From an uncultured Candidatus Saccharibacteria bacterium (lineage in GTDB: Bacteria; Patescibacteriota; Doudnabacteria; UBA920): a DNA stretch of 64,000 bases. The notes below the pieces were generated by a model that was not told where the DNA came from, made no database searches, and saw nothing but the letters and a program-made list of their open reading frames with translations. Numbering within the stretch: the stretch's first letter is position 1; every line of letters begins with the position of its first letter. A program made the position numbers and the translations under genes. Where the stretch lies: NCBI GenBank assembly GCA_964532425.1, contig CAZHIA010000005.1, forward strand, positions 2,772 to 66,771, in the 5' to 3' direction. Shown one piece after another: positions 1 through 64,000 of the stretch.

Positions 1-695
1 ATGGCGGCTGCTGCTTTGCGGCCTTCGGAGACCGCTTCGGAAACGACAGTGGCAATGAGTTCAACGGCCTTAGTTGCGTCGTCGTTAGCGGGAATGACAT
101 AGTCGATGCCGTCAGGGTTGCTGTTGCTGTCGACAATGCCGATGACCTTGATGCGGGATTTCTGTGCTTCCTTGACCGCGATGTCCTCATGCTTGACGTC
201 AGTGACGAAGATGGCTTCGGGCAGGCGCTTAACGTTCTGGATTCCTTCGAACAGTTTCTTGAGCTTTTCAATCTCGCGCTCAATAAGCAAGCGTTCCTTC
301 TTGGTGTACTTGGTCTCCAGTTCGCCGCTCATCTTGAGGTTCTCGAGGCGTTCCAGTTTGCGGATGGTGCGCTGGATGGTGCGGAAGTTGGTAAACGTCC
401 CGCCGAGCCAGCGGACATTCACGTACGGCATGCCACAAGCTACAGCCGCGGTTTTGACGATCTCGCGGGTCTGGCGCTTGGTACCAACGAACAAAACAGT
501 GCCGCCTTTGGCCGCAGTCTCTTGGGCAAACTTTACGGCTTTGGTGATGGCCTTTTTGGTCTTTTCTAGGTCCAGAATGTGGATGTTGTTCCGGACAGTA
601 AAGATATACGGCTTCATTTTCGGGTTCCACCGGCTGGTGGTGTGACCAAAATGCGCACCGCTTTTTAACAAATCTAACAGGCTGATTTCTTTCAT
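1..695 (-). CDS. rpsB: 30S ribosomal protein S2, 3' end beyond left window edge
   Basis: Minus-strand frame from ATG (comp. 695-693) runs to position 1 without stop, so it is absent from the ORF track. The translation begins MKEISLLDLLKSGAHFGHTTSRWNPKMKPYIF, typical of S2. Confidence 0.88.
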   Translation of the reverse strand, partial: MKEISLLDLLKSGAHFGHTTSRWNPKMKPYIFTVRNNIHILDLEKTKKAITKAVKFAQETAAKGGTVLFVGTKRQTREIVKTAAVACGMPYVNVRWLGGTFTNFRTIQRTIRKLERLENLKMSGELETKYTKKERLLIEREIEKLKKLFEGIQNVKRLPEAIFVTDVKHEDIAVKEAQKSRIKVIGIVDSNSNPDGIDYVIPANDDATKAVELIATVVSEAVSEGRKAAAA

Positions 696-1086
696 AGTGG
701 TATTTTGGAGGGGAAAACCCCGGCGGAAATAAAGGGGTTTTCCCCTTCCAACGTCGCCGGAGGCTCCTGCCTCCCCTTTCCTATAGTATTTTTGTCTGCG
801 AAGTAAATTCGACAGCCAAAAAACTATAAAATCCTTTCGCTTCTATTCCGCGATCCCGATGAAGGCCCTCAGGCCCATCAAGACAGGAAGATTGTGCGGA
901 ATATGCTTGATTAATTAGTAGTTGGATTATAGCAAGTCTTGACTTTTTTGGCAAGAAGCATTAGTATTACAACTGTATTTCCATCTATATCAATTGTATT
1001 TCAATAGTATATCTATCCAGCAGGGTCTGAAATACGGTAGAAATACAATAGAAATACTATAGAAATTAATTGTTGACTCAATTACT

Positions 1087-1347
1087 ATGAAAGACAAGAT
1101 TCATCCCAAATATCACGATAATGCCAAGGTGACCTGCGCTTGCGGGAATACCTTCACCACCGGTTCGACTGCCGAAGAGCTTCGCACCGAAGTCTGCAGC
1201 GCCTGCCACCCGTTCTATACCGGCAAGCAAAAGCTGCTCGATACCACTGGTAACGTAGACCGCTTCAAGAAGCGCGTAGCCACTGCCAGCGCCCGCAAGG
1301 CTGATGCCAAGCCAAAGAAAGAACGCAAGACACGCGCAAAGAAATAA
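1087..1347 (+). CDS. rpmE: 50S ribosomal protein L31, zinc-binding type (CxxC...CxxC)
   Basis: 86-aa [13 protein letters not shown]...CACG...[10 protein letters not shown] with a Lys-rich tail, as in the L31 family. Confidence 0.9.
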
Positions 1348-1348
1348 G

Positions 1349-1380
1349 GATCGCAGATCTTTTCTGCACGCTGATTACAC
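1349..1380 (+). repeat. 32-bp post-stop element GATCGCAGATCTTTTCTGCACGCtGATTACAC, copy 1; second copy at 46132-46163
   Basis: Near-identical sequence (1 mismatch) immediately after the rpmE stop and overlapping the recR stop. It contains an internal hairpin GCAGA-TCTTT-TCTGC. Confidence 0.6.
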
Positions 1381-1387
1381 TGATAAA

Positions 1388-1411
1388 CCCCGTCCATGTG
1401 GACGGGGTTTT
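1388..1411 (+). terminator. Rho-independent terminator after rpmE
   Basis: GC-rich hairpin CCCCGTCCA/TGGACGGGG followed by TTTT. Confidence 0.6.
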
Positions 1412-1475
1412 GCTATTGACAACCAGGCATAATCATGATATTGTGCTTTGTTTACTTATCACTAGGAGGTTGCAT

Positions 1476-1664
1476 ATGGGTAGCGATAGCAACACTGTTT
1501 CTGGACCGGGTTCTGCCCCGGCTCAAAGCGATATGGGCCGCATCCGTGAAGCTATGGAGGCTCACGAAGGCGGTGGTCCGGCCACGGAAGTGGACACGGA
1601 CGAAGCCGTAGAAAAGGCCAAGAAAGCTCTCAATGAGGGCTTGGCTAATCGCATGAATCGCTAA
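1476..1664 (+). CDS. hypothetical small acidic protein (62 aa)
   Basis: AGGAGG at 1464-1469, 6 nt before ATG 1476. The ORF track's 1398 start lacks an SD. A terminator hairpin follows at 1686-1710. Confidence 0.5.
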   Translation: MGSDSNTVSGPGSAPAQSDMGRIREAMEAHEGGGPATEVDTDEAVEKAKKALNEGLANRMNR

Positions 1665-1685
1665 ACTGGCGCCGCAAGTGCCAAA

Positions 1686-1748
1686 AAGACGAGCCGCAAG
1701 CTCGTCTTTTCTGTTTATATAAAAGCGCGCATTGCTGCGCGCTTTTGA
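1686..1748. terminator. two hairpin terminators between convergent genes
   Basis: AAGACGAGC-CGCAA-GCTCGTCTTTT and AAAAGCGCGC-ATTGCT-GCGCGCTTTT. Confidence 0.55.
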
Positions 1749-1751
1749 GAT

Positions 1752-2216
1752 TTATTGTGTGGCATCGAGGAGTCGCTTGGTTTCTTCGAGCTGGGCTTGC
1801 CAGAATTTAAGATCCTGCTTGGCGTTGCAGTCAATGTGGGCATAGCGCGGGTCGCACAGCCCTGCACCATCCCAGAATTTGGATTTTTGTTCTGCCTCTG
1901 CCAGGCGTTCTTGAATGAATTGCAAACGCATACGGTGCCGATCGGCGCTTGTCTTCCATTGTTTGGCCAGCTGTTCGGCGGTCCCGTTTGTGTGCCAGGA
2001 AAAATTACTGTGTGGCTGGCAATTGCACGGCCCGATTATCTGCCAGGTACCTTGTGCCAAATCGATTCCCCGCGTTCCCTGACATACGCCTTGGACATGA
2101 ACCTCGGAACCTATACAACCAAAAACGATAACACCCTGCCCAGATGGATTATCTTGGATGGAAAAAATCTCCATGCAATCCAAAGCATAAGAATCGTTCT
2201 TATGGAATACGCGCAT
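1752..2216 (-). CDS. hypothetical protein (154 aa, Cys/Trp-rich)
   Basis: Strong SD AAGGAGG immediately upstream of comp. ATG 2216. The opposite-strand ORF 1755-2393 looks like an antisense artefact. Confidence 0.5.
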   Translation of the reverse strand: MRVFHKNDSYALDCMEIFSIQDNPSGQGVIVFGCIGSEVHVQGVCQGTRGIDLAQGTWQIIGPCNCQPHSNFSWHTNGTAEQLAKQWKTSADRHRMRLQFIQERLAEAEQKSKFWDGAGLCDPRYAHIDCNAKQDLKFWQAQLEETKRLLDATQ

Positions 2217-2304
2217 ACTTCCTCCTTTGTATTGCCGGCCAGCAGGCCAGCCTGGAAATCTGCTTTAGCAGAAGGTCTCGGGGCTGTACTTCTGGTAAAT
2301 AAAA

Positions 2305-2340
2305 ACCGTCCCGCCCTTTGTAAACAAAGGGCGGGACGGT
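2305..2340. terminator. bidirectional GC hairpin terminator (CCCGCCCTTTG family)
   Basis: ACCGTCCCGCCCTTTG-TAAA-CAAAGGGCGGGACGGT, a perfect 16-bp stem with A/T runs on both sides. Confidence 0.6.
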
Positions 2341-2481
2341 TGAATAATACACGTTCAAATCACCGCGGCCTTTGCAAAGGCAGGGCGCGGTAGGTGGACA
2401 AAGAAAATATTGATGTGGTAGTCATTTCATCCATGGTATCAAGAGTTTACGTTAGCTCGCAGTGCTTGTCAATGGCTGTAG

Positions 2482-3309
2482 TTAAATGTCAAAACCTTCT
2501 GCCCGCAATATCATGGTGGCAAACTCAGTGGCTTCAGGGTGGTTGCCGAGCCTATTAGAGAACCTGCCGCGAGAGCCGATGTCAGTAAAAATTTCAGCGA
2601 ACGCTTCGTTGGCGATCAGTTGGGCATCTAACTTGGGGTGCTTGTCTTTCTGTACTTCGCGCACTGCTGCCTGTAATTGCGGGTTGTTGCGGACAAAAGA
2701 TATCCAGTTAGCTTTTAACTTATTGTTGATCATTTGGATATACATGCTATGGCCGACTTCGTGGTAGAAATATTTGACTGCAAGCATGTGTAGGTATTCT
2801 TCGGCCTCTATTTTATCACTGAATTCTATTCCGTCATGTTCTTTGGCAGCATATTCATTGGCTTTACTCAAAATATCATTTTCGCGCACTGCAAAGTATA
2901 GAATTCGGTAACCGGAAATGTTATAGGCAAACCCTTTCATGGATCCATCAAGTTGAATTCCACGGTCGATGGCTGCTTCAACCATTCGGCGATCATCGTC
3001 AGGATTAAACTTTGAAAAGTCGTATCCCCTTCCCTCCATAAATGCAATAAAAGACTTATGATCGTTGAACTGATGATAGAGTTTTAGCCGTGCTTCGAAA
3101 AGATCAAAAAAATATTCTCCGGGTCGCGAAGTTTTTATGGGTAGTTGGGAGATATCGGCACCGATGTTTTGCTCGATGTCAGATTTTAAAAATTCGATCT
3201 CTTCTTTTGAGATGGGTTCGTAGACCGGAATGTTCTCCCGCCGTTCCCTGCGGAATGATTCCATGTCAAACGGGCGGTGTGCGATTTCTGGCGTGTAGAG
3301 TAAACTCAT
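2482..3309 (-). CDS. putative zinc metallopeptidase (HEVGH = HExxH motif)
   Basis: 275-aa ORF containing YHEVGHSMY. No further family assignment is possible by eye. Confidence 0.55.
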   Translation of the reverse strand: MSLLYTPEIAHRPFDMESFRRERRENIPVYEPISKEEIEFLKSDIEQNIGADISQLPIKTSRPGEYFFDLFEARLKLYHQFNDHKSFIAFMEGRGYDFSKFNPDDDRRMVEAAIDRGIQLDGSMKGFAYNISGYRILYFAVRENDILSKANEYAAKEHDGIEFSDKIEAEEYLHMLAVKYFYHEVGHSMYIQMINNKLKANWISFVRNNPQLQAAVREVQKDKHPKLDAQLIANEAFAEIFTDIGSRGRFSNRLGNHPEATEFATMILRAEGFDI

Positions 3310-3345
3310 ACGGTAATAATATCACATTTCTTTTTGTTTATAAGA

Positions 3346-3371
3346 AAAGCGCTCCCGGAAGCGGGAGCGCG
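3346..3371 (-). terminator. terminator hairpin downstream of small-ORF pair
   Basis: AAAAGCGCTCCCGG-AA-GCGGGAGCGC. Confidence 0.5.
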
Positions 3372-3387
3372 AACGTGGTTACCAATA

Positions 3388-3540
3388 CTACCATTCTCCC
3401 CTCCTCAGATCAACCTTCTTCTGCTGACGGCTCTGGCGACGCTGGTCCTTATGGACCCCACCGGTTTGTTTGGGGAGTGGTTTGCGCAAGGAGTCAAAGA
3501 CTTCCCTCGCGGAAATGGTGATGGGTTTAACCTTCTTCAT
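3388..3540 (-). CDS. hypothetical small basic protein (50 aa), not in ORF track
   Basis: AGGAGG (comp. 3546-3541) 5 nt before ATG (comp. 3540). Translation MKKVKPITISAREVFDSLRKPLPKQTGGVHKDQRRQSRQQKKVDLRRGEW. The SD overlaps the stop of the upstream 107-aa ORF. Confidence 0.4.
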   Translation of the reverse strand: MKKVKPITISAREVFDSLRKPLPKQTGGVHKDQRRQSRQQKKVDLRRGEW

Positions 3541-3541
3541 C

Positions 3542-3865
3542 CTATCCTCCTATGGATGTTTTGTATCGCTCGGCTGCGACGAGCAAGATGTCGCGCAGTT
3601 CGGTGAGCGGCCGGTTGTACTCTTCCGTGAACGGGCGGGCGCCCTGACCGTAAGCCTCACAGAGAGTGTTCAGCTTGATTTCAGCAAGTTCGACAGATTG
3701 GATAAATTCCCCGTTTGCCCGTTCAATAACGAGCATCTGTCTGAGTTGGCCGAGAGACTGATACGCTTCATCGAACTGCTGGGGGTTAAGGCACTGGGTG
3801 AGTAGTTCGAGTGAATACTCGAGGAATGCGTCCTGTGGAAGCAGTCCTTTATATAATTTTGACAT
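3542..3865 (-). CDS. hypothetical protein (107 aa)
   Basis: ORF with downstream-coupled small ORF. No recognisable motifs. Confidence 0.5.
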   Translation of the reverse strand: MSKLYKGLLPQDAFLEYSLELLTQCLNPQQFDEAYQSLGQLRQMLVIERANGEFIQSVELAEIKLNTLCEAYGQGARPFTEEYNRPLTELRDILLVAAERYKTSIGG

Positions 3866-3930
3866 AAAATTAGTAATTTGTCAAGTTCTGAATCAAGTCG
3901 GCATCTTTCAACATCGAAAATGTTCTGCAT

Positions 3931-3992
3931 TGTAGCGTGCCGATTTATCGGCCAAATTCGCCTCTAAGCAGCCGATAAATCGGCACGCTACA
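3931..3992. repeat. 62-bp palindromic element, copy 1 (22-bp perfect arms TGTAGCGTGCCGATTTATCGGC, 18-nt loop)
   Basis: Second copy at 41788-41848 has identical arms and the same first 8 loop nucleotides CAAATTCG. Confidence 0.7.
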
Positions 3993-4088
3993 GAATTGTT
4001 GCTAATTTCGATGCTCAAAGATGAAGGCAATGAACCATGCGGTTCATTGCCTTATGATACCAACCGGGTGTGCCGATCGATGAAACGG

Positions 4089-4880
4089 TTACTGCCAGAT
4101 GTGGCGCTGCGGTGCGGGTATTGCGGCGGCAGGCTTGCGATCGTCCTTTTTATTAAACAGCAGGATCGAACCCTTACCAGCGTGTTCGGGCAGAATGCGT
4201 TCTGCCAAAAGCCAGGTGCGGATGGTCTTGAGTTGCTCGGCGTTCAGGGATTTCTTGCTAACCAGCTCAAACAGCGTCGGACGGTCGCCCCAGCGGACAA
4301 TAACCGTGCGACCGAGCTGGTGGTCAAAGAAAGAGCGGAACACCTCGTGCGGATCATGCTTCACGTACCGCAGATGGTACCAATGACCATCGATCTTTTC
4401 GATCGTCTCGGTTTCAGACAGCTGGATCTTGGAGATCGACTGATTGAGGTGCAGATTCTGGTAATACTTCGTCGTGCGGTCGCGGTGCCGGCGCTGCAGG
4501 ATGCCGTTGTCATCGACAAAGAAGCTGCGCCACCGGTCGAAACCGTCAAAGTCCACCAGGTAATTCATCAGGTGGTCGTGAATGAGGTGGTAACCGCGCG
4601 ACGACCGGGAATCAACATGGTTGCAAATTTCCGCAAACACATCGTCCCACGGCTGCCCGACCGAGCGGTCGAGCATGCGATACAGCGGATGGGACCGGCT
4701 GCTCGGATCTTTGTGCATCCGAACTTTGCGGCGGACAACGAAGTTGTTGACATGGCCAACCAAACCGTCGTCAATCGCGAAGCTGTTGTTGGCGCGCAGA
4801 CGCAAAGCAGTTTTGCCGCTCTTTAAAAAACTTCCGCGGCAGGCAGTATTAACGATCACGCGGTCCATATCAGGCCGCAT
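4089..4880 (-). CDS. hypothetical protein (263 aa)
   Basis: Minus-strand ORF with GC3-rich codon usage like flanking genes. Preferred over the overlapping plus-strand ORF 3996-4826. Confidence 0.45.
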   Translation of the reverse strand: MRPDMDRVIVNTACRGSFLKSGKTALRLRANNSFAIDDGLVGHVNNFVVRRKVRMHKDPSSRSHPLYRMLDRSVGQPWDDVFAEICNHVDSRSSRGYHLIHDHLMNYLVDFDGFDRWRSFFVDDNGILQRRHRDRTTKYYQNLHLNQSISKIQLSETETIEKIDGHWYHLRYVKHDPHEVFRSFFDHQLGRTVIVRWGDRPTLFELVSKKSLNAEQLKTIRTWLLAERILPEHAGKGSILLFNKKDDRKPAAAIPAPQRHIWQ

Positions 4881-5030
4881 ATATTGTAGTGTCCTCCTTG
4901 AGGAGATCAGTCAAAGTATCAATACGTCGATGTATTGGAACAATGGCCGCATGGCATTCTCATGCCACTACTTAAACCATCAAATAGATTGAAGGCTTGA
5001 GCAGCGGTATGATGAACTGTGCTGTTCCGT

Positions 5031-5132
5031 GTCATTGCGAGGTCGAGAAATTTTGTGGTATAAATTTCTCGAGTGAAGCAATCTATTTCAAGGTAAGATT
5101 GCCGCGTCCGCCGGAGGCGGACTCGCAATGAC
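5031..5132. repeat. structured element A (GTCATTGCGA...TCGCAATGAC termini), candidate ncRNA or MITE. Paralogue at 10287-10392
   Basis: 10-bp terminal inverted repeats identical to element B. Internal hairpins CGAGAAATTT/AAATTTCTCG and GTCCGCC-GGA-GGCGGAC. Shared internal word TGAAGCAATCT. Confidence 0.55.
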
Positions 5133-5188
5133 AGCATACACTCCCCTCACTCAAATGCCGATTACCACTTAAGTGAGGGCGCCAATGG

Positions 5189-5447
5189 TTATTGGCGCAA
5201 GATAACTGCTTTGAGGCGCGAGCGTGGCTGGGCCGGTCGCGGTTCGTACGTGGCGACCGCGGTAAAGCCCAGGGCGACCGGGATGGCCAGGAACGGTATG
5301 GCTAGCAGCTGCCACAGCGGCGTGCTGGTGATCTGGCTCAGCTGCGTGAGTGCACCGTACCGGAATTCCAGGTAAAAGGTCATGCCGGCGAGGCCCAGGG
5401 TCACGAACGTCATCACGACGCCGAAGATCAGTTTGAGAGTTTTCATA
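5189..5447 (-). CDS. small membrane protein (85 aa, 2 predicted TM helices)
   Basis: AAGGAGG 8 nt before comp. ATG 5447. The ORF-track start at 5626 is unlikely. Confidence 0.5.
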
Positions 5448-5462
5448 GTGATGTCCTCCTTA

Positions 5463-5657
5463 TCAGTTTTGGTTGTCAAGCATGTCCAATGAACAGCCGT
5501 AGTAGTCGCGTTCGTTTTGATGCGGATTGCACTTGCTTGCAACTCCGAACCAGATGTCTTCTCCGCCGAACTTCCGGTACAAGGCTTCTTTGTTTTCGCT
5601 TTCGACGATGCGGTCGCGCTCGTCAAGCGTTCTCAGTAAGTTTTTGGATTGCGGCAT
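5463..5657 (-). CDS. hypothetical small protein (64 aa)
   Basis: GAGGAGG 4 nt before comp. ATG 5657. Translationally adjacent to the downstream membrane-protein ORF. Confidence 0.5.
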   Translation of the reverse strand: MPQSKNLLRTLDERDRIVESENKEALYRKFGGEDIWFGVASKCNPHQNERDYYGCSLDMLDNQN

Positions 5658-6122
5658 GAGTCCTCCTCAGAATCCGTTTTCTGAAATGGGCTCTGAGGAA
5701 GAGATGATTTTCATCATCTCGGGTTTTGGCCTGTTCGGCCATTATGTACCCTCCTTACTCTTTTTTGTTATTACCGTACCAAGGCAGATGCCCTGCTGCT
5801 CCCATGGAGTCGTAGACTCTGTCACAAATCCAGTCCCAGACCCAGACGAGTCCTCCCCTGCAGTCGCAGACTCAGCCCTTTTAGGGTAAAGTTGCGGGGA
5901 GTACTCCGAGAATATGGCTTGGTTTGTGAAAACCAAATCATTCCAAGAATTATCTTGAATATGTATGGTCATGGCAGCAGGCAGGTGCCGCGGCACGCGA
6001 GAAGAGGTCTCAGTGGTGCTGCTATCGATCGCTCTTCAAGCGCGCCGGGCTGCATCTGTCTCAGTGCGGCCCGCAAGCCTGAACCGTGTAACTTCCACAG
6101 CCCAAGCCTGCGGAAAGTCCGC

Positions 6123-7149
6123 TTACTCCACGCGCACGCGCAGGGCTGCAAGTTCTTGCAGGGCCTGCTGGCGCAGTGTTTCGGCGGAAGACCGAAGTTG
6201 CTCCTGGTCGCGGGCGTACTGCTTCAAAGCTGTCTGGTGGTTAGCCAGCAGCTCGTCCACAGCAGCCTGGTGCGAGGCATACGCGAGTTGGTACTCGCCG
6301 AATGCCTGCTGGTACGAACGCTCCTGTTCCAGGTTGTAAGCCCGTACGGCGTCCTTGACCTGCTTCTTCAGCCCGTTCAGCTGCTTCTGCAGGTCATTGT
6401 ACTCAGCTTGAAGCGCGTTACGCTGCTCGGCGAAACCCACCAGCTCTTCGGCGGAGTACGCCTTCTCCCACCGGGTCACGACGACACCGGTCTGAGTCAT
6501 TTGCTCACCGCCTTTCGGCAGCGGACGAATGAGCTCGCGGAAGAGGCTCCCCTGCTCGGAGAGCAACTTGCCGATTGCAGCGGCGCGGGCGTTCAGTTCG
6601 TTCGCCTTTTTCCAGAAAGCGAAATCGAACTGCGCGAGAACCGCCGGCTTCAGGTTCGCTATCATCTCGTCGATGTTCGCGATGTCCATGAAGCGATCAG
6701 TTTCGCAGACCGTGGCAAGAGCGGGTCGCTCGGGCAGCTGCGGCGGTTCCGGAAGCTTGGGTCGCTCGGGCGCGTTCGACAGCTGCGGCGATAAGAACCT
6801 TCGCAGGTCCATCGACTCCAGCTCCTGTTGCAGGCGTTTGTACAACTTCACACCGTGCATCAGAACAGCCGTGACCGCGTTGCGCTCCGCCACCCCCGCA
6901 TACCCTTTCAGGTCTTCGGGCGTGACTTTCGGGCCGTCAATAGTCTGCGGTGTAGAGTTGCCAGCGCCAACGAACGACAGAACCTTGCGGAACACGCCGG
7001 CAACCGCATCGGTAATGCGGCCCCAGAACTCGTCGTTCTGCTGCTTGGCTTCGGCTTGACGGCGAGCGACCTCGGAGATCGACACACCACCGTTGTTGGT
7101 AAAGAACGTCGGCACCTGAGTGCCGAAAATCATGGTGAGTTTTTCCATG
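6123..7149 (-). CDS. hypothetical protein with C-terminal coiled-coil region (341 aa)
   Basis: SD GAGGGGG before comp. ATG 7149 (MEKLTMIFGTQ...). The C-terminal 130 aa is rich in Q/E/A/L heptads. Adjacent to rsr. Confidence 0.55.
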
Positions 7150-7506
7150 GTTTCCCCCTCTAAAACCATGATAAGTTCATGGCTTGAGAGGAGGAGAGAT
7201 GAAAATAATCATCTCTGCTGATTGCAATCAAAGTTGATTGCTTTCATCTTCCCTCCTTTTCGTTTTTAACAACTGGTGTGCGACCAGTATCACCCCGAGT
7301 TTAATGTCCCGCAGGCTCCCTGGACACTCCCCTTTAATTTGTCACTGATCCGGAACGGATCCCCGAGTACGCAGGACGCGTACTCGGGAGGCTTTCGGTC
7401 TTTTATAGCCCAGTGCTCCCGCCCTTTCTCCGCCGAGTGGCGGACGAAAGAGCGGGATTCGCGCAGTCAGACAGGGGCCCCGAAGAATTCGGGGCGGGCG
7501 GCGAAT

Positions 7507-9249
7507 TTAGGATTCGTCGCCCATCTGCGCGTCGCTGACGGCTTGCCCCGGCACCTCTAAAGGTGCCTGGGTCTGCCGGTCCTCTCGTGCCGCAAGTTGC
7601 ATCCTGCTAATCTCCCGAACTTGGCTTGCGCCGCCTTCGAGCATCAACGGAATGTACTTAACGACCGAGTCGCTCCATCCGTAGATGAAGTGAACGCCCG
7701 GTTCGCCGAACGGTGCAACAGCCGCTTTGTACGGCGCGATGGTCACCAGGAACGCTTGCGCGTCCTGGTTCACTTCGCGCTTGTACTGGCGCCATTGATC
7801 GAGGAATGAACCAGAGCAATCGTAATCGCTCTGGCCATACGCCCAATCAACGTTGTCGGTGATGCCGATGAACGCATCCACGCGAACCTTACGTTCGCGC
7901 AAATACTGGATCGGCGCCCCGACAGCCGTGCTGCCACCGCAGTACCCAGCAAGTCGTTGCGTGACGGACATAATGTCGTCACGCTTCGACAGGCCATGGT
8001 CCGGGTGAACCCATCCGTCGAACGGGAGCAGGACAGCCCGATTCTCGATGCGCCGCAATAGTGCGCCGGAAAGGATACCACAGATATCGATGTAACGCGC
8101 AGTCCCCTTTTGGGAGACCCGCGAACTCATCGAGCCCGAGACATCAGATCCGATCGCAACCGTGCGGCTGCCGAAAGACGGCATGCAGGCAAAGGAAAGG
8201 TTCAGCGCTTCGCGGAGAGCATCCGCAATGCGGCTGTCCGGTTCCCAGTTGCCCGCGTGCACAGGTAGCTCGTCGTCAAACAGGGAATCAAATTCATTCC
8301 CTGCGCCGGACGAGTACTTCTTCCAGGCATCGAAAAACCGGAACGGCAGAACCTTCGAACGCTCGACCGCCTGAGGTGAGGTGAGCTTTTCCACCGCCAC
8401 CGCTACACTCTTCTCGTCCGCGAATACTCCATGGCGCGTAAACGCCGCGAGCATGCGCAGGAGATTCATGTACGGGGCTTGGCGAAGCAGCTCTTCCCAG
8501 ATCCTCAACGTCATCCGCTTCATTGCGGGAGCGACGACTTCGTACGGCAACCGGCCATCCTGAATCAGGGTGGCGGCTTCGTACTCAGTTGTCGCCCGCT
8601 TTAAAGCTTCGAACGCGCGGATCTGCGGGTTCAGTGCGGGATCGCTCCCGAGCGCATTCCCCCTTCGTACCAGCCAGTCGAGACGCTCGGCGACCGCGGC
8701 CGTTGCAGGGCGCGGGTGGGTCATGCGAATGAGATCGCGGAGTACGATGCCCTTGGACCGCTTGGATCCGTACTTCAGGGCATGGTATTCCGAGATGTTC
8801 GCAAGCCACCGTGCCACCGCTTTGGCAGCGTAACCGCCGAGGCCACGTTTGCCGGGGATCTGGCCCGAGATCAGGAAAGTTGAAAACTTTCGCAGATCGT
8901 CAGGAAGCAGAACCACGCGGTCGAACGCAGCTTCGAAAGCCTCGCGGGTTTTCCCGCGGCCGGCTGCGAGCAAGGCCAGCGCCTTGACGTTCTGATCCTT
9001 AATGAGCCCCTTGGTGCGGCCGTAGACAACGGCCTTGGCCAGGAACTCCGGATCAGTGTCGCGCGCTCCGATGATCGTCTCCTGCCACTGTTCGTCGAGT
9101 TGACGCTTGGTGGCATAGAACGTATCACCGAAGACACCGACTGTCAGGAGCTGAACTACGCGCTCGCGCAGCGATCGGTTGTAGGCGGGCGCCCCCTCGT
9201 GGTTCACAAGGGACGCCTGGACATTGGCGAGAGTCGAAGTCTGTGTCAT
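7507..9249 (-). CDS. rsr: Ro60/Rsr ortholog (TROVE domain + C-terminal vWA with MIDAS DVSGSMSS)
   Basis: The N-terminus NHEGAPAYNRSLRERVVQLLTVGVFGDTFYATKRQL parallels the Rsr motif NxAGGFVY..RLDRFLILGSEGGTYY. The MIDAS-type motif IGSDVSGSMSS is present. SD AAGGAG before comp. ATG 9249. Confidence 0.82.
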   Translation of the reverse strand: MTQTSTLANVQASLVNHEGAPAYNRSLRERVVQLLTVGVFGDTFYATKRQLDEQWQETIIGARDTDPEFLAKAVVYGRTKGLIKDQNVKALALLAAGRGKTREAFEAAFDRVVLLPDDLRKFSTFLISGQIPGKRGLGGYAAKAVARWLANISEYHALKYGSKRSKGIVLRDLIRMTHPRPATAAVAERLDWLVRRGNALGSDPALNPQIRAFEALKRATTEYEAATLIQDGRLPYEVVAPAMKRMTLRIWEELLRQAPYMNLLRMLAAFTRHGVFADEKSVAVAVEKLTSPQAVERSKVLPFRFFDAWKKYSSGAGNEFDSLFDDELPVHAGNWEPDSRIADALREALNLSFACMPSFGSRTVAIGSDVSGSMSSRVSQKGTARYIDICGILSGALLRRIENRAVLLPFDGWVHPDHGLSKRDDIMSVTQRLAGYCGGSTAVGAPIQYLRERKVRVDAFIGITDNVDWAYGQSDYDCSGSFLDQWRQYKREVNQDAQAFLVTIAPYKAAVAPFGEPGVHFIYGWSDSVVKYIPLMLEGGASQVREISRMQLAAREDRQTQAPLEVPGQAVSDAQMGDES

Positions 9250-9303
9250 CTGAAATCTCCTTTTCTCGATGGGATGTCCGAAGCGCCTTGGGCGCTTGGT
9301 CTT

Positions 9304-9497
9304 CTTGCGGGAAGAGTTTTGTCCAAAATGATAGCGATGTTATACGGCGTCATGCTGAGCCTGCCTGCCGGCAGGCAGGTGCATCCGAAGCATCTCTCTT
9401 ACAAGCGAAGAGATTCTTCGATCGTCCGCTGAAGCGGACTTCCTCAGAATGACGCCTGTATCGTAAACATGTTTTTTAGACAAAACTCTTCCCGCAA
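9304..9497. repeat. MITE-like element with terminal inverted repeats GGCGTCATnCTGAG (core 9346-9456) nested in longer 57-bp imperfect inverted arms
   Basis: Second copy in opposite orientation at 43034-43126 shares the 14-bp terminal repeats and the internal word CCGAAGCATCTCT(CT)TAC. Internal perfect palindrome CCTGCCTGCCGGCAGGCAGG. Confidence 0.65.
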
Positions 9498-10286
9498 TAT
9501 TTCAAAGTGCAAAAGGCTAATAAAAACAGGTATCGCAAAAATGCGTATACCCGATTTACTTTCCTTTACCAGAATCGCTACCTGTATACCGATCCTGATA
9601 AAGGAGGGGTGGCTTTTCGGGCCACCCCACAGGTGTCGCCCCCGATCTTCGGGCAGCGAGTTCCCATGGTTCCTCCTTTTAGGCATGATTGTCTCGAAGT
9701 ACCCCCAACGAGCAGTCCTCCCCCCCGATTTGCACCGGGGATCAATGGACATATTTGCACAAGGCTTGTATTCGTCAATTGGATTGAAGTAGCCTCGTGG
9801 TGTATTCCTCCTCCCGCTTTACTGTTACGGGGATCAACGGATATTGTGCTAGGGGTGGTGTAGCTGTTTGCGGCGGGCCGGACCTCGTAGGCACTTTCCG
9901 GGCGCGTTTCGCCCGGCTCCCCGTCTGGTCCGCAAGGCCGCCCCGCTCTTTCACGAGAGGGACGGCAGACGATGTATTTGTCGAAGTATCCTCGCTTTGC
10001 TGTTCTCGTCCTTCGGTTTCTCTCGAGCTCTCATTCCATCCTCAGAACTTGCCAGCCGCTGCTGGACAAGCCGCCTTAAGATGATTTGATCTCGAAAGAA
10101 ACGGGTGAAGGAGTCAACGAACGAATTCGCAAGGAGTAAAGGCTTCGAGAAATATCCCGCCGCTTTTGCCCCAGGGATTTCAGGTCGGGCCGGATCATCC
10201 GGCTTGCCCTGCCCTGGTTTTACCTGCTCTCGATGAACAGGCGGCTCAGCTCCCTTTCGGGAAAGCTTTTGGGGCATGTTTTGATT

Positions 10287-10392
10287 GTCATTGCGAATCC
10301 AGAAATTTTTAAGCAATAAAATTTCAGGATGAAGCAATCTAAACACCTCAGAGTTGAAGATTGCTTCGTCGGATGCACTCCTCGCAATGACA
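10287..10392. repeat. structured element B, paralogue of element A (5031-5132)
   Basis: Same 10-bp termini GTCATTGCGA/TCGCAATGAC. P1-like stem CCAGAAATTTT/AAAATTTCAGG and an 8-bp GAAGCAAT/ATTGCTTC stem. Additional flanking inverted repeat GAAAGCTTTTGG/CCAAAAGCTTTC. Confidence 0.55.
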
Positions 10393-10995
10393 AAATGTAA
10401 CGTGAACCAAAAGCTTTCCCGAATAATATAGATAGATTGATAAAGATCTTTTTGTTTATTCCTCCCTAAGGCCTACCATAATCGGGTTAATGGCAGGCTT
10501 TGGGCAAGAATAAATGGGCATAATAAAACCGGGATACGGTAATCCTGTTCAGCAATTTGGATTGTCCGTGGTCCCGATTTATAGTTAGCATCTTTTCCAG
10601 TCGCCTGAAGCAGGTAAGGACTCTGGGCTCGCCCCGTTCCCGCCTCTGGCGGGTGCAATAATGCAATAATTGGACGGCTTAACTTTCCTCGGGCTTCAGG
10701 CTGACCGGAACGTGATGTTAATGAATTTTGACAAAGTGCTTTTTGTTTAATTTCAGCTTGCTCGGGTATGCTAGCAGAAAAATAGAGAGTTGTCAAGAGG
10801 TTTTAACAAAAAATTTCCAAAATATAGAAATACCCAATAAACAAGCATAAATTATGACATATATTGTGTTGAAAATAGATATCAAAATGTATGTATTTAA
10901 AGATTTAATGATTGAAAATTTAAAGATTGAGCACTTTCCTTCAACTGCGATTTTAAACCTAATAATCTCAATTTTAAAATATTTGTTAATAGGTA

Positions 10996-11024
10996 TTGAC
11001 AAAATATTGAATCTATGCTAATAT
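10996..11024 (+). promoter_or_regulatory. consensus sigma-70 promoter: TTGACA, 17-bp spacer, TAATAT, preceded by 200-bp AT-rich island
   Basis: TTGACA 10996-11001 and TAATAT 11019-11024. The upstream region 10800-10995 is extremely AT-rich (UP-element-like). Confidence 0.6.
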
Positions 11025-11030
11025 TTGTTC

Positions 11031-11192
11031 AGCTCAGTAAAGCCGGAAATTAGCAGTCTCCGGCCTCGGAAACTCAGATTGCGGTTGAATTCGACGGCAC
11101 AGGAGGTGCTCTTTATGGGTTCTTAAAAGCGGGACGGCCCCGCATCCATCCTTCGCGTTCGATTCGTCGGGCGCGGGGCCGGGATCCCCTTT
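11031..11192 (+). ncRNA. candidate small ncRNA (~160 nt), promoter-to-terminator, no ORF. Possible Y-RNA-like transcript given rsr proximity
   Basis: Starts about 7 nt after -10. Hairpin GCCGGA...TCCGGC. Words GGTTGAATTCGACGG and GCGTTCGATTCG (T-loop-like TTCGATT). Terminal stem CGGCCCCGC/GCGGGGCCG followed by TTTT (11189-11192). Confidence 0.4.
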
Positions 11193-11810
11193 TAAACCTA
11201 TAGAAGCGCCTAAATCAATAAGGAGGTAGAAATATGGGCGGGTTATGAACAACACCGCGTTGGGTTGGTTTATTTTAAAGAGTGTTTGCTGGGGAAATGC
11301 CACCATGGAACGGCTACACACTCCCAGGCGATTACTCGAGAAGTGAACCCAGGAAAGGGTCAGAATGTATATTCGTCGATTTTTTGACCGACTTAGTCGG
11401 TTAGCGAAGAGTACGTAGCCACCCGAAGGGTGGCCATTAACCAATCCACTGATTGTCCGCATGAGAGTCCGGCCGGAAACGCACAAGCATAGCTGCAATT
11501 CCCCCGGACTCTTCTCATATATATTGCTTTGGTGTACTATTTTAGTATAATAGCTTGCGATTGGTATTTTGTAACAGCCGCATTAGGGTGTGGGTCTATG
11601 AAATTCTAAATCTTAATTACGAAATTCTAAACAAATCACAAATCCCAAATTAGAAAATCTCAAACGGAGAGGTTTGGAATTTGAGTTTTGTAATTTGAAA
11701 TTTGTTTAGAATTTAGGATTTCGATATTCGAATTTTCTGACAATATTTTTTGAACATTAAATATTTCCGCGTTTGATCAGCGTTGCTATCGCGTCTGATC
11801 CGCGATCCAT

Positions 11811-12590
11811 ATGAACTTACTTCAAGAACTGCAAAATATTGGCCTAAGTGACAAGGAGGCCAAGGTTTACCTCGCCAATCTGGAGTTGGGCCAGTCTTCG
11901 GTTCAGAATATTGCCAAGAAGGCAGGAGTCAACCGGGCGACCACGTATGTCATTCTGAACTCGCTGATCAAGAAAGGTTTATGCAGTACCTTTGAACAGG
12001 ACAAGAAAACATTGTATGTCGCTTCGGATCCAAATCTGCTTGAAGGCGTTTTTGAAGTCCAAAAAAAGGAGCTGGAAGAGAAGCAAAGATATTTCCAGAC
12101 CATTGTTCCCCAGCTGAACCTCATTAACAACCGCCAGACCGACAAGCCCAAAGTAAAATTTTTTGAAGGCAAACAAGGGTTGATTAACTGCTTCATAGAG
12201 TTTACGGGCTACAATGGGGGTAAAGATGATTATTTCCGGTTGGCATTCCATCGTGATCGTTTAGAAAAGATTTTTACACCCGAAGAGAATGCGCGTTTTC
12301 GCGAAATGAGAAAGAAGAACCAGGGCAGCAGCAAAAGCAAAGTTTTATACAATAGCAAAGTACCAATTTCAGACACCACTGATGCCTTGCGCATACGACT
12401 GGATGAAGATAAATTCCCCCTGCCATGCGACATTGGAGTATTTGGAGATAATATCCGCATCCTCTCCGAAAGCAAGGAACTTTCCGGTATCCTTATTGTT
12501 GACCATGATATTGCCACCACCCTCCGTTCCCTCTTTGAGCTAGCCTGGGAAGCGGCTGAAGCCCGGGCGAAAAAATCCAAAGCAAGTTAA
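11811..12590 (+). CDS. TrmB-family transcriptional regulator (N-terminal wHTH)
   Basis: N-terminus LSDKEAKVYLANLELGQSSVQNIAKKAGVNRATTYVILNSLIKKGL resembles the TrmB/ArsR-type HTH. Upstream region has tandem and inverted AT-rich repeats. Confidence 0.65.
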   Translation: MNLLQELQNIGLSDKEAKVYLANLELGQSSVQNIAKKAGVNRATTYVILNSLIKKGLCSTFEQDKKTLYVASDPNLLEGVFEVQKKELEEKQRYFQTIVPQLNLINNRQTDKPKVKFFEGKQGLINCFIEFTGYNGGKDDYFRLAFHRDRLEKIFTPEENARFREMRKKNQGSSKSKVLYNSKVPISDTTDALRIRLDEDKFPLPCDIGVFGDNIRILSESKELSGILIVDHDIATTLRSLFELAWEAAEARAKKSKAS

Positions 12591-12600
12591 ATGCATTTAA

Positions 12601-12640
12601 AAACCACCCCGATCTCTGGAACAGAGGCGGGGTGGTTTTC
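12601..12640 (+). terminator. terminator after TrmB-like gene
   Basis: AACCACCCCG...CGGGGTGGTTTTCTTT. Confidence 0.6.
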
Positions 12641-13127
12641 TTTCCTTTTCCCGATATACCAATCAGCAATTGATATTTCAAGAGGAGGAAGGAAGACTGC
12701 TTCCTTTCACGAATTGGCGACGGATCGCCCTGCATAAAATAGCGGTTCCTCCTTACTACATTCACATACTGTCTCACGACAGTTATCCATAATATAAAAT
12801 AACACTGTACGCTTTGTTGCCTGGATCTCGAAGGATCTCGTGCAATATATTTCAGCGTAGCCGCTGGCGTTTACCGTTTACTGGTTCTTTTTGGCTTTCA
12901 TAGCCTCAAGAGCTGCCTTGCGGCTAAAGTAAACGATTCCGTCAACGACGTAGTACGTATCAGCTGTGTTATTCATATTATGAAGGTGCTTGCGTGGCAC
13001 CGTTTGGATTTGCCCGCAGGCGCGGTGCCTTATGTAACCTACCACATCATTGCTGTTCCGGTCAACCTGCAGCCTTGTAAAATGTCGATAAAAATGATAT
13101 ATTTCACTGAGTTATAGTACAAACTTT

Positions 13128-14198
13128 ATGGAACCAGCCTTACAGAAAATTTTAGACGAATATCATCAAATCACGGAACAAATGTCATCCGGGAACGGTT
13201 TTGACTTGGCTCGCCTCGGCAAGCGCCAGTCCGAACTTTTGCCGACCGTGGAAAAAATTCAGGACCTGGCCGCCAAAGAAGCTGAAAAAGCCGATAATGA
13301 AAAATTACTGGATGACGCAGATTCGGAAATCAAATCCATGGCTTTGGACGAGATAAAACGGCTGGAGTCAGAAATCTTGAATTTGCAATCGGAAATCGAA
13401 AACGATTTGATTCCCCGCGACCAGGACGATGACAAGGATGCCATATTGGAAATTCGCGCCGGAGCAGGCGGGGACGAATCCACGCTGTTCGCCGCGGAAA
13501 TGTTTCGCGCCTATGGAAAATTTGCCGAAGAGAACGGTTGGAAGCTGCATATTGTCTCCTCGTCAAAATCCGATGCCGGGGGCTTTAAGGAAGTCATTGC
13601 CGAAATTCATGGACGCCCCAGCCAGCAAGCCGGTCCATATTCTAAATTTAAATACGAGAGCGGAGTGCATCGTGTACAGCGGGTACCGGACACGGAAAAA
13701 GCCGGCCGTGTGCATACGTCTACCATTACGGTGGCAGTTTTGCCGATATTGGAAGAAAAAGATTATTCCATCGCGGAAAAAGATTTGAAAATAGAAGCCA
13801 CGACTTCCAGCGGCCATGGCGGGCAGTCGGTAAACACAACGTACTCGGCCATAAGAATTCTGCACATTCCCACCGGCATCACCGCGCAGTGCCAGGATGA
13901 GCGCAGCCAGGCACAAAATCGGGAGAAGGCCATGGCCGTAATCCGCGCTCGCGTCGCAGCGCATTACCGCGAAATAGAGGAAAAGAAAGTCCGTGACCTC
14001 ACAAAATCCCAAATCGGCACCGGTGACCGCAGCGAAAAGATCCGCACATACAACTTCCCGCAGGACCGCGTGACTGACCATCGCATTAACCAGAACTTCA
14101 ACCAGATCAATCTCATCATGGAAGGAAAGCTGGAAGACATTACCTCTTCTCTGCAAAAAGCGGACCTGGCAGCCAAGAAGGAAGCGTTAAAAAAATGA
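13128..14198 (+). CDS. prfA: peptide chain release factor 1 (GGQ motif present; tripeptide PDT at the PxT position)
   Basis: SSGHGGQSVNTT and RVQRVPDTEKAGRVHTSTITVAVLP are present. Followed by prmC as in the classical prfA-prmC operon. Confidence 0.9.
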   Translation: MEPALQKILDEYHQITEQMSSGNGFDLARLGKRQSELLPTVEKIQDLAAKEAEKADNEKLLDDADSEIKSMALDEIKRLESEILNLQSEIENDLIPRDQDDDKDAILEIRAGAGGDESTLFAAEMFRAYGKFAEENGWKLHIVSSSKSDAGGFKEVIAEIHGRPSQQAGPYSKFKYESGVHRVQRVPDTEKAGRVHTSTITVAVLPILEEKDYSIAEKDLKIEATTSSGHGGQSVNTTYSAIRILHIPTGITAQCQDERSQAQNREKAMAVIRARVAAHYREIEEKKVRDLTKSQIGTGDRSEKIRTYNFPQDRVTDHRINQNFNQINLIMEGKLEDITSSLQKADLAAKKEALKK

Positions 14199-14224
14199 TC
14201 AATATTAAATAAGATCGAACGAGA

Positions 14225-15112
14225 TTGACGATTCGGGAAGCTATCACAAAATTTAGACAAGTTGAAATAGAACTCCTTTTGGAACATGTGCTCAATAAAC
14301 CGAAGGAGTTTTTGTTCATGTATCCGAACCATCGATTGACCGGGATTCAAAGTAACAGGTTAGCGCTGATGGTTGCCAGACGTATGAACGGAGAACCGAT
14401 CGCATACATTCTCGGGTACAAAGATTTTTGCGGTTTGCGGTTTAAGGTCAACAAACATGTGTTAATCCCCCGCCCGGAGACGGAGTGGCTGGTGGATCGA
14501 ATCGCGAACGATGTAGTTACCAAGGGAGGGTCTCGACCCTCCCCTACAAAGGCAGTGACGCCCGTCACTATTCTCGATCTTGGTACCGGCTCAGGCTGTA
14601 TTGCTATTATGCTGGCACATAAGCTTGCAGACAGTAGAATTACTTTTGATATCACTGCGTCCGATATCTCCCCTGCCGCCCTGACAGTAGCCCGCTCCAA
14701 TGCAAAAACCATACTTGGAAAAAAGTCCAATAGTCTAAACTATCAGACTATTCGCTTTGTGCGATCTGACTTATTTATAAGAGTCAACGGAATATTTGAC
14801 GTCATTGTTGCAAATTTGCCTTATGTGCCCCGGAAGATCTATCAGAAATTACATCAGAATTTAAAATTCGAGCCAAAAAGCGCGCTCATTGACCCCAAAC
14901 AGGATTTTGGTATATATGAAAGATTTTTGGCACAAGTACCGGAACATGTCCATGACGGGTCAATGATCTATTTGGAAATTGACCCTTTGGCGCGCAAGGT
15001 TATCTCTCAAGCCGTAAAAGAATACCTACCCGGATGGAAAGTAAAGTATTTTAAAGATTTTCGGGGGTTGTGGAGGTATGGAGTGATTTCGCAGAGTGGT
15101 GGTTATTATTAG
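14225..15112 (+). CDS. prmC: release factor glutamine N5-methyltransferase PrmC/HemK (motif IV reads NLPY instead of NPPY)
   Basis: HemK-like N-domain and SAM-binding LDLGTGSGCIA. DVIVANLPYVP aligns to the NPPY catalytic motif. Confidence 0.8.
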   Translation: MTIREAITKFRQVEIELLLEHVLNKPKEFLFMYPNHRLTGIQSNRLALMVARRMNGEPIAYILGYKDFCGLRFKVNKHVLIPRPETEWLVDRIANDVVTKGGSRPSPTKAVTPVTILDLGTGSGCIAIMLAHKLADSRITFDITASDISPAALTVARSNAKTILGKKSNSLNYQTIRFVRSDLFIRVNGIFDVIVANLPYVPRKIYQKLHQNLKFEPKSALIDPKQDFGIYERFLAQVPEHVHDGSMIYLEIDPLARKVISQAVKEYLPGWKVKYFKDFRGLWRYGVISQSGGYY

Positions 15113-15321
15113 AGAATTTTATAATAACAATTGACATGTAACCACTGACCTTTGACCGGCTGCAGTGTAGAAGTTAAATGTTAAATGTCAAAGGTTAATG
15201 GTTTTTCCAGTTCTCATCCTCGATGGTGACCATTAAATCACCATCAGGCTACTGAGAGCAATAGAGTTTTCATTAAAACTCTTTTCCTGTATACTAAAGC
15301 CATAAATAATCTTCGTTTTGT

Positions 15322-16047
15322 ATGGAAATGATCTCGTTTGCCCTTGCTACGTTTTTTTCCACACTATTCGGCGGGTTGCTCGCTGTACGTTTCAAGAATA
15401 AGCTCCATTTGATCATGGGCTTCACTGCCGGTGTCTTGCTTGGCGTGGTGGCATTCGAGATCTTCCCGGAAATTATCCAGCGGGTAGCTGAAGGCAGCTC
15501 CAAGCCAATCGAACCGATGATAGCATTGGTTGTCGGATTTCTCCTTTTCCATATTTTTGAAAAATCCATCGTCATCCACCATGCGCATGAAGGCGACTAT
15601 GCCGACCACAAGCATCCGCATGTGGGTATGCTGGCGGCGATTGCTCTGGCAGCACACAGCTTTATGGACGGTGTCGGTATTGGTCTGGGCTTCCAAGTCA
15701 ATCCCGCGGTTGGACTTCTGGTAGCCGTAGCCGTAATCTCTCATGATTTTACCGACGGTATGAACACGGTGGCTTTGATGCTTAGCCATAACAACACGCC
15801 GCGTCGGTCCAAGCTGTTCCTGGTGTTGGATGCGATAACTCCCCTTTTGGGCGCAATTTCAACATTGTTCTTTACGGTCTCTCCCCATTTTCTCATCTGG
15901 TATTTGGGGTTCTTTGCAGGCTTCCTCCTATACATTGGCGTTAGCGACATCCTTCCCGAAGCTCATAGTAAGCACAGCTCGATCAAATTGATCGGACTAA
16001 CCGTACTGGGAACGTTATTGATTTTCTTGATCTCGCGCGCAGCATAA
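15322..16047 (+). CDS. zupT: ZIP-family metal (zinc) transporter
   Basis: Multi-TM protein with a His-rich loop HHAHEGDYADHKHPH and HSFMDGVGIG...HDFTDG motifs. Confidence 0.75.
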   Translation: MEMISFALATFFSTLFGGLLAVRFKNKLHLIMGFTAGVLLGVVAFEIFPEIIQRVAEGSSKPIEPMIALVVGFLLFHIFEKSIVIHHAHEGDYADHKHPHVGMLAAIALAAHSFMDGVGIGLGFQVNPAVGLLVAVAVISHDFTDGMNTVALMLSHNNTPRRSKLFLVLDAITPLLGAISTLFFTVSPHFLIWYLGFFAGFLLYIGVSDILPEAHSKHSSIKLIGLTVLGTLLIFLISRAA

Positions 16048-16142
16048 GTATATTTGATCAGACGTTATAGCCACTATCGAGAACCGGGTAAATATTTGAC
16101 CTTTGGCCCGTCTCGCCTGGCGAGCCGAGGTGGACCTTTGAC

Positions 16143-16276
16143 TGTAGTGCAGGCCCGTGGCCTGCAATAATGACGATTGTAATAGTGAATAAAAAACAGC
16201 CTCCGAAAGTTCGGAGGCTGTTGTGTTTATAGAACGACCCTGTACATCATGAGGCAGGCCACGGGCCTGCACTACA
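16143..16276. repeat. REP-like inverted pair (GTAGTGCAGGCC-CGT-GGCCTGC / GCAGGCC-ACG-GGCCTGCACTAC) bracketing a terminator hairpin (16193-16228)
   Basis: Same palindromic unit recurs at 42735-42756 and 47437-47457. Inner hairpin AACAGCCTCCGAA-AGT-TCGGAGGCTGTT. Confidence 0.65.
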
Positions 16277-16325
16277 ATCTTGCGATCATAAATAAAGCCG
16301 GACACGTTCGTGTCCGGCTTCGCTG

Positions 16326-16982
16326 TTACTCAACTGCAAGTATTCGGCGAGCGCACTTCTCGATACGGGCAAGTTGGCCTGTAAGGATGTTAGCAAGAGC
16401 CTCTTCTTTTCGAAAAATCCAGGTCAGTGCATTGTCCTTGTCTTTGGCGAACAGATGCCAAAGACGGCCAAGCAGCTCGTACTTTTCCGGTTCGAATACC
16501 ATCAGCGGCCACCAGTCGTTTGGAGTTCGTTCGAACTTCTTCGGAAAGAGAATTTCGTCTCCGCTGATGTCGCCATCCATATTGACGGTGAGGAGTGCCG
16601 GTACTGGGACCGGCACATACACCCCGTCATTCAGCAGGGCGAACACCCATTCATACTCGTGGTGGGCGTACTCGATCTTCAAAGCTGCCCAGTTGCTTTC
16701 CGCATACGCAGATGGATTTGGTTCGCTCACTAGAAACTGGTGCGGCGAGCTGTCCGGGGCACACAGTACCCGAGTTTCTTCGCTGTAGTTTAAATGGTGC
16801 CGTGTTTCGAATCCGCTGTCCAGCTGTTGTGGCTTCGGGTTGAAACGTTCCGGTGACTCTTGCATAATTCGAGCCACTGCTTTGAAGAGCACTTCCAAGT
16901 ATTCTTCCCTGGTCAACGTTTTCTCTTGCCATTCACTATCGAACGAAACGCGATACTTCAGAGTAACGGTATTGCTTGTCAT
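16326..16982 (-). CDS. hypothetical protein (218 aa)
   Basis: Long ORF with a downstream terminator hairpin CCGGACACG-TTCG-TGTCCGG (16299-16318). No recognisable motifs. Confidence 0.5.
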   Translation of the reverse strand: MTSNTVTLKYRVSFDSEWQEKTLTREEYLEVLFKAVARIMQESPERFNPKPQQLDSGFETRHHLNYSEETRVLCAPDSSPHQFLVSEPNPSAYAESNWAALKIEYAHHEYEWVFALLNDGVYVPVPVPALLTVNMDGDISGDEILFPKKFERTPNDWWPLMVFEPEKYELLGRLWHLFAKDKDNALTWIFRKEEALANILTGQLARIEKCARRILAVE

Positions 16983-17160
16983 TGTATATTCCCTCTTTTT
17001 GGTTGGATTGGATGTTTTTTAACGTCGTTCCCACGACTCCTTATTATACAGTAAATCAGCCATTGTGTCAAGGGCTGATTTTATATCATTCTGCGAATTG
17101 AATTGAACTGCGCAATCTGCGCTTATCCGCGCCTGCCTGCGGTAGGCAGGTATCTGCGAT

Positions 17161-18072
17161 CTATCTGGTTATTTCTTCTTCCAACACCTTCATATTCTGG
17201 TTGTGGTTCACCCGTATGCGCGGCACTTCCATCATGTTATCTAAATTCACGCGGTTACCTTCGTGGACCGTAATACCCATAGAAAACCCGGCCTTGCGCG
17301 CCAGCTGGATGTATTGGGTATTGTAATGGCCGTAGGGGTATATCAAAATGTTGGTCGTTGTTCCCAAGTGTTCCTGAATATCCTGGTAGGAACCATATAA
17401 ATTGTTCTGAATAAAATCGGGTTTGTACTTCGGATCTTTGGCGTCGAAATGGTCCTGGGTGTGGGAAACAATCTCCATACCTTCATCATGCGCCGCGGCA
17501 ATCTGCTGCCAAGTAGCGTACTGGTTCGTTCCCTGCGTATCACCGGGCCAGCGAGTAATGATGGCAAAGCTGCCGGTATACCCGTGTTTTTTCAATATCG
17601 GAATGGCATTTTCAAATACATCGCTGTACCCGTCATCAAACGTGAAGATAACCGGCTTTTTGGGCAGCTCGCCATTCTTTTGGCTGAAGTTGTAGAGATC
17701 CTCAAGAGATATACTCTCATACCCTTGATCCTTAATCCATTTGACCTGTTGTTCGAATTCCTCGGGAGACACGGTGAGTCCCCTTCTGACAGCGTCAGCC
17801 TTTTCCGGAACGCTGCCCACATGGTGGTACATGAGAATCGGTACTTTAAGATAGCGTCCTTTGTTATTCTGTGCTATCGGCAGCGGCGCGGTGTCCTGCT
17901 GGGTTACACCGGCATACAAGTCGGTTACGGATTTTTGATGAACCTGGGCAGTTTGAATTTGTGGGCGGTGACGCCGTTCGATTATAGTCACGGTAAAAAC
18001 AGCGGCTGTCACCAAAATGGTGCCAACGATGGCTATAATTGTCTGGCGTGATTGGGGTCTGCTGATGTTCAT
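17161..18072 (-). CDS. polysaccharide deacetylase (NodB-homology domain) with N-terminal TM anchor
   Basis: ILMYHHVG...IFTFDDGYSDV...HTQDHFD are typical CE4 deacetylase motifs. Confidence 0.75.
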   Translation of the reverse strand: MNISRPQSRQTIIAIVGTILVTAAVFTVTIIERRHRPQIQTAQVHQKSVTDLYAGVTQQDTAPLPIAQNNKGRYLKVPILMYHHVGSVPEKADAVRRGLTVSPEEFEQQVKWIKDQGYESISLEDLYNFSQKNGELPKKPVIFTFDDGYSDVFENAIPILKKHGYTGSFAIITRWPGDTQGTNQYATWQQIAAAHDEGMEIVSHTQDHFDAKDPKYKPDFIQNNLYGSYQDIQEHLGTTTNILIYPYGHYNTQYIQLARKAGFSMGITVHEGNRVNLDNMMEVPRIRVNHNQNMKVLEEEITR

Positions 18073-18141
18073 ATTTTTATTAATCTAAAATCCCGCCCCG
18101 GCGTACTCATGAGAGAATCCGGGACGGGATGTTTGACGAAA

Positions 18142-18807
18142 CTACTCAGCTTTCTTTTCCGCTTCTGCGCCTTCAGTTGCAGGCTTTTGCTCAGCCGCAC
18201 CTTCCACGGCGGTCACATCTTCCACGACCGGAGTAGCGAGTTCGGCCTCCACATCGCGCGGCGGCTGTACCTTGGCCACAGTCTCTTCGGCATCGGTAGT
18301 GATGGTTACTTTGGCAGGGACTTTCAAGTCCTTGACTAGAATGACATCGCTAAATGAATTCATACCGCTGATATCTACCTCGAGGTTGTGCGGCAGGTCG
18401 GACGGCAGACACTCGACTTCGACTTCGCTCAAGACCTTGACGAGCGTTCCGCCCAAAGCCTTGACTGCATGGGATTCGCCGGTATATTCAAGAGCAACAG
18501 TGGCGGTAAGCTTTTCGGTCATATCCACTTCGTAAAAATCTACATGGATCGGGGTAGCCTTTAACACGTGCATCTGTACATCATGAATGAGCACGGGGTG
18601 CTTTTTGCCGTCCTGAGTTTCCAAGTCAACAATAGTGCTCTCCCCTGCCTTGCGCAGAACCTTTTCGAATTCGTTTTGGTTCACTGCCAGCATGGTATTC
18701 GGTACGTGGTGTCCGTACAAGACTGCCGGCATCATGCCGGACTTGCGCAGTTTTGCCAGGGAATCTTTGGCCTCCCTGCTCACGCTTTTTAACTGGATCT
18801 TGTCCAT
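18142..18807 (-). CDS. rplY: 50S ribosomal protein L25 / general stress protein Ctc (long form with acidic C-terminal tail)
   Basis: MDKIQLKSVSREAKDSLAKLRKSGMMPAVLYGHH... is the L25/Ctc N-domain. Confidence 0.8.
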   Translation of the reverse strand: MDKIQLKSVSREAKDSLAKLRKSGMMPAVLYGHHVPNTMLAVNQNEFEKVLRKAGESTIVDLETQDGKKHPVLIHDVQMHVLKATPIHVDFYEVDMTEKLTATVALEYTGESHAVKALGGTLVKVLSEVEVECLPSDLPHNLEVDISGMNSFSDVILVKDLKVPAKVTITTDAEETVAKVQPPRDVEAELATPVVEDVTAVEGAAEQKPATEGAEAEKKAE

Positions 18808-19101
18808 TCTTTATCCTTGCATGGTCTTGCCCATCCCTGCTGTTTCTCTCCGTAAAGACATACATGCTTTATTGGATAGAAATGCCCGTGCACCACACAG
18901 ATGCAGGGCGAGGTACTCACAAGGCCTTAAAAATTGCTTGTTAGATTATAGCAGAAAGCTTGGTTTTTTGCAAGCATAGAGCGTAGCCCCGCCCTTTGCC
19001 AGTAAAGAGCGGGACGAAGCACTATATTTTTCTCCCTTTTTGGGGGAGATGTCTCAACTTGTCGGGACAGTGAGGGTGCAATAAGAGCATAGTCGCGTAC
19101 T

Positions 19102-19131
19102 TTGACAGCTATCGGCAATTTCTCCTACAAT
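19102..19131 (+). promoter_or_regulatory. sigma-70 promoter TTGACA, 18-bp spacer, TACAAT
   Basis: Precedes a 5' UTR with two hairpins sharing the loop TTGTG (19143-19196) and the SD TGGAGGA. Confidence 0.5.
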
Positions 19132-19217
19132 ACTTCGATTACCGGACCTGTTGTGCAGGCTGGTAATAAGCCGGCGGTCCTGTTGTGCAGGACCAAGGGC
19201 TCTAAACTGGAGGATAT

Positions 19218-20408
19218 ATGAATACCAAAGAAGTAGAACGCGACGAATTTGTCGATTTTCAGCCCCGCGACCTGCTGACGGTCTCGGAGTCTGTCCTCAA
19301 ACATCCCATGCTTATGGCTATCGTCGAATCAGGCCAAAGCCCTAAAGACTGCTATGGGTACATGAAGCGGATCGGCTTTTCAGACGATACCGCCTATAGA
19401 GTCAAGGCCGCGGTCCGGGCCAAACTGGAAATCCAGCAAGGCTTGGAACGCTCCCGAGTGCTCAACCCCAGTATGGCAGACGCGACTGCTCAAGTCTGGT
19501 CTTTGCTGAGATCGACCCAAGACCGGCCATCTTCCATATTCCTGTTTCCGGATATGGGCAGGGAGTACTTGACCCCTTGCGAGGGGGTTGCGTTCGGAAG
19601 ACAGGCAGTAGACCGTCAGCGTTGGCCGTACCTGCTCCAGGAGTTCATCTATCGGCCGCCCATGATTTCGAGCCAATATCCGGCACCGCTGACCACCTTC
19701 GACTACGACGGCTCGCACTTTCTCCGGCTGCATCAATCTTTCCGCGCGGGTGACGAATGGGATAATCAACCATACGGCCCGAAGAGCGTAAGAGGCACGG
19801 ACGGCTCCTGGTCTTATGAGTTGTTTGATGGTACGGTGCCCGTACTGTACTGGAGCATGGAGCATGCCAGTTACGGCTGTCTTGTCAGCAGCTACAGCAA
19901 TGTTCTGCCTTCGACTGACCCGTTGTGCCCCTTTCCCCGCTGCTACAAACTGGTCAAAATCGAAAAGGCGTTGCCGGATGGCGGCCAAGAGATGATCAAG
20001 ATCAAGGTTCGGCAGGACTTTGGTCCGGAACAGGGCTCTGCCATGCATTGGAAACTGGGTGAGGTGTGCTACCAGAGGTCAGTGCCGCTCAGCGGGTTGC
20101 TGGAAATTAAACTGGTACTCAAGTATTCCATCGACCGGGACATGCGCATCCAATGGAATTACCAGCGCGGCGATGATTTTATCCTAACTGGATTTTCCCG
20201 GAAACCCGAAACGTCCGAACAGTTGGGCCGGGAATTATTCAGACGGGTATCATTCGTGCAAGCGGGCGAGAGTCGCATACACGAGGATCTGACCAAGCTC
20301 GGTCATCGTATTCTCAGCAGCGAGCCTCCCCCGCTGGAGCGCGTTGCCGGCAGGCCGTTCCTGGACCGTCCGCCTGCAAACCTGTCCGATCTTTTCATCA
20401 CTTCTTGA
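19218..20408 (+). CDS. hypothetical protein (396 aa)
   Basis: SD TGGAGGA 5 nt before ATG. Overlapping minus ORF 19380-20048 judged antisense artefact. Confidence 0.55.
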   Translation: MNTKEVERDEFVDFQPRDLLTVSESVLKHPMLMAIVESGQSPKDCYGYMKRIGFSDDTAYRVKAAVRAKLEIQQGLERSRVLNPSMADATAQVWSLLRSTQDRPSSIFLFPDMGREYLTPCEGVAFGRQAVDRQRWPYLLQEFIYRPPMISSQYPAPLTTFDYDGSHFLRLHQSFRAGDEWDNQPYGPKSVRGTDGSWSYELFDGTVPVLYWSMEHASYGCLVSSYSNVLPSTDPLCPFPRCYKLVKIEKALPDGGQEMIKIKVRQDFGPEQGSAMHWKLGEVCYQRSVPLSGLLEIKLVLKYSIDRDMRIQWNYQRGDDFILTGFSRKPETSEQLGRELFRRVSFVQAGESRIHEDLTKLGHRILSSEPPPLERVAGRPFLDRPPANLSDLFITS

Positions 20409-20496
20409 CATCGGTTAAATTGTCCATTCGTCGAATCCTACCATGCTGGGTAGTGTGGTAGTATTCGACCGCTTTGGGTGATCAACAAAAACACAA

Positions 20497-20528
20497 AAAC
20501 TCCGCTGCTTGCGAGCAGCGGAGTTTTA
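20497..20528. terminator. bidirectional perfect hairpin terminator
   Basis: AAAACTCCGCTGC-TTGCGA-GCAGCGGAGTTTT. Confidence 0.7.
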
Positions 20529-20550
20529 GATTATCCTCGATTGCAAAATA

Positions 20551-20937
20551 CTATTTAGTTCGCGATCCTCGATCTGCTGAGGATATGGCCTTCACAAAAT
20601 TACCGTCAAATTTTTTCAAAGCTTTGTGAATGCCGATTACATCGTCGGCTGAGATCGGTTCTTTGGCATGCAGCCGCTTGCTGTCACCGGAGGTTAAGTC
20701 TGTGATCATGCCTACGCTGAAAACCTCGGGCCCATGAATGTCGATGTTGAACATAATGGAGCTCTTGCACTTGGTACAATCCGAGTGAATGAGAATATGC
20801 GCTTCAGCATTCATATCATCCTGCTGACTATCTACGACTTTGGTCTGGTCCAAATTATATTTGACTCCGCAAATCGGACAGCGCAAAATCAGTCCCAGCC
20901 ATTCGATGATCTTTTTTAGGTCAAAATTATCTCTCAT
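20551..20937 (-). CDS. hypothetical zinc-ribbon protein (CPICG...CTKCK)
   Basis: SD AAAGGA before comp. ATG 20937 (MRDNFDLKK...). Confidence 0.5.
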   Translation of the reverse strand: MRDNFDLKKIIEWLGLILRCPICGVKYNLDQTKVVDSQQDDMNAEAHILIHSDCTKCKSSIMFNIDIHGPEVFSVGMITDLTSGDSKRLHAKEPISADDVIGIHKALKKFDGNFVKAISSADRGSRTK

Positions 20938-21217
20938 AACGTATCCTTTCGACACATACTATAATATTCGGTGATATACCGCTTTTGTAGGAGCAGACTT
21001 CTATGTCTATCGGCTCGTGTGGGTAACATAGACATGCTTTCGGGCGGATCCAGCCTTCGCATGAAGCTATGGCGGACACCGTAAATCCGGCCCCTACCAT
21101 GCAGGTCTTCCGCCGTAGGGGCTAGCGACAGCTGCCCGTCGTCCGACGAAAGATTTTCTAACAGATTTATTCACCAGAGTGTCTAACAACACCCATATAC
21201 TTAGTATACACTATCTT

Positions 21218-22351
21218 CTAAAATCTCAATACTTTCGATTGGATTGCCACATTCTGGGCTATGCCGAGGGCGCTTAAGGACACCATCAATGCGCTGCCGC
21301 CAGCACTCAAAAACGGGAGTGGAATGCCCGTTACCGGAAGTAGTCCGATATTCATACCGATGTTAATGGTGACGTGCATGAAGAACATAAAAAACACGCC
21401 GCCGGCCGCATACATGCCCAAGTCATCCCTGGCTTGGTGCATGACCTTAATGAGCCGCGCAAACAGGAAAAAATACAAAACGAGGAGCGCCATAACACCA
21501 ACGAACCCGATCTCTTCGCTGCTGGCCGCAAAAATGAAGTCGGTTTGCCGCTCGGGCAGAAATTTATGTTCGCTTTGCAGCCCTTGTCCGAGTCCCCTGC
21601 CCCAGAGCATGCCGCTGCCTACTGCGATCGTAGCTTGTTTGACATTGTACCCTTTGCCTTTGGGATCGAGATTTGGGTCTAAAAACACCATGACGCGGTC
21701 CTTCTGGAAGTCTTTCAGGACGAATTTCCAGGTCAGGCCGGCTACGCTGAGGAATGCGAGAAAAAGGATAGCCAGGAATTTCCGCTTAATCGGCGAAATG
21801 AGGATGACACCTGCCCAGATGGACATAATAATAATGGAAGAACCAAGATCAGGTTCGAGAACGACCAGGCTGGCAGGGATGATGACGTATAAGAATGACC
21901 AGCCGATATTGGTCCAGGCATTGATGGCCCCGCGCCTCAAATACAGAAGCCTGGCCAGGCCTAAGATAACAATTAATTTAACAAATTCCGCCACCTGCAG
22001 GTTAAAAAAGCCGAGATCGATCCAGCGGCGTCCGCCGCGGACTGCCGAGCCAAACACGAGCAGGTAAACGAGCAGAAAAACAAAAACAACATAAAAAACG
22101 CGGTTGGCTTTCGCCATGGTATGGTAGTCGAAAAAGGCAAAGAAAAAAAATCCAACAAGTCCGATACCCAAAAAAGCGACTTGCCGCCAAAAAACGGTGG
22201 TCGCTCCCGTGGTTACGGAAGTGCTATACAGCAGTGCCATTCCCACAACGATAAGCAGGAACATGGAGGTCAGGAGTGGGAGGTCGAAATATTTGAATCT
22301 AGAGAAAAATTTTAACATAGGAATATACATTTGACATTTAACCTTTAACAA
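21218..22351 (-). CDS. ftsW: SEDS-family peptidoglycan glycosyltransferase (FtsW/RodA)
   Basis: 10-TM protein with typical FtsW/RodA motifs (GxGxGxGxQ-like GRGLGQGLQS, PE..TDFIFA, C-terminal LPVTGIPLPFLSAGGSA). Confidence 0.8.
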   Translation of the reverse strand: MLKVKCQMYIPMLKFFSRFKYFDLPLLTSMFLLIVVGMALLYSTSVTTGATTVFWRQVAFLGIGLVGFFFFAFFDYHTMAKANRVFYVVFVFLLVYLLVFGSAVRGGRRWIDLGFFNLQVAEFVKLIVILGLARLLYLRRGAINAWTNIGWSFLYVIIPASLVVLEPDLGSSIIIMSIWAGVILISPIKRKFLAILFLAFLSVAGLTWKFVLKDFQKDRVMVFLDPNLDPKGKGYNVKQATIAVGSGMLWGRGLGQGLQSEHKFLPERQTDFIFAASSEEIGFVGVMALLVLYFFLFARLIKVMHQARDDLGMYAAGGVFFMFFMHVTINIGMNIGLLPVTGIPLPFLSAGGSALMVSLSALGIAQNVAIQSKVLRF

Positions 22352-22362
22352 TTAACACTGAA

Positions 22363-22382
22363 CCCCGGCGCATGCGCCGGGG
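22363..22382. terminator. perfect palindromic GC hairpin CCCCGGCGCATGCGCCGGGG
   Basis: Lies between the stop of 22424-23302 and the ftsW start. Flanked by TTGAC phased repeats. Confidence 0.5.
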
Positions 22383-22423
22383 TAAGGGTCAAATGTCACA
22401 TGTCAAAGGTCAAAGGTTGGAAA

Positions 22424-23302
22424 TTACCACTGTTGCTGCGCTTCCGGCCGGCTCAGGTCGCTCGTCGGCGTATTGGAGCCGGCTGGCAGGGTCAGGTTGA
22501 GCGGATCCAGGGTGTTGGTTTCGGCAAGTGTTTCGATCTTGGCGACGCTCGACCCATCCAGTACCCCGGGCCAAAGCTGCTTATATGCACGCCGGGCGAA
22601 TGGAGCCAGAGTAAATTCATCGCGCTGGCTGGCGCCAATGATTGTACCGGCTGCGTTTTTTAACAAGACGATGATGCGGATACTGCCGATCTGGTAGGGT
22701 GAATTGTTAAACACCTCGCCCTGCACCGCGTATTGCGGCGGGTTTAATTGGACGGCGCCAGTAGGAGTGTTCGGTACCAGTTTAACGGTGGGAATGAACA
22801 GGCGTTTTTGCCAGGCTAGTTCTTCTGGAACTTCATACGTGGCTTTGCTTGCTGCACCTGGCCCCGGAATGCGGGTCACCACGATAGTCTTCGTTTCGTT
22901 CGGAAGCAAAAAAATTTTATCCTGCCAGGAATAGATTTCCCTGCCAGCCGAATCATAAAAATGAATCTTCAACGGCGACTGGTTCAGGGAAAGATCGAGG
23001 TTTTCGTTAGTGACGCTAATGACTGCGGTGCCGAACGGCTGCCCTGGAACAAAAACCGCATTGCCGAACTTCAGCGGTTTAGGATTGGCAAATGAGGGGT
23101 GGGCGGCTGCATAAGCTGGCTGGTATTTTTTATTGTAGAGGCCTTGAGAAATGCTTTTCGCAATGAAGTAGGATGGGATGACTGCCAGAATGCAGAAGAT
23201 AAGGAGGAATTTCACAAATCCCGGCATGCCTGCCAAAACGCTTTTGGCTTCGAGCTCGGCTTCCGCCAGCTCAAGCTCTAATTTCTCTTTTAAATATTCC
23301 AT
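22424..23302 (-). CDS. hypothetical membrane-anchored protein (292 aa)
   Basis: N-terminal coiled segment plus TM helix. No known motifs. Confidence 0.5.
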   Translation of the reverse strand: MEYLKEKLELELAEAELEAKSVLAGMPGFVKFLLIFCILAVIPSYFIAKSISQGLYNKKYQPAYAAAHPSFANPKPLKFGNAVFVPGQPFGTAVISVTNENLDLSLNQSPLKIHFYDSAGREIYSWQDKIFLLPNETKTIVVTRIPGPGAASKATYEVPEELAWQKRLFIPTVKLVPNTPTGAVQLNPPQYAVQGEVFNNSPYQIGSIRIIVLLKNAAGTIIGASQRDEFTLAPFARRAYKQLWPGVLDGSSVAKIETLAETNTLDPLNLTLPAGSNTPTSDLSRPEAQQQW

Positions 23303-23379
23303 ATAATTGACGAAATTTTTGTTTGTGTTCTGATGTTAAAATTATAGCAAAATCCGGAGGTTTTTGGTACACTAATATC

Positions 23380-23485
23380 ATTGAACAAAATTTAAAAAAT
23401 TGACAAAATTGACAAAATTGTGGTTACAGGCTGCAGTTTAATTTTGTCAATTTTGTTCAATTGTGTCATTTTTGTCAATTCCCTT
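23380..23485. promoter_or_regulatory. E1: ~105-bp element of 10-bp-phased TTGACAAAA direct repeats then inverted ATTTTGTCA repeats, abutting the dnaE ATG with no SD
   Basis: Near-identical to 45421-45526 upstream of recR apart from ~15 central nt. Confidence 0.65.
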
Positions 23486-26400
23486 ATGTCTTTCACCCAC
23501 CTCCACTGCCATAGCCATTATTCCCTGCTTGACGGTCTGTCCAAAACGGACCAGCTGATTTCGCGTACCAAGGAGCTCGGCATGGACAGCCTGGCTTTGA
23601 CCGATCATGGGGTCATGTACGGGACCATAGAATTTTATACTGAATGCATCGCTGCTGGAATCAAGCCGATCATTGGACTTGAAGCCTATATTGCTCCGCG
23701 CCGGTATACGGACAAGGAAGGTAAGATAGATGCGGACTATTTCCATCTGACATTGCTTGCCGAGACGTATGAGGGGTACAAAAACCTCATCATGCTGACC
23801 ACGGAAGCGCACATCAACGGTTTTTATTATAAGCCGCGGGTGGACACTGAGCTGCTCAAAAAATATAGTAAAGGCCTCATTGCACTTTCCGGCTGCATGC
23901 GCGGCGAAATTCCCCGCGCGGTTATGAATAAGTCCGAAGAAGAAGCCCAGAAAGTCCTGGAAAAATATTTGGATATTTTCGGGCGGGGCAACCTGTATAT
24001 CGAAATTCAGCGCAATGCCCGCGGTTATGACGAAAAAGAAGCGGAACTGAACACGCGCTTAGTAGAATTCGCCGGCAAGAATGGATTGCCGCTGGTGGCA
24101 ACTTCTGATTGCCATTATATCAATTCGGAAGATTATGAAGCGCAGGATGTTCTGGTCTGCATTGGTACCGGGCGGAACGTCAATGACACGGACCGGCTCG
24201 ACATGCGCGCCTATGATCTTTCCTTAAAATCGCCGGAACGCATGGCGGAGTTGTTTTCCGATCTCCCGGAAGCCGTCGAGAACAGCGCAAAAATTGCAGC
24301 GCGCTGCCAGGTTGAAATTCTTATTGACCAGCGTTATTTTGCCAAGATGGAAATTCCGGAAGGCTTTACCGTAGCTGACTATCTAAAAAAACAGGTGTAC
24401 GAGAAGGCAGTGCCGATTTACGGCGACAAGGACGGCAATTTGCCGCAGAACGTTGTTGACCGCATTGAGTATGAGCTTGGTATTATTTCCAAGAAAGGGT
24501 TTGATTCGTATTTCCTCATGGTGGCGGATATTGTGCAAGGCGCGCACAGCATTGGTGCCATTACCAACACCAGAGGGAGCGCAGCCGGTGCGATTATCGG
24601 CCATATTCTGGGAATCAGCCACATTGACCCGTTGTATTACCAGCTGCCATTCGAGCGGTTTTTGAACCCGTACCGACCGACGCCGCCCGATGTCGACTTG
24701 GATATTTCCGATCAACGCCGCGATGACGCCATCGCCTGGATATCGAATCGGTTTGGTCAGGACAAGGTTGCCCAGATTATCACGTTTGGAACAATGAAAG
24801 CGCGCGCGTCCATCCGCGATGTGGGCCGCGCTTTGGGAATTCCGTACAGCAAGTGCGACCAGATCGCCAAAATGATTCCCATGGGCAAGCAGGGGTTTGA
24901 TATGACGCTGCAGAAAGCCATGGAAATGAATCCGGAGTTTAAAGAGATCTATGACCGCGATCCGGACACGAACCGCATCGTTTCCATTGCCCAGAAACTC
25001 GAGGGCGGAGCGCGCCATGCGTCCATCCATGCCGCGGCTATTGCCATTACGCCTACTCCCCTCACCGATTACACGCCCTTGCAGCTGGAACCTGACGGCA
25101 CGCGCCATATTACGCAATATGACATGTATGCGCTCGATGCCGGTGCGTCCAGCAAGGCCTTAGGGGTGATCAAGATGGACTTGCTTGGTATCCGCAACCT
25201 GTCTATTCTTGAGCAGGCGGTCAAAATTACGGAAAAGCGCCGCAACGTAAAAATTGATATTTACAATCTCCCCCACCCTGATCCCAAAACCTTTCAATTG
25301 CTTGCCGATGGCCACACGTTTGGTGTGTTCCAGCTGGCCAGCTCCGGCATGACCCGGTATCTCAAGGAACTGAAACCAAAGGATATTTTCGATATCATGG
25401 CTATGATAGCGCTTTACCGTCCGGGGCCGATGAGTATTATTCCTAATTACATCGCGCGCCAGCACGGCAAGGAGAGGGTTGATTATTTTGATCCGCGCAT
25501 GAAGGATTACCTCAGCCGTTCACTCGGGCTGTTGGTCTATCAGGATGACGTTTTGCTGACCGCAGTCAATATAGCGGGCTACACCTGGGAAGAAGCGGAC
25601 AAGCTGCGCAAAGCTATGGGTAAAAAAATCCCGGAAGAAATGGCCAAACAGAAGGTCAAGTTCATTGACGGCTGCGTCAAAGCCGGTATTCCGCCGGCCC
25701 GCGCGACAGACCTGTTCGCACAAATCGAGCCATTCGCCGCGTACGGGTTCGGGCGCGCGCATGCTGCATCGTACAGCATGGTCTCCTACCAGACCGCGTA
25801 TATGAAAGCCAACTATACTGTGGAGTTCATGACCGCGCTCATGACTGCGGAAAGCGGCGATGAAACCAAAATTTATGCGGCCGTGGACGAGTGCAAGAGC
25901 CTCGGCATTGCCGTGTTGCCGCCCGATGTCAACGAGTCCCGCGGTGACTTTACCGTGGTGGACGACAAAACCATCCGGTTCGGGTTGAATGCCATCAAAA
26001 ATTTAGGATCTGACGTGGTAACCTCCATTATTGCCAGTAGAAAGGATGGCGGCCCATTTGCCGACCTTCAGGATTTTCTCATCCGCGCCCATACCAAAAC
26101 CATGAACAAAAAATCATGGGAAGCTTTGGTCAAAGGCGGGGCGCTCGACCGCTTCGGTGAACGCGGACAATTATTAGCCAACACCGAAGAGGTTCTCGAT
26201 TACGTCCGTGAGCATTTTAAAGCTGAAATGAGCGGTCAGAATTCCCTTTTCGGCAAGAGCCTGGGTATGGGCAAATTAAAATTGAAAGATTCACCACCGG
26301 CAACCAAGGAAGAAGCCATGGCTTGGGAAAAGGAACATTTGGGATTGTATGTTACCGCTCATCCGCTCGATAACTACCGCCAGGTCTTGTCCGGTTTTAC

Positions 26401-26944
26401 AAACTTTAAAGATTTGACTGTTGACAGTCTCGGCCAGTTCGTGGTCATGGGAGGGTTGATTACCAAACTCAAACGCATTTTTACTAAGAAGAATGATCCA
26501 ATGGCGTTCTTTACCCTGCAAGATACGACCGGGCAAATCGAAGTTTTGGTATTCCCGAAGACCATGGAAAAGGTTTTGCAGTTTCTAGCCGAAGACCGCG
26601 TGGTCCAAGTCTCGGGCAAGCTTTCGGACAAGGATGAGGAGTTCAAGCTGTTAGCTGACGAGATAAAAGATCTGCCGAATGACGAACTCTATACGATGGC
26701 GCTTTCTGAAATGGAACGGAAAAAACAGGTGGTCCTGCATATGGAATCTCTCGCCAACATGGAAGCCTTGAACAGAATCAAAGACATTCTGCAGGCTAAC
26801 CCCGGTAACGCCCAGGTCTATTTAAGCCTCGGTTCAGGTGGGGCGGCCAAGCGCATCAAGACCCAAAGCCAGGTACGCATCTCGCAGGACCTGATGAAAC
26901 TGCTGCGCGAAGTGCCCGAGGTGGTGATGGTGGATATAAATTAG
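23486..26944 (+). CDS. dnaE: DNA polymerase III alpha subunit
   Basis: Begins MSFTHLHCHSHYSLLDG (PHP domain). The ORF-track start at 23420 is an upstream in-frame extension through element E1. Confidence 0.9.
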   Translation: MSFTHLHCHSHYSLLDGLSKTDQLISRTKELGMDSLALTDHGVMYGTIEFYTECIAAGIKPIIGLEAYIAPRRYTDKEGKIDADYFHLTLLAETYEGYKNLIMLTTEAHINGFYYKPRVDTELLKKYSKGLIALSGCMRGEIPRAVMNKSEEEAQKVLEKYLDIFGRGNLYIEIQRNARGYDEKEAELNTRLVEFAGKNGLPLVATSDCHYINSEDYEAQDVLVCIGTGRNVNDTDRLDMRAYDLSLKSPERMAELFSDLPEAVENSAKIAARCQVEILIDQRYFAKMEIPEGFTVADYLKKQVYEKAVPIYGDKDGNLPQNVVDRIEYELGIISKKGFDSYFLMVADIVQGAHSIGAITNTRGSAAGAIIGHILGISHIDPLYYQLPFERFLNPYRPTPPDVDLDISDQRRDDAIAWISNRFGQDKVAQIITFGTMKARASIRDVGRALGIPYSKCDQIAKMIPMGKQGFDMTLQKAMEMNPEFKEIYDRDPDTNRIVSIAQKLEGGARHASIHAAAIAITPTPLTDYTPLQLEPDGTRHITQYDMYALDAGASSKALGVIKMDLLGIRNLSILEQAVKITEKRRNVKIDIYNLPHPDPKTFQLLADGHTFGVFQLASSGMTRYLKELKPKDIFDIMAMIALYRPGPMSIIPNYIARQHGKERVDYFDPRMKDYLSRSLGLLVYQDDVLLTAVNIAGYTWEEADKLRKAMGKKIPEEMAKQKVKFIDGCVKAGIPPARATDLFAQIEPFAAYGFGRAHAASYSMVSYQTAYMKANYTVEFMTALMTAESGDETKIYAAVDECKSLGIAVLPPDVNESRGDFTVVDDKTIRFGLNAIKNLGSDVVTSIIASRKDGGPFADLQDFLIRAHTKTMNKKSWEALVKGGALDRFGERGQLLANTEEVLDYVREHFKAEMSGQNSLFGKSLGMGKLKLKDSPPATKEEAMAWEKEHLGLYVTAHPLDNYRQVLSGFTNFKDLTVDSLGQFVVMGGLITKLKRIFTKKNDPMAFFTLQDTTGQIEVLVFPKTMEKVLQFLAEDRVVQVSGKLSDKDEEFKLLADEIKDLPNDELYTMALSEMERKKQVVLHMESLANMEALNRIKDILQANPGNAQVYLSLGSGGAAKRIKTQSQVRISQDLMKLLREVPEVVMVDIN

Positions 26945-27023
26945 CAATAGAAAAATAGAAGATAGAAAGATAAAAAGATTGTAGGGGCAGCTATTAGCCG
27001 CCCGAGCAGTAAAGATAATAAAC

Positions 27024-27050
27024 AAGACCACCGGGAATCGGTGGTCTTTT
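27024..27050 (+). terminator. terminator after dnaE
   Basis: AAGACCACCG-GGAAT-CGGTGGTCTTTT. Confidence 0.65.
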
Positions 27051-27075
27051 AGGTTGGTTGGCTGGCTTGCGGCAT

Positions 27076-27307
27076 TCAGAATTTGCGCTCGCCTTTGCTG
27101 GGCGCGTTGCTTGTGTTGAAACGGATCATCCGCTTCACGTATCCTATTATTCCATCCATAAAACAGAATGAAAGGATCAGTGCGAGGATGGAGCTTGCGG
27201 CATCCGGTGCGCCTGGTTCCTCGCTAAGACAGACGAGAAGCATGATGAGTAAGAATGATACGCCGAGGATGCGCAACACGATTTGGCAGCCATACAGAAA
27301 TTCCATA
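27076..27307 (-). CDS. small membrane protein (76 aa)
   Basis: AGGAGG 4 nt before comp. ATG 27307. Two hydrophobic helices. Confidence 0.45.
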
Positions 27308-27708
27308 GTTCCTCCTGTTATCAAAAAAACGTTCAGATGATGGGCACCATCGAGGACCATCTTCAGTCCATAGATCGAAACAATATGTTTGGATTAACCT
27401 GCTAGTAAAGTTAATCCTCGATGGTGCCCATCCATATATCATACGACAATTTTAGGTAAGTGAAAAGCCGCCGTATGTTATCCAGGGCCTGTGTTCGCCA
27501 GTAAATAATGGCGTCTAAACAGGGCGTGGTTTCGGGCGGCTTTGATTGGGCATTCCAGCCAAGTGAGGTCTTCCAGGAGGCGTCTCGCAGGAATTTCCCC
27601 ATGCTCGGGAGGATGTCGGCCTACGCCGACGTGTTATCGAGGGTTCTCGTCCTTTTAGGACTATGCTAGCCCGCCTTCGGGCGGACTGCACTGCACACGC
27701 GACAGGAT

Positions 27709-27737
27709 TTGATAAAGGACTGCTAAAAATTTATAAT
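27709..27737 (+). promoter_or_regulatory. sigma-70 promoter TTGATA, 17-bp spacer, TATAAT, driving a GC-rich ORF-poor region
   Basis: Hexamers at 27709-27714 and 27732-27737. Confidence 0.5.
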
Positions 27738-28515
27738 CGCGTGCAAGAAGGAAACCCTGACTACACCGCGTCGCGAGGTTTTCTTCGCAACACTTGTATA
27801 CCCTCCTTTACATTCGAGCCTTACTACCCCAGCCCCGTCGCGGCGTATCATGGGGCGCATACCGCTTCGGCTCAAAGCGGCTCGGGTAATATAATCTGCA
27901 CCACTCCGGGTGCCCGGTCGACCAGCACAGTGCCGGTCTTCAACGCGCGGGCCGGGGTACTCTCCAGCCGGCCCGCTGCGTGTCGCGGCCGCATCATTGG
28001 CGGAGCTGTCTGTCGGTGTTTTGGTCTGGCCTACATTTTTGGCTCGATTCCAATAACCGGCACGGCGGCGGAAGCAGCAGGCGTAAGCGCCTGCGCGGCG
28101 ATAAAGCCGCCGAATGTCCGCGCGTCTGGCCGCGGGGCGCACGCTGGCGATGAATGAACGATAAGCCGAGCGTACGCATACTTGTTTCAACGTGTATAAT
28201 CACCCGACCTCTGCCGGGCGGTCACTCCGGCCGAAACCAGCGTGACCAAACAATATACTCCTTTTGGGGGATTTTGTCAAGAGTAAAGTAGAAATAGTAT
28301 TCTCGAATATAACTAATACAGCACAAATCTACCAATATTTGTTGGCCATCTAAGTCACGTAGGATGGTGTGCAGTATTGGTATATTTTGCGCTTGATTCG
28401 TTCCGCCAGCTGGCGGATTAGAGAATACTAAATATAAAAGCCGCTGGATGCATCTTGCACCAGCGGCGTCACGAACAATCAGACGATGATAAGATGGTAG
28501 TCCTCCTTGACTACT

Positions 28516-29361
28516 TTAAAGCGACTCGGCGCCGGCAACTACAAACTTGCCGGTATCGTTCTTCTTCATGGTTACTCGGATCTTGAATCCGTTGAAGGTC
28601 AGCGCCTGGCTGCCGCCGCCGACATCTTCAATCTTGTTCGGCATGCCGCAGCGAGCCATAACCTGCTCGCTATTCAAGCCCATCAGGCTCATGAGCGAGC
28701 ACCCGGTAGTTTGATCCGGACTAACCGCTGCAACTGCGACTGCGACTGGAGTAGCGTTGCTTACCGGCTTCTTAAATCCCGACACTGGTTCGATCACTTC
28801 ACTCATCTTTGCCCAGACTTCATCGGGAGTTGCTTTTTCCAAATACCCCGGGGGGAACTTGAAATGGATTTGCGAGGCCAGAAGCTTTTCCTGATCGTGG
28901 TGATCCATGCGGGTGACCGCCGAAGAGACCGTTACCCGGACCGTAGTCGCGTCCTTGACCACGAGTTCGCGGATTACCACGGTTTCTCCTGGCCGAAACG
29001 CGGTTGCGCCGGTGCGGACTGCTTTCAACCCGGTCATGGCCGAGTTCTTCAGCATGCTGCCAAACCCGGACTTCTTAGCAGGTGCAGTCGGGTCGGAGAG
29101 GGCAATTTGCCCTTCATAGTACCAGCACTGCGGCGCACTGCCGATGTCGTTCATCAGCAGGTCGCTGGCCGGGACCTGCGCGGCTTTGATCAGGAACGTT
29201 GTCCCTGTCATAGCCTTGGTCGTCGGGTTAACCATGGCGACCGAAGCTGACATTTTTTCTTCGAGCCCCGTTTGCCACGGTTCTTTTTCCGCCCGCGCGT
29301 AGCCGGCGGGAATGACAACTGACGCAATTCCAATCACTGCCGCAAACAATTTCGTCGTCAT
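28516..29361 (-). CDS. hypothetical secreted protein (signal peptide, 281 aa)
   Basis: N-terminal MTTKLFAAVIGIASVVIPAGYARA is a signal peptide. Preceded by a consensus promoter. Confidence 0.6.
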   Translation of the reverse strand: MTTKLFAAVIGIASVVIPAGYARAEKEPWQTGLEEKMSASVAMVNPTTKAMTGTTFLIKAAQVPASDLLMNDIGSAPQCWYYEGQIALSDPTAPAKKSGFGSMLKNSAMTGLKAVRTGATAFRPGETVVIRELVVKDATTVRVTVSSAVTRMDHHDQEKLLASQIHFKFPPGYLEKATPDEVWAKMSEVIEPVSGFKKPVSNATPVAVAVAAVSPDQTTGCSLMSLMGLNSEQVMARCGMPNKIEDVGGGSQALTFNGFKIRVTMKKNDTGKFVVAGAESL

Positions 29362-29416
29362 CTGAGTATCCTCTTTTCCCTTTTGAAATTCCGGCTACGC
29401 CGGTATTGCTGACCAC

Positions 29417-29445
29417 ATTATACTCTTAAAAGACGTTTTTGTCAA
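29417..29445 (-). promoter_or_regulatory. consensus sigma-70 promoter (TTGACA, 17-bp spacer, TATAAT) for 28516-29361
   Basis: TTGACA comp. 29445-29440 and TATAAT comp. 29422-29417. Confidence 0.6.
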
Positions 29446-29523
29446 GGGAAACTGGCACTTATTGCTGTTTTTTCGCTTAGTTATAAAATAATCATCGTGA
29501 CGAATAACTGTGGAAAACATGCT

Positions 29524-29552
29524 TGATTTTGGTTAATAATATTGTTATAATG
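29524..29552 (+). promoter_or_regulatory. sigma-70 promoter TTGATT, 17-bp spacer, TATAAT
   Basis: Drives the non-coding transcript 29559-29834. Confidence 0.55.
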
Positions 29553-29558
29553 TTTTTG

Positions 29559-29834
29559 GTTCTTCAAACGAAACCCCTGCACCAGTCATCCGCAAGGATT
29601 CCGGTACAGGGCAGAGCTGGTTACCACCCAGGGAGTTTGAAACAAATATATAGTCTGGATGTTTCTAGAGGACATCCAGATGAAAAGTCCAGCTCTTTCT
29701 TAGAAAGAGCGGGAGAACTGGGACGGAAACGTCTTTGGTTCGTAGGTCCGCTTCGGCGGATCCGAAGCCAAGACCCCAGGGTCGGTCCACCGCTTTGCCA
29801 ACACGGCAGCGCGGGGATCCAACCCTGGGGTTTT
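29559..29834 (+). ncRNA. candidate ~270-nt structured ncRNA or cis-regulatory leader, from promoter to intrinsic terminator
   Basis: No SD-led ORF. Hairpins GGATGT..ACATCC, GCTCTTTC-TTAG-GAAAGAGC and a CCGC-UUCG-GCGG tetraloop. Terminator CCCCAGGGT...ACCCTGGGG+TTTT at 29774-29834. The word ACAGGGCAGAGCTGGTTACCACCCAGGG is faintly reminiscent of the RNase P P5-P7 region. Confidence 0.4.
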
Positions 29835-29888
29835 GTGTAATTCAAGAGATATTTACTCGCAATTTCGAATTACGCATTACGAATTTTT

Positions 29889-30611
29889 ATGAAATATGAA
29901 TTACGCGGGGATGAAGTGCTTAATGAATTAGCCGAGCGCGCTAAAGCCCGGGCGGAGTATTTAAAAGGATTGGAATTCCGTCATCCTTCGTACGAAAAGC
30001 AGAAACTGGAGACGTTATTCGGTTTCCGCGAACAAATTTTGAAATTTTTAGAGCAATTTTACGGGACGCTCTATGTCAGGTATAAGAAGAATGATGCGGA
30101 TTTGGAACTTGATGTCTCCCAGCCAGATGTCGGGCAATATCTGGATCCCCTGCTCCAAAGAGTCGAACAGATGCTCGACCAGACCGGATTCTTCCCTCAC
30201 AAATTTTCAACTATGCCGGGGTCGGGTCACGGGGACAAGCTGGTAATTTCAAAGATTGACTCAATCTATTACCAGACCGCCGAAGGGATCACGTTCCGGC
30301 TGCGCAAGGCCAGTGCGTATGAATCAGGAAGATTGAGGGAAATGGTTCAGCCACTGTTCGAAAAGGCCGTTTTCCAAAATGACAATCGAGATTCCAGCGA
30401 GCAGCCACAGCTCGGATATCGGGTTTACGAAGCATCTACTACGGATTTTTTTGACCTGCAACAGGCATTTCGTAAAACCGGCAGATCCGTAAAATATTTT
30501 TCTCCTTTGCGGCTTTACTATGACAAAGGCAAGCTGGCAACTATTGACGCGGACAATCCGCAGAAATTAGAGATACATACGGGAGATATGGTCAATAAGA
30601 TATACAATTAA
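29889..30611 (+). CDS. hypothetical protein (240 aa) flanked by 28-bp inverted repeats
   Basis: Left repeat CGCAATTTCGAATTACGCATTACGAATT at 29858-29885 and right repeat AATTCGTAATGCGTAATCCGCAATTG at 30639-30665. No SD. Confidence 0.55.
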   Translation: MKYELRGDEVLNELAERAKARAEYLKGLEFRHPSYEKQKLETLFGFREQILKFLEQFYGTLYVRYKKNDADLELDVSQPDVGQYLDPLLQRVEQMLDQTGFFPHKFSTMPGSGHGDKLVISKIDSIYYQTAEGITFRLRKASAYESGRLREMVQPLFEKAVFQNDNRDSSEQPQLGYRVYEASTTDFFDLQQAFRKTGRSVKYFSPLRLYYDKGKLATIDADNPQKLEIHTGDMVNKIYN

Positions 30612-30684
30612 ATACAATTTTGGATTGCGGATTGGGTTTCAATTCGTAATGCGTAATCCGCAATTGTCAGTAATAAATACTACC

Positions 30685-32520
30685 ATGGATAAATCTGAAA
30701 AATTACATAATATCCGCCACTCGCTCGCCCATATCCTGGCTAGCGCGGTGCTCGAGATGTTCCCAAAAGCCCAGCTCGGCGTGGGTCCGGTTATTGAGAA
30801 TGGTTTTTACTATGATTTTTTGCTCCCCCGCGCCCTGACCCCGGAAGACATCAGCAAACTCGAAAAGCGCATGCGCGCCTTAGTCCAATCCAAACTGCCC
30901 TTTGAGCGCAGCGAAATGCTGGCTCAGGAAGCCAAGGCATTTTTTAAAGCAGCCGGCCAGCCGTTTAAGGTGGAATTGGTGGAGGATATTGAAAAGTATG
31001 GAACCACCAAGGCTGATGAAATTTTAAACAATGAAAAGGCTGCTGTAGGGGCGGCCAATGGCCGCCCGCAAGGCGAGAAAGAAAAAATTTCTCTTTATAA
31101 AACCGGCAAGTTCATCGACCTCTGCCGCGGCGGGCACGTGGACAACACCTCACATATCAAGACTGATGCATTTAAGCTCGACAAAATCTCTGGAGCCTAT
31201 TGGCGCGGTGACCAGAAGAATCCTCAAATGCAGCGCATTTACGGCATCGCGTTCGAAACCAAGCAAGAGCTCGAGGGCTACATCAAGCTGCAGGAAGAAA
31301 TCGCCAAGCGCGACCACCGCATTCTAGGGCCTAAGCTCGGGCTGTTCCTCTTCCACGAGCTTTCTCCCGGCATCCCTTTTTACCAGCCCAAGGGTATGAT
31401 CGTGCGCAATGAGCTGGAGAAATTCGTGCGTGAGTATTCATATGGTACCGGTTATCAGGAAGTCAAATTGCCACAGATGTTCGATGCGGACCTCTGGAAG
31501 ACCTCGGGACATTGGGACCATTATAAAGACGATATGTTCGTATTCAAAGTAGAAGGCCGTGATTTTGCCCTAAAACCCATGAACTGTCCCGGACACTTCA
31601 CGCTATTCAAGCAGGGGTTGTACAGTTATCGCGACCTGCCGGTCCGCTTTGCCGAAATGACGACCTTATTCCGCAATGAGCTGTCCGGAGCGTTGTCCGG
31701 ACTCACCCGCGTCCGCGGATTTGCCCAAGATGATTGCCATATTTTCCTTTCGCCTGATCAGATCAGCGACGAGGTGGCCGATCTGCTCAAGCGCATTAAA
31801 AAGATCTATTCCGTCTTCGGCATGAAGATTGAAGATGTCTATCTGTCCACCATGCCGGAAAAGGCGCTTGGTACGGAAGAGGAGTGGAAGCAGGCCGAAG
31901 CTGCCTTGGCCAGCGCCTTGAAAAAAGCGAAGTGGGACTTCCAAATCAACCCTGGCGACGGCGCGTTCTACGGGCCGAAGATCGACATGCAGATTAAGGA
32001 TGTACTCGGCAGAAAGTGGCAGCTAGCCACGGTCCAGCTTGATTTCCAAATGCCCAGAAGATTCCAACTGGAATACGTGGCACAGGATGGTACCCGAAAG
32101 ATGCCTGTAGTCATCCATCGCGCGCTCATTGGTTCGTTCGAGCGATTCTTCGCTATTCTCATTGAACACTATGGCGGAGCTTTCCCGCTCTGGCTCTCCC
32201 CTGTCCAGGTTGCCGTGCTGCCGATATCCAAAAAACAGAATAAGTACGCACGTGATGTGGTAAAGATGTTAACTGTAAGGACAGGTCGCGACCTGTCCCT
32301 ACCGGACCTGCGGATAGAAGTAGATGACCGCGATGAATCCATTGGCAAAAAGATCCGCGAAGCGACTATGCAAAAAATACCATACCAGTTGATTTTGGGC
32401 GAAAAGGAAATGAAGTCCAAGAAAATTACCGTGCGCACACGCGAAGGCAAGGACCTGGGAGCGGTACCAATAAAGAAGTTTGTGCTGAAATTGCAGGAAC
32501 AACTGGCAAAAAAGAAATAA
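30685..32520 (+). CDS. thrS: threonyl-tRNA synthetase lacking the N1 (TGS-like) domain. Starts at the N2 editing domain
   Basis: Strong collinearity with E. coli ThrRS from HSxAHxL onwards. Class II motifs and the anticodon-binding domain are present. Start ATG 30685 is preferred over the ORF-track TTG 30625, which would run through the inverted repeat. Confidence 0.88.
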   Translation: MDKSEKLHNIRHSLAHILASAVLEMFPKAQLGVGPVIENGFYYDFLLPRALTPEDISKLEKRMRALVQSKLPFERSEMLAQEAKAFFKAAGQPFKVELVEDIEKYGTTKADEILNNEKAAVGAANGRPQGEKEKISLYKTGKFIDLCRGGHVDNTSHIKTDAFKLDKISGAYWRGDQKNPQMQRIYGIAFETKQELEGYIKLQEEIAKRDHRILGPKLGLFLFHELSPGIPFYQPKGMIVRNELEKFVREYSYGTGYQEVKLPQMFDADLWKTSGHWDHYKDDMFVFKVEGRDFALKPMNCPGHFTLFKQGLYSYRDLPVRFAEMTTLFRNELSGALSGLTRVRGFAQDDCHIFLSPDQISDEVADLLKRIKKIYSVFGMKIEDVYLSTMPEKALGTEEEWKQAEAALASALKKAKWDFQINPGDGAFYGPKIDMQIKDVLGRKWQLATVQLDFQMPRRFQLEYVAQDGTRKMPVVIHRALIGSFERFFAILIEHYGGAFPLWLSPVQVAVLPISKKQNKYARDVVKMLTVRTGRDLSLPDLRIEVDDRDESIGKKIREATMQKIPYQLILGEKEMKSKKITVRTREGKDLGAVPIKKFVLKLQEQLAKKK

Positions 32521-32613
32521 GCAGGCTCCCGGTACTATAAACAGAATAGGACAAATTTAAAATCCGCCCCGTGTTTGTCATCTTGGCACGGGGCGGTTTT
32601 GTATGGCGGGTCT

Positions 32614-33318
32614 TTATACCCGCAGTAGATGTATTGCATGGCGTAAGGCTCTTCCGCAGAGCAACTCAATGTTTTCCTGGCAGGCCGTTAGGGTGTTGTC
32701 GATCCGGTAGTACGTGTTACTCAATTGCTCGTCAAGAGTGCCGGGTTTTGCCAAACCGCGCTCAATGCGATGGATTCGTCGACCAACTATAAAATATAAG
32801 ACCCCTGCAATGGCTGAGAGAATTAGCAGGCCCAGGCTCCAATCCGATCGGGCTAAATTCATGAAATCGAAGCGGTCGGTATATTTGACCGGTGTTTCTG
32901 AGGATTCCGGCCTTGTTCGTTGTGCTGTCGGCGCGCTACGCTCATCGGTTGGCGGTTCAGATGGTACGGCTGTTGTCACTCCAGTCAACCCGGCCCGAAT
33001 GGGAGGGTTTACGCTACTATTCTGTTTACCCGTCCGCGTTCTCAGCAGTGAGTTTGGAACCAATACCTTGGTGCCAACAGGCAGTTTCGTATAGCTTTCA
33101 GGAAGAAAGTGCCGGTGAGTGGCAGCGTTCAGGAACAACCGAAAGTTCAACGGGTTGCCGGTCATCTGCTCGGCCATTGACCATAAGGTTGAATTCTGAG
33201 ACAGTTCGAATTGCGAAAACTCATTCCCCTGCTCAGAAAACTGAAACAGCTTTCCCTGTGCAAGGTTGAAAAAACCCGCAAACAAAAAAAGGAGCGCACA
33301 CCATAATACATGTTTCAT
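32614..33318 (-). CDS. hypothetical exported/membrane protein (signal peptide, C-terminal TM)
   Basis: GGAGGA 4 nt before comp. ATG 33318 (MKHVLWCALLFLFAGFFNLAQG...). Confidence 0.5.
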   Translation of the reverse strand: MKHVLWCALLFLFAGFFNLAQGKLFQFSEQGNEFSQFELSQNSTLWSMAEQMTGNPLNFRLFLNAATHRHFLPESYTKLPVGTKVLVPNSLLRTRTGKQNSSVNPPIRAGLTGVTTAVPSEPPTDERSAPTAQRTRPESSETPVKYTDRFDFMNLARSDWSLGLLILSAIAGVLYFIVGRRIHRIERGLAKPGTLDEQLSNTYYRIDNTLTACQENIELLCGRALRHAIHLLRV

Positions 33319-33446
33319 AAATCCTCCAGTAAAACGAAAGACTACCGTACCATATCCGGGTAAGCCAGTCAATAGTTTTGTGGAAAAATGGCCTGAACAT
33401 CGTAAAAAAACTGCCAAGCGAACAGCTTGGCAGTTTGTGCTCATGG

Positions 33447-34514
33447 TCAGGCGAGAGTTCGCTCAGTGGCGGCCGGATCTCGTGGCGAATAATGATCCAG
33501 TTTAGGCACTTCCCAGGTTTCCTGCAGGTTCTCATTAGCATATTCCGTACGTACGACGCGCGCGCCGAGGTCGTAGTACTTGGGTATCAGCTTGACGAGT
33601 TCAGTTTTTAGGACAGGTCTTGATTCATCGTCGCAGAAGAAATGAAGGAGCGGTACGCGGTCTCCGGATTTTACATGGAGGCCGATAATAGGAATCTCGG
33701 TCCGCGCTTTCAGTACGGTTTCAACTTCTGAGGCAAGGTTGTTCAATATTTCTTGCTGATCAAGGCTCAAATCGAATGGTGGCGGGGTAACGGTGTATCG
33801 GGGCGGGCGGGCTGCGGACGGCTTGTTACTTCTAAAGCGATCCCAAAAACGATCCCAAAACTCACGCTTGCTCCAGTCGCTATAGGTCATTGCAAGCGCA
33901 GCGACTAGGAGTACAGCTGCTACTATCCAGAACACGATCCACCAGTTTATGGGTGTCGGGGGCCGGGCAAGCGGTTGCGGGCTTTCCGTAGCCGGCGGAG
34001 CGGGTGTCCGCTCAGCGGTAACGCGCGGGAGCGGAACGAAATCCTTGGGAATGTATATGATTTCGCTCGTAAGCTGCAGGTCAGGATTGTAAATGCCGTT
34101 TATCTTAGACAGTCTCTGTGCGCAGTCCGGGTCAGTGTATTTCTGGCGGCAAACATCGCGGATCGACTGGCCAGTCAGGGTATAGGGCTCGGTGCGTACC
34201 AATGATTCGGAAATAGTGATGACGGATCCGGCTGGAATGTGACGATATCGGTTTTTTGGGATGAGTCTGTCTTGGTACTCGACCTTAACTCCAGGATCGC
34301 GCCAATTAGCTGCTTTTCGGGTGACCTTCAAAGCCCAGGCACTGACCGTGTCCCCGGTTCGGATAATTCCTACAAAATCTTTTGCTGATGCCCCTACGGA
34401 ACTGAGCAGGAGGCCCAGTAAGACTAAGGCGGTTTTGACCACGTCTATTGCCCCTCCTTTGGCATGTATGTATATATGACGAAATAAAAACTCCTTGATT
34501 TCTTGCAAAATCAA
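33447..34514 (-). CDS. hypothetical membrane protein with LysM-like segments and Pro-rich linker
   Basis: GDTVSAWAL and INGIYNPDLQL...IYIP resemble LysM. TM helix WWIVFWIVAAVLLVAALAM. Confidence 0.45.
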   Translation of the reverse strand: MILQEIKEFLFRHIYIHAKGGAIDVVKTALVLLGLLLSSVGASAKDFVGIIRTGDTVSAWALKVTRKAANWRDPGVKVEYQDRLIPKNRYRHIPAGSVITISESLVRTEPYTLTGQSIRDVCRQKYTDPDCAQRLSKINGIYNPDLQLTSEIIYIPKDFVPLPRVTAERTPAPPATESPQPLARPPTPINWWIVFWIVAAVLLVAALAMTYSDWSKREFWDRFWDRFRSNKPSAARPPRYTVTPPPFDLSLDQQEILNNLASEVETVLKARTEIPIIGLHVKSGDRVPLLHFFCDDESRPVLKTELVKLIPKYYDLGARVVRTEYANENLQETWEVPKLDHYSPRDPAATERTLA

Positions 34515-34635
34515 GGAAAGGGCGAATTGATTGGAGTTACTCGGCAGATATCAGTTAGCATCACGCGGTAAGCTGCCGTATGACATAAGCCTAATTCCGA
34601 TACGCGCAGCGCAACCGATAAACGATTTCCAATGC

Positions 34636-35397
34636 CTAAGTTAGTACCCTGCTCCCATTCTTCGTAATCGCGACCGTGTGTTCAAAGTGGGCTGCCTGTC
34701 CCCCATCCTGGGTACGGATGGTCCAGCCGTCCTGGTCAAACAACAGAAAATATTCCCCCTGGCAGACCATTGGTTCTATGGCAATTACCATGCCTTCCTG
34801 CAAGACCGGGCCCATAGACTTCGGTCCATAACACGGGACAGCCGGGTCCTCATGGACCGCATAGCCGACGCCGTGGCCGACCAGGTCGCGGACCACGGAA
34901 AATCCTGCAGCTTCGGCAGTCGTCTGGATTGCATGCGCAATGTCGCCGACGCGGTTGCCGGGGCGGCACTGCTTAATGGCTTCATTCAGGCATTTGCGCG
35001 TAGTCTCGACCAGGCGCGCCGTGCTTTTTGGAATACTTCCGACCGGAACCGTTACTGCCGTATCTGTAAAAAGCCCTTTGTACTCCATGCCGATATCCAA
35101 GCTGATAATATCCCCGTTCTTAAGGATCTCGGTGTCTGAAGGGATACCGTGCACAACCACATCATTGACAGAGGTACAGAGGCCAGCCGGATACTGGTTG
35201 CGTTTCGGGCCGTAGTTTTTAAAGCTCGGCCGTCCGCCGATTTGGTAAATTTCTTGTTCGGCAAATTCATTCAATTCAGCCGTGGAAACGCCGGGGGCGA
35301 CCTTTGCCGCAGTCTGCTGCAGGATATCATGAATGAGCCTGCCGCCTTCGGCAATCAATTCTATTTCTTCCTGGGTTTTAATCATCCCCTGTTTCAT
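34636..35397 (-). CDS. map: methionine aminopeptidase type I
   Basis: Conserved metal-ligand context (DIGMEYKG, HGVGYAVHE, IEPMV). Confidence 0.9.
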   Translation of the reverse strand: MKQGMIKTQEEIELIAEGGRLIHDILQQTAAKVAPGVSTAELNEFAEQEIYQIGGRPSFKNYGPKRNQYPAGLCTSVNDVVVHGIPSDTEILKNGDIISLDIGMEYKGLFTDTAVTVPVGSIPKSTARLVETTRKCLNEAIKQCRPGNRVGDIAHAIQTTAEAAGFSVVRDLVGHGVGYAVHEDPAVPCYGPKSMGPVLQEGMVIAIEPMVCQGEYFLLFDQDGWTIRTQDGGQAAHFEHTVAITKNGSRVLT

Positions 35398-35469
35398 GAA
35401 AAGAAATTAAATATCGTAAAATATCTTATTCTTGTATAACGAACGATCGTTCGTTATACAAGAATTGGT

Positions 35470-36288
35470 TTATGTGAATTTTGAAATAAATTCCACTATC
35501 CGTTTTCTGACCTCATCACGGCTGCCAAGACCGGAAATTTGTTTGAACGGGTATTTGGCCTTGAAGAATTTTAACACCCCGGCGATGTTCTTGTGATAAT
35601 ATTTTACACGGTTTTTCAAAGCCGCTTCGTTGTCGTCTGCGCGCTTGCTAAATTTTCCCTTGAAATATTCAACGCGGTTCCTCATTCGTTTGCAAGTCTC
35701 TGCCATCGGTATGCTGAGGTAGATGAGGATACAGCGATCTCTTCCTTGCTCCTTGAGCCAGCGGTAAATAAGTTGTGCTTCTCCGATCTGTTTGGGGTTG
35801 CCGTCAAACAGGATTCCTTTGCTCTTGGGAGTGGTGAAGATCTTTTGCTGAAAAATCTTTCTCACAATTTCTGTTTGGGTAACATGCCCTTTGTTGTAGG
35901 TCTTCTCCATCAGCTTCCGCATTTTTGGGTCGCGGGCTTGTAACTGCCGCAGTTCCTTCCCCATGTCGAGATCGTAGAGCGGGTATTTTTTCACAAGATA
36001 AGCCGCTTGCGTAGCTTTGCCGGCAGCCGGATCTCCGAGCAGGATAATGTTGAGCGGACCCTGCATGACATTGGCAGTCTTAGCAGTATGAACCTTCTTT
36101 CTGGGAGTTTTGGGTTTTGGGGTGACCTTATTCGGCTGCGCAGGTTTTTTGGCAATTGGCGGTTTGTCTTGGATGTTGACAACCGGCTTTGGTTTTTGTT
36201 CTTTCTGGGGACGCAATAAAGCCGTCTGGGCAGCGCGGCGCAAGGTGGTGCGAAGTTCTTTGATGTCGGAAGGCTTCATTTTATCCAT
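35470..36288 (-). CDS. adenylate-kinase-family paralogue with ~80-aa basic/Pro-rich N-terminal extension
   Basis: P-loop ILLGDPAAGKATQ and NMP/LID-like segments. N-terminus KPKPVVNIQDKPPIAKKPAQPNKVTPKPKTPRKK. Confidence 0.65.
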   Translation of the reverse strand: MDKMKPSDIKELRTTLRRAAQTALLRPQKEQKPKPVVNIQDKPPIAKKPAQPNKVTPKPKTPRKKVHTAKTANVMQGPLNIILLGDPAAGKATQAAYLVKKYPLYDLDMGKELRQLQARDPKMRKLMEKTYNKGHVTQTEIVRKIFQQKIFTTPKSKGILFDGNPKQIGEAQLIYRWLKEQGRDRCILIYLSIPMAETCKRMRNRVEYFKGKFSKRADDNEAALKNRVKYYHKNIAGVLKFFKAKYPFKQISGLGSRDEVRKRIVEFISKFT

Positions 36289-36290
36289 GG

Positions 36291-36857
36291 TTATAGTTCC
36301 AAGGCTTGGTTAATTTTTGTCGTTACTTCTTCAATGGATGGTGTGCCGTCTATTTCAATAAGGCGGGAATGCTGGCGCAAGAAATCCAAAACCGGAACCG
36401 TGTCCTTCTCGTACTGCTCCAGCCTGAATTGGATTTTTTCCGGCGTGTCATCGGCGCGGCCTTCTATCTCCGCGCGTTTCATGAGACGGTTCATACTTTC
36501 CTCTTTGGGCAGGCTTACGTAGAGCGTTACAATGTCGCTGCGGTTTTGGTCTTTCAGCGCACCCGTTAAAAATTCCGCCTGGGACAGTCTCCGTGGTATC
36601 CCGTCAAAAATAATCCCTTGGTCACCGGGAATGGCTGCGAGCTTGTCTTTGACCAGTTCCATCATCATATGGTCCGGCACCAAAGTGCCCTGGTCGATGA
36701 GCTCGGTAATTTTCTTGGCGATTTCCGTTTGTTCATTGCGGAGGTTGCGGAAGATGCCGCCCATTTCCCAATAAAAATAATTCAATTTTTGGGCAAGGAT
36801 CTTGGCCTGCGTGCCTTTGCCGCTGCCTTGGGGGCCGATGAATATGATGGCGTCCAT
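36291..36857 (-). CDS. adk: adenylate kinase
   Basis: GPQGSGKGTQ P-loop and canonical Adk length and motifs. Confidence 0.9.
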   Translation of the reverse strand: MDAIIFIGPQGSGKGTQAKILAQKLNYFYWEMGGIFRNLRNEQTEIAKKITELIDQGTLVPDHMMMELVKDKLAAIPGDQGIIFDGIPRRLSQAEFLTGALKDQNRSDIVTLYVSLPKEESMNRLMKRAEIEGRADDTPEKIQFRLEQYEKDTVPVLDFLRQHSRLIEIDGTPSIEEVTTKINQALEL

Positions 36858-36993
36858 GGTTATATCACAGATTAACGCTGATTAGAAACTGATGAACACG
36901 GATAATTTTTGTGTTCGAGTACATTTATTGTACAAAAAATAAGCGAAAAAGAAAAGAGAACGGCCGGTATGCCGTTCTGTGATGCCCGCGGAG

Positions 36994-37266
36994 TCAATTC
37001 ATTACCCAAAGTAAGTAATACGCAACAATAGAAATTGGTATATGGGTCTCACAAACCCATCCTGAGCCGGTCGTGTTGGGCTCAGGTGAAAAGTCGGTAA
37101 TCATCGCGATGTCTCCGTTTTCGTCCATGCCGTCGTACATTCCTTCAATGTAGTTCTTTGGGTCATTCTTGTTTAAGAACAAGCGGAGTCTGATCTTATC
37201 AGGGTACTCTTCGTTGAGTTTTTGGAGATTTTCACGAACTTCTTTCTCCCAAACATCTCTGTCCAT
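36994..37266 (-). CDS. hypothetical small acidic protein (90 aa)
   Basis: GGAGGA 3 nt before comp. ATG 37266. Confidence 0.45.
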   Translation of the reverse strand: MDRDVWEKEVRENLQKLNEEYPDKIRLRLFLNKNDPKNYIEGMYDGMDENGDIAMITDFSPEPNTTGSGWVCETHIPISIVAYYLLWVMN

Positions 37267-37347
37267 GTTTCCTCCGTTCACGTTTCTACTCGGACAAACA
37301 AGTGTAATTTCTTATTATTGCTTTGTCAAATATGGTATAATGTAAAA

Positions 37348-37449
37348 ATTTCGATCGCGGGGCTCTGACAAGTTCATCTGGCAATTTGCCAAACGTCTCT
37401 GCTGAGGGCAGCCTTCTGGGGTTGCCCCAGAAGGCTGCCCTCAATCTTT
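37348..37449 (+). ncRNA. candidate ~100-nt sRNA/leader between duplicated extended -10 promoters (TGGTATAAT at 37333-37341 and 37459-37467), ending in a 17-bp hairpin
   Basis: GAGGGCAGCCTTCTGGGG-TTG-CCCCAGAAGGCTGCCCTC followed by AATCTTT. A similar GAGGGCAG..CTGCCCTC hairpin lies at 55141-55172. Confidence 0.4.
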
Positions 37450-37500
37450 ACCAGCGTATGGTATAATAAAATAAAGATTTCGAACGGAAACGAACACACA

Positions 37501-39213
37501 ATGGACCATACGCTGTTTTATGAACTGACGAGCGTTTTGCTGGTGGCGGGCTTGATAGCCATGCTGACCAGCCTTTTGAAGCAGCCAAGCATTATTGCCT
37601 TCATTATAACTGGCTTGATTGTCGGGCCTCTGGGTTATTATCAGCTGCACTCGACCACCATCCTCAACAGCCTTGGCGAGGTCGGTATTACGTTGTTGTT
37701 GTTTATGGTCGGGCTGGAGCTGGATGTGAAAGTGCTCCGCAAGCTCGGCAAGGTTGCACTAACCACCGGTATTGGACAGATACTTTTTACGACAATCGTC
37801 GGGTTTTCCATTTCCAAACTGCTCGGATTCACCTTGGTCGAATCTGTATATATCGCATTCGCCCTGACTTTCTCTTCCACCATTATTGTCGTCAAACTCC
37901 TGGCGGAAAAGAAGGACTTACAAAGCCTGTATGCGCGCATTGTCATCGGCATCCTTGTGGTCCAGGACTTTATTGCCATGATTATCCTGCTGTTTTTAGG
38001 CGGTACAGAAAGTTCCAAAGTCGGTTTCCTTCAGTCATTGCCGGTCTGGCAAATACTGGTGATCACATTGGTGAAGGCTTTGATCTTCGTTTTGCTGCTC
38101 ATGTGGCTGTCGCGGCGCGTGTTCCCGTATCTCCTGAAATATCTGGGAAAATCCGAAGAGCTCCTGTTATCGTTTTCCCTGGCCTGGGCATTGGGTCTGG
38201 CTGCGTTCGCTTCCCTGCCCTGGGTCGGCTTTTCGCTGGAGATGGGCGGATTTTTGGCAGGCCTGGCCTTAGCAAACACGGAGATTCATTACGAGATCAG
38301 CGCGAAGATCAAATCCATCCGTGATTTTTTCATTATTATCTTTTTCATCGTGTTCGGTACGCAGCTGGTTTTGGGCAGTTGGTCGCAAATTGCCTGGCCA
38401 GCGGTGATACTTTCCTTGTTCGTACTCATCGGCAATCCGCTCATCGTCATGGTTATTATGGGGTACTTGGGCTACAAGCCGCGCACCGGGTTCTTCGCCT
38501 CGGTCGCCTTTGCCCAAGTTTCCGAATTCAGCTTTATCCTCGTCGCGCTCGGCTACCGGCTCGGACACGTTTCGGCCTCGGTCGTCAGCCTGGTCACGCT
38601 GGTCGGCGTTATTACCATTGCCTTGTCTTCGTACATGATCCTTTATAGCCATGATATATTTGAATTGCTGAAACCAGTCCTAAAATATTTCGATTTTAAA
38701 AAGGGGTCGGCTGAGAAATCGTTTGCCAACACAGTGCTTAAGGATCATGTTGTGCTCGTTGGCGCACACCGGCTCGGTGCTCATCTTATTGAGGCTTTGG
38801 AAAATGCAGACTCGCCCCTCGTTGTCGTTGACTTCAATCCTGAAATTGTACAAAAGTTCGAGCAGCAGGGTGTTATGGCAGTCTGCGGCGACGTGACGGA
38901 CAGCTATATCCAGGACCAGGTGAACATTGAGAATGCCAAGCTGGTTATTTCCACCATTCCTGATTTTAAGGATAATTTGACGCTGCTCGATGCGGTGAAT
39001 TTACGCTCCCAAGGCAAGAATCATCGCCCGAAGCTGATCTTTGCGGCCCAGGATGAGGAAGAAGCGAAGCATTTGTATTCCCGTGAGATCGACTATGCCC
39101 TGTCGCCGCACTTTATTGGCGGCCTGCACCTGGCCAAGATTCTCTCGGACAGCGATATTGCATCGGGGCTGCAAAAACTGAAACAGCACCACCTGAAGGT
39201 GCTCAACTCATAA
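37501..39213 (+). CDS. CPA2-family monovalent cation:proton antiporter with C-terminal RCK/TrkA-N domain (Kef-type)
   Basis: 12-13 TM N-domain. The C-terminal VVLVGAHRLGAHLIEAL is a Rossmann motif. Confidence 0.8.
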   Translation: MDHTLFYELTSVLLVAGLIAMLTSLLKQPSIIAFIITGLIVGPLGYYQLHSTTILNSLGEVGITLLLFMVGLELDVKVLRKLGKVALTTGIGQILFTTIVGFSISKLLGFTLVESVYIAFALTFSSTIIVVKLLAEKKDLQSLYARIVIGILVVQDFIAMIILLFLGGTESSKVGFLQSLPVWQILVITLVKALIFVLLLMWLSRRVFPYLLKYLGKSEELLLSFSLAWALGLAAFASLPWVGFSLEMGGFLAGLALANTEIHYEISAKIKSIRDFFIIIFFIVFGTQLVLGSWSQIAWPAVILSLFVLIGNPLIVMVIMGYLGYKPRTGFFASVAFAQVSEFSFILVALGYRLGHVSASVVSLVTLVGVITIALSSYMILYSHDIFELLKPVLKYFDFKKGSAEKSFANTVLKDHVVLVGAHRLGAHLIEALENADSPLVVVDFNPEIVQKFEQQGVMAVCGDVTDSYIQDQVNIENAKLVISTIPDFKDNLTLLDAVNLRSQGKNHRPKLIFAAQDEEEAKHLYSREIDYALSPHFIGGLHLAKILSDSDIASGLQKLKQHHLKVLNS

Positions 39214-39266
39214 ATAAATTCACTACCCGCGGGTAGTGAATTTTTTGTGAGGCCGTATGAAACGAA

Positions 39267-39653
39267 TTAGTCTAATTCGGATGACAGTTCCAGTTCGATA
39301 GGCTTCCATTCGACGGGATTGCCATTTGTGCCAGCCAAACCGAGTGCCGCTTGGTGGCCTGATTCGGACAGGCGTGCGACAATCTCAGAGAGCACGAGAA
39401 GGTTTTCGTAACCTGGCACGACCAACCGGGTTTTGTACCCGTTGCCGTTCATGAGTGGCCCGTGCTGGACCACTTGAGGCTCCCCCTCCTGTTCGCGTTC
39501 GAACCACAACCGGTCCGATTCGATGTTCGACAGGAGATGGTCAATTTGAAATCCCATCGACTTGAGAATGGTGTTTACTTCTGCCGTGGTGGCGCTTGTG
39601 GCGCATACGGTGATACCAGTGAATTGGCTGTTTGCCGTTTCCGTTTGGAGCAT
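39267..39653 (-). CDS. hypothetical protein (128 aa)
   Basis: ORF only. Confidence 0.45.
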   Translation of the reverse strand: MLQTETANSQFTGITVCATSATTAEVNTILKSMGFQIDHLLSNIESDRLWFEREQEGEPQVVQHGPLMNGNGYKTRLVVPGYENLLVLSEIVARLSESGHQAALGLAGTNGNPVEWKPIELELSSELD

Positions 39654-39755
39654 TCTGCCTCCTTACGGAAATAGTGTAGAACGGGAACCTTCAGAACGCA
39701 AGGGCGGATTGGACCAGTAAATCCAATTACGGCCGAAATATGCTAAAATACGTAT

Positions 39756-41138
39756 ATGCTCAAAATCTACAATACACTAGCAAAACGCTTAGAGGATGTA
39801 AAAAACACCGGCAAGCTGAATATGTATAGCTGCGGGCCCACGGTGTATAACTATGCGCATATCGGTAATTTGCGCAGCTTTGTTATGGCCGATTTGCTCT
39901 ATCGCACACTGAAAGCCGAAGGATACGGTCCCCGATGGGTCATGAATATTACGGATATTGAAGACAAGATCATGAAGGCGGTGCTGGCCAAATACGGGCC
40001 GTCAGCCACGGTTACAGATCTGCGAGAGTATACCAAATTTTATCTCGACGCCTTTCTGGATGATTTGCGGCACGTTAACGTGAGCGTGGACGAGATCGAA
40101 ATTATCCGCGTCACCGATGTCATCCCCCAGATCCAGGACTTTATTGTTGAATTGATGGACAAAGGGTTTGCTTATAAAGCGGAAGACGGCAGCACGTACT
40201 TCAGCATCGAAACGTACCAGAATCAATTCCATGATTACGGGTCGCTCGTTGGCGAAAAATTCATTGAGGGCAAGAAGATAGGCGCCCGGGTCAAGGTGGA
40301 TGAATATGACAAAGACAACTTGAGTGATTTTGCCTTGTGGAAAGCCGCTGAAGCTGCTGACGGACAAATTTTTTGGGACCATCCCGTGCTCGGTAAAGGA
40401 CGGCCAGGCTGGCACATAGAGTGCTCGGTTATCAACCGAGTCGCATTCGGCGATCATACGACCGACATTCATACCGGCGGAGTGGATCTGGTTTTCCCGC
40501 ACCACACAAACGAAACAGCCCAGACGCAGCCGCTCTATCGTCCCTTCGTCAATTGCTGGCTGCATAGCGAACATTTGCTCGTGGATGGCAAGAAGATGAG
40601 CAAAAGCCTTGGCAATATTTATACATTGAAGGATCTGGAAGGAAAGGTTCGTACACCCGGACGGAGCCTACGTTATTTCTATCTCCAAGCCGGATATGAT
40701 GTCCAGTTGAATTTTACTTGGGAAGGACTCAAAGCCGCGGACAAATCGCTGAACTCCATTTCGGATAGTATCTCGTTCGGCACGAGTGCCAAGGAGAGCG
40801 CGCCGGTCTATGAAGAATTTTTATCGGCGCTTGATGGTAATCTCAATTCCGCTAAAGCTTTGGCTGTTGTTTGGAAAACTATTCGGGATGAAAAACTGGA
40901 CGTGAATCAAAAGACCGAATTGCTCGAAAAATTCGATGCTATTTTAGGACTTGGGCTCTTGGATCAGCAGGAAGAGGAAGAAGTGCCTGCAGATGTGGCC
41001 GCGCTCCTCGAGCAGCGACAAACAGCCCGGCAGCACAAAGACTTTGCCTTATCCGACCAGCTGCGTGACAAGATCGCCGACTTAGGCTGGGAGGTTATGG
41101 ATACTCCTGAAGGGCAGAAGGTGGCTAGGAAAATTTGA
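39756..41138 (+). CDS. cysS: cysteinyl-tRNA synthetase
   Basis: HIGN (HIGH) and KMSKS motifs plus Zn-binding Cys context. Confidence 0.9.
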   Translation: MLKIYNTLAKRLEDVKNTGKLNMYSCGPTVYNYAHIGNLRSFVMADLLYRTLKAEGYGPRWVMNITDIEDKIMKAVLAKYGPSATVTDLREYTKFYLDAFLDDLRHVNVSVDEIEIIRVTDVIPQIQDFIVELMDKGFAYKAEDGSTYFSIETYQNQFHDYGSLVGEKFIEGKKIGARVKVDEYDKDNLSDFALWKAAEAADGQIFWDHPVLGKGRPGWHIECSVINRVAFGDHTTDIHTGGVDLVFPHHTNETAQTQPLYRPFVNCWLHSEHLLVDGKKMSKSLGNIYTLKDLEGKVRTPGRSLRYFYLQAGYDVQLNFTWEGLKAADKSLNSISDSISFGTSAKESAPVYEEFLSALDGNLNSAKALAVVWKTIRDEKLDVNQKTELLEKFDAILGLGLLDQQEEEEVPADVAALLEQRQTARQHKDFALSDQLRDKIADLGWEVMDTPEGQKVARKI

Positions 41139-41237
41139 TAACCGCGGATATATCGCTGATAGCGACGCTGAATAGACGCTGATAAAAAGAAACGCCCGGG
41201 ACCGGTAAGGGTCTCGGGCGTTTGTTGATATCAATGG

Positions 41238-41618
41238 TTAGCTAGTGGGTTGTTGTGCCATGGCTGGCGATGCGCAGTGGTCGCCGCGCCGCATGACAAT
41301 CTTCTTCTCGTTCGTACTACGGTCGGTATGCATGACTATCAGCGCGTTACCTTCGCGATCGATCGTGAAATTGTCCCTTCGATCCTCAGGTTCAACGGCT
41401 TGCCCTGCTATTACGACGAGGGTTCCGTAGTCTTTGTGCGTCAGCACAATCTCTTCTTTGTCTCCGGTAACACCTGTGGCGACCTTTGCTTCTTCAATCT
41501 TCTGGTCCCACTTCATCTTTTCGATGGTCTGGTACGATTCGTACCAATTCCACCCACAGATGCCTGCGATGATCGCAAACAGCACGACCAGAATAATCCA
41601 CCCACTCGATGAATTCAT
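41238..41618 (-). CDS. hypothetical membrane-anchored protein (126 aa)
   Basis: N-terminal TM helix WIILVVLFAIIAGICGW. Confidence 0.5.
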   Translation of the reverse strand: MNSSSGWIILVVLFAIIAGICGWNWYESYQTIEKMKWDQKIEEAKVATGVTGDKEEIVLTHKDYGTLVVIAGQAVEPEDRRDNFTIDREGNALIVMHTDRSTNEKKIVMRRGDHCASPAMAQQPTS

Positions 41619-41787
41619 AAATTGCCTCCTGTTTTCTGTTCAATACGGCTTGGGTACTATCTGGCCATATTGACCCTATATTATAGCATAACTATGCGAT
41701 ATTGTCAATAGCCAAAACCCTAGGTTTTCGCTATATTTATTGGGTATATTTACCATTCTATTAATTTTACGCAACTTTTAGATCATT

Positions 41788-41848
41788 TGTAGCGTGCCGA
41801 TTTATCGGCCAAATTCGGATTGATGTCGCCGATAAATCGGCACGCTAC
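41788..41848. repeat. 62-bp palindromic element, copy 2
   Basis: Arms identical to copy 1 (3931-3992). Immediately upstream of dus. Confidence 0.7.
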
Positions 41849-41865
41849 GGTTCTGCTACTATTCT

Positions 41866-42990
41866 ATGTCTTTTTCCTGGCAACAACTTAAAGAACCGAT
41901 ATTTGCCCTGGCGCCCATGGAAGACGTGACTGATTGCGCATTTCGGGAAATGTTCGCTCGCTATAGCAAACCCTCCCTGACCCTCCCTTTTGCAAAGGGA
42001 GGGGGTGTTCCAACTCCCCTCTTTTCTAAAGAGGGGCAGGGGGAGTTCGTCATGTTCACGGAGTTCGTGTCCACGGACGGATTGATGCACGAGGAAGGCC
42101 GTAAGAAATTATTGCCGGATTTGGCGTATACGGAAATACAGCGCCCTATCATTGCGCAAATTTGGGGAACCGACCCGGAGAAATTTAGGAAAGTTGCCGA
42201 GTTGATAGTGGAACTGGGATTTGACGGTATTGATATCAATATGGGTTGCCCGCAGGCGAAAGAGATTGGAGTAGGTGCGTGCGCAGCGCTCATTCGCACC
42301 CCGGACCTTGCTGTAAAAATCATCAATGCGACTATTCAAGGTGCCGGTCCCCTGCCGGTTTCGGTTAAGACCCGCCTTGGGTATAGCAAGACAGATGAAA
42401 TGGAAGGCTGGATTTCCAGATTACTGCAAACGGACATCAAAGCACTGACGCTCCATGGCCGTACGAAAAAAGAAATGTCAAAAGTACCAACGCACTGGGA
42501 CAAGATCGCCGAGGCTGTCGAGATCCGTAATCGAGAAAACCCCAATGTGGTCCTTCTCGGCAATGGGGACATCCGTTCTCGCAAGGAAGGATTGCAGCGC
42601 GTAGCTGAGACCGGTGTTGACGGGGTTATGATAGGCCGCGGCGCATTTGGCTGTCCATGGTTTTTTAATCCGAATGTAATCGACCAACCCGTAGTGCAGG
42701 CCCCTGGCCTGCCAATTACAGAATCGTCAGCACAGCAGGCCACGGGCCTGCACTACATTACACCGCGAGAACGCTTACAGATTATGATCGAACATGCTGA
42801 ACTATTTGAGAAAATGTATACCGGCAAAAAACCATTCCAAATCATGCGCAAGCACTTTAAAGCCTACTGTTCCGGTTTTGCCGGCGCAGCCGAACTCCGT
42901 GCTCAGCTCATGGAAACCAGAGATGTTGCTGAGACAAAAACAGTTGTTGCAAATTATTTACAGGCAGAGAAACCCAGACAGGGCACCTGA
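41866..42990 (+). CDS. dus: tRNA-dihydrouridine synthase with ~22-aa in-frame insertion encoded by two palindromic hairpins
   Basis: APMEDVTDCAFR...INMGCP...HGRT are Dus motifs. The insertion SLTLPFAKGGGVPTPLFSKEGQGEF is encoded by CCCTCCCTTTTGCAAAGGGAGGG and CCCCTCTTTTCTAAAGAGGGG. Confidence 0.8.
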   Translation: MSFSWQQLKEPIFALAPMEDVTDCAFREMFARYSKPSLTLPFAKGGGVPTPLFSKEGQGEFVMFTEFVSTDGLMHEEGRKKLLPDLAYTEIQRPIIAQIWGTDPEKFRKVAELIVELGFDGIDINMGCPQAKEIGVGACAALIRTPDLAVKIINATIQGAGPLPVSVKTRLGYSKTDEMEGWISRLLQTDIKALTLHGRTKKEMSKVPTHWDKIAEAVEIRNRENPNVVLLGNGDIRSRKEGLQRVAETGVDGVMIGRGAFGCPWFFNPNVIDQPVVQAPGLPITESSAQQATGLHYITPRERLQIMIEHAELFEKMYTGKKPFQIMRKHFKAYCSGFAGAAELRAQLMETRDVAETKTVVANYLQAEKPRQGT

Positions 42991-43033
42991 CAATGTAATA
43001 TCTGTCCTAGAAGTAGTCTCAAAACCTCCTTAT

Positions 43034-43126
43034 GGCGTCATTCTGAGTCCTGAGTTCGACGAAGGACGAAGAAACTCATGATCGGTAAGAGATGCTTCGG
43101 TCGTCTGACTCCCTCAGTATGACGCC
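43034..43126. repeat. MITE-like element with terminal inverted repeats GGCGTCATnCTGAG, copy 2 (inverted relative to 9346-9456)
   Basis: Shares the terminal repeats and the internal word GTAAGAGATGCTTCGG (reverse complement of CCGAAGCATCTCTTAC) with copy 1. Confidence 0.65.
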
Positions 43127-43246
43127 GAGAGGGGTATTCTGGTTTTGAGGCCAGTTCCTGATATCTATTCCTGGATATTTTACGATCGTGCAAAACCCGG
43201 GAATCGATATTTTTGAGGTCATTCTGCCCAGGGGAATAGAATAATT

Positions 43247-43281
43247 AAAACCGCCAGAAGAGGAGCTTTGGCGGTTTTTTT
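43247..43281. terminator. bidirectional terminator
   Basis: AAACCGCCA...TGGCGGTTTTTTT. Confidence 0.6.
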
Positions 43282-43299
43282 GGTGCGTACAGATACGGG

Positions 43300-43719
43300 T
43301 CATGGCAGATTGGCGTGCTCCACGAACTGGTCGGTCACGCGGAAGTTGACGCCGTCTTGCGCATAGATCAGGCCACGGACGCGGAACTGGTCAAATGCGA
43401 ACATTGAGCCGCAGTGGACGGAATTGAATTCCTGCAGGATCTCGGGCTTTGTGAACGAGACCCATCCTCCCCTTTTTCTGCAGAACGAAACAATGGCCCA
43501 GGCTGCCCATTCACATTCGGCGCTGCCGAACCGGCCGCACGATCCGTGATGGAAAATGCGTAAGTCCTGCGGCGAGGGACGGTGATCTTCCGCGACGACC
43601 GTGCCTTCCGGTTCGAACTCGATATTCGGCCGAGCTGCTATCTGAGAGGAAAGGCCGGCTATCAGATCACCCGAAGGCAGGTGCGACAAAAGTGCGTGAT
43701 ACTCATCTACTGCTTTCAT
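43300..43719 (-). CDS. hypothetical protein (139 aa, Cys/His-containing)
   Basis: ORF only. Confidence 0.45.
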   Translation of the reverse strand: MKAVDEYHALLSHLPSGDLIAGLSSQIAARPNIEFEPEGTVVAEDHRPSPQDLRIFHHGSCGRFGSAECEWAAWAIVSFCRKRGGWVSFTKPEILQEFNSVHCGSMFAFDQFRVRGLIYAQDGVNFRVTDQFVEHANLP

Positions 43720-43922
43720 GAAGCCTCCTTATGAAGTCTACTATACCACAGACTGTTTATGATCGCATCTTTCTTTATGTAATTAACTTGCTAAGGCTTG
43801 CAAAACATTCCTAAAATTAGCGTAATATAATCCACCGATTGTACCCAAAATATACCCGAACCATGAAAATAAGCCTGTTTTTTAAGGCTGTTTATTATGG
43901 GTATTATTTGGTACAATGATAG

Positions 43923-44022
43923 AAATTGACATGATTTAAAAGATTGACATGATTGCCAAGAGTTGACTGCAATAAAATCTTTTAAATCATTTAAATCTTG
44001 TTCAATCCTTTAAATCAAATTT
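43923..44022 (+). promoter_or_regulatory. phased-repeat element upstream of dnaB (two GATTGACATGATT direct repeats, then four 10-bp-phased TTAAATCA-type repeats abutting the ATG, no SD)
   Basis: Architecture parallels E1/E2 upstream of dnaE and recR. Confidence 0.5.
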
Positions 44023-45417
44023 ATGGCCGATAATTCTACAGTGCACCGGATCCTCCCCCAGAACTTGGAAGCCGAAGGGTCCCTGCTGGGTGCCTTGCTG
44101 CTCGACAAGGACGCCTTGATCAAAGTTGCCGACTTGATCAGTCCCGAAGATTTTTACGATCCGAAAAACAAGCTCATCTACCAGACTATTCTGGCTTTGT
44201 TCGGGAAGAACGTTTCTATTGATATTCTGACTGTCACCAACCTGCTGGAAGAACAGAGCCAGCTGGAAAAGGTCGGCGGAGCCACCTACCTGACCAACTT
44301 GGTCAACATGGTGCCGACCGCGGCCCATGTGGTGCATTATGCACACATCGTCCGGAAAAAGGGCACATTGCGCCGGCTGATCCAGGCTTCTAATGAAATA
44401 TCCAGCATTGCGTATCAGGAAGAAGGCGAAGTTGAACAGATTCTCGACCAGGCAGAACAGCAGCTCTATGCTATCTCGCAAAAGCAGATGAAGCAGAACT
44501 TCGTGCCGATCAGCAGCATTCTGCACCAGACGTTCGAGAAAATCGACGAATTGCACCGCGACCAGGGCAAGCTGCGCGGCGTCCCGACCGGCTTTTATGA
44601 TCTGGACCAGAAGCTCGGCGGCTTGCAAAAGTCAGACTTGATCATTCTGGCAGCCCGGCCTTCCATGGGAAAGACCTCTCTCGCTTTGGACATTATGCGG
44701 CACATTGGCGTCAACTTAAAAGTTCCCGTAGGTATCTTTTCCCTGGAAATGAGCAAAGACCAGTTGGTTGACCGCTTGCTTTCATCGCAGTCCAATGTTG
44801 ACGGCTGGAAGATCCGTACCGGCCACCTCAACGATGAAGATTTTGAAAAGATCGGCGAAGCCATGGGTTTGCTGTCCGAAGCTCCCATTTATATCGATGA
44901 CGCCGCCGGCAGCAATATTATGGAAGTGCGCACCAAAGCGCGCCGGCTGCAGGCCGAACACGGTGTCGGTTTGATTGTCGTTGACTACTTGCAGCTGATG
45001 AGCGGCCACAGCACTGACAATCGCGTACAGGAAGTCAGCGAGATCTCCAGGTCTCTCAAAATTCTGGCCCGCGAACTGAACGTGCCGGTTATTGCCTTGT
45101 CTCAGCTGTCCCGCAGCGTGGAAAACCGTCCCGACAAGGTTCCGCAACTATCCGACTTGCGCGAATCGGGTTCCATTGAGCAGGATGCGGACGTGGTCAT
45201 GTTCATTTACCGCGAAGACATGTATAAAGGCAAGGACAGCCGCAAGCCGAACATCGCGGAAATTCACATCCGCAAGCATCGCAATGGGCCGACCGGCGAA
45301 GTGGACTTGTTCTTTGATGGACAAAAAACCTCGTTCCGAAACCTGGACAAGACGTTTGATACGTCCCCTCAAGCCGTCATGGAAAGCATGGCAGGGCCGG
45401 AGGGAGCGGCCCAGTAA
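44023..45417 (+). CDS. dnaB: replicative DNA helicase
   Basis: Walker A ARPSMGKTS, Walker B IVVDYLQLM, N-terminal DnaB domain. Confidence 0.9.
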   Translation: MADNSTVHRILPQNLEAEGSLLGALLLDKDALIKVADLISPEDFYDPKNKLIYQTILALFGKNVSIDILTVTNLLEEQSQLEKVGGATYLTNLVNMVPTAAHVVHYAHIVRKKGTLRRLIQASNEISSIAYQEEGEVEQILDQAEQQLYAISQKQMKQNFVPISSILHQTFEKIDELHRDQGKLRGVPTGFYDLDQKLGGLQKSDLIILAARPSMGKTSLALDIMRHIGVNLKVPVGIFSLEMSKDQLVDRLLSSQSNVDGWKIRTGHLNDEDFEKIGEAMGLLSEAPIYIDDAAGSNIMEVRTKARRLQAEHGVGLIVVDYLQLMSGHSTDNRVQEVSEISRSLKILARELNVPVIALSQLSRSVENRPDKVPQLSDLRESGSIEQDADVVMFIYREDMYKGKDSRKPNIAEIHIRKHRNGPTGEVDLFFDGQKTSFRNLDKTFDTSPQAVMESMAGPEGAAQ

Positions 45418-45420
45418 GAT

Positions 45421-45526
45421 ATTGAACAAAATTTAAATAATTGACAAAATTGACAAAATTTTGAATCAAGAATGCAGTTCAATTTTGTCAATTTTGCTCA
45501 ATTTTGTCATTTATGTCAATTAACTT
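45421..45526. promoter_or_regulatory. E2: near-identical copy of E1, abutting the recR ATG with no SD
   Basis: Left half ATTGAACAAAATTTAAATAATTGACAAAATTGACAAAATT. Right half GCAGTTCAATTTTGTCAATTTTGCTCAATTTTGTCATTTATGTCAATTAACTT. Confidence 0.65.
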
Positions 45527-46132
45527 ATGGCTAAACTCCCCTCTTCGCTCGACCGTTTAATTCGTGAGCTCTCCAAGCTTCCGGGTATTGGTCCAAAAAC
45601 CGCCCAGCGGCTGGCTTTTTATCTGCTCAAAAAAGATACTATAGACCTGTCTTCCTTGTCTCAAGCCATAGCTCAGGTCAAAAGCGGTATTGTATACTGC
45701 AGCATCTGCCACATGATGGCCGATTCAGACCCGTGTGCCATAGATAAGGATGACCGGCGCGACAAGCAGTTGGTCTGCGTGGTAGAAGAAACTCTCGATG
45801 CAGTAGCCATCGACAAGACCGGTCAGTATAATGGCGTTTTCCATGTGCTTGGTGGCGTACTGAATCCGTTAGAAGGAATCGGTCCTGAACAACTCCAGAT
45901 TGGCTCTCTGCTGGAGCGCATCGGCAGTCAGAATATACGCGAAATCATTATTGCCACCAATCCTACGCTCGAGGGTGAAACGACGGCCATGCATTTGGTC
46001 AAGGCTGCCAAAGAGCAATACCCGGACGTCAAAATTACCCGCATTGCGCGCGGCTTGCCCATGGGCGGAGACCTCGAATATGCGGATGATATCACTCTGA
46101 CAAGGGCATTGGAGGGACGGAGAGAATATTAG
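45527..46132 (+). CDS. recR: recombination protein RecR
   Basis: HhH motif, C4 zinc finger CSICHMMADSDPCAIDKD, Toprim domain. Confidence 0.9.
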   Translation: MAKLPSSLDRLIRELSKLPGIGPKTAQRLAFYLLKKDTIDLSSLSQAIAQVKSGIVYCSICHMMADSDPCAIDKDDRRDKQLVCVVEETLDAVAIDKTGQYNGVFHVLGGVLNPLEGIGPEQLQIGSLLERIGSQNIREIIIATNPTLEGETTAMHLVKAAKEQYPDVKITRIARGLPMGGDLEYADDITLTRALEGRREY

Positions 46133-46163
46133 ATCGCAGATCTTTTCTGCACGCAGATTACAC
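46132..46163 (+). repeat. 32-bp post-stop element, copy 2
   Basis: GATCGCAGATCTTTTCTGCACGCAGATTACAC, overlapping the recR stop. Confidence 0.6.
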
Positions 46164-46311
46164 AGATGAAGTAAAATCAAAATGCTTTTATCAGAGTAAT
46201 CTGTGATCTTTCTTGACACATTTGACATCTTTGTGTACGATATAAACACAATCAGCCGGGCGAGAAATGGCTGATTTAAATTATTCGCAAATTTTTTCTC
46301 AGGAGGAAAAA

Positions 46312-46686
46312 ATGACAGCAGCTGTAGAAGTGAAGGATTCGACCGTGCGGCCTGGTGAAGTCTTGCGACTTATCACGAGTAATGGGCACAAACGGCTCGT
46401 AACAGCTGATGATCCTTCGGAAATTCGGAAGGTCATTTCCATCCCCCGCGACCAGGTTGATGTGGAAAAGCGGCAGGAGCAGCCCCATACTGTGATCAAG
46501 AAAATGATCAAGGTCAATGGCAAGGCTATTGCTGCGGCTTTCGTGCTCACCCCTCTGGAAGAATCTACCACGGATTCCTCCAAACCCCGTTATCGTCTGA
46601 CGATGCTCATCTCGCGAAACGGAAAATTGGTCAATCTCATGAGTCTCCCGGATGGCACACTTATCGAATTACCAAGATCTCGCTAA
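46312..46686 (+). CDS. hypothetical protein (124 aa)
   Basis: AGGAGG 5 nt before ATG 46312. Upstream are two TTGACA boxes 10 bp apart. Confidence 0.5.
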   Translation: MTAAVEVKDSTVRPGEVLRLITSNGHKRLVTADDPSEIRKVISIPRDQVDVEKRQEQPHTVIKKMIKVNGKAIAAAFVLTPLEESTTDSSKPRYRLTMLISRNGKLVNLMSLPDGTLIELPRSR

Positions 46687-46754
46687 CCTCAGGCAGGGCC
46701 CGCCTTTACGGCCCTGCTTTTGAATTTCACAAATTCTACTAAGTTTAATTACGA

Positions 46755-46782
46755 AAAAACCCACCTTAGGAGGTGGGTTTTT
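46755..46782. terminator. bidirectional terminator
   Basis: AAAAACCCACC-TTAGGA-GGTGGGTTTTT. Confidence 0.65.
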
Positions 46783-46829
46783 CAGCGTAAGTTCTGCGTT
46801 GCAGTCACTTTTCGCGTATAATCAGCGTT

Positions 46830-47135
46830 CTAGGCTTTGGTAATAACTACCTCAGTGTACTGCTGGCGATGCCCGATCTTTCTGCGATATTTGCTTTTGG
46901 CTTTGAACTTCAGGACGTGGACTTTGTCGCCTTTGCCTTGCTTGATGATGGTGGCTTCCACGGCAGCTCCGGAAACGGTGGGTTTGCCGACCTTGAGGTC
47001 AGTACCGTCAAATGTCATGAGGACTTTGTCGAATTTAACCGCGGCATCCTTTTCTCCAGCGAGTTTTTCTACCTGGATCTTGTCACCGACGGATACCAAA
47101 TACTGTTTTCCGCCAGTTTCGATGATTGCAGACAT
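46830..47135 (-). CDS. rplU: 50S ribosomal protein L21
   Basis: MSAIIETGGKQYLVSVGDKI... is canonical L21. No rpmA follows. Confidence 0.9.
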   Translation of the reverse strand: MSAIIETGGKQYLVSVGDKIQVEKLAGEKDAAVKFDKVLMTFDGTDLKVGKPTVSGAAVEATIIKQGKGDKVHVLKFKAKSKYRRKIGHRQQYTEVVITKA

Positions 47136-47154
47136 ATTGTAAATGCTTAATTGA

Positions 47155-47319
47155 TATAGGGCTTACGCGTTTCGCCCAATGCAAGAAAAAACAGGGCGAA
47201 ACCCTCAAGGGGCTTAACCAACTACTTCGTTATTTTGTTCCGCTTGACCTCACCGTAGGTGAACTACGCCTCGGTCAATGCTCGCAAAATGCCTCGTATT
47301 TGGCTAAGCGCGTAAGCCC
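47155..47319. repeat. ~165-bp MITE-like element (terminal repeats GGGCTTACGCG / CGCGTAAGCCC), copy 1
   Basis: ~70% identical to 53095-53253. Conserved blocks GGGCGAAACCC, CAAGGGGCTTA, CGTTATTTTG, CTACGCCTCG, CAAAATGCCT. Confidence 0.7.
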
Positions 47320-47547
47320 TGACTAATTTATATAGGGTATTTGGATTCTATCAAAAACCGGGGAAAAAGTCAACAGGAACAAGCTTGTAGGTTGTAGTTT
47401 ATAGTTTGTAGATCATACGCCAAGACATGAGCCATATAGTGCAGGCCACGGGCCTGCTATACGGAGAGTGGAAAAGAAAAAGCACCACCTTGCGATGGTG
47501 CCAAAGTTGGCCATTGCCTTATTGCTTACCAGTCCCCGACGCTGGAC

Positions 47548-48447
47548 TTACGGCCGGATCTGGGTGAAGATTGCCGGCAGGGCCGATGTCTTGTTGCGCA
47601 GTTCATAGAGACTGGCAGCGAGCGCCCAGCAGGGGTCGCACGTCCGCAGATGCTCTTGGGCTTGCTCGGAAAGAATAGTGCTTTCCGTAAAATTTGCAAG
47701 CTCATACGGCTGGAGGCAGTCCTCTGTTGGGTACTTGCTTTCTTGAACCCGCTTCCAGTCTTCGTCCATCAGCTGCCGTGCGCTTTTGGCTTGTCCGGTA
47801 CGCTCGCGCAATTCCACAGAACTACGGAGATACGCGAGGTGTACGCGGGTCATGCCGTCTTGCGCCAGCTGATCGAGTTCTTCGCGGGAAACATCGGTCC
47901 GATGAAGTAACTGGTGGAATTCGATCGCTTTGGGTAAGTTTTGGCTGGCGGCGGTGTGGTAATGTTTGAGCGCTTTGAGCCGGAAGCGGAGGATCTCGAT
48001 GATGTGCGGGAAGCGGGCCGCTTCGCGGAACAAAATTTCACAGTCACTCTCCGCGCTCTCAATGAGCAGGCTGGCGATCTTGAGCTCATCAGCCCGTCTG
48101 GAGATCTGTGTGCGTTGCAGATTGTGATAGAGTTCTTGTTCTGCAACGAGCAGGCTCAGTGGCGGATCCGGACGCCTGGAAAGCAGTGGGACCGGAAGCG
48201 TGAGGAACATTTCTTTAAGCTTAGCTTCAGCCGTTTGTTCCTTTGATCGCAGAAAGTGAAACCTGGGTTTAGCTTTTTCTGCGCCACTGATGCGATAGAA
48301 ATCGTCTAACTGGGACAGAGCCTTTTGGGCTTGCACCTGGTCTAGCCCCGAAAACCGGCAGATATCTTCCAAAGTGCCAGAACCTAACGCGCGTAAGGCA
48401 CCCAGGATTTTGTACTCGTTCAAGTCTGCTGCCTTGGTAAACAACAT
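47548..48447 (-). CDS. hypothetical protein with N-terminal wHTH-like segment and C-terminal HxxxCxxC
   Basis: EYKILGALRALGSGTLEDICRFSG and HLRTCDPCW. Confidence 0.45.
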   Translation of the reverse strand: MLFTKAADLNEYKILGALRALGSGTLEDICRFSGLDQVQAQKALSQLDDFYRISGAEKAKPRFHFLRSKEQTAEAKLKEMFLTLPVPLLSRRPDPPLSLLVAEQELYHNLQRTQISRRADELKIASLLIESAESDCEILFREAARFPHIIEILRFRLKALKHYHTAASQNLPKAIEFHQLLHRTDVSREELDQLAQDGMTRVHLAYLRSSVELRERTGQAKSARQLMDEDWKRVQESKYPTEDCLQPYELANFTESTILSEQAQEHLRTCDPCWALAASLYELRNKTSALPAIFTQIRP

Positions 48448-48609
48448 GTATTCCTCCTGTTCAGATTACCGCGTATCATAGCTTACATTTTGATCGCGGT
48501 CAATAGCTGCTTCTCAAGTGATTGATTCACCTCCATGGTCGCTATGGAGGGAAAATAAGAAGACACCGGGCATACGAGCTCGGTGTCTAGATCGGGCCTC
48601 ACGGCGCGA

Positions 48610-48855
48610 TTAAATGTTCACGGTGCGATGCAGCAGTCCGGGTGAGATCTTGTCGCCGGCATCGATTTGTCCGAGTACTGGTTCGGCGGCTTTGAATCTC
48701 TCCCTTAGGCGCACGGCTGACATCTCGCGAAGATGCAGATTTTTGCGCGCCGGATCGGCGTCGGTCTCGGAGCCGTCCATTTTGCCTCTGCTGCGCTGGT
48801 GGCGCAGGAAGATATCGATACGATCATGAATGTCCATGCTGCCGTCTGACTGCAT
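48610..48855 (-). CDS. hypothetical small protein (81 aa)
   Basis: AAGGAGG 7 nt before comp. ATG. Downstream terminator hairpin 48567-48594. Confidence 0.5.
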   Translation of the reverse strand: MQSDGSMDIHDRIDIFLRHQRSRGKMDGSETDADPARKNLHLREMSAVRLRERFKAAEPVLGQIDAGDKISPGLLHRTVNI

Positions 48856-48968
48856 TATAATGCCTCCTTGGGGCTGGTGATGTCCTCTGCTTTGAGGATG
48901 TTCGCCTGCCTGCCGAAGCCTTTTCTATTGCTACCGAGTTTTACTTACTTCATTTTGTGAAGAAAAGG

Positions 48969-50066
48969 TTAGGCGGTGGGATCACTTGGCTCTGGCAAGC
49001 GGGGGTGCTGGTGTTTGTAAATTACCACAACAGCAATGGCTAAAGCAAGCATGACACAGAATAGAATAAGTAAGGTAATGAGCTTGCCGAGGGACTGCAG
49101 AAAAACGGCAGAAAATCCAAAAATCGCGGATATGGCATAGAGCACCAAGACCGCCTGGCGCTGGGAAAGCCCAATATCGAGCAGTCGATGGTGCAAATGT
49201 TTGCGGTCGCCTTTAAACGGGCTTTGTCCGTACCAGAGCCGGCGTACGATGGCCCAGGCAATGTCCAAAATCGGAATACCCATTACAATTAGCGCGGTGG
49301 CAATCTTTCCTCCGAGAATAATGGACAGCACACCGATCATAAAACCTGCAAACGTGCTCCCCCCTTCCCCTAAGAATATCGTTGCGGGATAGAATGCGTA
49401 CACGAGGTAGCCCAGGAATGCCCCAGCCAGGATGATGGATAGTGTTGCCGTAATCGGCTGATTGATGCGCTCCGTGAGCGATAATGCAAAAATAGTCAAT
49501 GACGCGATGAGGGTAATGCCACCGCAGAGTCCGTCGATGCCGTCTAAAAATTTGGTAGTAAAAGTCATGCCCATCATCCAAATCCACATAGCGAAGTATG
49601 AGAATGGGATGCCGAAAACCATAAAGCCGATATTGATGGGATTGCCGAACGGGTTGGAAATGAACTTGATGCCCACTCCGATACCCGACAGGACGACTAT
49701 GAGCGAAGCGATAGCCGGGAACAACCACAGGATTTTTGGCTTCAGTACGTACTTGTCATCCAGAAAACCCCCGATCATCAGCACTGCTCCCCCGCCGAGA
49801 ATAGCCTCGAAAAATTTTTTGGGTACGACGGAATAGTCAGGATGCCCGAAGTTCATATAGGCCAGTACGCACAGCAAAAAGGTTGTGTACACCGCCAAAC
49901 CGCCGAGCAGTGGCGTGGGGGTTTTATGGATTTTGCGCGGTTCTTTGGGAATATCCAAAATTCCGGTCCGCCGAGCCGTCAGCCTGATGAGCGGGGTGAC
50001 AATAAGTGCGAGGACCGCCGCAGCTAGGAAATAAAATAAATAATACAAAGTCATTGAACTATTCAT
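48969..50066 (-). CDS. GT4-family polyprenyl-phosphate N-acetylhexosamine-1-phosphate transferase (WecA/TagO/MraY superfamily)
   Basis: FLDGIDGL and GDRKHLHHRLL motifs. 10-11 TM helices. Confidence 0.75.
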   Translation of the reverse strand: MNSSMTLYYLFYFLAAAVLALIVTPLIRLTARRTGILDIPKEPRKIHKTPTPLLGGLAVYTTFLLCVLAYMNFGHPDYSVVPKKFFEAILGGGAVLMIGGFLDDKYVLKPKILWLFPAIASLIVVLSGIGVGIKFISNPFGNPINIGFMVFGIPFSYFAMWIWMMGMTFTTKFLDGIDGLCGGITLIASLTIFALSLTERINQPITATLSIILAGAFLGYLVYAFYPATIFLGEGGSTFAGFMIGVLSIILGGKIATALIVMGIPILDIAWAIVRRLWYGQSPFKGDRKHLHHRLLDIGLSQRQAVLVLYAISAIFGFSAVFLQSLGKLITLLILFCVMLALAIAVVVIYKHQHPRLPEPSDPTA

Positions 50067-50913
50067 TGTGCAGGGCTTTTATTCTTTGGTTTTCCTCGAT
50101 ATATTCCGGCGAGTAATAATATTCGAACGTGCGTGGAAACAATGCAGGTGCCACATTGTAATTATGCAGTGCATTAAGCAAGTCCTGATATCGGTGGTAA
50201 AGCGCTTGGGAATCCTCGTCCAAGTTGATGCCATCATCCGGGTGCAAGGATTCAAGATTCATGAGAATACCTGCTACAATTTCAGTCTTATCGCAGAGCC
50301 TGACGAGATGGCTGTCAATGCGTTCGTCTTCAATTTCAAGCACTTTGTTGCCGGCGATCTCGATCTGTTTCGGCTGCTTAAGTTGAATGAGGTTGTAAGT
50401 GAGATCGCTCAGGTCGTCACTAATGTTGCCAGGATCGGCATACCAATAATTTCCATCGGAGGTTTGAACAATGCCAGCCACGTGCCGGGCAGGATTGGCA
50501 TAGATGTAAGAGATGCTGGCGCGCTCCATGAGCCGCTGCATGAGCATCGTTTGGCCGGTACAGTTGACCTTGCCGGTTTCCTGGATGATCTTCGGGAAGG
50601 AACCACACTTCATATAGTCCAAGCCTTTGAGCTGGACGAGCGCTGCTTTGCAAATTTCCAACTCTTCTTCGGTTGACTTTCCGGGATTTTCCCAGCCTTC
50701 AGGCAGCTGAATGCCGAGCTGGTCGATTGTTTGATCAATCGCGGGCTGCAGGGAGTCATACAGCGCGCTGACAATCTGGTCCCTGTCGCCGCTTTCCAGG
50801 TCCCCTGCATCGCATCCAACAATCTCGCGCCATACTTCAGCCGTTGTTTTCAATGCTTCCCGTTTTTGCAGTTCAGTGGCTTCTGTTTCGAAATAGAAAT
50901 TTTCGTTTTGCAT
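50059..50913 (-). CDS. hypothetical protein (284 aa)
   Basis: ORF overlapping the WecA-like start by 8 nt (operon). Confidence 0.5.
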   Translation of the reverse strand: MQNENFYFETEATELQKREALKTTAEVWREIVGCDAGDLESGDRDQIVSALYDSLQPAIDQTIDQLGIQLPEGWENPGKSTEEELEICKAALVQLKGLDYMKCGSFPKIIQETGKVNCTGQTMLMQRLMERASISYIYANPARHVAGIVQTSDGNYWYADPGNISDDLSDLTYNLIQLKQPKQIEIAGNKVLEIEDERIDSHLVRLCDKTEIVAGILMNLESLHPDDGINLDEDSQALYHRYQDLLNALHNYNVAPALFPRTFEYYYSPEYIEENQRIKALHNE

Positions 50914-50989
50914 TTTGGTGGTGTAGCGAGTCGATTTATACGTCCCATGGGTCGCTTAGGACTTATATGTCCTATCGATCCCATTCATC

Positions 50990-52648
50990 CTATTGCTCAA
51001 CTATTTGCATTTCTTTCATAGCAAGGCCGGTATTCTCTCCTTTGCGCGCCTTGGGAGTGACCCAGAATTCCAGATACCACCCGAACATTAAGCGCGTTTG
51101 GGCTTCAATAGCTGGCAAGCTGGTGAACAGTGTGGTGGTAATGGGAACCAGGAACCATTGCAAATACATCATAACACTCCGCCACACACTGTACTTTTTC
51201 GGCCGCGGCGGCAAAAGGATAAGATTGATGTATACGGAAAAGATTAGAAAGAATGTAGCCACGGTCATCAGCGTTTTGGTGGCCAGTGGCAAGTTAAAGG
51301 CTAGTACGCTGCCTAAAAATTCATTGTTGCCCAAAAATAACGGGAGCCAGCCGAGCATGGAAATAAGAATGCTGGCGGTAGCCCAGTTGAAATTGCCTTC
51401 CACATACTGATAGAGCTTGTACATTCTGTCCCAGAATGGCGCTTCCGATTTGAGCAATTGCGGGATGAGATGCGGGTAGTACTCGACGTTGTATGCCCAG
51501 CGCCGCTTCTGCTTATATTGGTTTTTGAGAGTCTGCCACGTGGTATCAGCCAGGCAAGTATCGAGCGAAATGGGAATAAACAGCGGGACCACCTGGTAGT
51601 CACCCTTAAAATGCAGATAGCACTGCCAGTAGATATACCCATCTTCGTTGACGATATCCTTTTTCCAATAGCCGACTTCCTTTAGGGCTTTGAGGGTCAT
51701 GGTGTGAGAGGAAAACGTGCGGAGGCGGTCAGGACGGCTGCTTTCCGTGAACTGGAAGAAAGAATTGGAAACGGAGACCACGCGGATAATAGCCGGGCTG
51801 TCCCAAATGTTGTTATTATACAGGGCAATCGGCTGATAGCTGCTCTGGTACGGTTTCTTCGCAGTCAGGAATTCGTACATGACGCGGGCAAAGTACTGCG
51901 GATGGACAATCGTATCCGAGTCGAAATTGGATACCAGTACCTGTTCGTCAGTAATACCGAGCCGCTCGAGTTCAGGCAGGACTGTTTTGACTGCATAACT
52001 GGCATTGGCGCTCTTGCCTTTGATTTCGCCTTCCAGTCCGTCAGGATGGGCCGTAATAAAGAACTGGAAAAAGTCTTGTCCATATTTCTCTTTGGCCTGA
52101 ATGCCTACTTGCTCCGCATTCTTTCCTGCGCGCTCCTCCCGTGCGAGCAGGATCATAATCTTGTCTTTGGGATAATTGGACCGCTTGATGGCATCCAAAG
52201 TCGAGTTCAGTACCTCCAGACTTTCATCCACGAACGGAATAAGAACCAAATGGTAGTAGCGGGTGTAATCGGCTCCGGTTTTACCCGAGGCTATGAGATT
52301 TCCGAGACGAGCGGTTTCCTGTTCTAGATAGTCGCGTTCGACTTGGGTGTGGACGTTTGGCCGCAAAGATTCCAATGTTTGGCGCAATTGTGAAAAATCT
52401 GCCAATTCTTCGGCGCGCTTCAGCCAATTGATGGTAACGAAAACGCGAAATTTCCGGTAGCTGGCAACCAAATGGCTGGCGACATTCAACGCCTTCAATA
52501 CCCAATAAAGGTCAAAGCAGATAATAAAGATCGCGGCCACTACCGGAGCATAATACGAAAGCAGGACTGAGCCTAAAAATACCATCCAGAATTGCAGTCC
52601 TGGCAAAATTTCCCACACTCTTTCGGATACGGAACGTTTTCTGAACAT
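50990..52648 (-). CDS. processive family-2 glycosyltransferase (cellulose/chitin/hyaluronan-synthase-like, QxxRW)
   Basis: QKRRWAYN motif, D/DxD context, N- and C-terminal TM clusters. Confidence 0.7.
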   Translation of the reverse strand: MFRKRSVSERVWEILPGLQFWMVFLGSVLLSYYAPVVAAIFIICFDLYWVLKALNVASHLVASYRKFRVFVTINWLKRAEELADFSQLRQTLESLRPNVHTQVERDYLEQETARLGNLIASGKTGADYTRYYHLVLIPFVDESLEVLNSTLDAIKRSNYPKDKIMILLAREERAGKNAEQVGIQAKEKYGQDFFQFFITAHPDGLEGEIKGKSANASYAVKTVLPELERLGITDEQVLVSNFDSDTIVHPQYFARVMYEFLTAKKPYQSSYQPIALYNNNIWDSPAIIRVVSVSNSFFQFTESSRPDRLRTFSSHTMTLKALKEVGYWKKDIVNEDGYIYWQCYLHFKGDYQVVPLFIPISLDTCLADTTWQTLKNQYKQKRRWAYNVEYYPHLIPQLLKSEAPFWDRMYKLYQYVEGNFNWATASILISMLGWLPLFLGNNEFLGSVLAFNLPLATKTLMTVATFFLIFSVYINLILLPPRPKKYSVWRSVMMYLQWFLVPITTTLFTSLPAIEAQTRLMFGWYLEFWVTPKARKGENTGLAMKEMQIVEQ

Positions 52649-52724
52649 GAATTATTTGAATAGTAATAAATCTGAGAGGTTGTCTGAAAAATCGCCTTCG
52701 TAGCGAAGTTTCGATCGAAACCTC

Positions 52725-53069
52725 TCAGCTGAATCTCGAAATAAACATTACGGCTATAAGCAGCACAAGCTGAACCCCGGCGCTGACAAATGCGCTCAAG
52801 AAGGACAGAAAACGCTGTTCGTTCTTTAGCATCCTGAAAAAAATAAAATTAGCCACGGCAATAGCCAGGCCAGCAGCGGGAATATTGTACATAGTTATCC
52901 CCTTGCCGTATAGGTCAACACCGGAAAGAACGTTGTAATGCAGAGCCAACGTAGCATCAGTTGGGTGAATTTTGTAATAAATGAACAAAAATGTTATAAT
53001 ATTAAGGCTCAAGGCAACGAGCCAGAGAAACAAAATATTGTCCAATAATCTAAAAAATCGATTAAGCAT
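52725..53069 (-). CDS. small membrane protein (114 aa)
   Basis: Three hydrophobic helices. Confidence 0.45.
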   Translation of the reverse strand: MLNRFFRLLDNILFLWLVALSLNIITFLFIYYKIHPTDATLALHYNVLSGVDLYGKGITMYNIPAAGLAIAVANFIFFRMLKNEQRFLSFLSAFVSAGVQLVLLIAVMFISRFS

Positions 53070-53094
53070 ATACTGCCTGAATAATGTATCTTTA

Positions 53095-53253
53095 GGACTT
53101 ACGCGCTTCGCCTAAAACATAGACACTCGGGCGAAACCCACAAGGGGCTTACCGGCTGGTTGCGTTATTTTGCTCCGGTTTTGCTCACCGCAGCTTGCTA
53201 CGCCTCGCAAAATCCTCACAAAATGCCTTGCCAGCGGGTAAGCGCGTAAGTCC
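53095..53253. repeat. ~160-bp MITE-like element, copy 2 (GGACTTACGCGC / GCGCGTAAGTCC)
   Basis: Homologous to 47155-47319. Confidence 0.7.
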
Positions 53254-53300
53254 TAAGCTTGTCAGTATTATACTAAAAACAGGCGGTTTAAGGCAATTGT

Positions 53301-55088
53301 ATGACAGCATTTCAAAAAACTGTGTTCGCAGCGGTGTTTGTGCTCGCCTTGTTTTTTAGGTTCGATCAGATCCAGCTTATGCCCGGCGGACTGTTTCCAG
53401 ATGAAGCGGCGAACGGGCTGGATATCAATTTAATGCAGCAGGGCCATCTGCAGCCGTTCTATGAACGAGGGAACGGCCGTGAGGCGCTGTTCTTTTATTT
53501 GGAGTGGGCCAGCGTGGCTGCTTTTGGCAAAGGCCCCTGGCAGCATCATATTGTTTCTGCGGCGATCGGAGTCATGTCTGTTGTGCTGTGCTATTTCGTA
53601 ACATACCGCCTGTTCATGATGGACGTGTTGCCGGGGGACGAGAAGAAGAAGCGGCGCGCAATTAATATTGCCCTGCTTGCCATGTTTCTCATGGCGGTCA
53701 GTAGCTGGCACACGGTACTATCGCGCACAGCTTTTCGGGCGACCATGATCCCACTCATGTCAGCGTTAACGATATACTTCCTGCTCAGAACTTACCAGGC
53801 ATCCACCACTAAGGCTCGTTTCTGGTTTGCAGCCTTGAGCGGGGCCAGCTTTGCGTTAGGATTCTATACGTATATCGCTTTCCGCATCATGGCGCCGATT
53901 ATCGTAATGGCATTAATCTGGCCCTGGCTGTCAACGCTCAAGACGCGAGCTTTCATGACTGCGGTCAAGCGGTACGTTATGCCGGCAATGATGTTCGTTG
54001 TGGCATTCATTATTTTCTTCTACCCACTCGGCAAATACTTTGTTACTCACCCCGATTCATTTGTCGGACGCAGCGGGCAGGTTTCGGTCTTTAATCCTGA
54101 ACTGTATACGGTTAACGGCGTGCAGCTGCATGGCACCCCTCCCCTCTCTACGGTACTACAGGCTATGGGTGAGGTTTTTAAAACTACCATGTTCGGGTTC
54201 TTCACGCACGGCGATCTGAACTGGCGGCATAATATTTCAGGTTACCCATTCCTCTCACCGCTGGTCAGCCCGTTTTTTGCCCTAGGACTGGCGGGGTGCA
54301 CCATTTTTGCAATCTGGTATTTTATTGCACCGGTCAAGCGCAGGGAATGGTGGAAGTTTTATCTGCTTTTTGGGTGGTTCTTTGGCATGCTCCTGCCGGT
54401 CATCACCACGGCAGAAGGCATTCCGCATGGATTGCGAACCATCGGCGTCATTCCCGCCGTATTCATCCTTGCCGCTTGGGCACTCTATGAGTTCAGCGGA
54501 CTACTGCTCAAGCTGCACCGCCGTATTTGGGAAAAGTGCTGGTGCCATTTCGGCAAGCACTATCCGTATGACGAAGAGGTTATGCAAAGCCGGAACCTCG
54601 CTATAAACAGCCACCACTGTACCCGCTATAGGGTCATGAACTGGCTCTTGGTTCTGGTGGTTGTCTGTTACGGTGCGGCGCTTGTGGTTCAAACCTATTC
54701 TCTATACTTTGTGTATGCTGCAAATTCGCCGGAAAATTTCTTTTACTTCCGTTCGGACCTTACAGAAGTAAGCCAGTATCTCGTCAACCGCTGCAAAAAA
54801 GATTCGACGTACCTGGTGCTCGACAAGTTTTCGGTGCAGACCACGGATTATCTGACGAGCGACCCGCACGGTAATTTTAATAGTCCCTGCAACGTCCCCT
54901 ACCGCCAGGTCGATCCGGAAAATGCGTGGCAGCTGCAAGATCTTAAACCTGGCGACGCCGTCGTGTTTACGCAGTCGTCAGTGTTCGATACCGTCAAATT
55001 CAAACAGTATCATCCGGAAATGCACCTGACCCTGGAGGAACGAAATAAATTCAAACAGGCGGTCATGGCCGTGTATGAGATGAAGTGA
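53301..55088 (+). CDS. GT39/GT83-like membrane glycosyltransferase (ArnT/PMT family)
   Basis: N-terminal FPDEAANG (DE motif) and polytopic membrane topology. Confidence 0.65.
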   Translation: MTAFQKTVFAAVFVLALFFRFDQIQLMPGGLFPDEAANGLDINLMQQGHLQPFYERGNGREALFFYLEWASVAAFGKGPWQHHIVSAAIGVMSVVLCYFVTYRLFMMDVLPGDEKKKRRAINIALLAMFLMAVSSWHTVLSRTAFRATMIPLMSALTIYFLLRTYQASTTKARFWFAALSGASFALGFYTYIAFRIMAPIIVMALIWPWLSTLKTRAFMTAVKRYVMPAMMFVVAFIIFFYPLGKYFVTHPDSFVGRSGQVSVFNPELYTVNGVQLHGTPPLSTVLQAMGEVFKTTMFGFFTHGDLNWRHNISGYPFLSPLVSPFFALGLAGCTIFAIWYFIAPVKRREWWKFYLLFGWFFGMLLPVITTAEGIPHGLRTIGVIPAVFILAAWALYEFSGLLLKLHRRIWEKCWCHFGKHYPYDEEVMQSRNLAINSHHCTRYRVMNWLLVLVVVCYGAALVVQTYSLYFVYAANSPENFFYFRSDLTEVSQYLVNRCKKDSTYLVLDKFSVQTTDYLTSDPHGNFNSPCNVPYRQVDPENAWQLQDLKPGDAVVFTQSSVFDTVKFKQYHPEMHLTLEERNKFKQAVMAVYEMK

Positions 55089-55196
55089 CGAAGGGGCAAA
55101 CAAATGACATTTGACAATTAATAATTGACTCGTGCTCGTGAGGGCAGTGCCCCATAAGGCTGCCCTCACATTCCTGCAACCTGAAATCAATATCCT

Positions 55197-56786
55197 ATGT
55201 TAAAAAAATATTGGCCACTCTTTGGTTCGCTCATCGTAGCAGCTATCATCAGGATCCAGCATTTAACTTCTATCAGCCTTTGGCACGATGAGGCATTCTC
55301 AGCTCTTTTGATCAGATATCCCTGGGGAGAGATGATGCACCGCATAGGCCTTGATGTACATCCGCCGATGTACTATATCTTTTTGCGCTTTTGGCATTAC
55401 GCCTTTGGTGATTCCATGTGGTCACTTCGGGGTTTTTCGGCGCTTTTCGGGATTTTGACGGTTTTTGCGGTATGGCTCCTAGTTAAAGAGGCCTTTAAAA
55501 GCGAAAAAATGGCCTTTTGGGCGGCCTTTTTAGCCGCTCTGAGCCCATTTCAGGCCGAGTACGTGACTGAGGCCAGAATGTATACTATGGGGGCATTTTT
55601 CGCAGTCTTGTCCGCATACTTTCTAGTAAAAGCTCTGCATGACCAAAAGCTGCTGGCTGCAGATGACCGACTCCATATACCGAACCTGCCGCAGGACATC
55701 AAACTCAAGCGCATGATGCGCCTGAACTATCTCGGGTATGCGGTTTCTACCGCCGTCATTATCCTGACCCACTACTACCTGCTGTTCACTGCCGCAGCAA
55801 TCGGTTTGTACGGATTAGTCTACGCCGTTTTTCATTTCAGGCACGACATAAAAAAGTATGCAGAACTGTTTGCGGCATATATCCTAATCGGCCTGGCGTT
55901 CCTCCCCTGGCTGAAGGTTTTCCTGTTCCAATACCGACAGGTAGGGGCAGGTTACTGGATTCCGAAGACGACGTTTTGGAGCATCCCTGATACGCTGTGG
56001 ACCATGCTTTTAAATTTCACCCATGACGTCAACAATCACACAACGCAAAAGTTGTTGTTGCTCGTAGCCCTGTTTTCTATTTACTTCCTTATCGAATTCT
56101 TGCGCAAGACGCAGCAGTTTGAAAAGTGGCTGGTGGTACTCGCTTTGCTTGCTCCGTTCGGCGGCGCATTCCTGTTCGAAGTTTTAGCACGCATGAAAGG
56201 CAGCACCAGCTCGGTCTATCAGGTTCGATATTTTCTGTTTGCCAGCACATTCTATACCATCGCCTTAGCTGCCTGGTTGTCGCAGATAAAGACCAAAGCA
56301 ATTGGTATAACATTGCTCGGTTTGTATGCGATAACGAATGTCACCGCGATTTATAACTACTGGCATCAGCTGAACGTCTCTAGCAGGCCGGGCATGAACG
56401 CCGCTGCTAAATATCTTGGCGCAAATGTCGAACCGGGCCAGCACGTTTTTTTGGGAACGTCGTTTGAATTTTTCAACTACAAGTATTACGCGCAAACATA
56501 TTATAAGATCCCTACTCGTCCGCAGCTGTACACTGGCGGTCGGGCGCAAGCCAGCCAGATGTCCCACGTGGAAGGCTCCGCTATTTTAGCCGATTTCGAT
56601 TTAGTGCCCGATTTCCAGCAAGCGACCACAAACAGCGACACGGTATGGCTGGTATGGACCTACGCCTTTGGATCCAACAAGCCCGAGACTCCCAAGAACT
56701 GGGTACAGATCTCAGAAAAAGAATACCCTGACGTAAGGCCATATGTAGGAACGTCGATCTATGTGACGGAGTACAGGGTCAATTAA
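55197..56786 (+). CDS. second GT39/ArnT-like membrane glycosyltransferase
   Basis: WHDEAF motif and polytopic topology. Confidence 0.65.
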   Translation: MLKKYWPLFGSLIVAAIIRIQHLTSISLWHDEAFSALLIRYPWGEMMHRIGLDVHPPMYYIFLRFWHYAFGDSMWSLRGFSALFGILTVFAVWLLVKEAFKSEKMAFWAAFLAALSPFQAEYVTEARMYTMGAFFAVLSAYFLVKALHDQKLLAADDRLHIPNLPQDIKLKRMMRLNYLGYAVSTAVIILTHYYLLFTAAAIGLYGLVYAVFHFRHDIKKYAELFAAYILIGLAFLPWLKVFLFQYRQVGAGYWIPKTTFWSIPDTLWTMLLNFTHDVNNHTTQKLLLLVALFSIYFLIEFLRKTQQFEKWLVVLALLAPFGGAFLFEVLARMKGSTSSVYQVRYFLFASTFYTIALAAWLSQIKTKAIGITLLGLYAITNVTAIYNYWHQLNVSSRPGMNAAAKYLGANVEPGQHVFLGTSFEFFNYKYYAQTYYKIPTRPQLYTGGRAQASQMSHVEGSAILADFDLVPDFQQATTNSDTVWLVWTYAFGSNKPETPKNWVQISEKEYPDVRPYVGTSIYVTEYRVN

Positions 56787-56992
56787 AAAATAGAAATATT
56801 AAACGGCCCCGTGCGGGGCCGTTTGGTTACATGCAATTCACTGTAATTGAGCGATCGGCTCAGTTATGGTGAATTGATTTTTCGACGGAAAAGCCTTTCA
56901 GATGGCCTAAAAAAAACTTTATAAATATGCGAAAATTGCGGTTGACTGCTTGCCTTAGGCCTCCTATAATGACCGTGCTTTAAAGGAGGCAT

Positions 56993-57724
56993 ATGGAACA
57001 CACTGCTTTGCTGGAAATGAAACGGTCAGCGAAATCCTTTGACCGTCAGGCAATTGAGCGATACCGGAGCGGTCTGCAAACCGCGCAGGACACAATCAGT
57101 GTTCAGAAAGAGATGATGAAAGGCTTGCTTGGTATCGAACGCAGGGCTCAACAAAAGCTCAAGGCCAACATTCAATCGATCCAGGAGAACACCAGGCGCA
57201 TCGAGCCGTTTACGGCACTGGCCGAAAAATACAGCCGGTTGAGTCTTCAGCCATTGAAATTGCGGGACCAATCCGGCTGGCCCAAGCTTGTCGTTTTCAG
57301 CCTTGAAGCTTCGCGCTTCTCTTTGGGTTGCGTTTGCACCACGGACGGCTGGAGCGGCAGCGCAAGCTTCCGTCGCAGGGTAATGCCGGCTAAGCTTCCT
57401 TCAAAGATCGTAGAGTGCTATGACGACGTACTCAGGAAGCTGGCGCAAATGAGCAGGAGTGCCGGCAGATCGGTCTCCATCACGTGCGAGTTTGACGGGA
57501 TCATCCCGGCCGATGTCAAGGTGAAAATTCTGGAAAGCAAGAAAGACTTCCAGCAGATTTTCATCATCGCAGAGTCAACGGGGTTTGTCGTAGAACAAAA
57601 AGCGCCGACGATCATCCAAAGGGATCCTATAGTTGCCGGTTTTGACGGAAACGATCTGTGGCTGATCGCCGACTTTGACACAACTCCGGTCGAAGAGGGT
57701 ATGATCTTCACGGTTCCCGAGTAG
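56993..57724 (+). CDS. hypothetical protein (243 aa)
   Basis: Strong SD AAGGAGG 3 nt before ATG. Confidence 0.55.
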   Translation: MEHTALLEMKRSAKSFDRQAIERYRSGLQTAQDTISVQKEMMKGLLGIERRAQQKLKANIQSIQENTRRIEPFTALAEKYSRLSLQPLKLRDQSGWPKLVVFSLEASRFSLGCVCTTDGWSGSASFRRRVMPAKLPSKIVECYDDVLRKLAQMSRSAGRSVSITCEFDGIIPADVKVKILESKKDFQQIFIIAESTGFVVEQKAPTIIQRDPIVAGFDGNDLWLIADFDTTPVEEGMIFTVPE

Positions 57725-57814
57725 GCGCCTAAGCGCGCAATCAAAACTCCCCGGAATATATTTCCCGGGGAGTTTTCTGCTTTTTACTATTCACTATTCA
57801 CTATTCGCTGGTTC

Positions 57815-58495
57815 CTATTCTATCGTCGTTCCAATATACGCCTTGCCTTTTAATATATTTTCCAGGTTCTTAAGGTTTGTCCCGTTAGCCACAATCACGC
57901 GCTGTTTGTTCTTCTGGGCTGTTTTGGCCGCAGTCGGATCGAATGGAGTTTTTCTGCCAGGCTCCCACTGGCCGCCAAAACGAGTATTGAATTCTTTCCA
58001 GGTCAGGCGTTCAATCTTCTGCGCGTCCGGAAACTCTTTGGGATTTTTATCATACACATAATCTACATCGCTCAAATTGACGATCGTGGTCGCACTGTAG
58101 GCCTTGGCAAGCCTGACTGCATCATCATCCGTGCTCCGGCCCGGCTTCCAGCCGCCAGCGATTAACACTTTTTCCTTGAACGCGACTTTACTATTCGGGT
58201 CTTCCACGATAGTCTTGTGCGCGAGCTTGCCAAACGCCAATCTGACCAGCTGGGCGTTGAACCGGGTCGCAAAAATTCCCATCCAATCCAATTCATCATT
58301 GGAAGCCTTAATGAGGCCAGATAAGGCTGTTTGATACTCACGTGCCGGCTTGCCTCCACCGATAATCAGAATGAACCGGTCCCCTGTCCTGGCGAGTTTC
58401 TCGATCAGCTGTTTGAAATTTTTTATGAAGGATGTGTCTATTTGCCCTGGGTTCACAAGCGAACCGCCTACGGAAATGACAAATGTGTTTTTCAT
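57815..58495 (-). CDS. pyrH: amino-acid-kinase-family protein, probable UMP kinase
   Basis: VISVGGSLV...IIGGG...VANGTN fits the PyrH-like fold. The length (226 aa) fits the short (archaeal-type) UMP kinases. Confidence 0.55.
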   Translation of the reverse strand: MKNTFVISVGGSLVNPGQIDTSFIKNFKQLIEKLARTGDRFILIIGGGKPAREYQTALSGLIKASNDELDWMGIFATRFNAQLVRLAFGKLAHKTIVEDPNSKVAFKEKVLIAGGWKPGRSTDDDAVRLAKAYSATTIVNLSDVDYVYDKNPKEFPDAQKIERLTWKEFNTRFGGQWEPGRKTPFDPTAAKTAQKNKQRVIVANGTNLKNLENILKGKAYIGTTIE

Positions 58496-59511
58496 GGTGT
58501 GCTAGTGGCTTTAATTTCTATAGTATCTACAGTGGATGATGCCGCAGTGAGCGGCGGAGCCGCTATCTGCGTGCAGCTGCTTCCTTTGGTGCACAGGTAT
58601 CCCCTGTTGTTAAACCGCATATCAATGTAATCATAATTGTTTTTTTGGTCATCAGGCAAGTTGGCATAGAGCAGCCGCAAATTCGCCAGAACTTTTTCCA
58701 TATCACTCTTGCGATCAAAGAGCAATCGCCTGTTATTCGGCAGGTTGGCGGTAATATCAATACTATCGGCATTTTCCAGGGAGAATGATGCCACTTGCGA
58801 ACCGATAATGGCCGGGAGCCGGGTATTGAGCGTCTGTAGCAGGCCTGCCAGATCGTCTGCCACAAAATGACTGTTCAGGAATAACGACTCCTCGCCAGGG
58901 AGTGTGATGGTAATCAGGCTGCTGTGAGGCGAGGTTGTTGTTGTCGCGGGTACCGATTCCTGAACATACCCGTCGGCTGAGATAATATATTGAGCATCAG
59001 AAGTCCTGGCAAAAAATTTGCTGATTCTCGGCTGGATTGATATTTCTATTGAATTCGGGAACTTTTTTCGGATCGAATTGACTGCAAGAATGCCATTGTC
59101 ATTTTCTTTTAAAAATACAGATAGGTGGTGTTTAGACAGGAATAGGATATTCTGCTGGGCTTTGATCCGATTTTCCGAAAAGTAAGTTTGCACAAGTGCC
59201 TGTACGTCTTTTTGCTCCTGGATCTTAAAACCAGTGACTGTTACCTGTTTGATGAAAAGGAAATTCGGAATGTAGACCGCATAAGCCAGACCAAAAACAA
59301 CAACCAGTATGGCAGCCTTAATATACCAAGGTCCAGGTCCAAGGGTTGCCATAAATCGTTCCATTCGCGATTCCGGCACCACATATGGCTGCCTCCGGTA
59401 GTGACGGGCATTCTCAAGCTGGCGCTTGAAGCCAGTTTGCTGGAAACGAAGTCTGGAATTTGATTTGTTTGAATTCCCGATCATAGTATGCCAATCTACA
59501 GATATGCACAA
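58492..59511 (-). CDS. FtsQ/DivIB-like cell-division protein (TM + POTRA-like VTVTG segment). True start probably internal
   Basis: IKQVTVTGFKIQEQKDVQALV after a TM helix. Lies directly upstream of murF. Confidence 0.5.
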   Translation of the reverse strand: MCISVDWHTMIGNSNKSNSRLRFQQTGFKRQLENARHYRRQPYVVPESRMERFMATLGPGPWYIKAAILVVVFGLAYAVYIPNFLFIKQVTVTGFKIQEQKDVQALVQTYFSENRIKAQQNILFLSKHHLSVFLKENDNGILAVNSIRKKFPNSIEISIQPRISKFFARTSDAQYIISADGYVQESVPATTTTSPHSSLITITLPGEESLFLNSHFVADDLAGLLQTLNTRLPAIIGSQVASFSLENADSIDITANLPNNRRLLFDRKSDMEKVLANLRLLYANLPDDQKNNYDYIDMRFNNRGYLCTKGSSCTQIAAPPLTAASSTVDTIEIKATSTP

Positions 59512-59532
59512 ATATACAGATAACTACAGATT

Positions 59533-59585
59533 TTACTGAACAGTATCTGTAGTTATCTGTATATTTGTTACCATCTATATATCTG
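59533..59585. repeat. perfect 20-bp inverted repeat ATATACAGATAACTACAGAT / ATCTGTAGTTATCTGTATAT with 13-bp spacer
   Basis: Lies between the murF stop and the ftsQ-like start. Confidence 0.6.
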
Positions 59586-59590
59586 CATTA

Positions 59591-60847
59591 TTATTTTATC
59601 CATTTTCCATATTGTCGGCACAGCAGCTCCCCGGCGCGCATAGGTTCAGCCATGATCTCTTTGGTAATTTTTTCCATGCGCATGCCTTGGGAACCCTTGA
59701 TCAAGATCGCCGATTCGGGTACGAGAAGGTTTTGGACCGGGTTTTGTGCCTGCTCTGACGTGTCGAGGCTTACAATATGTTCAGGATCAAACCCTGCGTC
59801 TTTTGCTCCGTCAGCTATGAGCTTGCCGCCCTGGCCGACTGTTATCAACTTGGTGATGCCGCTCTCTGCAACTATCTTGCCGATCTGCCGGTGCGCATCA
59901 TCGCTCAATTGACCGAGCTCGAGCATGTCTCCAAGTACGGCAATTTTGTACGGCTGCGGCATATGCGACAATACGGCAAGTGCGGCTTTGGTCGAATCAG
60001 GCGAGGCATTATACGTATCATCCAGAATGACAGTATGTTTAATGCCCGCTATGGCTTGGAGCCTGCCTGGTACGGGCTTGTACTCAGAAAGACCTCGAAG
60101 CAGCAGGTCGGTTTCGACTTTCAAACTTTCGGCTACTGCAATAGCTGCAAGAGCACTGCTGATATGGGCAGTACCAATGGCTTTGATGGAGGCCTCAATG
60201 CTTCTGGTTGGGGTCTGAACTTGGATCTTTGTGGCAAAGCGGCCGTAATCGGCTTCAGAAGAAACTAGTCTAACCTCTGAACTGCTGGCAGAGCCATACG
60301 CCAAAACTTTGGCTTTTGTTTTACCGCGTTGTCTCGCTGCTGCTTCGTTATCCTCATTGACGATTAAATATTCGTCCGGCTCCAGTACTTCGGCGATCCT
60401 TCCTTTTTCGCGCTCAATAGCTTCATTGCTCTGAAAATACTCATAATGTGAAATGCCGATGGTAGTAATAATCGAGATATGGGGTTTGGCGATGGACAGC
60501 AGATGGTTCATGTCTCCAGGCCTGTCGACGCCTAGTTCTAAAACTAAGACTTCCGGATAAGCATGTGGGAATACCTGTAATGAGACAGACTGGGCGAAAA
60601 ATTTGAGCCAAGCCAAAGGGTTCTTGCCGGGCCAGGCCATGCCGAGAATGGTTAGTGGCAAACCGAACTCGTTGTTAAAATTCTTTTCCGGCCGGCGCGC
60701 CTTGAATTTTTGCGAGACCACGGAGTATATTGCCTCTTTGGCCGAGGTCTTGCCCACGCTGCCCGTTATTCCAATAACAACCGGATTATATTTTTGTATA
60801 GTGGATCTGGCGAAGTAGGCGAGAATATTTTGGATATATTTTTTCAT
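59591..60847 (-). CDS. murF: UDP-MurNAc-tripeptide--D-Ala-D-Ala ligase
   Basis: GITGSVGKTS P-loop and Mur ligase domain order. Confidence 0.85.
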   Translation of the reverse strand: MKKYIQNILAYFARSTIQKYNPVVIGITGSVGKTSAKEAIYSVVSQKFKARRPEKNFNNEFGLPLTILGMAWPGKNPLAWLKFFAQSVSLQVFPHAYPEVLVLELGVDRPGDMNHLLSIAKPHISIITTIGISHYEYFQSNEAIEREKGRIAEVLEPDEYLIVNEDNEAAARQRGKTKAKVLAYGSASSSEVRLVSSEADYGRFATKIQVQTPTRSIEASIKAIGTAHISSALAAIAVAESLKVETDLLLRGLSEYKPVPGRLQAIAGIKHTVILDDTYNASPDSTKAALAVLSHMPQPYKIAVLGDMLELGQLSDDAHRQIGKIVAESGITKLITVGQGGKLIADGAKDAGFDPEHIVSLDTSEQAQNPVQNLLVPESAILIKGSQGMRMEKITKEIMAEPMRAGELLCRQYGKWIK

Positions 60848-60949
60848 AAAAATTAGTTCTCTCGCGGATATGCGGATAACACGGACTTCGCGGTCATCGG
60901 CGGTATCTGCGAAGTCCGTGTATCCGTGAGATAACTACTTTACTAAATT

Positions 60950-62290
60950 TTATTTCTTAATCACATCTTTGCCTACAAACGGTTTCAGTACGTCCGGTAC
61001 CACGACTGATCCGTCCTGCTGCTGGTAGTTTTCGAGGATGGCAATCAGAATCCGAGGGCTGGCAATAACGGTGTTATTCAGCGTGAAGACATGTTTGGTT
61101 TTGCCGTCTTGAGTCTTATATTTGATGTTCAAGCGGCGGGCCTGCCAGTCAGTGAGATTTGAATCCGAGTGTGTCTCGCTGAAGGCATTTCTCGACGGCA
61201 TCCAGGTCTCAAGATCGTACATCTTGTACTTGCCCGCACCCATATCTCCCGTGCAAATATTCAAGACGCGGTACGGGAGCTTCAAATCCTGCAGCATTTC
61301 TTCCGCAATCTCACGAAGCGTTTCCAGCCACTTGTCGCCTTCAAGAATATCGGCTTTGCAGAGAATGACTTGTTCGACTTTCATGAATTCATGCACGCGG
61401 TAAATACCCTTGGTGTCCTTGCCGTAGCTGCCGATCTCGCCGCGAAAACAAGGCGAGACTCCGCAGAGCCGGACAGGCAGATCTTTTTCTTCCAGGGTCG
61501 TGTCAGCATAATAAGCTAGCAGGCTCGGCTCAGAGGTACCAGCCAGATACGTTGGTTCGGTTACTCCTTTTTGGATTTCTTCCTCCGTAAGTACTTGGTA
61601 CTGGTCAGCTTTGCCAAACGGAAAATGACCGCTGCCATAGAAGGCGAAGGGTTTATCGAGGATCGGCGGTACCATGAGCGTAAAACCTTTAGCCTGCATT
61701 TTCTTTAAGGCATGCCAAATCAGGCCATACTGCATGAGCACAGCTTCATTTTTGAGATAATAACCCCGAAAACCTGCTGTTTTAACCCCGGCTTCGGTAT
61801 CGATAAGATCGAGCGCTTTACCGAGCGTCATGTGGTCTTTAATCTCGTAGTCGAACTTATTCGGTACCTGTTTGACCTTCTCTTCTTCTTTGGGGTCGAC
61901 ATGGCCTAAAGCAGGGCTCCAGTAGCTCCACGGGACATTGCCGGTTTCGTCTGGACCGATCGGGGTTTCCGGACTCGGAATGTTCGGAACCAAGTACATA
62001 AGGTTATCGAATTCAAGCTCAATTTCGTCCACCTTCTTTTTAAGTTCCGTGGTTTTGGTATCGACTTCCTTCATTTCTAAGAGTTTAGCCTGGCGGTCTT
62101 CGGGGGAGAGTTTGCCAATCTCTTTGGAAAATTGATTCTTAGCTGCCTGCAGGCTTTCCAGTTCCGTGAGCAGGTCGCGCCGTTTTACGTCAACATCGAG
62201 CAGGTGGTCAATGTCAAGATCGATTCGTTTGTTCTTAACAGCTTCTTTGACTTTGTCCGGATTATCGCGGACGAATTTAATGTCTAACAT
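60950..62290 (-). CDS. serS: seryl-tRNA synthetase
   Basis: N-terminal coiled-coil arm and class II motifs 1-3. Confidence 0.9.
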   Translation of the reverse strand: MLDIKFVRDNPDKVKEAVKNKRIDLDIDHLLDVDVKRRDLLTELESLQAAKNQFSKEIGKLSPEDRQAKLLEMKEVDTKTTELKKKVDEIELEFDNLMYLVPNIPSPETPIGPDETGNVPWSYWSPALGHVDPKEEEKVKQVPNKFDYEIKDHMTLGKALDLIDTEAGVKTAGFRGYYLKNEAVLMQYGLIWHALKKMQAKGFTLMVPPILDKPFAFYGSGHFPFGKADQYQVLTEEEIQKGVTEPTYLAGTSEPSLLAYYADTTLEEKDLPVRLCGVSPCFRGEIGSYGKDTKGIYRVHEFMKVEQVILCKADILEGDKWLETLREIAEEMLQDLKLPYRVLNICTGDMGAGKYKMYDLETWMPSRNAFSETHSDSNLTDWQARRLNIKYKTQDGKTKHVFTLNNTVIASPRILIAILENYQQQDGSVVVPDVLKPFVGKDVIKK

Positions 62291-62426
62291 AGTAAGTAGA
62301 AAGTTATCAAGTTATAAAGTAGAAAGAGAAAACAGAATAAAATAATTCAAAATTATTCCCCCACAGGGGAGGTGCGGTCTTTGATTTCGGTTGGAGAAAG
62401 AGTTAGGTTCATGTTGATATACTCGA

Positions 62427-62867
62427 TCACAAATTGAGAAGCTCAACAACTTGTTCGCCTTTTTTGAGCAATGTATAGTTTTGAAGTTCGGAAATTGGGA
62501 TATATCGGAGCTCTGCTATTTTACTGTCAAACTTGTTGGTGTGTAGTTGTCCGCCGATAGCTTTGCATTCATAGCATGCAATGATGGTCTGAATCTGCTC
62601 TCCGGTGTTCTTGGTCCAATTGTTCGTTAAGATTTTGGGGAGCAATCTTATAATCTCCACCTCAAGTCCAGTTTCTTCCTTGGCCTCGCGTATAACGGCA
62701 TCCTCGGGTATCTCGCCAAACTCGATCTTTCCCCCGACAAATTCCCAGGTGTCATGTGCTTCGGAAATGTCAGGATCGATCCTCCGCGCAAGTAGCAAGT
62801 CCCCCTGATCGTTCCGGATTACCGCAATGACAATGGGGATTAGCTTTTGTTCCGTGGTGGAATTCAT
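62427..62867 (-). CDS. NUDIX hydrolase
   Basis: Nudix box GGKIEFGEIPEDAVIREAKEETGL. Confidence 0.8.
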   Translation of the reverse strand: MNSTTEQKLIPIVIAVIRNDQGDLLLARRIDPDISEAHDTWEFVGGKIEFGEIPEDAVIREAKEETGLEVEIIRLLPKILTNNWTKNTGEQIQTIIACYECKAIGGQLHTNKFDSKIAELRYIPISELQNYTLLKKGEQVVELLNL

Positions 62868-62926
62868 GGGTTAAGTAGGATAGATAGGACTTATAGGATG
62901 AATAGAATGCATAAGACTTATTGGCC

Positions 62927-64000
62927 CTATTCGTTGTCCTTCGTAGATTCGTCTATTCGTAGATTCGATATATTCTCTTTCATCGGCGGGAAGATGACGG
63001 TCTCACGTATGGGCTTGTCGGCCAGGAAGGAGAACAGGCGCTGGGACACGCCAAAACCGGCCGCGGGCGGCATACCGTACTCCATGGCTTCCAAATAATC
63101 ATAGTCGATAAATTGTGCTTCCGTATCCCCTGCTTCCCTGCGCTTCATCTGCTCTTCGAACCGGGCACGCTGGTCAATGGGGTCATTGAGCTCGCCGAAA
63201 CCTTTACCGAGTTCAGTACCGTAGGCAATGATCTGGACTCGCTGTACCAGCTTCGGATCTTCAGGATTTTTCTTAGCAAGCGGTTCCAGCTCTATAGGCT
63301 GGTCGATTAAAAAGATCGGTTTGTCGGTCGGTAGCGTCGCGCGGACCTGCTTGAAAATCGTATCTATCAGTTTGCCGCGATGAATAGCCGGATCGTAAGC
63401 AATCTTCTTGGAATCAAGATAATTTTTCAGGTCCTGGTCGCTGGCCTGTTCAAGATCTATACCGGTGTTCTCTTTGAATAGTTTGACATAGCTGACCTTT
63501 TGCCACTGGCCGCTCCAGTCGCATACCATGCCGCGACTGGTTATTCGCAGGGTGCCAAATGTCTTTTCGATAACGTATTGGTACATTTCCTGCAGCATCT
63601 GCATCAGTTTTTCAAAATCGCCGTATGCCCAATAGAATTCCATTTGAGTATAGTCCTGCAGGTGCTCGGTATCAATGCCTTCATTGCGGAAAATGCGGCC
63701 AATTTCAAAAACCTTTTCGTAACCGGCTACAAGCATTTTTTTGAGCGGCAGTTCCAAGCTGATGCGCAGGTAAAAATCGCGGTCTAAGGCATTATGATGC
63801 GTCACAAACGGTTCAGCTTCGGCACCGCCGGGTATTGGCTCCAAAATTGGCATCTCCAATTCCAGAAAACCGCGGTCAACCAAAAATTGCCGCATATAGG
63901 ACCAGAACTGGCTGCGTTTGATGAATAACTCCTTGTTTTCAGGATTTAACAGGATATCCAGATAGCGCTGGCGCAGGCGAATCTCTTCGTCAGTGAGGCC
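62927..64000 (-). CDS. lysS: lysyl-tRNA synthetase (class II). N-terminal part lies beyond right window edge
   Basis: Catalytic domain motifs. The frame continues upstream past 64000 (…LTDEEIRLRQRYLDILLNPENKELFIKRSQFWSYMRQFLVDRGF). Confidence 0.88.
   Translation of the reverse strand, partial: GLTDEEIRLRQRYLDILLNPENKELFIKRSQFWSYMRQFLVDRGFLELEMPILEPIPGGAEAEPFVTHHNALDRDFYLRISLELPLKKMLVAGYEKVFEIGRIFRNEGIDTEHLQDYTQMEFYWAYGDFEKLMQMLQEMYQYVIEKTFGTLRITSRGMVCDWSGQWQKVSYVKLFKENTGIDLEQASDQDLKNYLDSKKIAYDPAIHRGKLIDTIFKQVRATLPTDKPIFLIDQPIELEPLAKKNPEDPKLVQRVQIIAYGTELGKGFGELNDPIDQRARFEEQMKRREAGDTEAQFIDYDYLEAMEYGMPPAAGFGVSQRLFSFLADKPIRETVIFPPMKENISNLRIDESTKDNE

What the first reader, a model, noticed from the sequence alone, without database searches (positions are those of the whole stretch)
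5031..5132. Two paralogous ~100-nt structured elements (A: 5031-5132, B: 10287-10392) on either side of rsr
Both copies begin GTCATTGCGA and end TCGCAATGAC, giving an identical 10-bp terminal stem. Both carry an inner stem built on GAAATTT/AAATTTC with different closing pairs (A CGAG/CTCG, B CCAG/C-GG). Both share the central word TGAAGCAATCT, whose GAAGCAAT can pair with a downstream ATTGCTTC (perfect in B, 5 bp in A). The interior is otherwise diverged, which is the pattern expected for a structured RNA family rather than a recent DNA duplication. B has an extra flanking inverted repeat (GAAAGCTTTTGG…CCAAAAGCTTTC). They could be Y-RNA-like partners of Rsr, an unknown cis-regulatory RNA, or a MITE with terminal inverted repeats.
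Basis: seen in the sequence. Interest (0 to 1): 0.6.

Follow-up and report, generated by a model that had tools for sequence, protein, structure and literature searches.

The report
Dispersed CGTC-type palindromic repeats, not Y RNAs
The two ~100-nt "structured elements" flanking rsr are real, but they are copies of a very widespread family of small palindromic intergenic DNA repeats (REP-like inverted dimers) found in many bacterial phyla with no link to Rsr, so they are ordinary repeats and not a new Ro-partner RNA.

Summary
A (5031-5132) and B (10287-10391) share exact 10-11-nt termini and the GAAGCAATCT core, and both fold into very stable four-way junctions. They are not specific to rsr. 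The window has two more copies: C (9349-9453) and D (43037-43123, 34 kb away beside a Dus gene). None of 273 element-bearing loci encodes Rsr, and 52 other rsr loci lack this type. Orthologous sites exist with and without the element. There is no target-site duplication and no recurrent neighbouring transposase. The anatomy is a (C/T)GTC tag, a stem opening A-T/T-A, a CCA/CTC tail, and two units inverted with the tags outside. This matches the CGTC-tagged REP superfamily of Di Nocera et al. 2013, arranged as head-head dimers, but the unit stem is only 5 bp. The four-way junction is what such a dimer forms. Better Y-RNA candidates lie between B and C: three modules carry a motif, GGNUACUUC(G/A)A, that recurs upstream of rsr on its strand in 18 of 40 loci. 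Verdict: a member of a known kind of selfish or structural repeat, of low interest.

The parts
5030..5133 (.). Copy A (GCGAG type). It is an inverted dimer, TGTC-ATTGC…GCAAT-CT / AG-ATTGC…GCAAT-GACA, lying 57 nt beyond the stop of the 145-aa ORF 5189-5626(-).
   Evidence: Sequence; exact termini; four-way-junction folds; covariance-model hit of 45 bits (a training member).
10286..10392 (.). Copy B (GCGAG type), in the same orientation as A because the GAAATTT hairpin is on the same side. It lies in the long non-coding stretch between trmB and rsr.
   Evidence: The independent Logan contig L001 ends inside B, as assemblies often do at repeats.
10256..10280 (.). Left arm of the larger inverted repeat in which B is nested.
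   Evidence: Inverted repeat I3, 25-nt arms, 88% complementary; 17-bp outer stem in the fold; flank duplex energy -38.3 kcal/mol.
10399..10423 (.). Right arm of the larger inverted repeat around B.
9348..9454 (.). Copy C (CTGAG type), about 100 nt upstream of the rsr start codon at 9249. It is a heterodimer: unit 1 has ATTCT/AGAAT and unit 2 has ATGCT/AGCAT.
   Evidence: Found by the terminal-motif scan. It has the same four-way junction, -56.7 kcal/mol, z = -5.2. Covariance-model hit of 33.8 bits. Part of it resembles B unit 1 (inverted repeat I6).
9285..9328 (.). One arm of the 44-nt inverted repeat that encloses C.
   Evidence: Inverted repeat I2, 80% complementary; flank duplex energy -33.9 kcal/mol.
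9474..9517 (.). The other arm of the inverted repeat that encloses C.
43036..43124 (.). Copy D (CTGAG type), 34 kb from rsr. It lies 46 nt after the stop of a dihydrouridine synthase gene (41866-42990 +), between convergent ORFs.
   Evidence: (34.7 bits); flank duplex energy -28.6 kcal/mol.

Best explanation
A and B, with C and D, are copies of a dispersed non-coding DNA repeat. Each copy is made of two REP-like units in inverted orientation with their (C/T)GTC tags on the outside. Each unit reads (C/T)GTC-ATTGC-[variable, often hairpin-forming insert]-GCAAT-C(C/T)N. Because the two units are inverted, the outer 11 nt of one unit pair with the outer 11 nt of the other (first stem), and the two GAAGCAATC segments pair with each other (second stem). 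The family belongs with, or next to, the CGTC-tagged REP superfamily. It is gained and lost at intergenic sites, has no known dedicated transposase, and is found from Proteobacteria to Patescibacteria. Shown here: the family's size and breadth, insertion polymorphism, absence of target-site duplications, absence of any link to rsr, and the unit/dimer anatomy. Inferred: that it spreads as selfish DNA, probably through single-stranded hairpin intermediates handled by a trans-acting enzyme. Also inferred: that, when transcribed, it merely forms a stable stem-loop that may stabilise or punctuate transcripts such as the rsr leader that contains B and C.
For: Family size and breadth. One Novosphingobium megaplasmid has at least 40 places.

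Mobility. L077/L098 carry a copy where L062 has none. L021/L033 carry one where L056, L040, L141 and L128 have none.

Not a classical MITE, and no partner gene. 148 of 169 copies have no adjacent direct repeat. Neighbouring genes are unrelated housekeeping or phage structural genes, with no recurrent transposase.

Anatomy. The tag base is C in 66% and T in 29% of 302 copies. The tail is CCA in 48% and CTC in 22%. Median unit length is 29 nt and median dimer length 84 nt. Compensatory changes occur at the flank pair (C-G 44, U-A 17) and in the extension of the second stem. Solo units and tandem arrays exist. In C each unit's local 5-bp stem is perfect (ATTCT/AGAAT, ATGCT/AGCAT) while both long-range stems carry a mismatch (sequence). 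Side hairpins of unrelated sequence recur at the same two positions across phyla.

Match to the literature. The definition of CGTC REPs in PMC3733652 fits these features.

No link to rsr. There is no Rsr homologue in 273 element-bearing loci, 2.24 Mb. There is no GCGAG or CTGAG copy in 52 other rsr loci, 414 kb. Copy D lies beside unrelated genes.
Against: Three of the four window copies lie within 5.4 kb around rsr. Once only non-coding DNA is counted this gives p of about 0.07, post hoc (plus my arithmetic), so a local role is not excluded. A single GCGAG-type unit folds weakly (-2.7 kcal/mol, no better than shuffles), so the 8-9-bp unit stem that defines the published CGTC families is not met. 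No mobilising enzyme was identified. The exact insertion junctions could not be resolved, because the with/without pairs are only 70-80% identical. No expression data are available. No match was found in 50,697 GenBank phage records (sensitivity was limited for this short query), so the 'viral' contigs may largely be prophage or GTA-like regions.
Confidence: 0.82

Rival explanations
1. A, B and C are Y-RNA-like non-coding RNAs that bind Rsr (Ro60), with the terminal stem acting as the Ro-binding helix and the three arms as an effector or tRNA-like module.
For: They lie within 4 kb of rsr, which is the location criterion of Chen et al. 2014 (PMC4201824). They are 100-110 nt long, with a long stem formed by the 5' and 3' ends and a multi-arm interior. 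B and D contain GACGAAG, which fits the short GNCGAAN0-1G motif (sequence). Rfam's silence is uninformative, because Rfam 15 also gives no Y-RNA hit at a locus with a canonical YrlA-like layout.
Against: The terminal stem is a perfect helix with no bulge. A and C lack GNCGAAG. There are no D-arm or T-arm sequences, and no tRNA-like hit. The same element occurs hundreds of times in loci with no Rsr gene, and copy D lies 34 kb away. It is absent from 52 other rsr loci, including the syntenic L002. A different motif, GGNUACUUC(G/A)A, is the one truly linked to rsr. It gives 29 same-strand hits in 18 of 40 loci, 0 on the opposite strand, and 7 in the other 619 kb. It is present three times between B and C and is absent from A-D.
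Confidence: 0.04
2. B and C have been co-opted as cis-acting RNA structures within the rsr / Y-RNA transcription unit. They might act as processing sites, 3'-end protectors for the upstream small RNAs, or a leader structure controlling rsr. A might act as the operon's distal stem-loop.
For: A strong promoter-like site (TTGACA-17-TAGCAT, 10796-10768, minus strand) is conserved with L002. It would drive a transcript running through B, the three Y-like modules, C and rsr. C ends about 100 nt before the rsr start codon and sits at the apex of a 44-nt-arm inverted repeat. REPs are reported to lie mostly downstream of ORFs and to act as RNA hairpins (PMC3733652). Copies A and D each lie about 50 nt after a stop codon.
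Against: There is no conservation of B or C in any other rsr locus. L002 has the same promoter and the same trmB-prfA-prmC synteny without them. The clustering near rsr is not significant once restricted to non-coding DNA. Any effect would be a by-product of insertion and not a conserved function.
Confidence: 0.1
3. They are classical MITEs: deletion derivatives of an insertion sequence, moved by cut-and-paste by a transposase that recognises the terminal inverted repeats.
For: They have perfect 10-11-bp terminal inverted repeats, a small size, many dispersed copies and insertion polymorphism.
Against: There are no target-site duplications. No longer element with the same ends enclosing a transposase turned up among 275 loci. 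Solo half-units and tandem arrays of the terminal motif exist, which suits unit-based REPs and not TIR-bounded transposons. The terminal sequence is conserved exactly across at least 8 phyla, which is unlike IS-derived MITEs.
Confidence: 0.04

Closest known systems
CGTC-tagged REPs organised as head-head dimers (Di Nocera, De Gregorio & Rocco 2013, BMC Genomics 14:522; includes Rickettsia RPE-4/-6 and Neisseria dRS3)
   Same: Both have an unpaired CGTC/TGTC tag at the outer end and a stem that opens with A-T then T-A. Both have a 3-nt tail (CCA in half of the copies here). Both form predominantly inverted dimers with tags outside, a spacer of about 15-30 nt with complementary ends, and the ability to fold as one large stem-loop. 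Both are dispersed and mostly intergenic or just downstream of ORFs, have no associated transposase, and occur in several phyla. The outer stem ATTGC/GCAAT is shared with CGTC-3, as back-translated from the intragenic peptide VIAGLDPAIH in their Additional file 3.
   Different: The published families have 8-9-bp unit stems and 4-5-nt loops. Here the unit stem is 5 bp, followed by a GAG/GAA internal loop and a variable insert. That insert is often a GCGNAGC mini-hairpin (54% of copies) or a longer hairpin. A lone unit is not stable. I could not see their Figure 2, so I cannot say whether the GTCATTGCGAG type was catalogued. The phyla seen here (Patescibacteria, Chloroflexota, Planctomycetota, Desulfobacterota, Ignavibacteriota) go beyond their five for CGTC repeats.
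REPINs / BIMEs (GTAG-tagged REP doublets mobilised by RAYT tyrosine transposases)
   Same: Both consist of two inverted short palindromic units forming a long hairpin. Both lack target-site duplications, occur in many intergenic copies with singletons and clusters, and are presumed to have a single-stranded DNA hairpin substrate.
   Different: The tag is CGTC, not GTAG. No flanked RAYT gene was seen. REPIN sequences are lineage-specific, whereas this one is identical across phyla.
Bacterial Y RNAs (Yrn1/YrlA/YrlB; Chen et al. 2014, RNA 20:1715)
   Same: Both are about 100 nt, have a stem formed by the two ends and a multi-arm interior, and lie within 4 kb of rsr.
   Different: The elements here have no bulged Ro-binding helix and no D/T-arm mimicry. 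They are not conserved with rsr, are abundant in loci without rsr, and are symmetric on both strands.
ERIC/IRU and Correia-type palindromic MITEs
   Same: Both are imperfect palindromes of about 100 bp in intergenic DNA that are co-transcribed and form RNA hairpins.
   Different: Those families are restricted to a genus or family, and Correia elements have TA duplications and IS-like ends. This family shows neither.

Membership tests
CGTC-tagged REP superfamily (Di Nocera et al. 2013) | Unpaired terminal tetranucleotide CGTC (variants TGTC, CCTC) at one end of each unit | tested here: met
   A and B have TGTC…GACA. C and D have CGTC…GACG. Across 302 copies the tag base is C in 199 and T in 88.
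CGTC-tagged REP superfamily (Di Nocera et al. 2013) | Stem opens with complementary A-T and T-A at positions 1 and 2 | tested here: met
   The pairs are ATTGC…GCAAT (A, B), ATTCT…AGAAT and ATGCT…AGCAT (C), and ATTCT…AGAAA and ATACT…AGCAT (D; 4 of 5 pairs each).
CGTC-tagged REP superfamily (Di Nocera et al. 2013) | Unit stem of 8-9 bp with a loop of 4-5 nt | tested here: not met
   The unit stem is 5 bp and the interior is 12-45 nt. The canonical unit folds at -2.7 kcal/mol with z = 0.0, against -10.9 kcal/mol for a CGTC-3 unit.
CGTC-tagged REP superfamily (Di Nocera et al. 2013) | Short unpaired 3-nt tail, consensus CCA | tested here: inconclusive
   Family-wide the tail is CCA in 144 of 302 copies, CTC in 66, CCC in 22 and CTT in 15. 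The window copies have CTT (A, B) and CTC (C, D). In the dimer the tail pairs with its partner.
CGTC-tagged REP superfamily (Di Nocera et al. 2013) | Predominantly head-head dimers (tags outside), able to fold into one large stem-loop | tested here: met
   All four window copies, and by the design of the search all retrieved copies, have this arrangement. Solo units also exist.
CGTC-tagged REP superfamily (Di Nocera et al. 2013) | Dispersed multi-copy family with no flanking transposase gene | tested here: met
   Searches show copy number and breadth. Neighbour clustering found no recurrent transposase.
Bacterial Y RNA (YrlA/Yrn) | Encoded within about 4 kb of rsr on the same strand | tested here: inconclusive
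   A, B and C lie within 2.4 kb of rsr. The element is near-palindromic and scores alike on both strands. D lies 34 kb away.
Bacterial Y RNA (YrlA/Yrn) | GNCGAAN0-1G / GGUCCGA-like Ro-binding motif in the 5' strand of a bulged terminal helix | tested here: not met
   The terminal helix is perfect and has no bulge. GACGAAG occurs only in B and D, and there it lies in the inner stem.
Bacterial Y RNA (YrlA/Yrn) | tRNA-like module (D-arm and T-arm mimicry) | tested here: not met
   ARAGORN finds nothing in the window. There are no tRNA or other Rfam matches at the elements. There is no GGUUCGAAUCC-like sequence.
Bacterial Y RNA (YrlA/Yrn) | Co-conservation with rsr in related genomes | tested here: not met
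   0 of 52 other rsr loci carry this type, and 273 element-bearing loci have no Rsr gene.
Bacterial Y RNA (YrlA/Yrn) | Physical association with Rsr protein | not testable with these tools
   This requires RIP or CLIP.
MITE (IS-derived) | Target-site duplication flanking terminal inverted repeats | tested here: not met
   148 of 169 copies have no adjacent direct repeat, and the rest have 1-5 nt, as expected by chance.
MITE (IS-derived) | A parent insertion sequence with the same ends | tested here: inconclusive
   None was seen among 275 loci. Whole genomes could not be scanned.
REPIN / RAYT system | GTAG head and a cognate RAYT gene flanked by the repeats | tested here: not met
   The head is CGTC/TGTC. 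No Y1-transposase cluster was found among neighbours. Di Nocera et al. also report none for CGTC repeats.

The most novel reading that the evidence does not exclude
The GTCATTGCGAG…GAAGCAATC elements could be a distinct family that spreads horizontally across at least 8 bacterial phyla and into predicted viral contigs. It would propagate without a dedicated transposase by inserting at the apex of pre-existing hairpins. B, C and D are all nested in larger inverted repeats, and the family shows a weak but significant excess of complementary flanks. In this Patescibacteria-like genome the copies inside the rsr leader could have become functional parts of the Y-RNA/rsr transcript, for example as structured decoys or substrates for the Rsr-exonuclease machinery.
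Probability: 0.08. Interest if true: 0.6.

Novelty: new member of a known kind. Interest (0 to 1): 0.25.

Why it matters
For the scan, this removes a false lead. The cloverleaf-like elements beside rsr are generic repeats, and the more plausible Ro-partner RNAs in this locus are the three GGNUACUUC(G/A)A-bearing modules between B and C. More generally, it shows that one REP-like sequence with 22 invariant terminal nucleotides is shared by Proteobacteria, Bacteroidota, Chloroflexota, Planctomycetota, Patescibacteria and others. It is absent from Rfam and gives rise to spurious ORFs of the kind seen among the neighbouring ORFs (…LDCFASLAMT…, …LLRFARNDE…). How CGTC-type repeats move without a dedicated transposase remains an open, though minor, question in bacterial genome biology.

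Tried and rejected
- **Rfam.** Scans at gathering and at permissive thresholds, on the window and on canonical copies, found no family. The only hits were spurious miRNA models on unrelated hairpins.
- **Literature.** Searches for the nucleotide strings and for the spurious peptides found only primers and noise. The relevant paper was found by concept terms.
- **23S-IVS lead.** From memory I suspected the repeats flank '23S rRNA intervening-sequence / four-helix-bundle' genes. Neighbour clustering showed no such family.
- **RAYT/transposase partner.** Nothing recurrent was found. A small Zn-finger/HTH ORF sits inside or beside copies in 9 viral loci, but it looks like an ordinary phage gene and was not pursued.
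- **Target-site duplications.** None were found. Four with/without pairs were aligned, but they are too diverged to place the junctions exactly.
- **Mobile-island idea.** The region between A and B is GC-rich, which suggested a mobile island. I rejected this because the prmC-prfA-trmB-rsr synteny is shared with L002 and other relatives.
- **Clustering near rsr.** Three of four copies lie near rsr. Restricted to non-coding DNA this is not significant (p about 0.07).
- **Conserved block 10600-10760.** I tested whether it occurs in more rsr loci. It is shared only with L002.
- **Access limits.** The contigs of the two closest Rsr homologues, P0002 and P0004, returned no DNA. GenBank phage records gave no match. 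The organism's name was not recoverable.

Full report
**1. The observation**

Copy A (5031-5132) and copy B (10287-10391) both begin GTCATTGCGA and end TCGCAATGAC. These are the only four exact occurrences of that 10-mer or its complement in the window. About 0.12 are expected by chance (my arithmetic). Both carry GAAGCAATCT.

Folded as RNA, either strand gives a 10-11-bp closing stem and three hairpins. Energies are -41.5 to -47.4 kcal/mol, z-scores are -6.4 to -10.1, and no shuffle out of 200 folds as well. DNA parameters give the same architecture. The inverted repeat flanking B is real.

Small corrections apply. The core of B ends at 10391. The second stem of A has 7 contiguous pairs, not 5.

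rsr is the ORF 7507-9249 on the minus strand, with TROVE and Ro60 vWA domains.

**2. More copies in the window**

Reading the minus strand upstream of rsr revealed a third element, C (9349-9453). It begins GTCATTCTGAG and ends CTCAGCATGAC, and it folds into the same four-way junction. A scan for GTCAT…ATGAC pairs found a fourth, D, at 43037-43123. D lies 46 nt after the stop codon of a dihydrouridine synthase gene, near dnaB.

A covariance model built from 69 outside copies plus these four, run with filters off, finds only these four in the 64 kb. The next best hit has E = 0.14.

**3. The family outside the window**

N81-110 hits 43 more.
Hits include Bradyrhizobium, Sphingomonadales, Rhodospirillales, Rickettsiales, several Gammaproteobacteria, Burkholderiales, Desulfobacterota, Bacteroidota (Mucilaginibacter, Pedobacter, Flavobacterium), Ignavibacteriota, Planctomycetota, Chloroflexota and Patescibacteria (Parcubacteria, Berkelbacteria).
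- A Novosphingobium resinovorum megaplasmid has at least 40 places.
- Rfam 15 has no matching family, for the window copies or for canonical ones.
- GenBank phage records gave no blastn match (sensitivity was limited for this short query). The IMG/VR hits may therefore be mostly prophage or GTA-like regions, and the neighbouring genes there are terminase, portal and tail genes.

**4. Behaviour as DNA**

- Neighbouring genes are unrelated from locus to locus, and no transposase recurs.
- 148 of 169 copies have no adjacent direct repeat.
- Beyond the 11-mers only one further position is constrained: Y on the left and R on the right. These covary as C-G (44) or U-A (17).
- Solo terminal motifs and tandem arrays occur.
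- Joined flanks of several copies align contiguously to homologous contigs that lack the element. L077/L098 align against L062, and L021/L033 align against L056, L040, L141 and L128. The element is therefore gained or lost at orthologous intergenic sites. The pairs are only 70-80% identical, so exact junctions could not be read.

**5. Anatomy**

The element contains ATTGC twice and GCAAT twice. Each half reads (C/T)GTC-ATTGC-[insert]-GCAAT-C(C/T)N, and the two halves are inverted with the tags outside. Among 302 distinct copies:

- the tag base is C in 66% and T in 29%;
- the tail is CCA in 48% and CTC in 22%;
- the median unit is 29 nt and the median dimer 84 nt;
- 54% carry GCGNAGC between the two stems, and 86% carry a CGNAG core. 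From my own knowledge, GCGNAGC is the sequence of the very stable GNA-loop DNA mini-hairpins.

Copy C is informative. Its two units have different local stems (ATTCT/AGAAT and ATGCT/AGCAT). Each local stem is perfect, while both long-range stems carry one mismatch. Pairing within the unit is therefore maintained as well as pairing across the dimer.

Hairpins of unrelated sequence recur at the same two insert positions in copies from many phyla. The GAAATTT hairpin shared by A and B is found in none of 325 outside copies. A and B are therefore close paralogues within this genome.

The four-way junction is simply what an inverted dimer of such units forms. The outer strands pair with each other (first stem), the inner strands pair with each other (second stem), and each unit's insert becomes a side arm.

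**6. What is known**

Di Nocera, De Gregorio and Rocco (2013, PMC3733652) define CGTC-tagged REPs as follows:

- a terminal CGTC, often TGTC;
- stems of 8-9 bp that almost invariably open with A-T and T-A;
- loops of 4-5 nt;
- a short tail, mostly CCA;
- predominantly head-head dimers able to fold into one large stem-loop;
- presence in five phyla;
- location mostly downstream of ORFs;
- no associated transposase.

Their intragenic examples back-translate to GTCATTCCCGCGAAAGCGGGAAT (SFPRKRES, CGTC-1) and GTCATTGCCGGGCTTGACCCGGCAATCCA (VIAGLDPAIH, CGTC-3). The second shares the ATTGC/GCAAT outer stem with the present family.

The present family meets the tag, A-T opening, dimer, dispersal and no-transposase criteria. 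The tail criterion is met in about half of the copies. The criterion of an 8-9-bp stem with a 4-5-nt loop is not met, and a lone canonical unit is not stable. I therefore place it in or beside the CGTC superfamily as a distinct family. I could not check whether their Figure 2 already lists it.

A cousin of CGTC-2 type (GTCATTCCGGGCTTGACCCGGAA…) lies about 2 kb downstream of rsr in L156/L158.

**7. Is there a link to Rsr?**

- The closest Rsr homologues are 64% identical or less. Several of the named ones are from the Parcubacteria group or Falkowbacteria.
- The locus is syntenic with relatives: prmC-prfA-trmB, a long gene-free gap, then rsr. It is therefore not an island bounded by A and B.
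- L002 has none of the elements.
- Across 52 other rsr loci (414 kb), the motif scan and the covariance model find no GCGAG or CTGAG copy.
- Conversely, 273 element-bearing loci (2.24 Mb) contain no Rsr homologue.
- Three of the four window copies lie near rsr, but that region holds about 28% of the window's non-coding DNA. This gives p of about 0.07, post hoc.

**8. Better Y-RNA candidates**

On the rsr strand between B and C lie three modules: roughly 10072-9975, 9843-9781 and 9752-9690. They end in GAGGAUACUUCGA, GAGGCUACUUCAA and GGGGGUACUUCGA.

The motif GGNUACUUC(G/A)A occurs 29 times in 18 of 40 rsr loci within 1.5 kb upstream of rsr on its strand. It never occurs on the opposite strand there, and it occurs 7 times in the remaining 619 kb.

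In L200 the motif follows a GGTTCGAATCC…GTAGCTCAGTTGGTAGAGC segment. That is the T-arm-then-D-arm layout of YrlA described by Chen et al. 2014. Rfam gives no Y-RNA hit even there, so Rfam's silence says nothing about Y RNAs. Copies A-D lack the motif.

A conserved promoter-like site at 10796-10768 and a block of about 150 nt are shared with L002. This suggests a transcript running through B, the modules, C and rsr. Whether B and C affect that transcript is not known.

**9. Verdict**

The elements are real and structured, but they are ordinary members of a known kind of dispersed palindromic repeat. The mechanism of spread is inferred, not shown. One local peculiarity is that B, C and D each sit at the apex of a larger inverted repeat. 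Their flank duplex energies are -38.3, -33.9 and -28.6 kcal/mol, against a control median of -15.9 with only 3.9% of controls at or below -30. The family-wide excess is weak but significant (p = 2e-4). This hints at a preference for hairpin targets and is the most interesting loose end.

Noticed in passing
window 9690-10072, minus strand (three modules: ~10072-9975, ~9843-9781, ~9752-9690): Three candidate Y-RNA-like modules lie upstream of rsr on its strand, each ending in GGNUACUUC(G/A)A. The motif gives 29 same-strand hits in 18 of 40 rsr loci within 1.5 kb upstream, 0 on the opposite strand, and 7 in the other 619 kb. L002 has two such modules at 5376-5530 and 5672-5780.
   Followed up: partly
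window 10600-10796, minus strand; L002 4945-5140: A promoter-like site (TTGACA-17-TAGCAT with an upstream TG) is followed by a block of about 150 nt that is conserved between the window and L002. The block has a long 5'/3' stem with a single bulged base. It has no Rfam match and was not found in L166 or L178. It is possibly another rsr-linked small RNA.
   Followed up: partly
window 9285-9328 / 9474-9517, 10256-10280 / 10399-10423, and the flanks of 43037-43123: Copies C, B and D each sit at the apex of a larger inverted repeat, with flank duplex energies of -33.9, -38.3 and -28.6 kcal/mol. Among 279 outside copies, 10% have flanks at or below -30 kcal/mol, against 3.9% in mismatched controls. 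This suggests insertion into pre-existing hairpins, or outward growth of palindromes.
   Followed up: partly
L200 ~5500-5660: Upstream of rsr there is a GGTTCGAATCC…GTAGCTCAGTTGGTAGAGC segment (T-arm then D-arm order) followed by GGGUUACUUCGAU. This is a canonical YrlA-like layout, yet Rfam 15 reports nothing there at gathering threshold. L200 and L201 also carry long tRNA gene arrays next to rsr.
   Followed up: no
L126 5880-6240, L142 7150-7420, L154 6080-6680, L147 660-920: Some predicted viral contigs carry tandem arrays of the terminal 11-mer alone, for example CTCGCAATGAC-AGGAGGGGTGCAC repeated with a 24-nt period, or of whole 41-nt units. In L154 a ~110-aa Zn-finger/HTH ORF sits inside the loop of one element, and similar ORFs lie near copies in 9 loci.
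   Followed up: no
L001 (Logan contig SRR11567520_383372), end corresponding to window ~10386: An independent assembly of the same sequence breaks inside copy B, as expected for a repeat present at many places in that metagenome.
   Followed up: no
window 7189-7258, 5700-5720, 11601-11735, 60854-60937: These are other unrelated palindromes. One is a ~70-nt hairpin between rsr and the next ORF; one of its arms (7196-7216) is 86% complementary to 5700-5720, as an inverted repeat. Another is an AT-rich inverted repeat with 49-nt arms next to trmB. A third is an ~84-nt hairpin at 60.9 kb. They drew only spurious miRNA-model hits.
   Followed up: no
L156/L158 9678-9785 and 8662-9014: In this rsr locus a CGTC-2-like REP dimer (GTCATTCCGGGCTTGACCCGGAA…) lies about 2 kb downstream of rsr, next to a tmRNA gene.
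   Followed up: no
window 6123-7169 (-), 5189-5626 (-), 4089-4880 (-), 11034-11498 (-): The ORFs downstream of rsr and in the trmB-rsr gap have no Pfam or NCBIfam match. Those in the 9250-11810 gap overlap the RNA-like features and are probably not genes.
   Followed up: partly

What the first reader, a model, noticed from the sequence alone, without database searches (positions are those of the whole stretch)
7507..11810. Ro60/Rsr ortholog adjacent to a 2.5-kb ORF-free, hairpin-dense region: candidate Y-RNA-like ncRNA locus
The 580-aa minus-strand protein has the TROVE N-terminal signature (…GAPAY…LRERVVQLLTVGVFGDTFY…, parallel to NxAGGFVY…RFLILGSEGGTYY of Rsr) and a C-terminal vWA with the MIDAS motif DVSGSMSS, so it is a Ro60 homologue. 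In bacteria that encode Rsr, one or more Y RNAs (YrlA/YrlB) are almost always encoded within a few kb, and they tether Rsr to exoribonucleases. Immediately beyond the rsr start lies 2.5 kb with no credible ORF in either direction. It contains nested inverted repeats, the second copy of a structured 100-nt element (10287-10392), a 200-bp AT-rich island, a consensus promoter and a terminator-bounded ~160-nt transcript. The words CUGGUCCGCAAGG (9926-9938) and UGGUCCCGA (10567-10575) resemble the 5' strand of the Ro60-binding helix of Y RNAs (UGGUCCGA), but I could not find a convincing 3' partner by eye.
Basis: partly seen in the sequence, partly recalled or inferred. Interest (0 to 1): 0.8.

Follow-up and report, generated by a model that had tools for sequence, protein, structure and literature searches.

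The report
New RNA partners beside bacterial Ro60
A Ro60-like gene in an ultrasmall (Patescibacteria) bacterium is flanked on its own strand by two previously undescribed, conserved folded RNAs that are the likely counterparts of the Y RNAs bound by Ro60 elsewhere, while the hairpins and repeats that first drew attention are unrelated mobile repeats.

Summary
The 580-aa minus-strand protein is a real Ro60/TROVE+vWA homologue, and the 2.56-kb gap upstream of it is ORF-poor. No Y_RNA, YrlA or tRNA model matches, although YrlA is detected beside distant Chloroflexi homologues (positive control). The 100-nt element (three copies) is a ubiquitous dispersed repeat. The AT-rich island is a conserved divergent promoter region, and its "consensus promoter" drives the TrmB-like gene. 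The UGGUCCGA-like words occur at chance level. Comparison with about 40 homologous loci shows a conserved cassette: TrmB-like regulator, a 1.2–2.9 kb gene-poor gap, then TROVE. Two new structured RNA families lie in it, always on the TROVE strand. Motif 2 (10136–9975, 9766–9688 and a degenerate 9855–9778) lies inside the gap. Both show strong covariation and give no significant hits in 843 kb of control DNA. All five strong motif-1 hits found through an RNA-only metagenome scan lie next to TROVE. These RNAs are most likely the Y-RNA-like partners of this Ro60 clade, but binding and expression are untested.

The parts
7507..9249 (-). Ro60/TROVE + vWA(MIDAS) protein gene, 580 aa
   Evidence: Pfam TROVE 2.9e-18 and vWA_Ro60 2.2e-10. 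PDB relatives are Rsr 2NVO at 5e-23 and Ro60 1YVP at 2.6e-20. There are 276 homologues, the closest at 64% identity.
7326..7478 (-). Motif 1: TROVE-3' structured RNA. Layout is P1, invariant GUCUGACUGCGCG, P2, P3 enclosing P4 (loop AUAAAAGACCGAA), P5 and P6, then invariant GAcAAAUUAA and the 3' strand of P1.
   Evidence: Covariance model R1 scores 110 bits, E 1.5e-28. It starts 29 nt after the stop codon. Fold z-score is -7.0. Covariation is shown.
9975..10136 (-). Motif 2, unit X (H1 CCUUGCG/AGCGAGG, H2 GUUC/GAAC, tail AUACUUCGACAAA)
   Evidence: Model R2 scores 36.7 bits, E 3.7e-6. The minimum-free-energy fold recovers H1 and H2, z -4.3.
9778..9855 (-). Motif 2, unit Y, degenerate copy
   Evidence: R2 scores 12.1 bits, and only with filters off. 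The tail GAGGCUACUUCAAUCC is recognisable by eye.
9688..9766 (-). Motif 2, unit Z (H2 GUCC/GGAC intact, H1 weakened: CCUUGUG / UUGGGGG)
   Evidence: R2 scores 23.1 bits. It is also an nhmmer hit. Its own fold is not significant, z -0.6.
10590..10712 (-). RNA1: promoter-proximal structured RNA with a 15-bp closing stem carrying a one-nucleotide 5' bulge. Found only in the closest relatives.
   Evidence: Three-way alignment with L002 and L158: the closing stem is fully replaced but still pairs, and the inner hairpin covaries. Fold z -5.4. Core words occur only in L002 and L158.
10768..10796 (-). Sigma-70-type promoter TTGACA-17-TAGCAT (with TG) pointing toward the RNA array and TROVE
   Evidence: Promoter scan. 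Conserved in L002 and L158.
10461..10520 (-). Conserved hairpin block (GCCUGCCA..UGGUAGGC) followed by GGGAGGAAU
   Evidence: Three-way alignment with compensated changes.
9606..9628 (-). Terminator-like hairpin between the motif-2 array and TROVE
   Evidence: Terminator scan.
11811..12590 (+). TrmB-family HTH regulator, the conserved neighbour in the cassette
   Evidence: Pfam TrmB 1.2e-15. It lies upstream of TROVE in 24 of the 38 fetched homologue loci, in 4 metagenome loci, and in the gene tables of 2 loci held without DNA.
10996..11024 (+).
   Evidence: Promoter scan. An equivalent promoter (11 of 12 matches) points toward TrmB in L002.
10256..10423 (.). Dispersed repeat copy B (10287-10391) with a flanking 25-nt inverted repeat. 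This is an insertion and not part of the Ro60 system.
   Evidence: It is absent from L002 and L158.
9285..9517 (.). Dispersed repeat copy C (9347-9465, diverged) with a flanking 44-nt inverted repeat. This is an insertion and not part of the Ro60 system.
5031..5132 (.). Dispersed repeat copy A

Best explanation
The window carries the Ro60 (TROVE+vWA) cassette of a Patescibacteria genome related to Ca. Doudnabacteria. The cassette is organised as follows.

A TrmB-like regulator and the Ro60 unit are transcribed divergently from a conserved AT-rich promoter pair. On the Ro60 strand, the promoter at 10796-10768 is followed by:
1. A lineage-specific structured RNA (RNA1).
2. Two to three tandem copies of a conserved RNA (motif 2).
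3. The Ro60 ORF.
4. A second conserved RNA (motif 1), starting 29 nt after the stop codon.

Shown here: both motifs are real conserved RNA structures with compensatory changes. They are specific to loci encoding this Ro60 clade, and they always lie on the gene's strand.

Inferred: they are released from the operon transcript(s) and bound by the Ro60 protein, acting like Y RNAs as regulators or tethers of the Ro60 ring. The invariant unpaired blocks of motif 1 would be the protein contact sites. These blocks are GUCUGACUGCGCG, GAUAAAUUAA and the loop AUAAAAGACCGAA, which contains a GGUCCGAA-like word. The RNAs lack the tRNA-like module of YrlA, so they would be a new class of Ro60-associated RNA.

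For: Protein: Pfam TROVE plus vWA_Ro60. Best solved relatives are Rsr and Ro60.

Synteny: TrmB, then a 1.2-2.9 kb gene-poor gap, then TROVE, in most CPR-type loci. prmC-prfA-TrmB matches L002 and L158, and PrfA is 77% identical.

Motif 1:
- 13 anchor-defined copies, all on the TROVE strand. Twelve start 1-81 nt after the stop codon, and the L158 copy overlaps the stop by 11 nt.
- Model R1 finds four unseeded copies in TROVE loci at 22-72 bits (L009, L033, L159, L012) and one copy in the window at 110 bits.
- The best hit in 843 kb of control DNA is 11 bits.
- 89.6% of cells are paired against 69% in shuffles. 13 of 16 pairs have changes on both sides. Covariation score is 0.384 against 0.093 or less when the partners are slid.
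- RNAalifold independently recovers P1 covariation.
- P3 permutation test: mean run 5.47 against 3.89+-0.26, with 0 of 5000 permutations reaching it.
- An RNA-only metagenome scan gave 16 pattern matches. The 5 that score 109-125 bits are exactly the 5 with TROVE immediately upstream on the same strand.

Motif 2:
- On an unfitted MAFFT alignment H1 is 99% paired, with AU:8/GC:8 and CG:7/UA:7 swaps. Slid controls are 24-61% paired.
- 47 R2 hits in TROVE loci, all on the TROVE strand, usually two per locus. Controls reach 17 bits at most.
- In L009, L019, L014 and L015 the copies lie downstream of TROVE, so the motif is not tied to a 5' leader.

Precedent (Chen et al. 2014, PMC4201824): bacterial Y RNAs lie within 4 kb of the Ro60 gene on the same strand, come two or more per species, and are processed from polycistronic precursors. 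The authors failed to find YrlA in some Ro60-encoding bacteria and expected variant Y RNAs.

Co-variation of RNA class with protein clade: Chloroflexi relatives (about 40% identity) carry YrlA/tRNA-like hits instead.
Against: - There are no expression, processing or binding data.
- No Rfam Y_RNA, YrlA or tRNA match, so homology to known Y RNAs is not shown.
- The GGUCCGA-like word sits in a hairpin loop rather than in the 5' strand of the terminal stem, and it does not fit GNCGAAN0-1G exactly.
- The proposed GUCU/AGAC pairing is invariant, so it cannot be tested by covariation. The GUCC variants in L013 and L159 are not compensated.
- A terminator-like hairpin (9628-9606) separates the motif-2 array from TROVE. 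No sigma-70-like promoter is seen just upstream of the ORF, so the transcript architecture is uncertain.
- Window unit Z has a weakened H1, and its own fold is not significant.
- RNA1 rests on three sequences only.
Confidence: 0.6

Rival explanations
1. Motifs 1 and 2 are cis-acting parts of the Ro60 mRNA, for example autoregulatory binding sites, stability or processing elements, or a riboswitch-like leader. They would not be free-standing Y-like RNAs.
For: Motif 1 begins 1-81 nt after the stop codon, like a 3' UTR element. Motif 2 usually lies 230-800 nt upstream of the start codon. No separate promoter was found for either. In several loci motif 1 is followed by a terminator-like hairpin (sequences).
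Against: Motif 2 lies downstream of TROVE in L009, L019, L014 and L015, so its position relative to the ORF is not fixed. It occurs in tandem copies. Motif 1 is modular and is split in L159 and L012. Known Y RNAs are likewise cut out of operon transcripts (PMC4201824). The two readings are not mutually exclusive.
Confidence: 0.25
2. The conserved RNAs belong to another function carried in the cassette, such as targets or cofactors of the TrmB-like regulator or independent sRNA genes. On this reading they are only syntenic with TROVE.
For: The TrmB-like gene is as conserved a neighbour as the RNAs. A conserved 22-nt box sits at the start of the RNA array.
Against: Motif 1 always abuts the TROVE stop codon, including in loci where TrmB is not seen, such as L013 and L033. 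RNA class changes with TROVE clade.
Confidence: 0.08
3. One reading: a Y RNA or YrlA homologue is encoded among the hairpins, the 100-nt element or the ~160-nt promoter-terminator unit of 9250-11810, with the UGGUCCGA-like words as its Ro60-binding strand.
For: A Ro60 gene is adjacent, the region is ORF-poor, and it has many stable hairpins.
Against: No Y_RNA, YrlA or tRNA hit even at E<=10, while YrlA is detected in the Chloroflexi control loci. The 100-nt element is a dispersed repeat found in at least 120 viral-contig stretches, and none of the 120 fetched loci (978 kb) encodes TROVE. The promoter at 10996 is the conserved TrmB promoter. The words occur at chance frequency and on the opposite strand.
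Confidence: 0.03
4. The gap is non-functional spacer filled by mobile repeats and decayed sequence.
For: Three copies of one dispersed repeat and one of another occupy about 450 nt of the gap and its surroundings. An independent assembly breaks inside copy B.
Against: Sequence and structure are conserved with compensatory changes across lineages whose TROVE proteins are only about 50-60% identical.
Confidence: 0.03

Closest known systems
Bacterial Ro60 (Rsr) with Y RNAs: D. radiodurans Yrn1/Yrn2; Salmonella and Mycobacterium YrlA/YrlB (Rfam RF02553)
   Same: A Ro60/TROVE+vWA protein has two or more structured ncRNAs encoded within 4 kb on the same strand, plausibly cut from a shared transcript. 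The RNA ends pair into a closing stem next to highly conserved nucleotides. A GGUCCGA-like word (AGACCGAA) is invariant.
   Different: There is no sequence or structure match to YrlA, and no tRNA-like D or T arms. One RNA sits directly 3' of the ORF. The conserved word is in a hairpin loop. The protein scores far below the NCBIfam Rsr equivalog cut-off (102 against 900 bits). The neighbouring regulator is TrmB-like, not RtcR, and no rtcB or rtcA genes are present.
Metazoan Y RNAs (Rfam RF00019) and nematode stem-bulge RNAs
   Same: Small RNAs whose 5' and 3' ends pair, with conserved nucleotides near the stem that serve as the Ro60 site.
   Different: No covariance-model match. Different size and architecture (a multi-helix junction). 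Operon-encoded rather than transcribed by polymerase III.
REP/MITE-like dispersed structured repeats (this applies to elements A, B and C only)
   Same: Short (70-140 nt), quasi-palindromic, highly structured, multi-copy, intergenic, and present in many unrelated contigs.
   Different: A specific consensus (GTCATTGCGAGG...GAAGCAATCTC...GAGATTGC...CTCGCAATGAC) with variable side hairpins. I found no named family for it in Rfam or in the paper library. The mobilisation mechanism is unknown.

Membership tests
Ro60/TROVE protein family | TROVE (HEAT-repeat ring) domain | tested here: met
   Pfam PF05731 at 66.7 bits against a cut-off of 23. Aligns to Rsr 2NVO over residues 14-473 at E 5e-23.
Ro60/TROVE protein family | C-terminal Ro60-type vWA domain with MIDAS motif DxSxS | tested here: met
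   Pfam PF25045 at 41.1 bits against a cut-off of 27.7. DVSGSMSS at residue 369. D369, S371 and S373 are invariant in 23 homologues.
Rsr equivalog (NCBIfam NF041674) | Score at or above the curated equivalog cut-off | tested here: not met
   102 bits against a cut-off of 900. This is a distinct Ro60 clade centred on Patescibacteria.
YrlA / bacterial Y RNA (RF02553) | Match to the YrlA covariance model | tested here: not met
   No hit at E<=10 in 7000-12000 or at gathering threshold in the window and 30 homologue loci. Positive control: the model hits L023 (39 bits) and L035 (30 bits).
YrlA / bacterial Y RNA (RF02553) | tRNA-like module (D arm, T arm, acceptor-like stem) | tested here: not met
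   ARAGORN finds no genes in the window. No RF00005 hit even at E<=10.
YrlA / bacterial Y RNA (RF02553) | Encoded within 4 kb of the Ro60 gene on the same strand (criterion of Chen et al. 2014) | tested here: met
   Motif 1 starts 29 nt after the stop codon. Motif 2 lies 440-890 nt upstream of the start codon. All are on the minus strand.
YrlA / bacterial Y RNA (RF02553) | GNCGAAN0-1G / GGUCCGA-like Ro60 contact motif near the 5' end | tested here: inconclusive
   AGACCGAA(A)G is invariant in motif 1 and matches GGUCCGAAGG at 7 of 10 positions. It lies in the P4 loop, not near the 5' end, and does not fit GNCGAA exactly.
YrlA / bacterial Y RNA (RF02553) | Bound and stabilised by the Ro60 protein; tethers an effector such as PNPase | not testable with these tools
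   Needs immunoprecipitation, gel shift or knockout data.
Metazoan Y RNA (RF00019) | Match to the covariance model | tested here: not met
   No hit. I did not run a positive control for this model.
Dispersed GTCATTGCGAG repeat (elements A, B, C) | Terminal inverted words GTCATTGCGA / TCGCAATGAC enclosing a GAAGCAATCT / AGATTGC hairpin; multi-copy in unrelated contigs | tested here: met
   A and B carry both exact termini. C has diverged termini but the same four-way fold. At least 120 IMG/VR stretches match, with up to 5 per contig.

The most novel reading that the evidence does not exclude
Motifs 1 and 2 are the long-missing Y RNAs of the large Patescibacteria-centred Ro60 clade. They would be a new Y RNA class without tRNA mimicry. 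In it, the Ro60 contact element (AGACCGAA together with GUCU/GACUGC) would be presented in a permuted, loop-plus-junction arrangement, and the whole RNP cassette would be controlled by a dedicated TrmB-like regulator. That would show that Ro60-RNA partnerships are ancient, but that the RNA scaffold has been reinvented at least twice in bacteria.
Probability: 0.45. Interest if true: 0.75.

Novelty: new variant of a known kind. Interest (0 to 1): 0.62.

Why it matters
Ro60 is a conserved RNA quality-control protein and a major human autoantigen. Its function depends on its partner Y RNAs. In bacteria only the YrlA/Yrn type is known, and its discoverers reported Ro60-encoding bacteria with no identifiable Y RNA.

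This work provides two well-supported candidate partner RNA families, with covariance models and about 70 instances, for a large and otherwise uncharacterised Ro60 clade in ultrasmall CPR bacteria. It also identifies a conserved regulator. The question becomes directly testable, through gel shifts with recombinant protein or through metatranscriptome mapping.

It also adds two new structured RNA families to a phylum in which very few ncRNAs are known.

Tried and rejected
- Rfam at gathering threshold on the whole window, and at E<=10 on 7000-12000, gave only miRNA-type noise on long hairpins.
- ARAGORN found nothing in the window.
- I first suspected the three four-way-junction elements (A, B, C) might be Ro60-specific RNAs, because all three lie within 5.4 kb around the gene. 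I rejected this: their words are absent from 36 homologue loci, abundant in unrelated viral contigs, and never next to TROVE there.
- Literature searches with the repeat words and the motif words returned only primer or siRNA coincidences.
- The ~160-nt + strand unit has a weak fold, lies on the TrmB strand, and is not conserved beyond 11048.
- ORFs in the gap have no Pfam hit and no tblastn conservation.
- Scans of viral contigs with motif-1 and motif-2 patterns found nothing.
- Two source contigs of close relatives (P0002, P0014) could not be fetched as DNA.
- The MAFFT register blurred P3 and P4 of motif 1. I handled this with constrained single-sequence folds and a register-free permutation test.
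- The TrmB-like protein has no relative of solved structure by sequence.
- The exact sequence of the 348-aa downstream protein is not in the protein collection, and it has no Pfam hit.

Full report
**1. Observation.**

The minus-strand ORF 7507-9249 encodes 580 aa. It matches Pfam TROVE (2.9e-18) and vWA_Ro60 (2.2e-10). Its closest solved relatives are D. radiodurans Rsr (2NVO, 5e-23), Xenopus Ro60 (1YVP) and human RO60.

It scores only 102 bits against the NCBIfam Rsr equivalog cut-off of 900. It therefore belongs to a separate clade of at least 276 proteins, with 64% identity or less to the query. The fetched genome loci of its relatives come mostly from Patescibacteria/CPR MAGs.

The 2,561-nt gap 9250-11810 has only short ORFs (154 aa or less). 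None has a Pfam match or a conserved translation in related loci.

The inverted repeats, the second copy of the 100-nt element, the AT-rich island and a + strand promoter are all present.

**2.

No Rfam family reaches threshold in the window. No Y_RNA, YrlA or tRNA hit appears even at E<=10, and ARAGORN finds nothing. The library does contain YrlA (RF02553) and detects it just upstream of TROVE in distant Chloroflexi homologues (39 and 30 bits). The negative result is therefore meaningful.

*The 100-nt element.* It exists in three copies: A at 5031-5132, B at 10287-10391, and a diverged C at 9347-9465. Each folds into a closing stem plus three hairpins, with z-scores of -6 to -7.
- Its words are absent from 36 Ro60-homologue loci.
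- None of those 120 loci (978 kb) encodes TROVE.
- An independent assembly of the same organism ends inside copy B.
- B is missing at the homologous position of the two closest relatives.

These are insertions of a ubiquitous dispersed repeat.

*Other features.*
- The AT-rich palindrome at 11601-11735 is a second dispersed repeat.
- The AT-rich island holds a divergent promoter pair that is conserved in L002.
- The ~160-nt unit behind that promoter folds weakly (z -2.4).
- UGGUCCGA-like words occur at chance frequency, 46 against 44.8+-6.2 expected. Both cited words lie on the strand opposite to everything conserved.

**3. The conserved cassette.**

tblastn shows a TrmB-family HTH gene (window 11811-12590; Pfam 1.2e-15) upstream of TROVE in 24 of the 38 fetched homologue loci, separated by 1.2-2.9 kb of gene-poor DNA. 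The gene tables show the same arrangement.

L002 (Ca. Doudnabacteria) and L158 share the full prmC-prfA-TrmB / gap / TROVE synteny with the window. Their PrfA is 77% identical, which places the window in Patescibacteria.

The ORF-poor gap is therefore a conserved trait of the clade, not an accident of this genome.

**4. Motif 1.**

Sensitive blastn showed that the DNA just 3' of the stop codon is about 68% identical in loci whose TROVE proteins are only about 53% identical.

*Copies and architecture.* Anchored extraction gave 13 copies, all on the TROVE strand. Twelve start 1-81 nt after the stop codon, and the L158 copy overlaps the stop by 11 nt. All fold into the same architecture:
- P1, the closing stem.
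- The invariant strand GUCUGACUGCGCG.
- P2, a variable hairpin.
- P3, which encloses P4, P5 and P6. P4 carries the invariant loop AUAAAAGACCGAA.
- The invariant strand GAUAAAUUAA, then the 3' strand of P1.

*Covariation.* RNAalifold on the MAFFT alignment recovers P1 with CG:7/UA:6 and AU/UA/CG swaps. On the model-derived alignment:

| Measure | Observed | Control |
|---|---|---|
| Cells forming a standard pair | 89.6% | 69.2% in shuffles (0 of 500 reach it) |
| Pairs with changes on both sides | 13 of 16 | – |
| Covariation score | 0.384 | 0.093 or less when partners are slid |

That alignment is fitted to the model structure, which favours it. P3 was not in the model. A register-free permutation test gave a mean helix run of 5.47 against 3.89+-0.26, with 0 of 5000 permutations reaching it.

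*Specificity.* Model R1 finds four unseeded copies at 22-72 bits (L009, L033, L159, L012) and exactly one copy in the 64-kb window, at 7326-7478(-), 110 bits. Its best hit in 843 kb of unrelated DNA is 11 bits.

*Independent ascertainment.* A metagenome scan with an RNA-only pattern returned 16 stretches. The five that score 109-125 bits with R1 are exactly the five with TROVE immediately upstream on the same strand. The other eleven score 17.6 bits or less.

*Modularity.* In L159 and L012 the motif is split into a roughly 40-nt module (P1 plus the two invariant strands) and a separate hairpin carrying the invariant loop.

**5. Motif 2.**

A second element recurs on the TROVE strand. Its consensus is:

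CCUUnnn - UUUUGUCC - nUUGAY - [variable hairpin] - GAGGACUGC - nn - nnnGAGG - WUACUUCRA

*Covariation.* On an unfitted MAFFT alignment of 16 units, H1 is 99% paired, with AU:13/GC:3, AU:8/GC:8 and CG:7/UA:7, and an invariant U.G pair. H2 swaps GUCC/GGAC with GUUC/GAAC and GCCC/GGGC. Slid controls fall to 24-61% paired.

*Distribution.* Model R2 gives 47 hits at E<=1 in 425 kb of TROVE loci. All are on the TROVE strand, usually two per locus. They include subclades that lack motif 1. Controls peak at 17 bits.

*Window copies.* The window has units at 10136-9975 (36.7 bits) and 9766-9688 (23.1 bits), plus a degenerate unit at 9855-9778 (12.1 bits).

In L009, L019, L014 and L015 the units lie downstream of TROVE, which argues against a 5'-leader riboswitch.

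**6. Promoter-proximal RNA1.**

A three-way alignment of the window, L002 and L158 shows the following elements in order:
- A conserved promoter: TTGACA-17-TAGCAT at 10796-10768(-).
- A conserved 22-nt box.
- An RNA of about 125 nt (10712-10590). Its 15-bp closing stem with a one-nucleotide bulge is entirely replaced yet still pairs, and its inner hairpin covaries. Fold z is -5.4.
- A second compensated hairpin block.

The core words of RNA1 occur only in those two relatives, so support for it is thin.

**7. Mechanism.**

*Shown:* two RNA families with conserved structure, strictly linked to this Ro60 clade and co-oriented with the gene.

*Inferred:* they are the clade's Y-RNA-like partners. 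This rests on the established pattern described by Chen et al. 2014 (PMC4201824). Bacterial Y RNAs are encoded within 4 kb of the Ro60 gene on the same strand. There are two or more per species. They are processed from polycistronic precursors. The authors also expected variant Y RNAs where YrlA was not found.

RNA class tracks protein clade. The Chloroflexi homologues, at about 40% identity, carry YrlA/tRNA-like RNAs instead.

The invariant AGACCGAA(A)G resembles GGUCCGAAGG at 7 of 10 positions, and the invariant GUCU can pair with its AGAC. This pairing cannot be tested by covariation, and the two GUCC variants are not compensated.

Expression, processing and binding are untested. The transcript architecture is uncertain: there is a terminator-like hairpin at 9628-9606, and no recognisable promoter directly upstream of the ORF.

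**8. Novelty.**

Neither motif is in Rfam 15. I found no paper linking CPR bacteria with Ro60-associated RNAs.

The system is of a known kind, Ro60 plus adjacent ncRNAs. The RNAs are new families without the tRNA-like module, and the regulator is different. I classify it as a new variant of a known kind.

**Verdict.**

The cited structural evidence does not.

Noticed in passing
window 5031-5132, 9347-9465, 10287-10391 (flanking inverted repeats 9285-9328/9474-9517 and 10256-10280/10399-10423): A ubiquitous dispersed structured repeat with consensus GTCATTGCGAGG..GAAGCAATCTC..GAGATTGC..CTCGCAATGAC. It has no Rfam match. At least 120 IMG/VR stretches match its words. Copies B and C each sit at the tip of a long inverted repeat made of local sequence, which suggests insertion with inverted duplication of the target. 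One arm of B's inverted repeat is homologous to L002 and L158.
   Followed up: partly
window 11601-11735: An AT-rich 135-nt palindromic element that also occurs, in both orientations, in several of the viral contigs carrying the first repeat (L138, L053, L079, L128, L094). It is a second dispersed repeat family.
   Followed up: partly
window 7507-9249; L002, L158, L004, L006, L010, L012 TROVE ORFs: TROVE ORFs are 10-17 GC points richer than the rest of their loci in all seven lineages checked (for example 0.60 against 0.48 in the window and 0.58 against 0.41 in L158). This is unexplained.
   Followed up: partly
L023 2282-2411, 3086-3332; L025 2508-2637; L028 3738-3886; L035 3226-3369, 3719-3913; L037 3465-3580: Distant Chloroflexi/Herpetosiphonaceae TROVE loci carry 116-149-nt matches to the tRNA model and sub-threshold YrlA matches immediately upstream on the same strand. 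These are probably canonical tRNA-mimic Y RNAs.
   Followed up: partly
L005 8417-8557; L007 6986-7412; L020 6149-6279: tmRNA-model hits lie 0.6-2.9 kb downstream of TROVE in three CPR loci from different classes. Two of them are only 131-141 nt long yet span the whole model. Proximity of tmRNA or a tRNA-like-domain RNA to TROVE may not be chance.
   Followed up: no
L014, L015, L017, L018, 0-330 nt after the TROVE stop: This subclade lacks motif 1. Instead it shares another downstream pattern (GGUUUCACAC .. UUGGCAACAG .. AAAAGUGA), followed by a hairpin CCUCCAUUUUUGAGA..UCUCAAA..GGAG. This may be a third TROVE-linked RNA family.
   Followed up: no
window 10728-10749 and 10437-10458: A 22-nt box (TAAACAAAAAGCACTTTGTCAA on the TROVE strand) sits just downstream of the TROVE-ward promoter and is conserved in L002 and L158. 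A second copy lies 291 nt further on. It is a candidate operator for the TrmB-like regulator.
   Followed up: no
window 7189-7258: A long hairpin with GGAGG / CCUCC ends lies between motif 1 and the next gene (it gave a spurious mir-577 hit). L002 and L158 have hairpins with the same ends at the same place.
   Followed up: no
L159 5753-5816; L012 5608-5710: Motif 1 occurs in a split form: a roughly 40-nt hairpin holding only P1 and the two invariant strands, followed by a separate hairpin with the AUAAAAGWCYGAA loop. This is a natural dissection of the motif into two modules.
   Followed up: partly
window 5189-7169 (minus strand): Downstream of TROVE and on its strand lie a 348-aa ORF and several small ORFs with strong Shine-Dalgarno sequences, including an approximately 85-aa predicted membrane protein. 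They are GC-rich, have no Pfam match, and are not conserved in the related loci.
   Followed up: partly
window 23380-23491 / 45421-45532; 3930-4004 / 41787-41861; 16143-16178 / 42722-42757 / 47434-47465: Other repeat families occur in the window: a 112-nt repeat (87% identity) rich in TTGACAAAATT words upstream of two genes, and GC-rich hairpin repeats.
   Followed up: no

What the first reader, a model, noticed from the sequence alone, without database searches (positions are those of the whole stretch)
10800..11192. AT-rich island plus textbook sigma-70 promoter driving a ~160-nt terminator-bounded transcript with tRNA-like sequence words
TTGACA, a 17-bp spacer and TAATAT (10996-11024) sit at the end of a ~200-bp stretch that is far more AT-rich than anything else in the window. 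The downstream 160 nt have no SD or ORF. They contain GGTTGAATTCGACGG and GCGTTCGATTCG, reminiscent of tRNA and tmRNA T-arm/acceptor words such as GGATTCGACGG and GTTCGATTC. They end in a 9-bp GC stem followed by TTTT. Given the neighbouring rsr gene, a tRNA-mimicking YrlA-type RNA is one possibility. The promoter strength suggests an abundant small RNA.
Basis: partly seen in the sequence, partly recalled or inferred. Interest (0 to 1): 0.65.

Follow-up and report, generated by a model that had tools for sequence, protein, structure and literature searches.

The report
Conserved mini-ORF leader RNA, not tRNA-like
The flagged promoter is real. It drives the start of a roughly 0.5-kb RNA, conserved in Patescibacteria, whose hallmark is two strongly ribosome-binding three- to four-codon mini-genes; it is not a tRNA-mimicking Y RNA.

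Summary
**Observation.** The AT-rich island (GC 0.21, the lowest in the window) and the TTGACA-17-TGnTAATAT promoter (10996-11024) are real. The promoter is conserved in more than 20 related loci.

- The downstream RNA does carry an SD and an ORF: AGGAGGTG (11101-11108), then ATG GGT TCT TAA (11115-11126).
- A second SD and mini-ORF follow at 11220-11248 (MGGL*).
- The "terminator" is the base of a long hairpin (11104-11211) whose 3' arm pairs back onto mini-ORF1.
- The conserved unit runs on to a terminal hairpin at about 11460-11520, just before the promoter of a TrmB-like regulator gene.

**Conservation.** The unit is promoter, SD plus mini-ORF1 gated by a hairpin, open SD plus mini-ORF2, then a terminator. 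It recurs upstream of TrmB-like genes down to about 45% protein identity.

**Against a Y RNA.**
- The tRNA-like words are absent from 19 of 20 relatives; one has a 2-mismatch match to one word.
- Rfam and ARAGORN find nothing.
- The Ro60-binding motif is absent.
- The RNA lies on the opposite strand to rsr.
- rsr is a lineage-specific insertion.

**Best reading.** A translated-minigene regulatory RNA that senses ribosome loading. Whether it attenuates transcription into the TrmB-like gene or acts on its own is inferred, not shown. It matches no Rfam family, and five full-text searches found no description.

The parts
10808..11007 (.). AT-rich spacer between two divergent strong promoters
   Evidence: It has the lowest GC (0.21) of all 200-nt windows. 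An AT-rich spacer of about 170-250 nt, unrelated in sequence, lies between the same two promoters in L003, L004, L005, L007, L088 and L090.
10996..11024 (+). Promoter: -35 TTGACA (10996-11001), 17-nt spacer, extended -10 TGCTAATAT (11016-11024). The predicted start is about 11031.
   Evidence: Found by the consensus scan. The same TTGACA(A/G)AAT...TGnTAnnnT promoter was found by pattern or by eye at the equivalent place in all 21 related units.
11031..11520 (+). Predicted transcript: the conserved mini-ORF RNA unit. The 3' end is inferred from the conserved terminal hairpin.
   Evidence: The order of parts is shared by 21 loci. There is no Rfam family match.
11042..11099 (+). Lineage-specific 5' leader with two small hairpins (11042-11064 and 11080-11099).
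   Evidence: Fold. Leader length varies from 11 to 323 nt among relatives. The word is absent from all 20 relatives.
11101..11108 (+). Shine-Dalgarno 1 (AGGAGGTG)
   Evidence: Sequence. It is conserved as (A/G)GGAGG in all 21 units, 4-8 nt before the start codon.
11115..11126 (+). Mini-ORF1: ATG GGT TCT TAA (Met-Gly-Ser-stop)
   Evidence: In 17 of 21 units it is exactly Met plus 2 codons plus stop. The second-codon wobble base varies while Gly is kept, and stops vary among TAA, TAG and TGA.
11104..11211 (+). Hairpin 1. SD1 and mini-ORF1 form the 5' arm of the lower stem. The 9-bp GC stem is 11135-11143 with 11173-11181. The run TTTT 11190-11193 pairs with AAAA 11125-11128. The word GCGTTCGATTCG (11155-11166) lies in the variable apex.
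   Evidence: MFE folds. In a swap test, ORF1 pairs with its own downstream 20-150 nt better than with that of other loci (p=1.4e-4, n=21). Arm pairs by eye include AUGAACGAU/AUCGUUCAU in L014 and GGAUGAC/GUCAUCC in L089.
11220..11248 (+). Shine-Dalgarno 2 (AAGGAGGT, 11220-11227) and mini-ORF2: ATG GGC GGG TTA TGA (11234-11248, Met-Gly-Gly-Leu-stop)
   Evidence: A second SD plus mini-ORF is present in 19 of 21 units. It is not specifically paired with downstream sequence (swap test p=0.8).
11460..11520 (+). Terminal hairpin (AUGAGAGUCCGG...CCGGACUCUUCUCAU). It corresponds to the intrinsic terminator that ends the unit in relatives.
   Evidence: BLASTN conservation at 11504-11540. The close relatives vary between GAGTCCGG/CCGGACTC and GAGCCCGGGG/CCCCGGG. 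Distant relatives have a clear GC hairpin plus T-run here. In the window the U-run is poor, and the scan did not call it.
11524..11551 (+). Putative promoter of the TrmB-like gene (TTGCTT, 16-nt spacer, TATAAT)
   Evidence: Read from the sequence. A TATAAT-like box lies 20-40 nt after the terminator in nearly all relatives. This is inferred only.
11811..12590 (+). TrmB-family HTH regulator gene, the only gene always found next to the RNA unit. It has no SD.
   Evidence: Pfam PF01978, E=1.2e-15. It has 695 homologues, some of which sources name as Patescibacteria proteins.
10768..10796 (-). Divergent partner promoter (TTGACA, 17-nt spacer, TGCTAGCAT) that shares the AT-rich island
   Evidence: It is conserved in L003, L004, L005, L007 and L088.

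Best explanation
**What it is (shown).** The flagged stretch is the promoter region and first third of a conserved RNA unit of about 490 nt, found in a clade of Patescibacteria. The AT-rich island is the spacer between two back-to-back strong promoters.

The rightward promoter makes an RNA built from these parts:
- a near-perfect Shine-Dalgarno sequence at optimal spacing before a 3-codon mini-ORF (Met-Gly-Ser-stop here);
- a long GC-rich hairpin whose 3' arm pairs back onto that mini-ORF;
- a second strong SD with a 4-codon mini-ORF, not held in a specific hairpin;
- a variable 200-400-nt tail;
- a terminator hairpin directly in front of a TrmB-like regulator gene.

**How it probably works (inferred).**
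1. Ribosomes can load on mini-ORF1 only while the RNA is nascent, or when the lower stem is open.
2. A ribosome initiating or terminating there keeps the base of hairpin 1 unzipped. In this genome that base carries the U-run.
3. The RNA therefore reports how quickly SD-competent ribosomes engage a new transcript.
4. That report is converted into a choice of RNA fold or fate. The most likely output is how much transcription, or stable RNA, continues towards the TrmB-like gene.

This is an attenuator-like, translation-sensing leader of the minigene/uORF type. It is not a tRNA mimic.
For: **Architecture is conserved.** It is found in 21 units from independent metagenomes and genomes, with TrmB identity of 100% down to about 45%.

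**The mini-ORFs look translated.**
- All 40 SD-preceded starts are followed by a stop within 4 sense codons. Only 22% of 183 other ATG/GTG in the same transcripts are.
- SD-to-start spacing is 4-8 nt for ORF1.
- The Gly wobble base varies synonymously, Asp varies GAC/GAT, and stops vary.
- None of these mini-ORFs was found on the opposite strand of the units' upstream regions; across all 85 loci scanned, two distant loci (L041, L067) had one each.
- Only 5 such elements occur in the window's 128 kb of both strands, and 2 of them lie here, 119 nt apart.

**Hairpin gating of ORF1.** Supported by folds and by the swap test (p=3.5e-4 and 1.4e-4).

**Strong SDs are unusual in this genome.** Only 9 of 42 likely genes in the window have even a 4-mer SD core.

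**Gene linkage.** The link to the TrmB-like gene persists while the other neighbours change. prfA-prmC follow only in the 5 closest loci (6 contigs), and rsr is present in only 2 lineages.

**Precedent for the mechanism.** In Salmonella, the tiny uORF mgtQ lies in stem region 1 of alternative hairpins, and its translation remodels downstream structure (PMC8092293). A two-codon minigene acts in cis in axe-txe (PMC8708949).
Against: - No RNA-seq, Ribo-seq or end mapping exists, so transcription, translation and the 3' end are all inferred.
- The TrmB-like gene seems to have its own TATAAT box just after the terminator. Read-through control may therefore be minor, and the RNA may be an independent gene.
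- The 200-400 nt between mini-ORF2 and the terminator are not conserved in sequence, and I found no antiterminator.
- A simple relay model, in which a ribosome on ORF1 changes SD2 accessibility, was not consistently supported by constrained folding (the script stopped after 13 of 19 loci).
- The U-run after hairpin 1 is specific to this genome and a few others.
- In the 5 closest relatives the ORF1/3'-arm pairing is weaker in the swap test than in distant ones.
- MAFFT/RNAalifold could not recover hairpin 1, so there is no formal column-wise covariation count.
Confidence: 0.5

Rival explanations
1. The unit is an independent, abundant small RNA that acts in trans. One version is a decoy or parking site that titrates SD-competent 30S or 70S ribosomes in a genome that rarely uses SD. 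Another is a base-pairing RNA whose 5' mini-ORFs only stabilise or fold it. In either case the TrmB-like protein would be its neighbour or regulator, not its target.
For: - The promoter is strong and conserved, and the unit has its own terminator.
- A TATAAT box after the terminator suggests that the TrmB-like gene is a separate transcription unit.
- The RNA has two 7-8-nt SDs, while only 9 of 42 window genes have an SD core.
- The long variable 3' domain could carry lineage-specific targets.
- From my own knowledge, not from a paper read here: sRNA genes often sit next to their regulator gene.
Against: - There is no conserved single-stranded seed in the 3' domain.
- The fixed tandem, same-direction placement directly before the TrmB-like gene fits a cis role equally well.
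- Titration would need stoichiometric abundance, which is unknown.
Confidence: 0.3
2. The RNA is a release-factor or termination-capacity sensor that autoregulates the downstream TrmB-prfA-prmC operon. Ribosomes would pause at the mini-ORF stop codon when RF1 is scarce.
For: - In the window and its 5 closest relative loci the next genes are prfA (RF1) and prmC.
- The stop codon lies in the stem base, so a paused ribosome would open hairpin 1.
- In the six close-clade units (window, L003, L004, L005, L007, L088), mini-ORF1 ends in TAG in four and TAA in two.
Against: - prfA and prmC are not near the TrmB-like gene in any more distant locus that still has the RNA.
- Stops are mixed: ORF1 has TAA 8, TAG 9, TGA 4; ORF2 has TGA 8, TAG 9, TAA 2.
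- The window's own ORF2 ends in TGA, which RF1 does not read.
Confidence: 0.08
3. The RNA is a YrlA-type or other tRNA-mimicking Y RNA that partners the neighbouring Rsr (Ro60) protein.
For: - rsr (TROVE plus vWA_Ro60 domains) lies 1.8 kb away at 7507-9249.
- The RNA contains words loosely like T-arm or acceptor sequences.
Against: - It is on the opposite strand to rsr.
- It has no GNCGAAN0-1G motif.
- There is no tRNA, tmRNA or Y RNA hit, even at E<=10.
- The words are essentially absent from the 20 homologous units.
- The unit is present in many loci without rsr.
- rsr is an insertion that splits a leader from its gene: the orthologue of the 342-aa protein lies at 6123-7169.
- The conserved features are SDs and mini-ORFs.
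Confidence: 0.02
4. The region is protein-coding, for example the 154-aa ORF on the minus strand (11034-11498), or the mini-ORFs occur by chance.
For: An ORF of 154 aa overlaps the region on the minus strand.
Against: - The ORF has no Pfam hit.
- Gene callers found no consistent ORF here in relatives.
- DNA conservation is patchy and follows the RNA features.
- Chance is excluded by the mini-ORF statistics.
Confidence: 0.02

Closest known systems
mgtQ, the 8-codon uORF in the Salmonella mgtC-mgtB intergenic region (PMC8092293)
   Same: - It is a very short ORF lying in the 5' arm (stem region 1) of a hairpin.
- Ribosome occupancy of the ORF decides which downstream structure forms.
- Acidic codons matter there, and Asp is the commonest last codon here (23 of 40 mini-ORFs).
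   Different: - mgtQ is 8 codons, occurs once, lies inside an operon, and frees the RBS of the next gene.
- Here there are two 3-4-codon ORFs at the 5' end of a transcript of its own that ends in a terminator.
- No downstream RBS is evidently controlled here, and the TrmB-like gene has no SD.
- There is no sequence relationship.
Minigenes: phage lambda bar (two-codon ORFs with an SD; from my own knowledge) and the axe-txe mg2 two-codon minigene (PMC8708949)
   Same: - Each has an SD, a start codon, 1-2 sense codons and a stop.
- They act through the act of translation, not through the peptide.
- They act in cis.
   Different: - Those are single, species-specific elements.
- bar acts through peptidyl-tRNA drop-off in pth-defective hosts.
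- Here the elements are tandem and gated by a hairpin, and the unit is conserved in 21 related loci, down to about 45% identity of the neighbouring protein.
Leader-peptide attenuators upstream of regulators or resistance genes (ermC, cat86, and the whiB7 leader; from my own knowledge)
   Same: - A long 5' RNA with uORF(s) and an intrinsic terminator precedes the controlled gene.
- The element senses ribosome status.
   Different: - Those leader ORFs are 8 to more than 20 codons, with defined stalling peptides and a recognisable antiterminator close to the uORF.
- Here the ORFs are 3-4 codons, and the terminator is 200-400 nt away.
- No antiterminator was found here, and a promoter-like box follows the terminator.
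YrlA / bacterial Y RNAs (Chen et al. 2014, PMC4201824)
   Same: It lies within 4 kb of an rsr gene and is a non-coding transcript of about 100-200 nt if cut at hairpin 1.
   Different: - It is on the opposite strand to rsr.
- It has no GNCGAAN0-1G motif and no conserved T- or D-arm.
- It is conserved in loci that lack rsr.
- It carries SDs and mini-ORFs.

Membership tests
YrlA / bacterial Y RNA | Encoded within 4 kb of the Ro60 orthologue and on the same strand (PMC4201824) | tested here: not met
   It lies 1.8 kb from rsr, but on the + strand; rsr is on the - strand.
YrlA / bacterial Y RNA | GNCGAAN0-1G motif near the 5' end (putative Ro60 contact) | tested here: not met
   Neither strand has a match between 10371 and 13523.
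YrlA / bacterial Y RNA | Nearly invariant T- and D-like stem-loops (tRNA-like domain) | tested here: not met
   ARAGORN finds 0 genes. There is no tRNA-clan or Y RNA hit at E<=10. The tRNA-like words and the GGTTCGAWYCC consensus are absent from 20 homologous units, apart from one 2-mismatch match to GCGTTCGATTCG in L030.
YrlA / bacterial Y RNA | Co-occurrence with rsr across genomes | tested here: not met
   The unit is present in L003, L004, L007, L009-L019, L022, L030, L031 and L088-L090, with no rsr in the fetched flanks. rsr is present only in the window and in L005/L006.
tmRNA / tRNA | Acceptor/T-arm tRNA-like domain detectable by ARAGORN or the Rfam models | tested here: not met
Intrinsic (Rho-independent) terminator at 11131-11193 | Short-loop GC hairpin immediately followed by a U-rich tract; conserved if functional | tested here: inconclusive
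   The stem is GC-rich, but the apical part is 29 nt long and only 4 U follow. The scan did not call it. A U-run after hairpin 1 is missing in most relatives.
Translated minigene / uORF regulatory leader | SD at functional spacing, a start codon and a very short ORF with an in-frame stop, conserved as a reading frame rather than as sequence | tested here: met
   All 40 SD-preceded starts have short ORFs, against 22% of control starts. Spacing is 4-8 nt. Wobble positions and stop codons vary.
Translated minigene / uORF regulatory leader | The ORF overlaps an RNA structure that a ribosome would disrupt | tested here: met
   This holds for ORF1: folds and the swap test, p=1.4e-4. It does not hold for ORF2 (p=0.8).
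Translated minigene / uORF regulatory leader | Actual translation of the mini-ORF and an effect on a downstream gene | not testable with these tools
   This needs toeprinting, Ribo-seq and reporter fusions.
Any Rfam 15 family | A covariance-model match | tested here: not met
   There are 0 gathering-score hits in the window and in 4 close loci. In 13 distant loci the only hits are flanking tRNAs.

The most novel reading that the evidence does not exclude
These units are a previously undescribed, Patescibacteria-wide class of abundant "mini-ORF RNAs". They would monitor or titrate the pool of ribosomes able to use Shine-Dalgarno pairing, in genomes that otherwise mostly initiate without SD. They would thereby set the level of a global TrmB-like regulator. 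Such a translation-status sensor would be built from 3-codon genes rather than from a stalling peptide or a ligand pocket.
Probability: 0.25. Interest if true: 0.8.

Novelty: new variant of a known kind. Interest (0 to 1): 0.6.

Why it matters
Patescibacteria (CPR) have tiny genomes and few known regulators, and I know of almost no described regulatory RNAs in them.

If this RNA really is strongly expressed, it would be one of the first lineage-specific riboregulators defined for the group. Its only invariant features are two near-perfect ribosome-binding sites, each followed by a 3-4-codon ORF, one of them gated by a hairpin.

It gives a concrete, testable handle on two questions:
- how these organisms sense translation capacity;
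- what the widespread TrmB-like regulators do.

For annotation, it also warns that an rsr neighbourhood plus tRNA-like words is not enough to call a Y RNA.

Tried and rejected
1. **Rfam.** I ran gathering-score and E<=10 scans of the window and of 17 related loci. Nothing relevant appeared, only miRNA-like noise on an AT-rich inverted repeat, plus flanking tRNAs.
2. **ARAGORN.** It found nothing.
3. **Anchoring on Rsr in genome contigs.** This gave only two distant CPR loci. They were useless for the flagged RNA but useful later for the rsr-upstream repeats.
4. **Exact look-up of the window's own TrmB-like protein.** It is not on record.
5. **MAFFT plus RNAalifold on hairpin 1 of six close relatives.** The alignment of the 3' halves failed and only 5 trivial pairs were returned. 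I used a swap or permutation test instead. No covariance model was built.
6. **RF1-sensor idea.** I rejected it as a general explanation, because prfA linkage is limited to the closest clade and stop codons are mixed.
7. **Relay model.** The idea was that a ribosome on ORF1 changes SD2 exposure. It is not consistently supported, and the script stopped after 13 of 19 loci.
8. **PDB sequence search and NCBIfam for the TrmB-like protein and neighbouring ORFs.** They gave no functional clue beyond the HTH domain.
9. **Literature searches.** I searched for CPR/Patescibacteria sRNAs, leader peptides and RF autoregulation. No description of this element turned up.

Full report
**1.

Most of the raw observation holds.
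- The stretch 10808-11007 has GC 0.21, the lowest of any 200-nt window in a 64-kb sequence that averages 0.496.
- TTGACA/17 nt/TAATAT with a TG extension lies at 10996-11024.
- A 9-bp GC stem (11135-11143 with 11173-11181) and a TTTT run (11190-11193) are present.

Three statements do not hold.
- The RNA does have an SD and an ORF. AGGAGGTG (11101-11108) sits 6 nt upstream of ATG GGT TCT TAA (11115-11126).
- The TTTT run lies 8 nt beyond the 9-bp stem. It pairs with the AAAA that overlaps and follows the stop codon, closing a 108-nt hairpin (11104-11211). The terminator scan does not call this hairpin.
- The tRNA-like words are unremarkable. With up to 2 mismatches they occur 4 and 10 times in the window.

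**2. Known RNA families**

- Rfam 15 gives no gathering-score hit anywhere in the window.
- Permissive scans of 9200-12000 give no tRNA, tmRNA, Y RNA, 6S, SRP or RNase P hit at E<=10.
- ARAGORN finds no tRNA or tmRNA.

**3. Genomic context**

Pfam identifies these genes:

| Gene | Coordinates | Strand |
|---|---|---|
| rsr (TROVE + vWA_Ro60) | 7507-9249 | - |
| TrmB-family HTH regulator | 11811-12590 | + |
| prfA (RF1) | 13128-14198 | + |
| prmC | 14225-15112 | + |

Some homologues of the TrmB-like protein are named by their sources as Patescibacteria proteins.

**4. Relatives**

I fetched loci through TrmB-like homologues: L003-L007, 80 metagenome loci and L088-L090. The region upstream of the TrmB-like gene has one conserved plan:
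1. a TTGACA(A/G)AAT...TGnTAnnnT promoter;
2. a short variable leader;
3. AGGAGG plus a mini-ORF, usually Met plus 2 codons;
4. a long GC-rich hairpin;
5. a second AGGAGG plus a mini-ORF;
6. 200-400 nt of variable sequence;
7. a GC hairpin plus T-run terminator;
8. a TATAAT box;
9. the TrmB-like gene, which has no SD.

The plan is found in 21 units, down to about 45% TrmB identity. It is mostly absent below that.

Mini-ORF1 peptides:

| Group | Peptides |
|---|---|
| Window | MGS* |
| Closest clade | MGN*, MGH* |
| Further out | MGD*, MND*, MDD*, MKD*, MD* |

Mini-ORF2 peptides:

| Group | Peptides |
|---|---|
| Window | MGGL* |
| Close clade | MGQ*, MGA*, MGG* |
| Further out | MSD*, MTD*, MCD*, MED*, MQD*, MDD* |

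**5. Are the mini-ORFs real?**

- All 40 SD-preceded starts reach a stop within 4 sense codons. Only 22% of 183 other ATG/GTG in the same transcripts do.
- SD-to-start spacing is 4-8 nt for ORF1.
- The Gly and Asp wobble positions vary synonymously, and stops vary among TAA, TAG and TGA.
- None of these mini-ORFs lies on the reverse complement of the units' upstream regions; two distant loci (L041, L067) have one each.
- The whole window has five on both strands, and two of them lie here, 119 nt apart.
- Strong SDs are unusual in this genome. Only 9 of 42 likely genes have even a 4-mer SD core.

This pattern is what selection for translation of a very short frame would produce. Selection on a peptide or on plain sequence would not produce it.

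**6. Structure**

- In single-sequence folds, SD1 and ORF1 form the 5' arm of the lower stem of hairpin 1.
- The two arms change together between loci. Examples are AUGAACGAU/AUCGUUCAU in L014, AUGAACGAU/AUCGUUUAU in L090 and GGAUGAC/GUCAUCC in L089.
- A swap test asks whether ORF1 pairs better with its own downstream 20-150 nt than with that of other loci. It gives p=3.5e-4 (n=18) and p=1.4e-4 (n=21).
- ORF2 shows no such specificity (p=0.8). So ORF1 is gated by the hairpin and ORF2 is open.
- MAFFT/RNAalifold failed to align the 3' arm, so I have no column-wise covariation count.
- The apex of hairpin 1 is unrelated between lineages, which argues against a ligand pocket. In the window it holds the word GCGTTCGATTCG.

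**7. Why this is not a Y RNA**

Chen et al. 2014 (PMC4201824) describe YrlA RNAs by four features. The RNA here fails every one.

| Feature | Result here |
|---|---|
| Same strand as rsr, within 4 kb | Opposite strand |
| GNCGAAN0-1G motif near the 5' end | Absent |
| Nearly invariant T- and D-like arms | No tRNA-like signal |
| Co-occurrence with rsr | Present in many loci without rsr |

rsr is a lineage-specific insertion.
- In L003, L004 and L007 a conserved minus-strand leader is followed directly by a 342-361-aa protein that has no Pfam match.
- In the window the orthologue of that protein lies at 6123-7169, beyond rsr.

**8. Gene linkage**

prfA-prmC follow the TrmB-like gene only in the five closest loci (six contigs). 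In more distant loci the neighbours differ. I therefore dropped an RF1-sensing model, along with the mixed stop codons. The one constant neighbour is the TrmB-like gene.

**9. Mechanism (inferred)**

- The 5' arm carrying SD1 and ORF1 is transcribed about 70-100 nt before its pairing partner. A ribosome can therefore load on the nascent RNA.
- While the ribosome initiates or terminates on the 3-codon frame, it covers the lower stem, including the stop codon and the next 12 nt or so.
- In the window this would separate the GC stem from the U-run and disfavour termination at 11193.
- In general it would change which fold the downstream RNA adopts.
- The closest worked example is mgtQ in Salmonella (PMC8092293). 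Two-codon minigenes acting in cis are also known (PMC8708949).
- Two outputs remain possible: read-through into the TrmB-like gene, or the fate or activity of a free-standing RNA. The TATAAT box after the terminator favours separate transcription units. The fixed tandem placement favours a cis link.
- A simple relay to SD2 was not supported.

**10. Novelty**

There is no Rfam match in the window or in 17 related loci. Five full-text searches of the held library found no description. The kind of element is known: a uORF or minigene leader. The specific design and its conservation across a Patescibacteria clade appear to be new.

**11. The other side of the AT-rich island**

The leftward promoter (10796-10768) drives a conserved, structured leader of about 320 nt (10440-10770, minus strand). 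RNAalifold predicts 42 pairs, 13 of them with compensatory changes, and a terminal hairpin that sequesters the SD.

Between that leader and rsr, on the rsr strand, lie repeated units with a shared 5' CCGUUGAUCCC and 3' CGAGGNUACUUC. The same units recur upstream of rsr in three other CPR lineages. These are better candidates for Rsr-associated RNAs than the flagged region.

Noticed in passing
window 10440-10770 (- strand); L003 4715-5100, L004 4960-5225, L005 4855-5180, L007 3855-4140, L088 215-555: A conserved, structured leader of about 320 nt is driven by the divergent promoter. RNAalifold gives 42 pairs, 13 of them with compensatory changes. It has an invariant loop CCCGAU (AUCCCGAUU in four of six units) and a terminal hairpin that sequesters the SD (GGGAGGAA). 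In L003, L004 and L007 it directly precedes a 342-361-aa protein with no Pfam match. There is no Rfam hit. It may be a novel riboswitch-like or translational leader.
   Followed up: partly
window ~7170-10440: rsr and its upstream region look like a 3.3-kb insertion between the minus-strand leader and its gene. The orthologue of the 342-aa protein (about 62-65% identity) lies at 6123-7169, downstream of rsr. L005/L006 carry rsr at the same site, while the close relative L007 does not.
   Followed up: partly
window 9681-9758, 9770-9846 and ~9970-10070 (- strand); L005 4372-4472 and 4612-4773 (-); L001 5400-5740 (+); L002 5400-5720 (+): Tandem units of 75-160 nt lie upstream of rsr on the rsr strand. 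They share a 5' (U)GUCC/CCGUUGAUCCC and a 3' GGAGGA...CGAGGNUACUUC(G/U)A. The units occur in four rsr loci from three or more CPR lineages. They are plausible Rsr-associated (Y-like) RNAs. Rfam does not recognise them, and the alignment and fold were inconclusive. The ORFs called there (131 aa and 102 aa) have no Pfam or NCBIfam match.
   Followed up: partly
window 11115-11126 and the equivalent ORF1 in 20 related loci: The last sense codon of mini-ORF1 is NAY in 19 of 21 units: Asp 13, His 3, Asn 2, Tyr 1. From my own knowledge, these are the codons read by queuosine-family tRNAs. Asp is also the commonest last codon of mini-ORF2 (10 of 19). The reason is unexplained. It could be a nucleotide-level constraint of the stem, or a decoding or termination effect.
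   Followed up: no
window 11600-11723: A long AT-rich inverted repeat of about 120 nt lies between the putative TrmB promoter and the TrmB-like start codon. It is absent from relatives, where the -10 box is about 35 nt from the ATG. It caused the miRNA-like Rfam noise, and looks like an inserted hairpin or MITE.
   Followed up: no
window ~10290-10400 and ~9330-9460: Palindromic MITE-like repeats are present (for example GTCATTGCGAGGAGTGCATCCGACGAAGCAATC...). One is inserted right after the SD of the minus-strand leader. Similar short repeats occur in other loci, for example L014.
   Followed up: no
window 9590-9665 (- strand): AAGGAGGAACC ATG GGA ACT... is a strong SD plus a 29-codon ORF. The ORF runs into a GC hairpin (9606-9628) that the scan calls a minus-strand terminator, just upstream of rsr.
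   Followed up: no
whole window: Shine-Dalgarno use is low. Only 9 of 42 likely genes have a 4-mer SD core within 20 nt of the start, and the TrmB-like, prfA and many other genes have none. Gene starts were not curated.
   Followed up: partly
window 41680-41708 (- strand): A perfect consensus promoter (TTGACA/17 nt/TGCTATAAT) points into the 41139-41865 intergenic region, between two plus-strand genes. It may mark another non-coding transcript.
   Followed up: no
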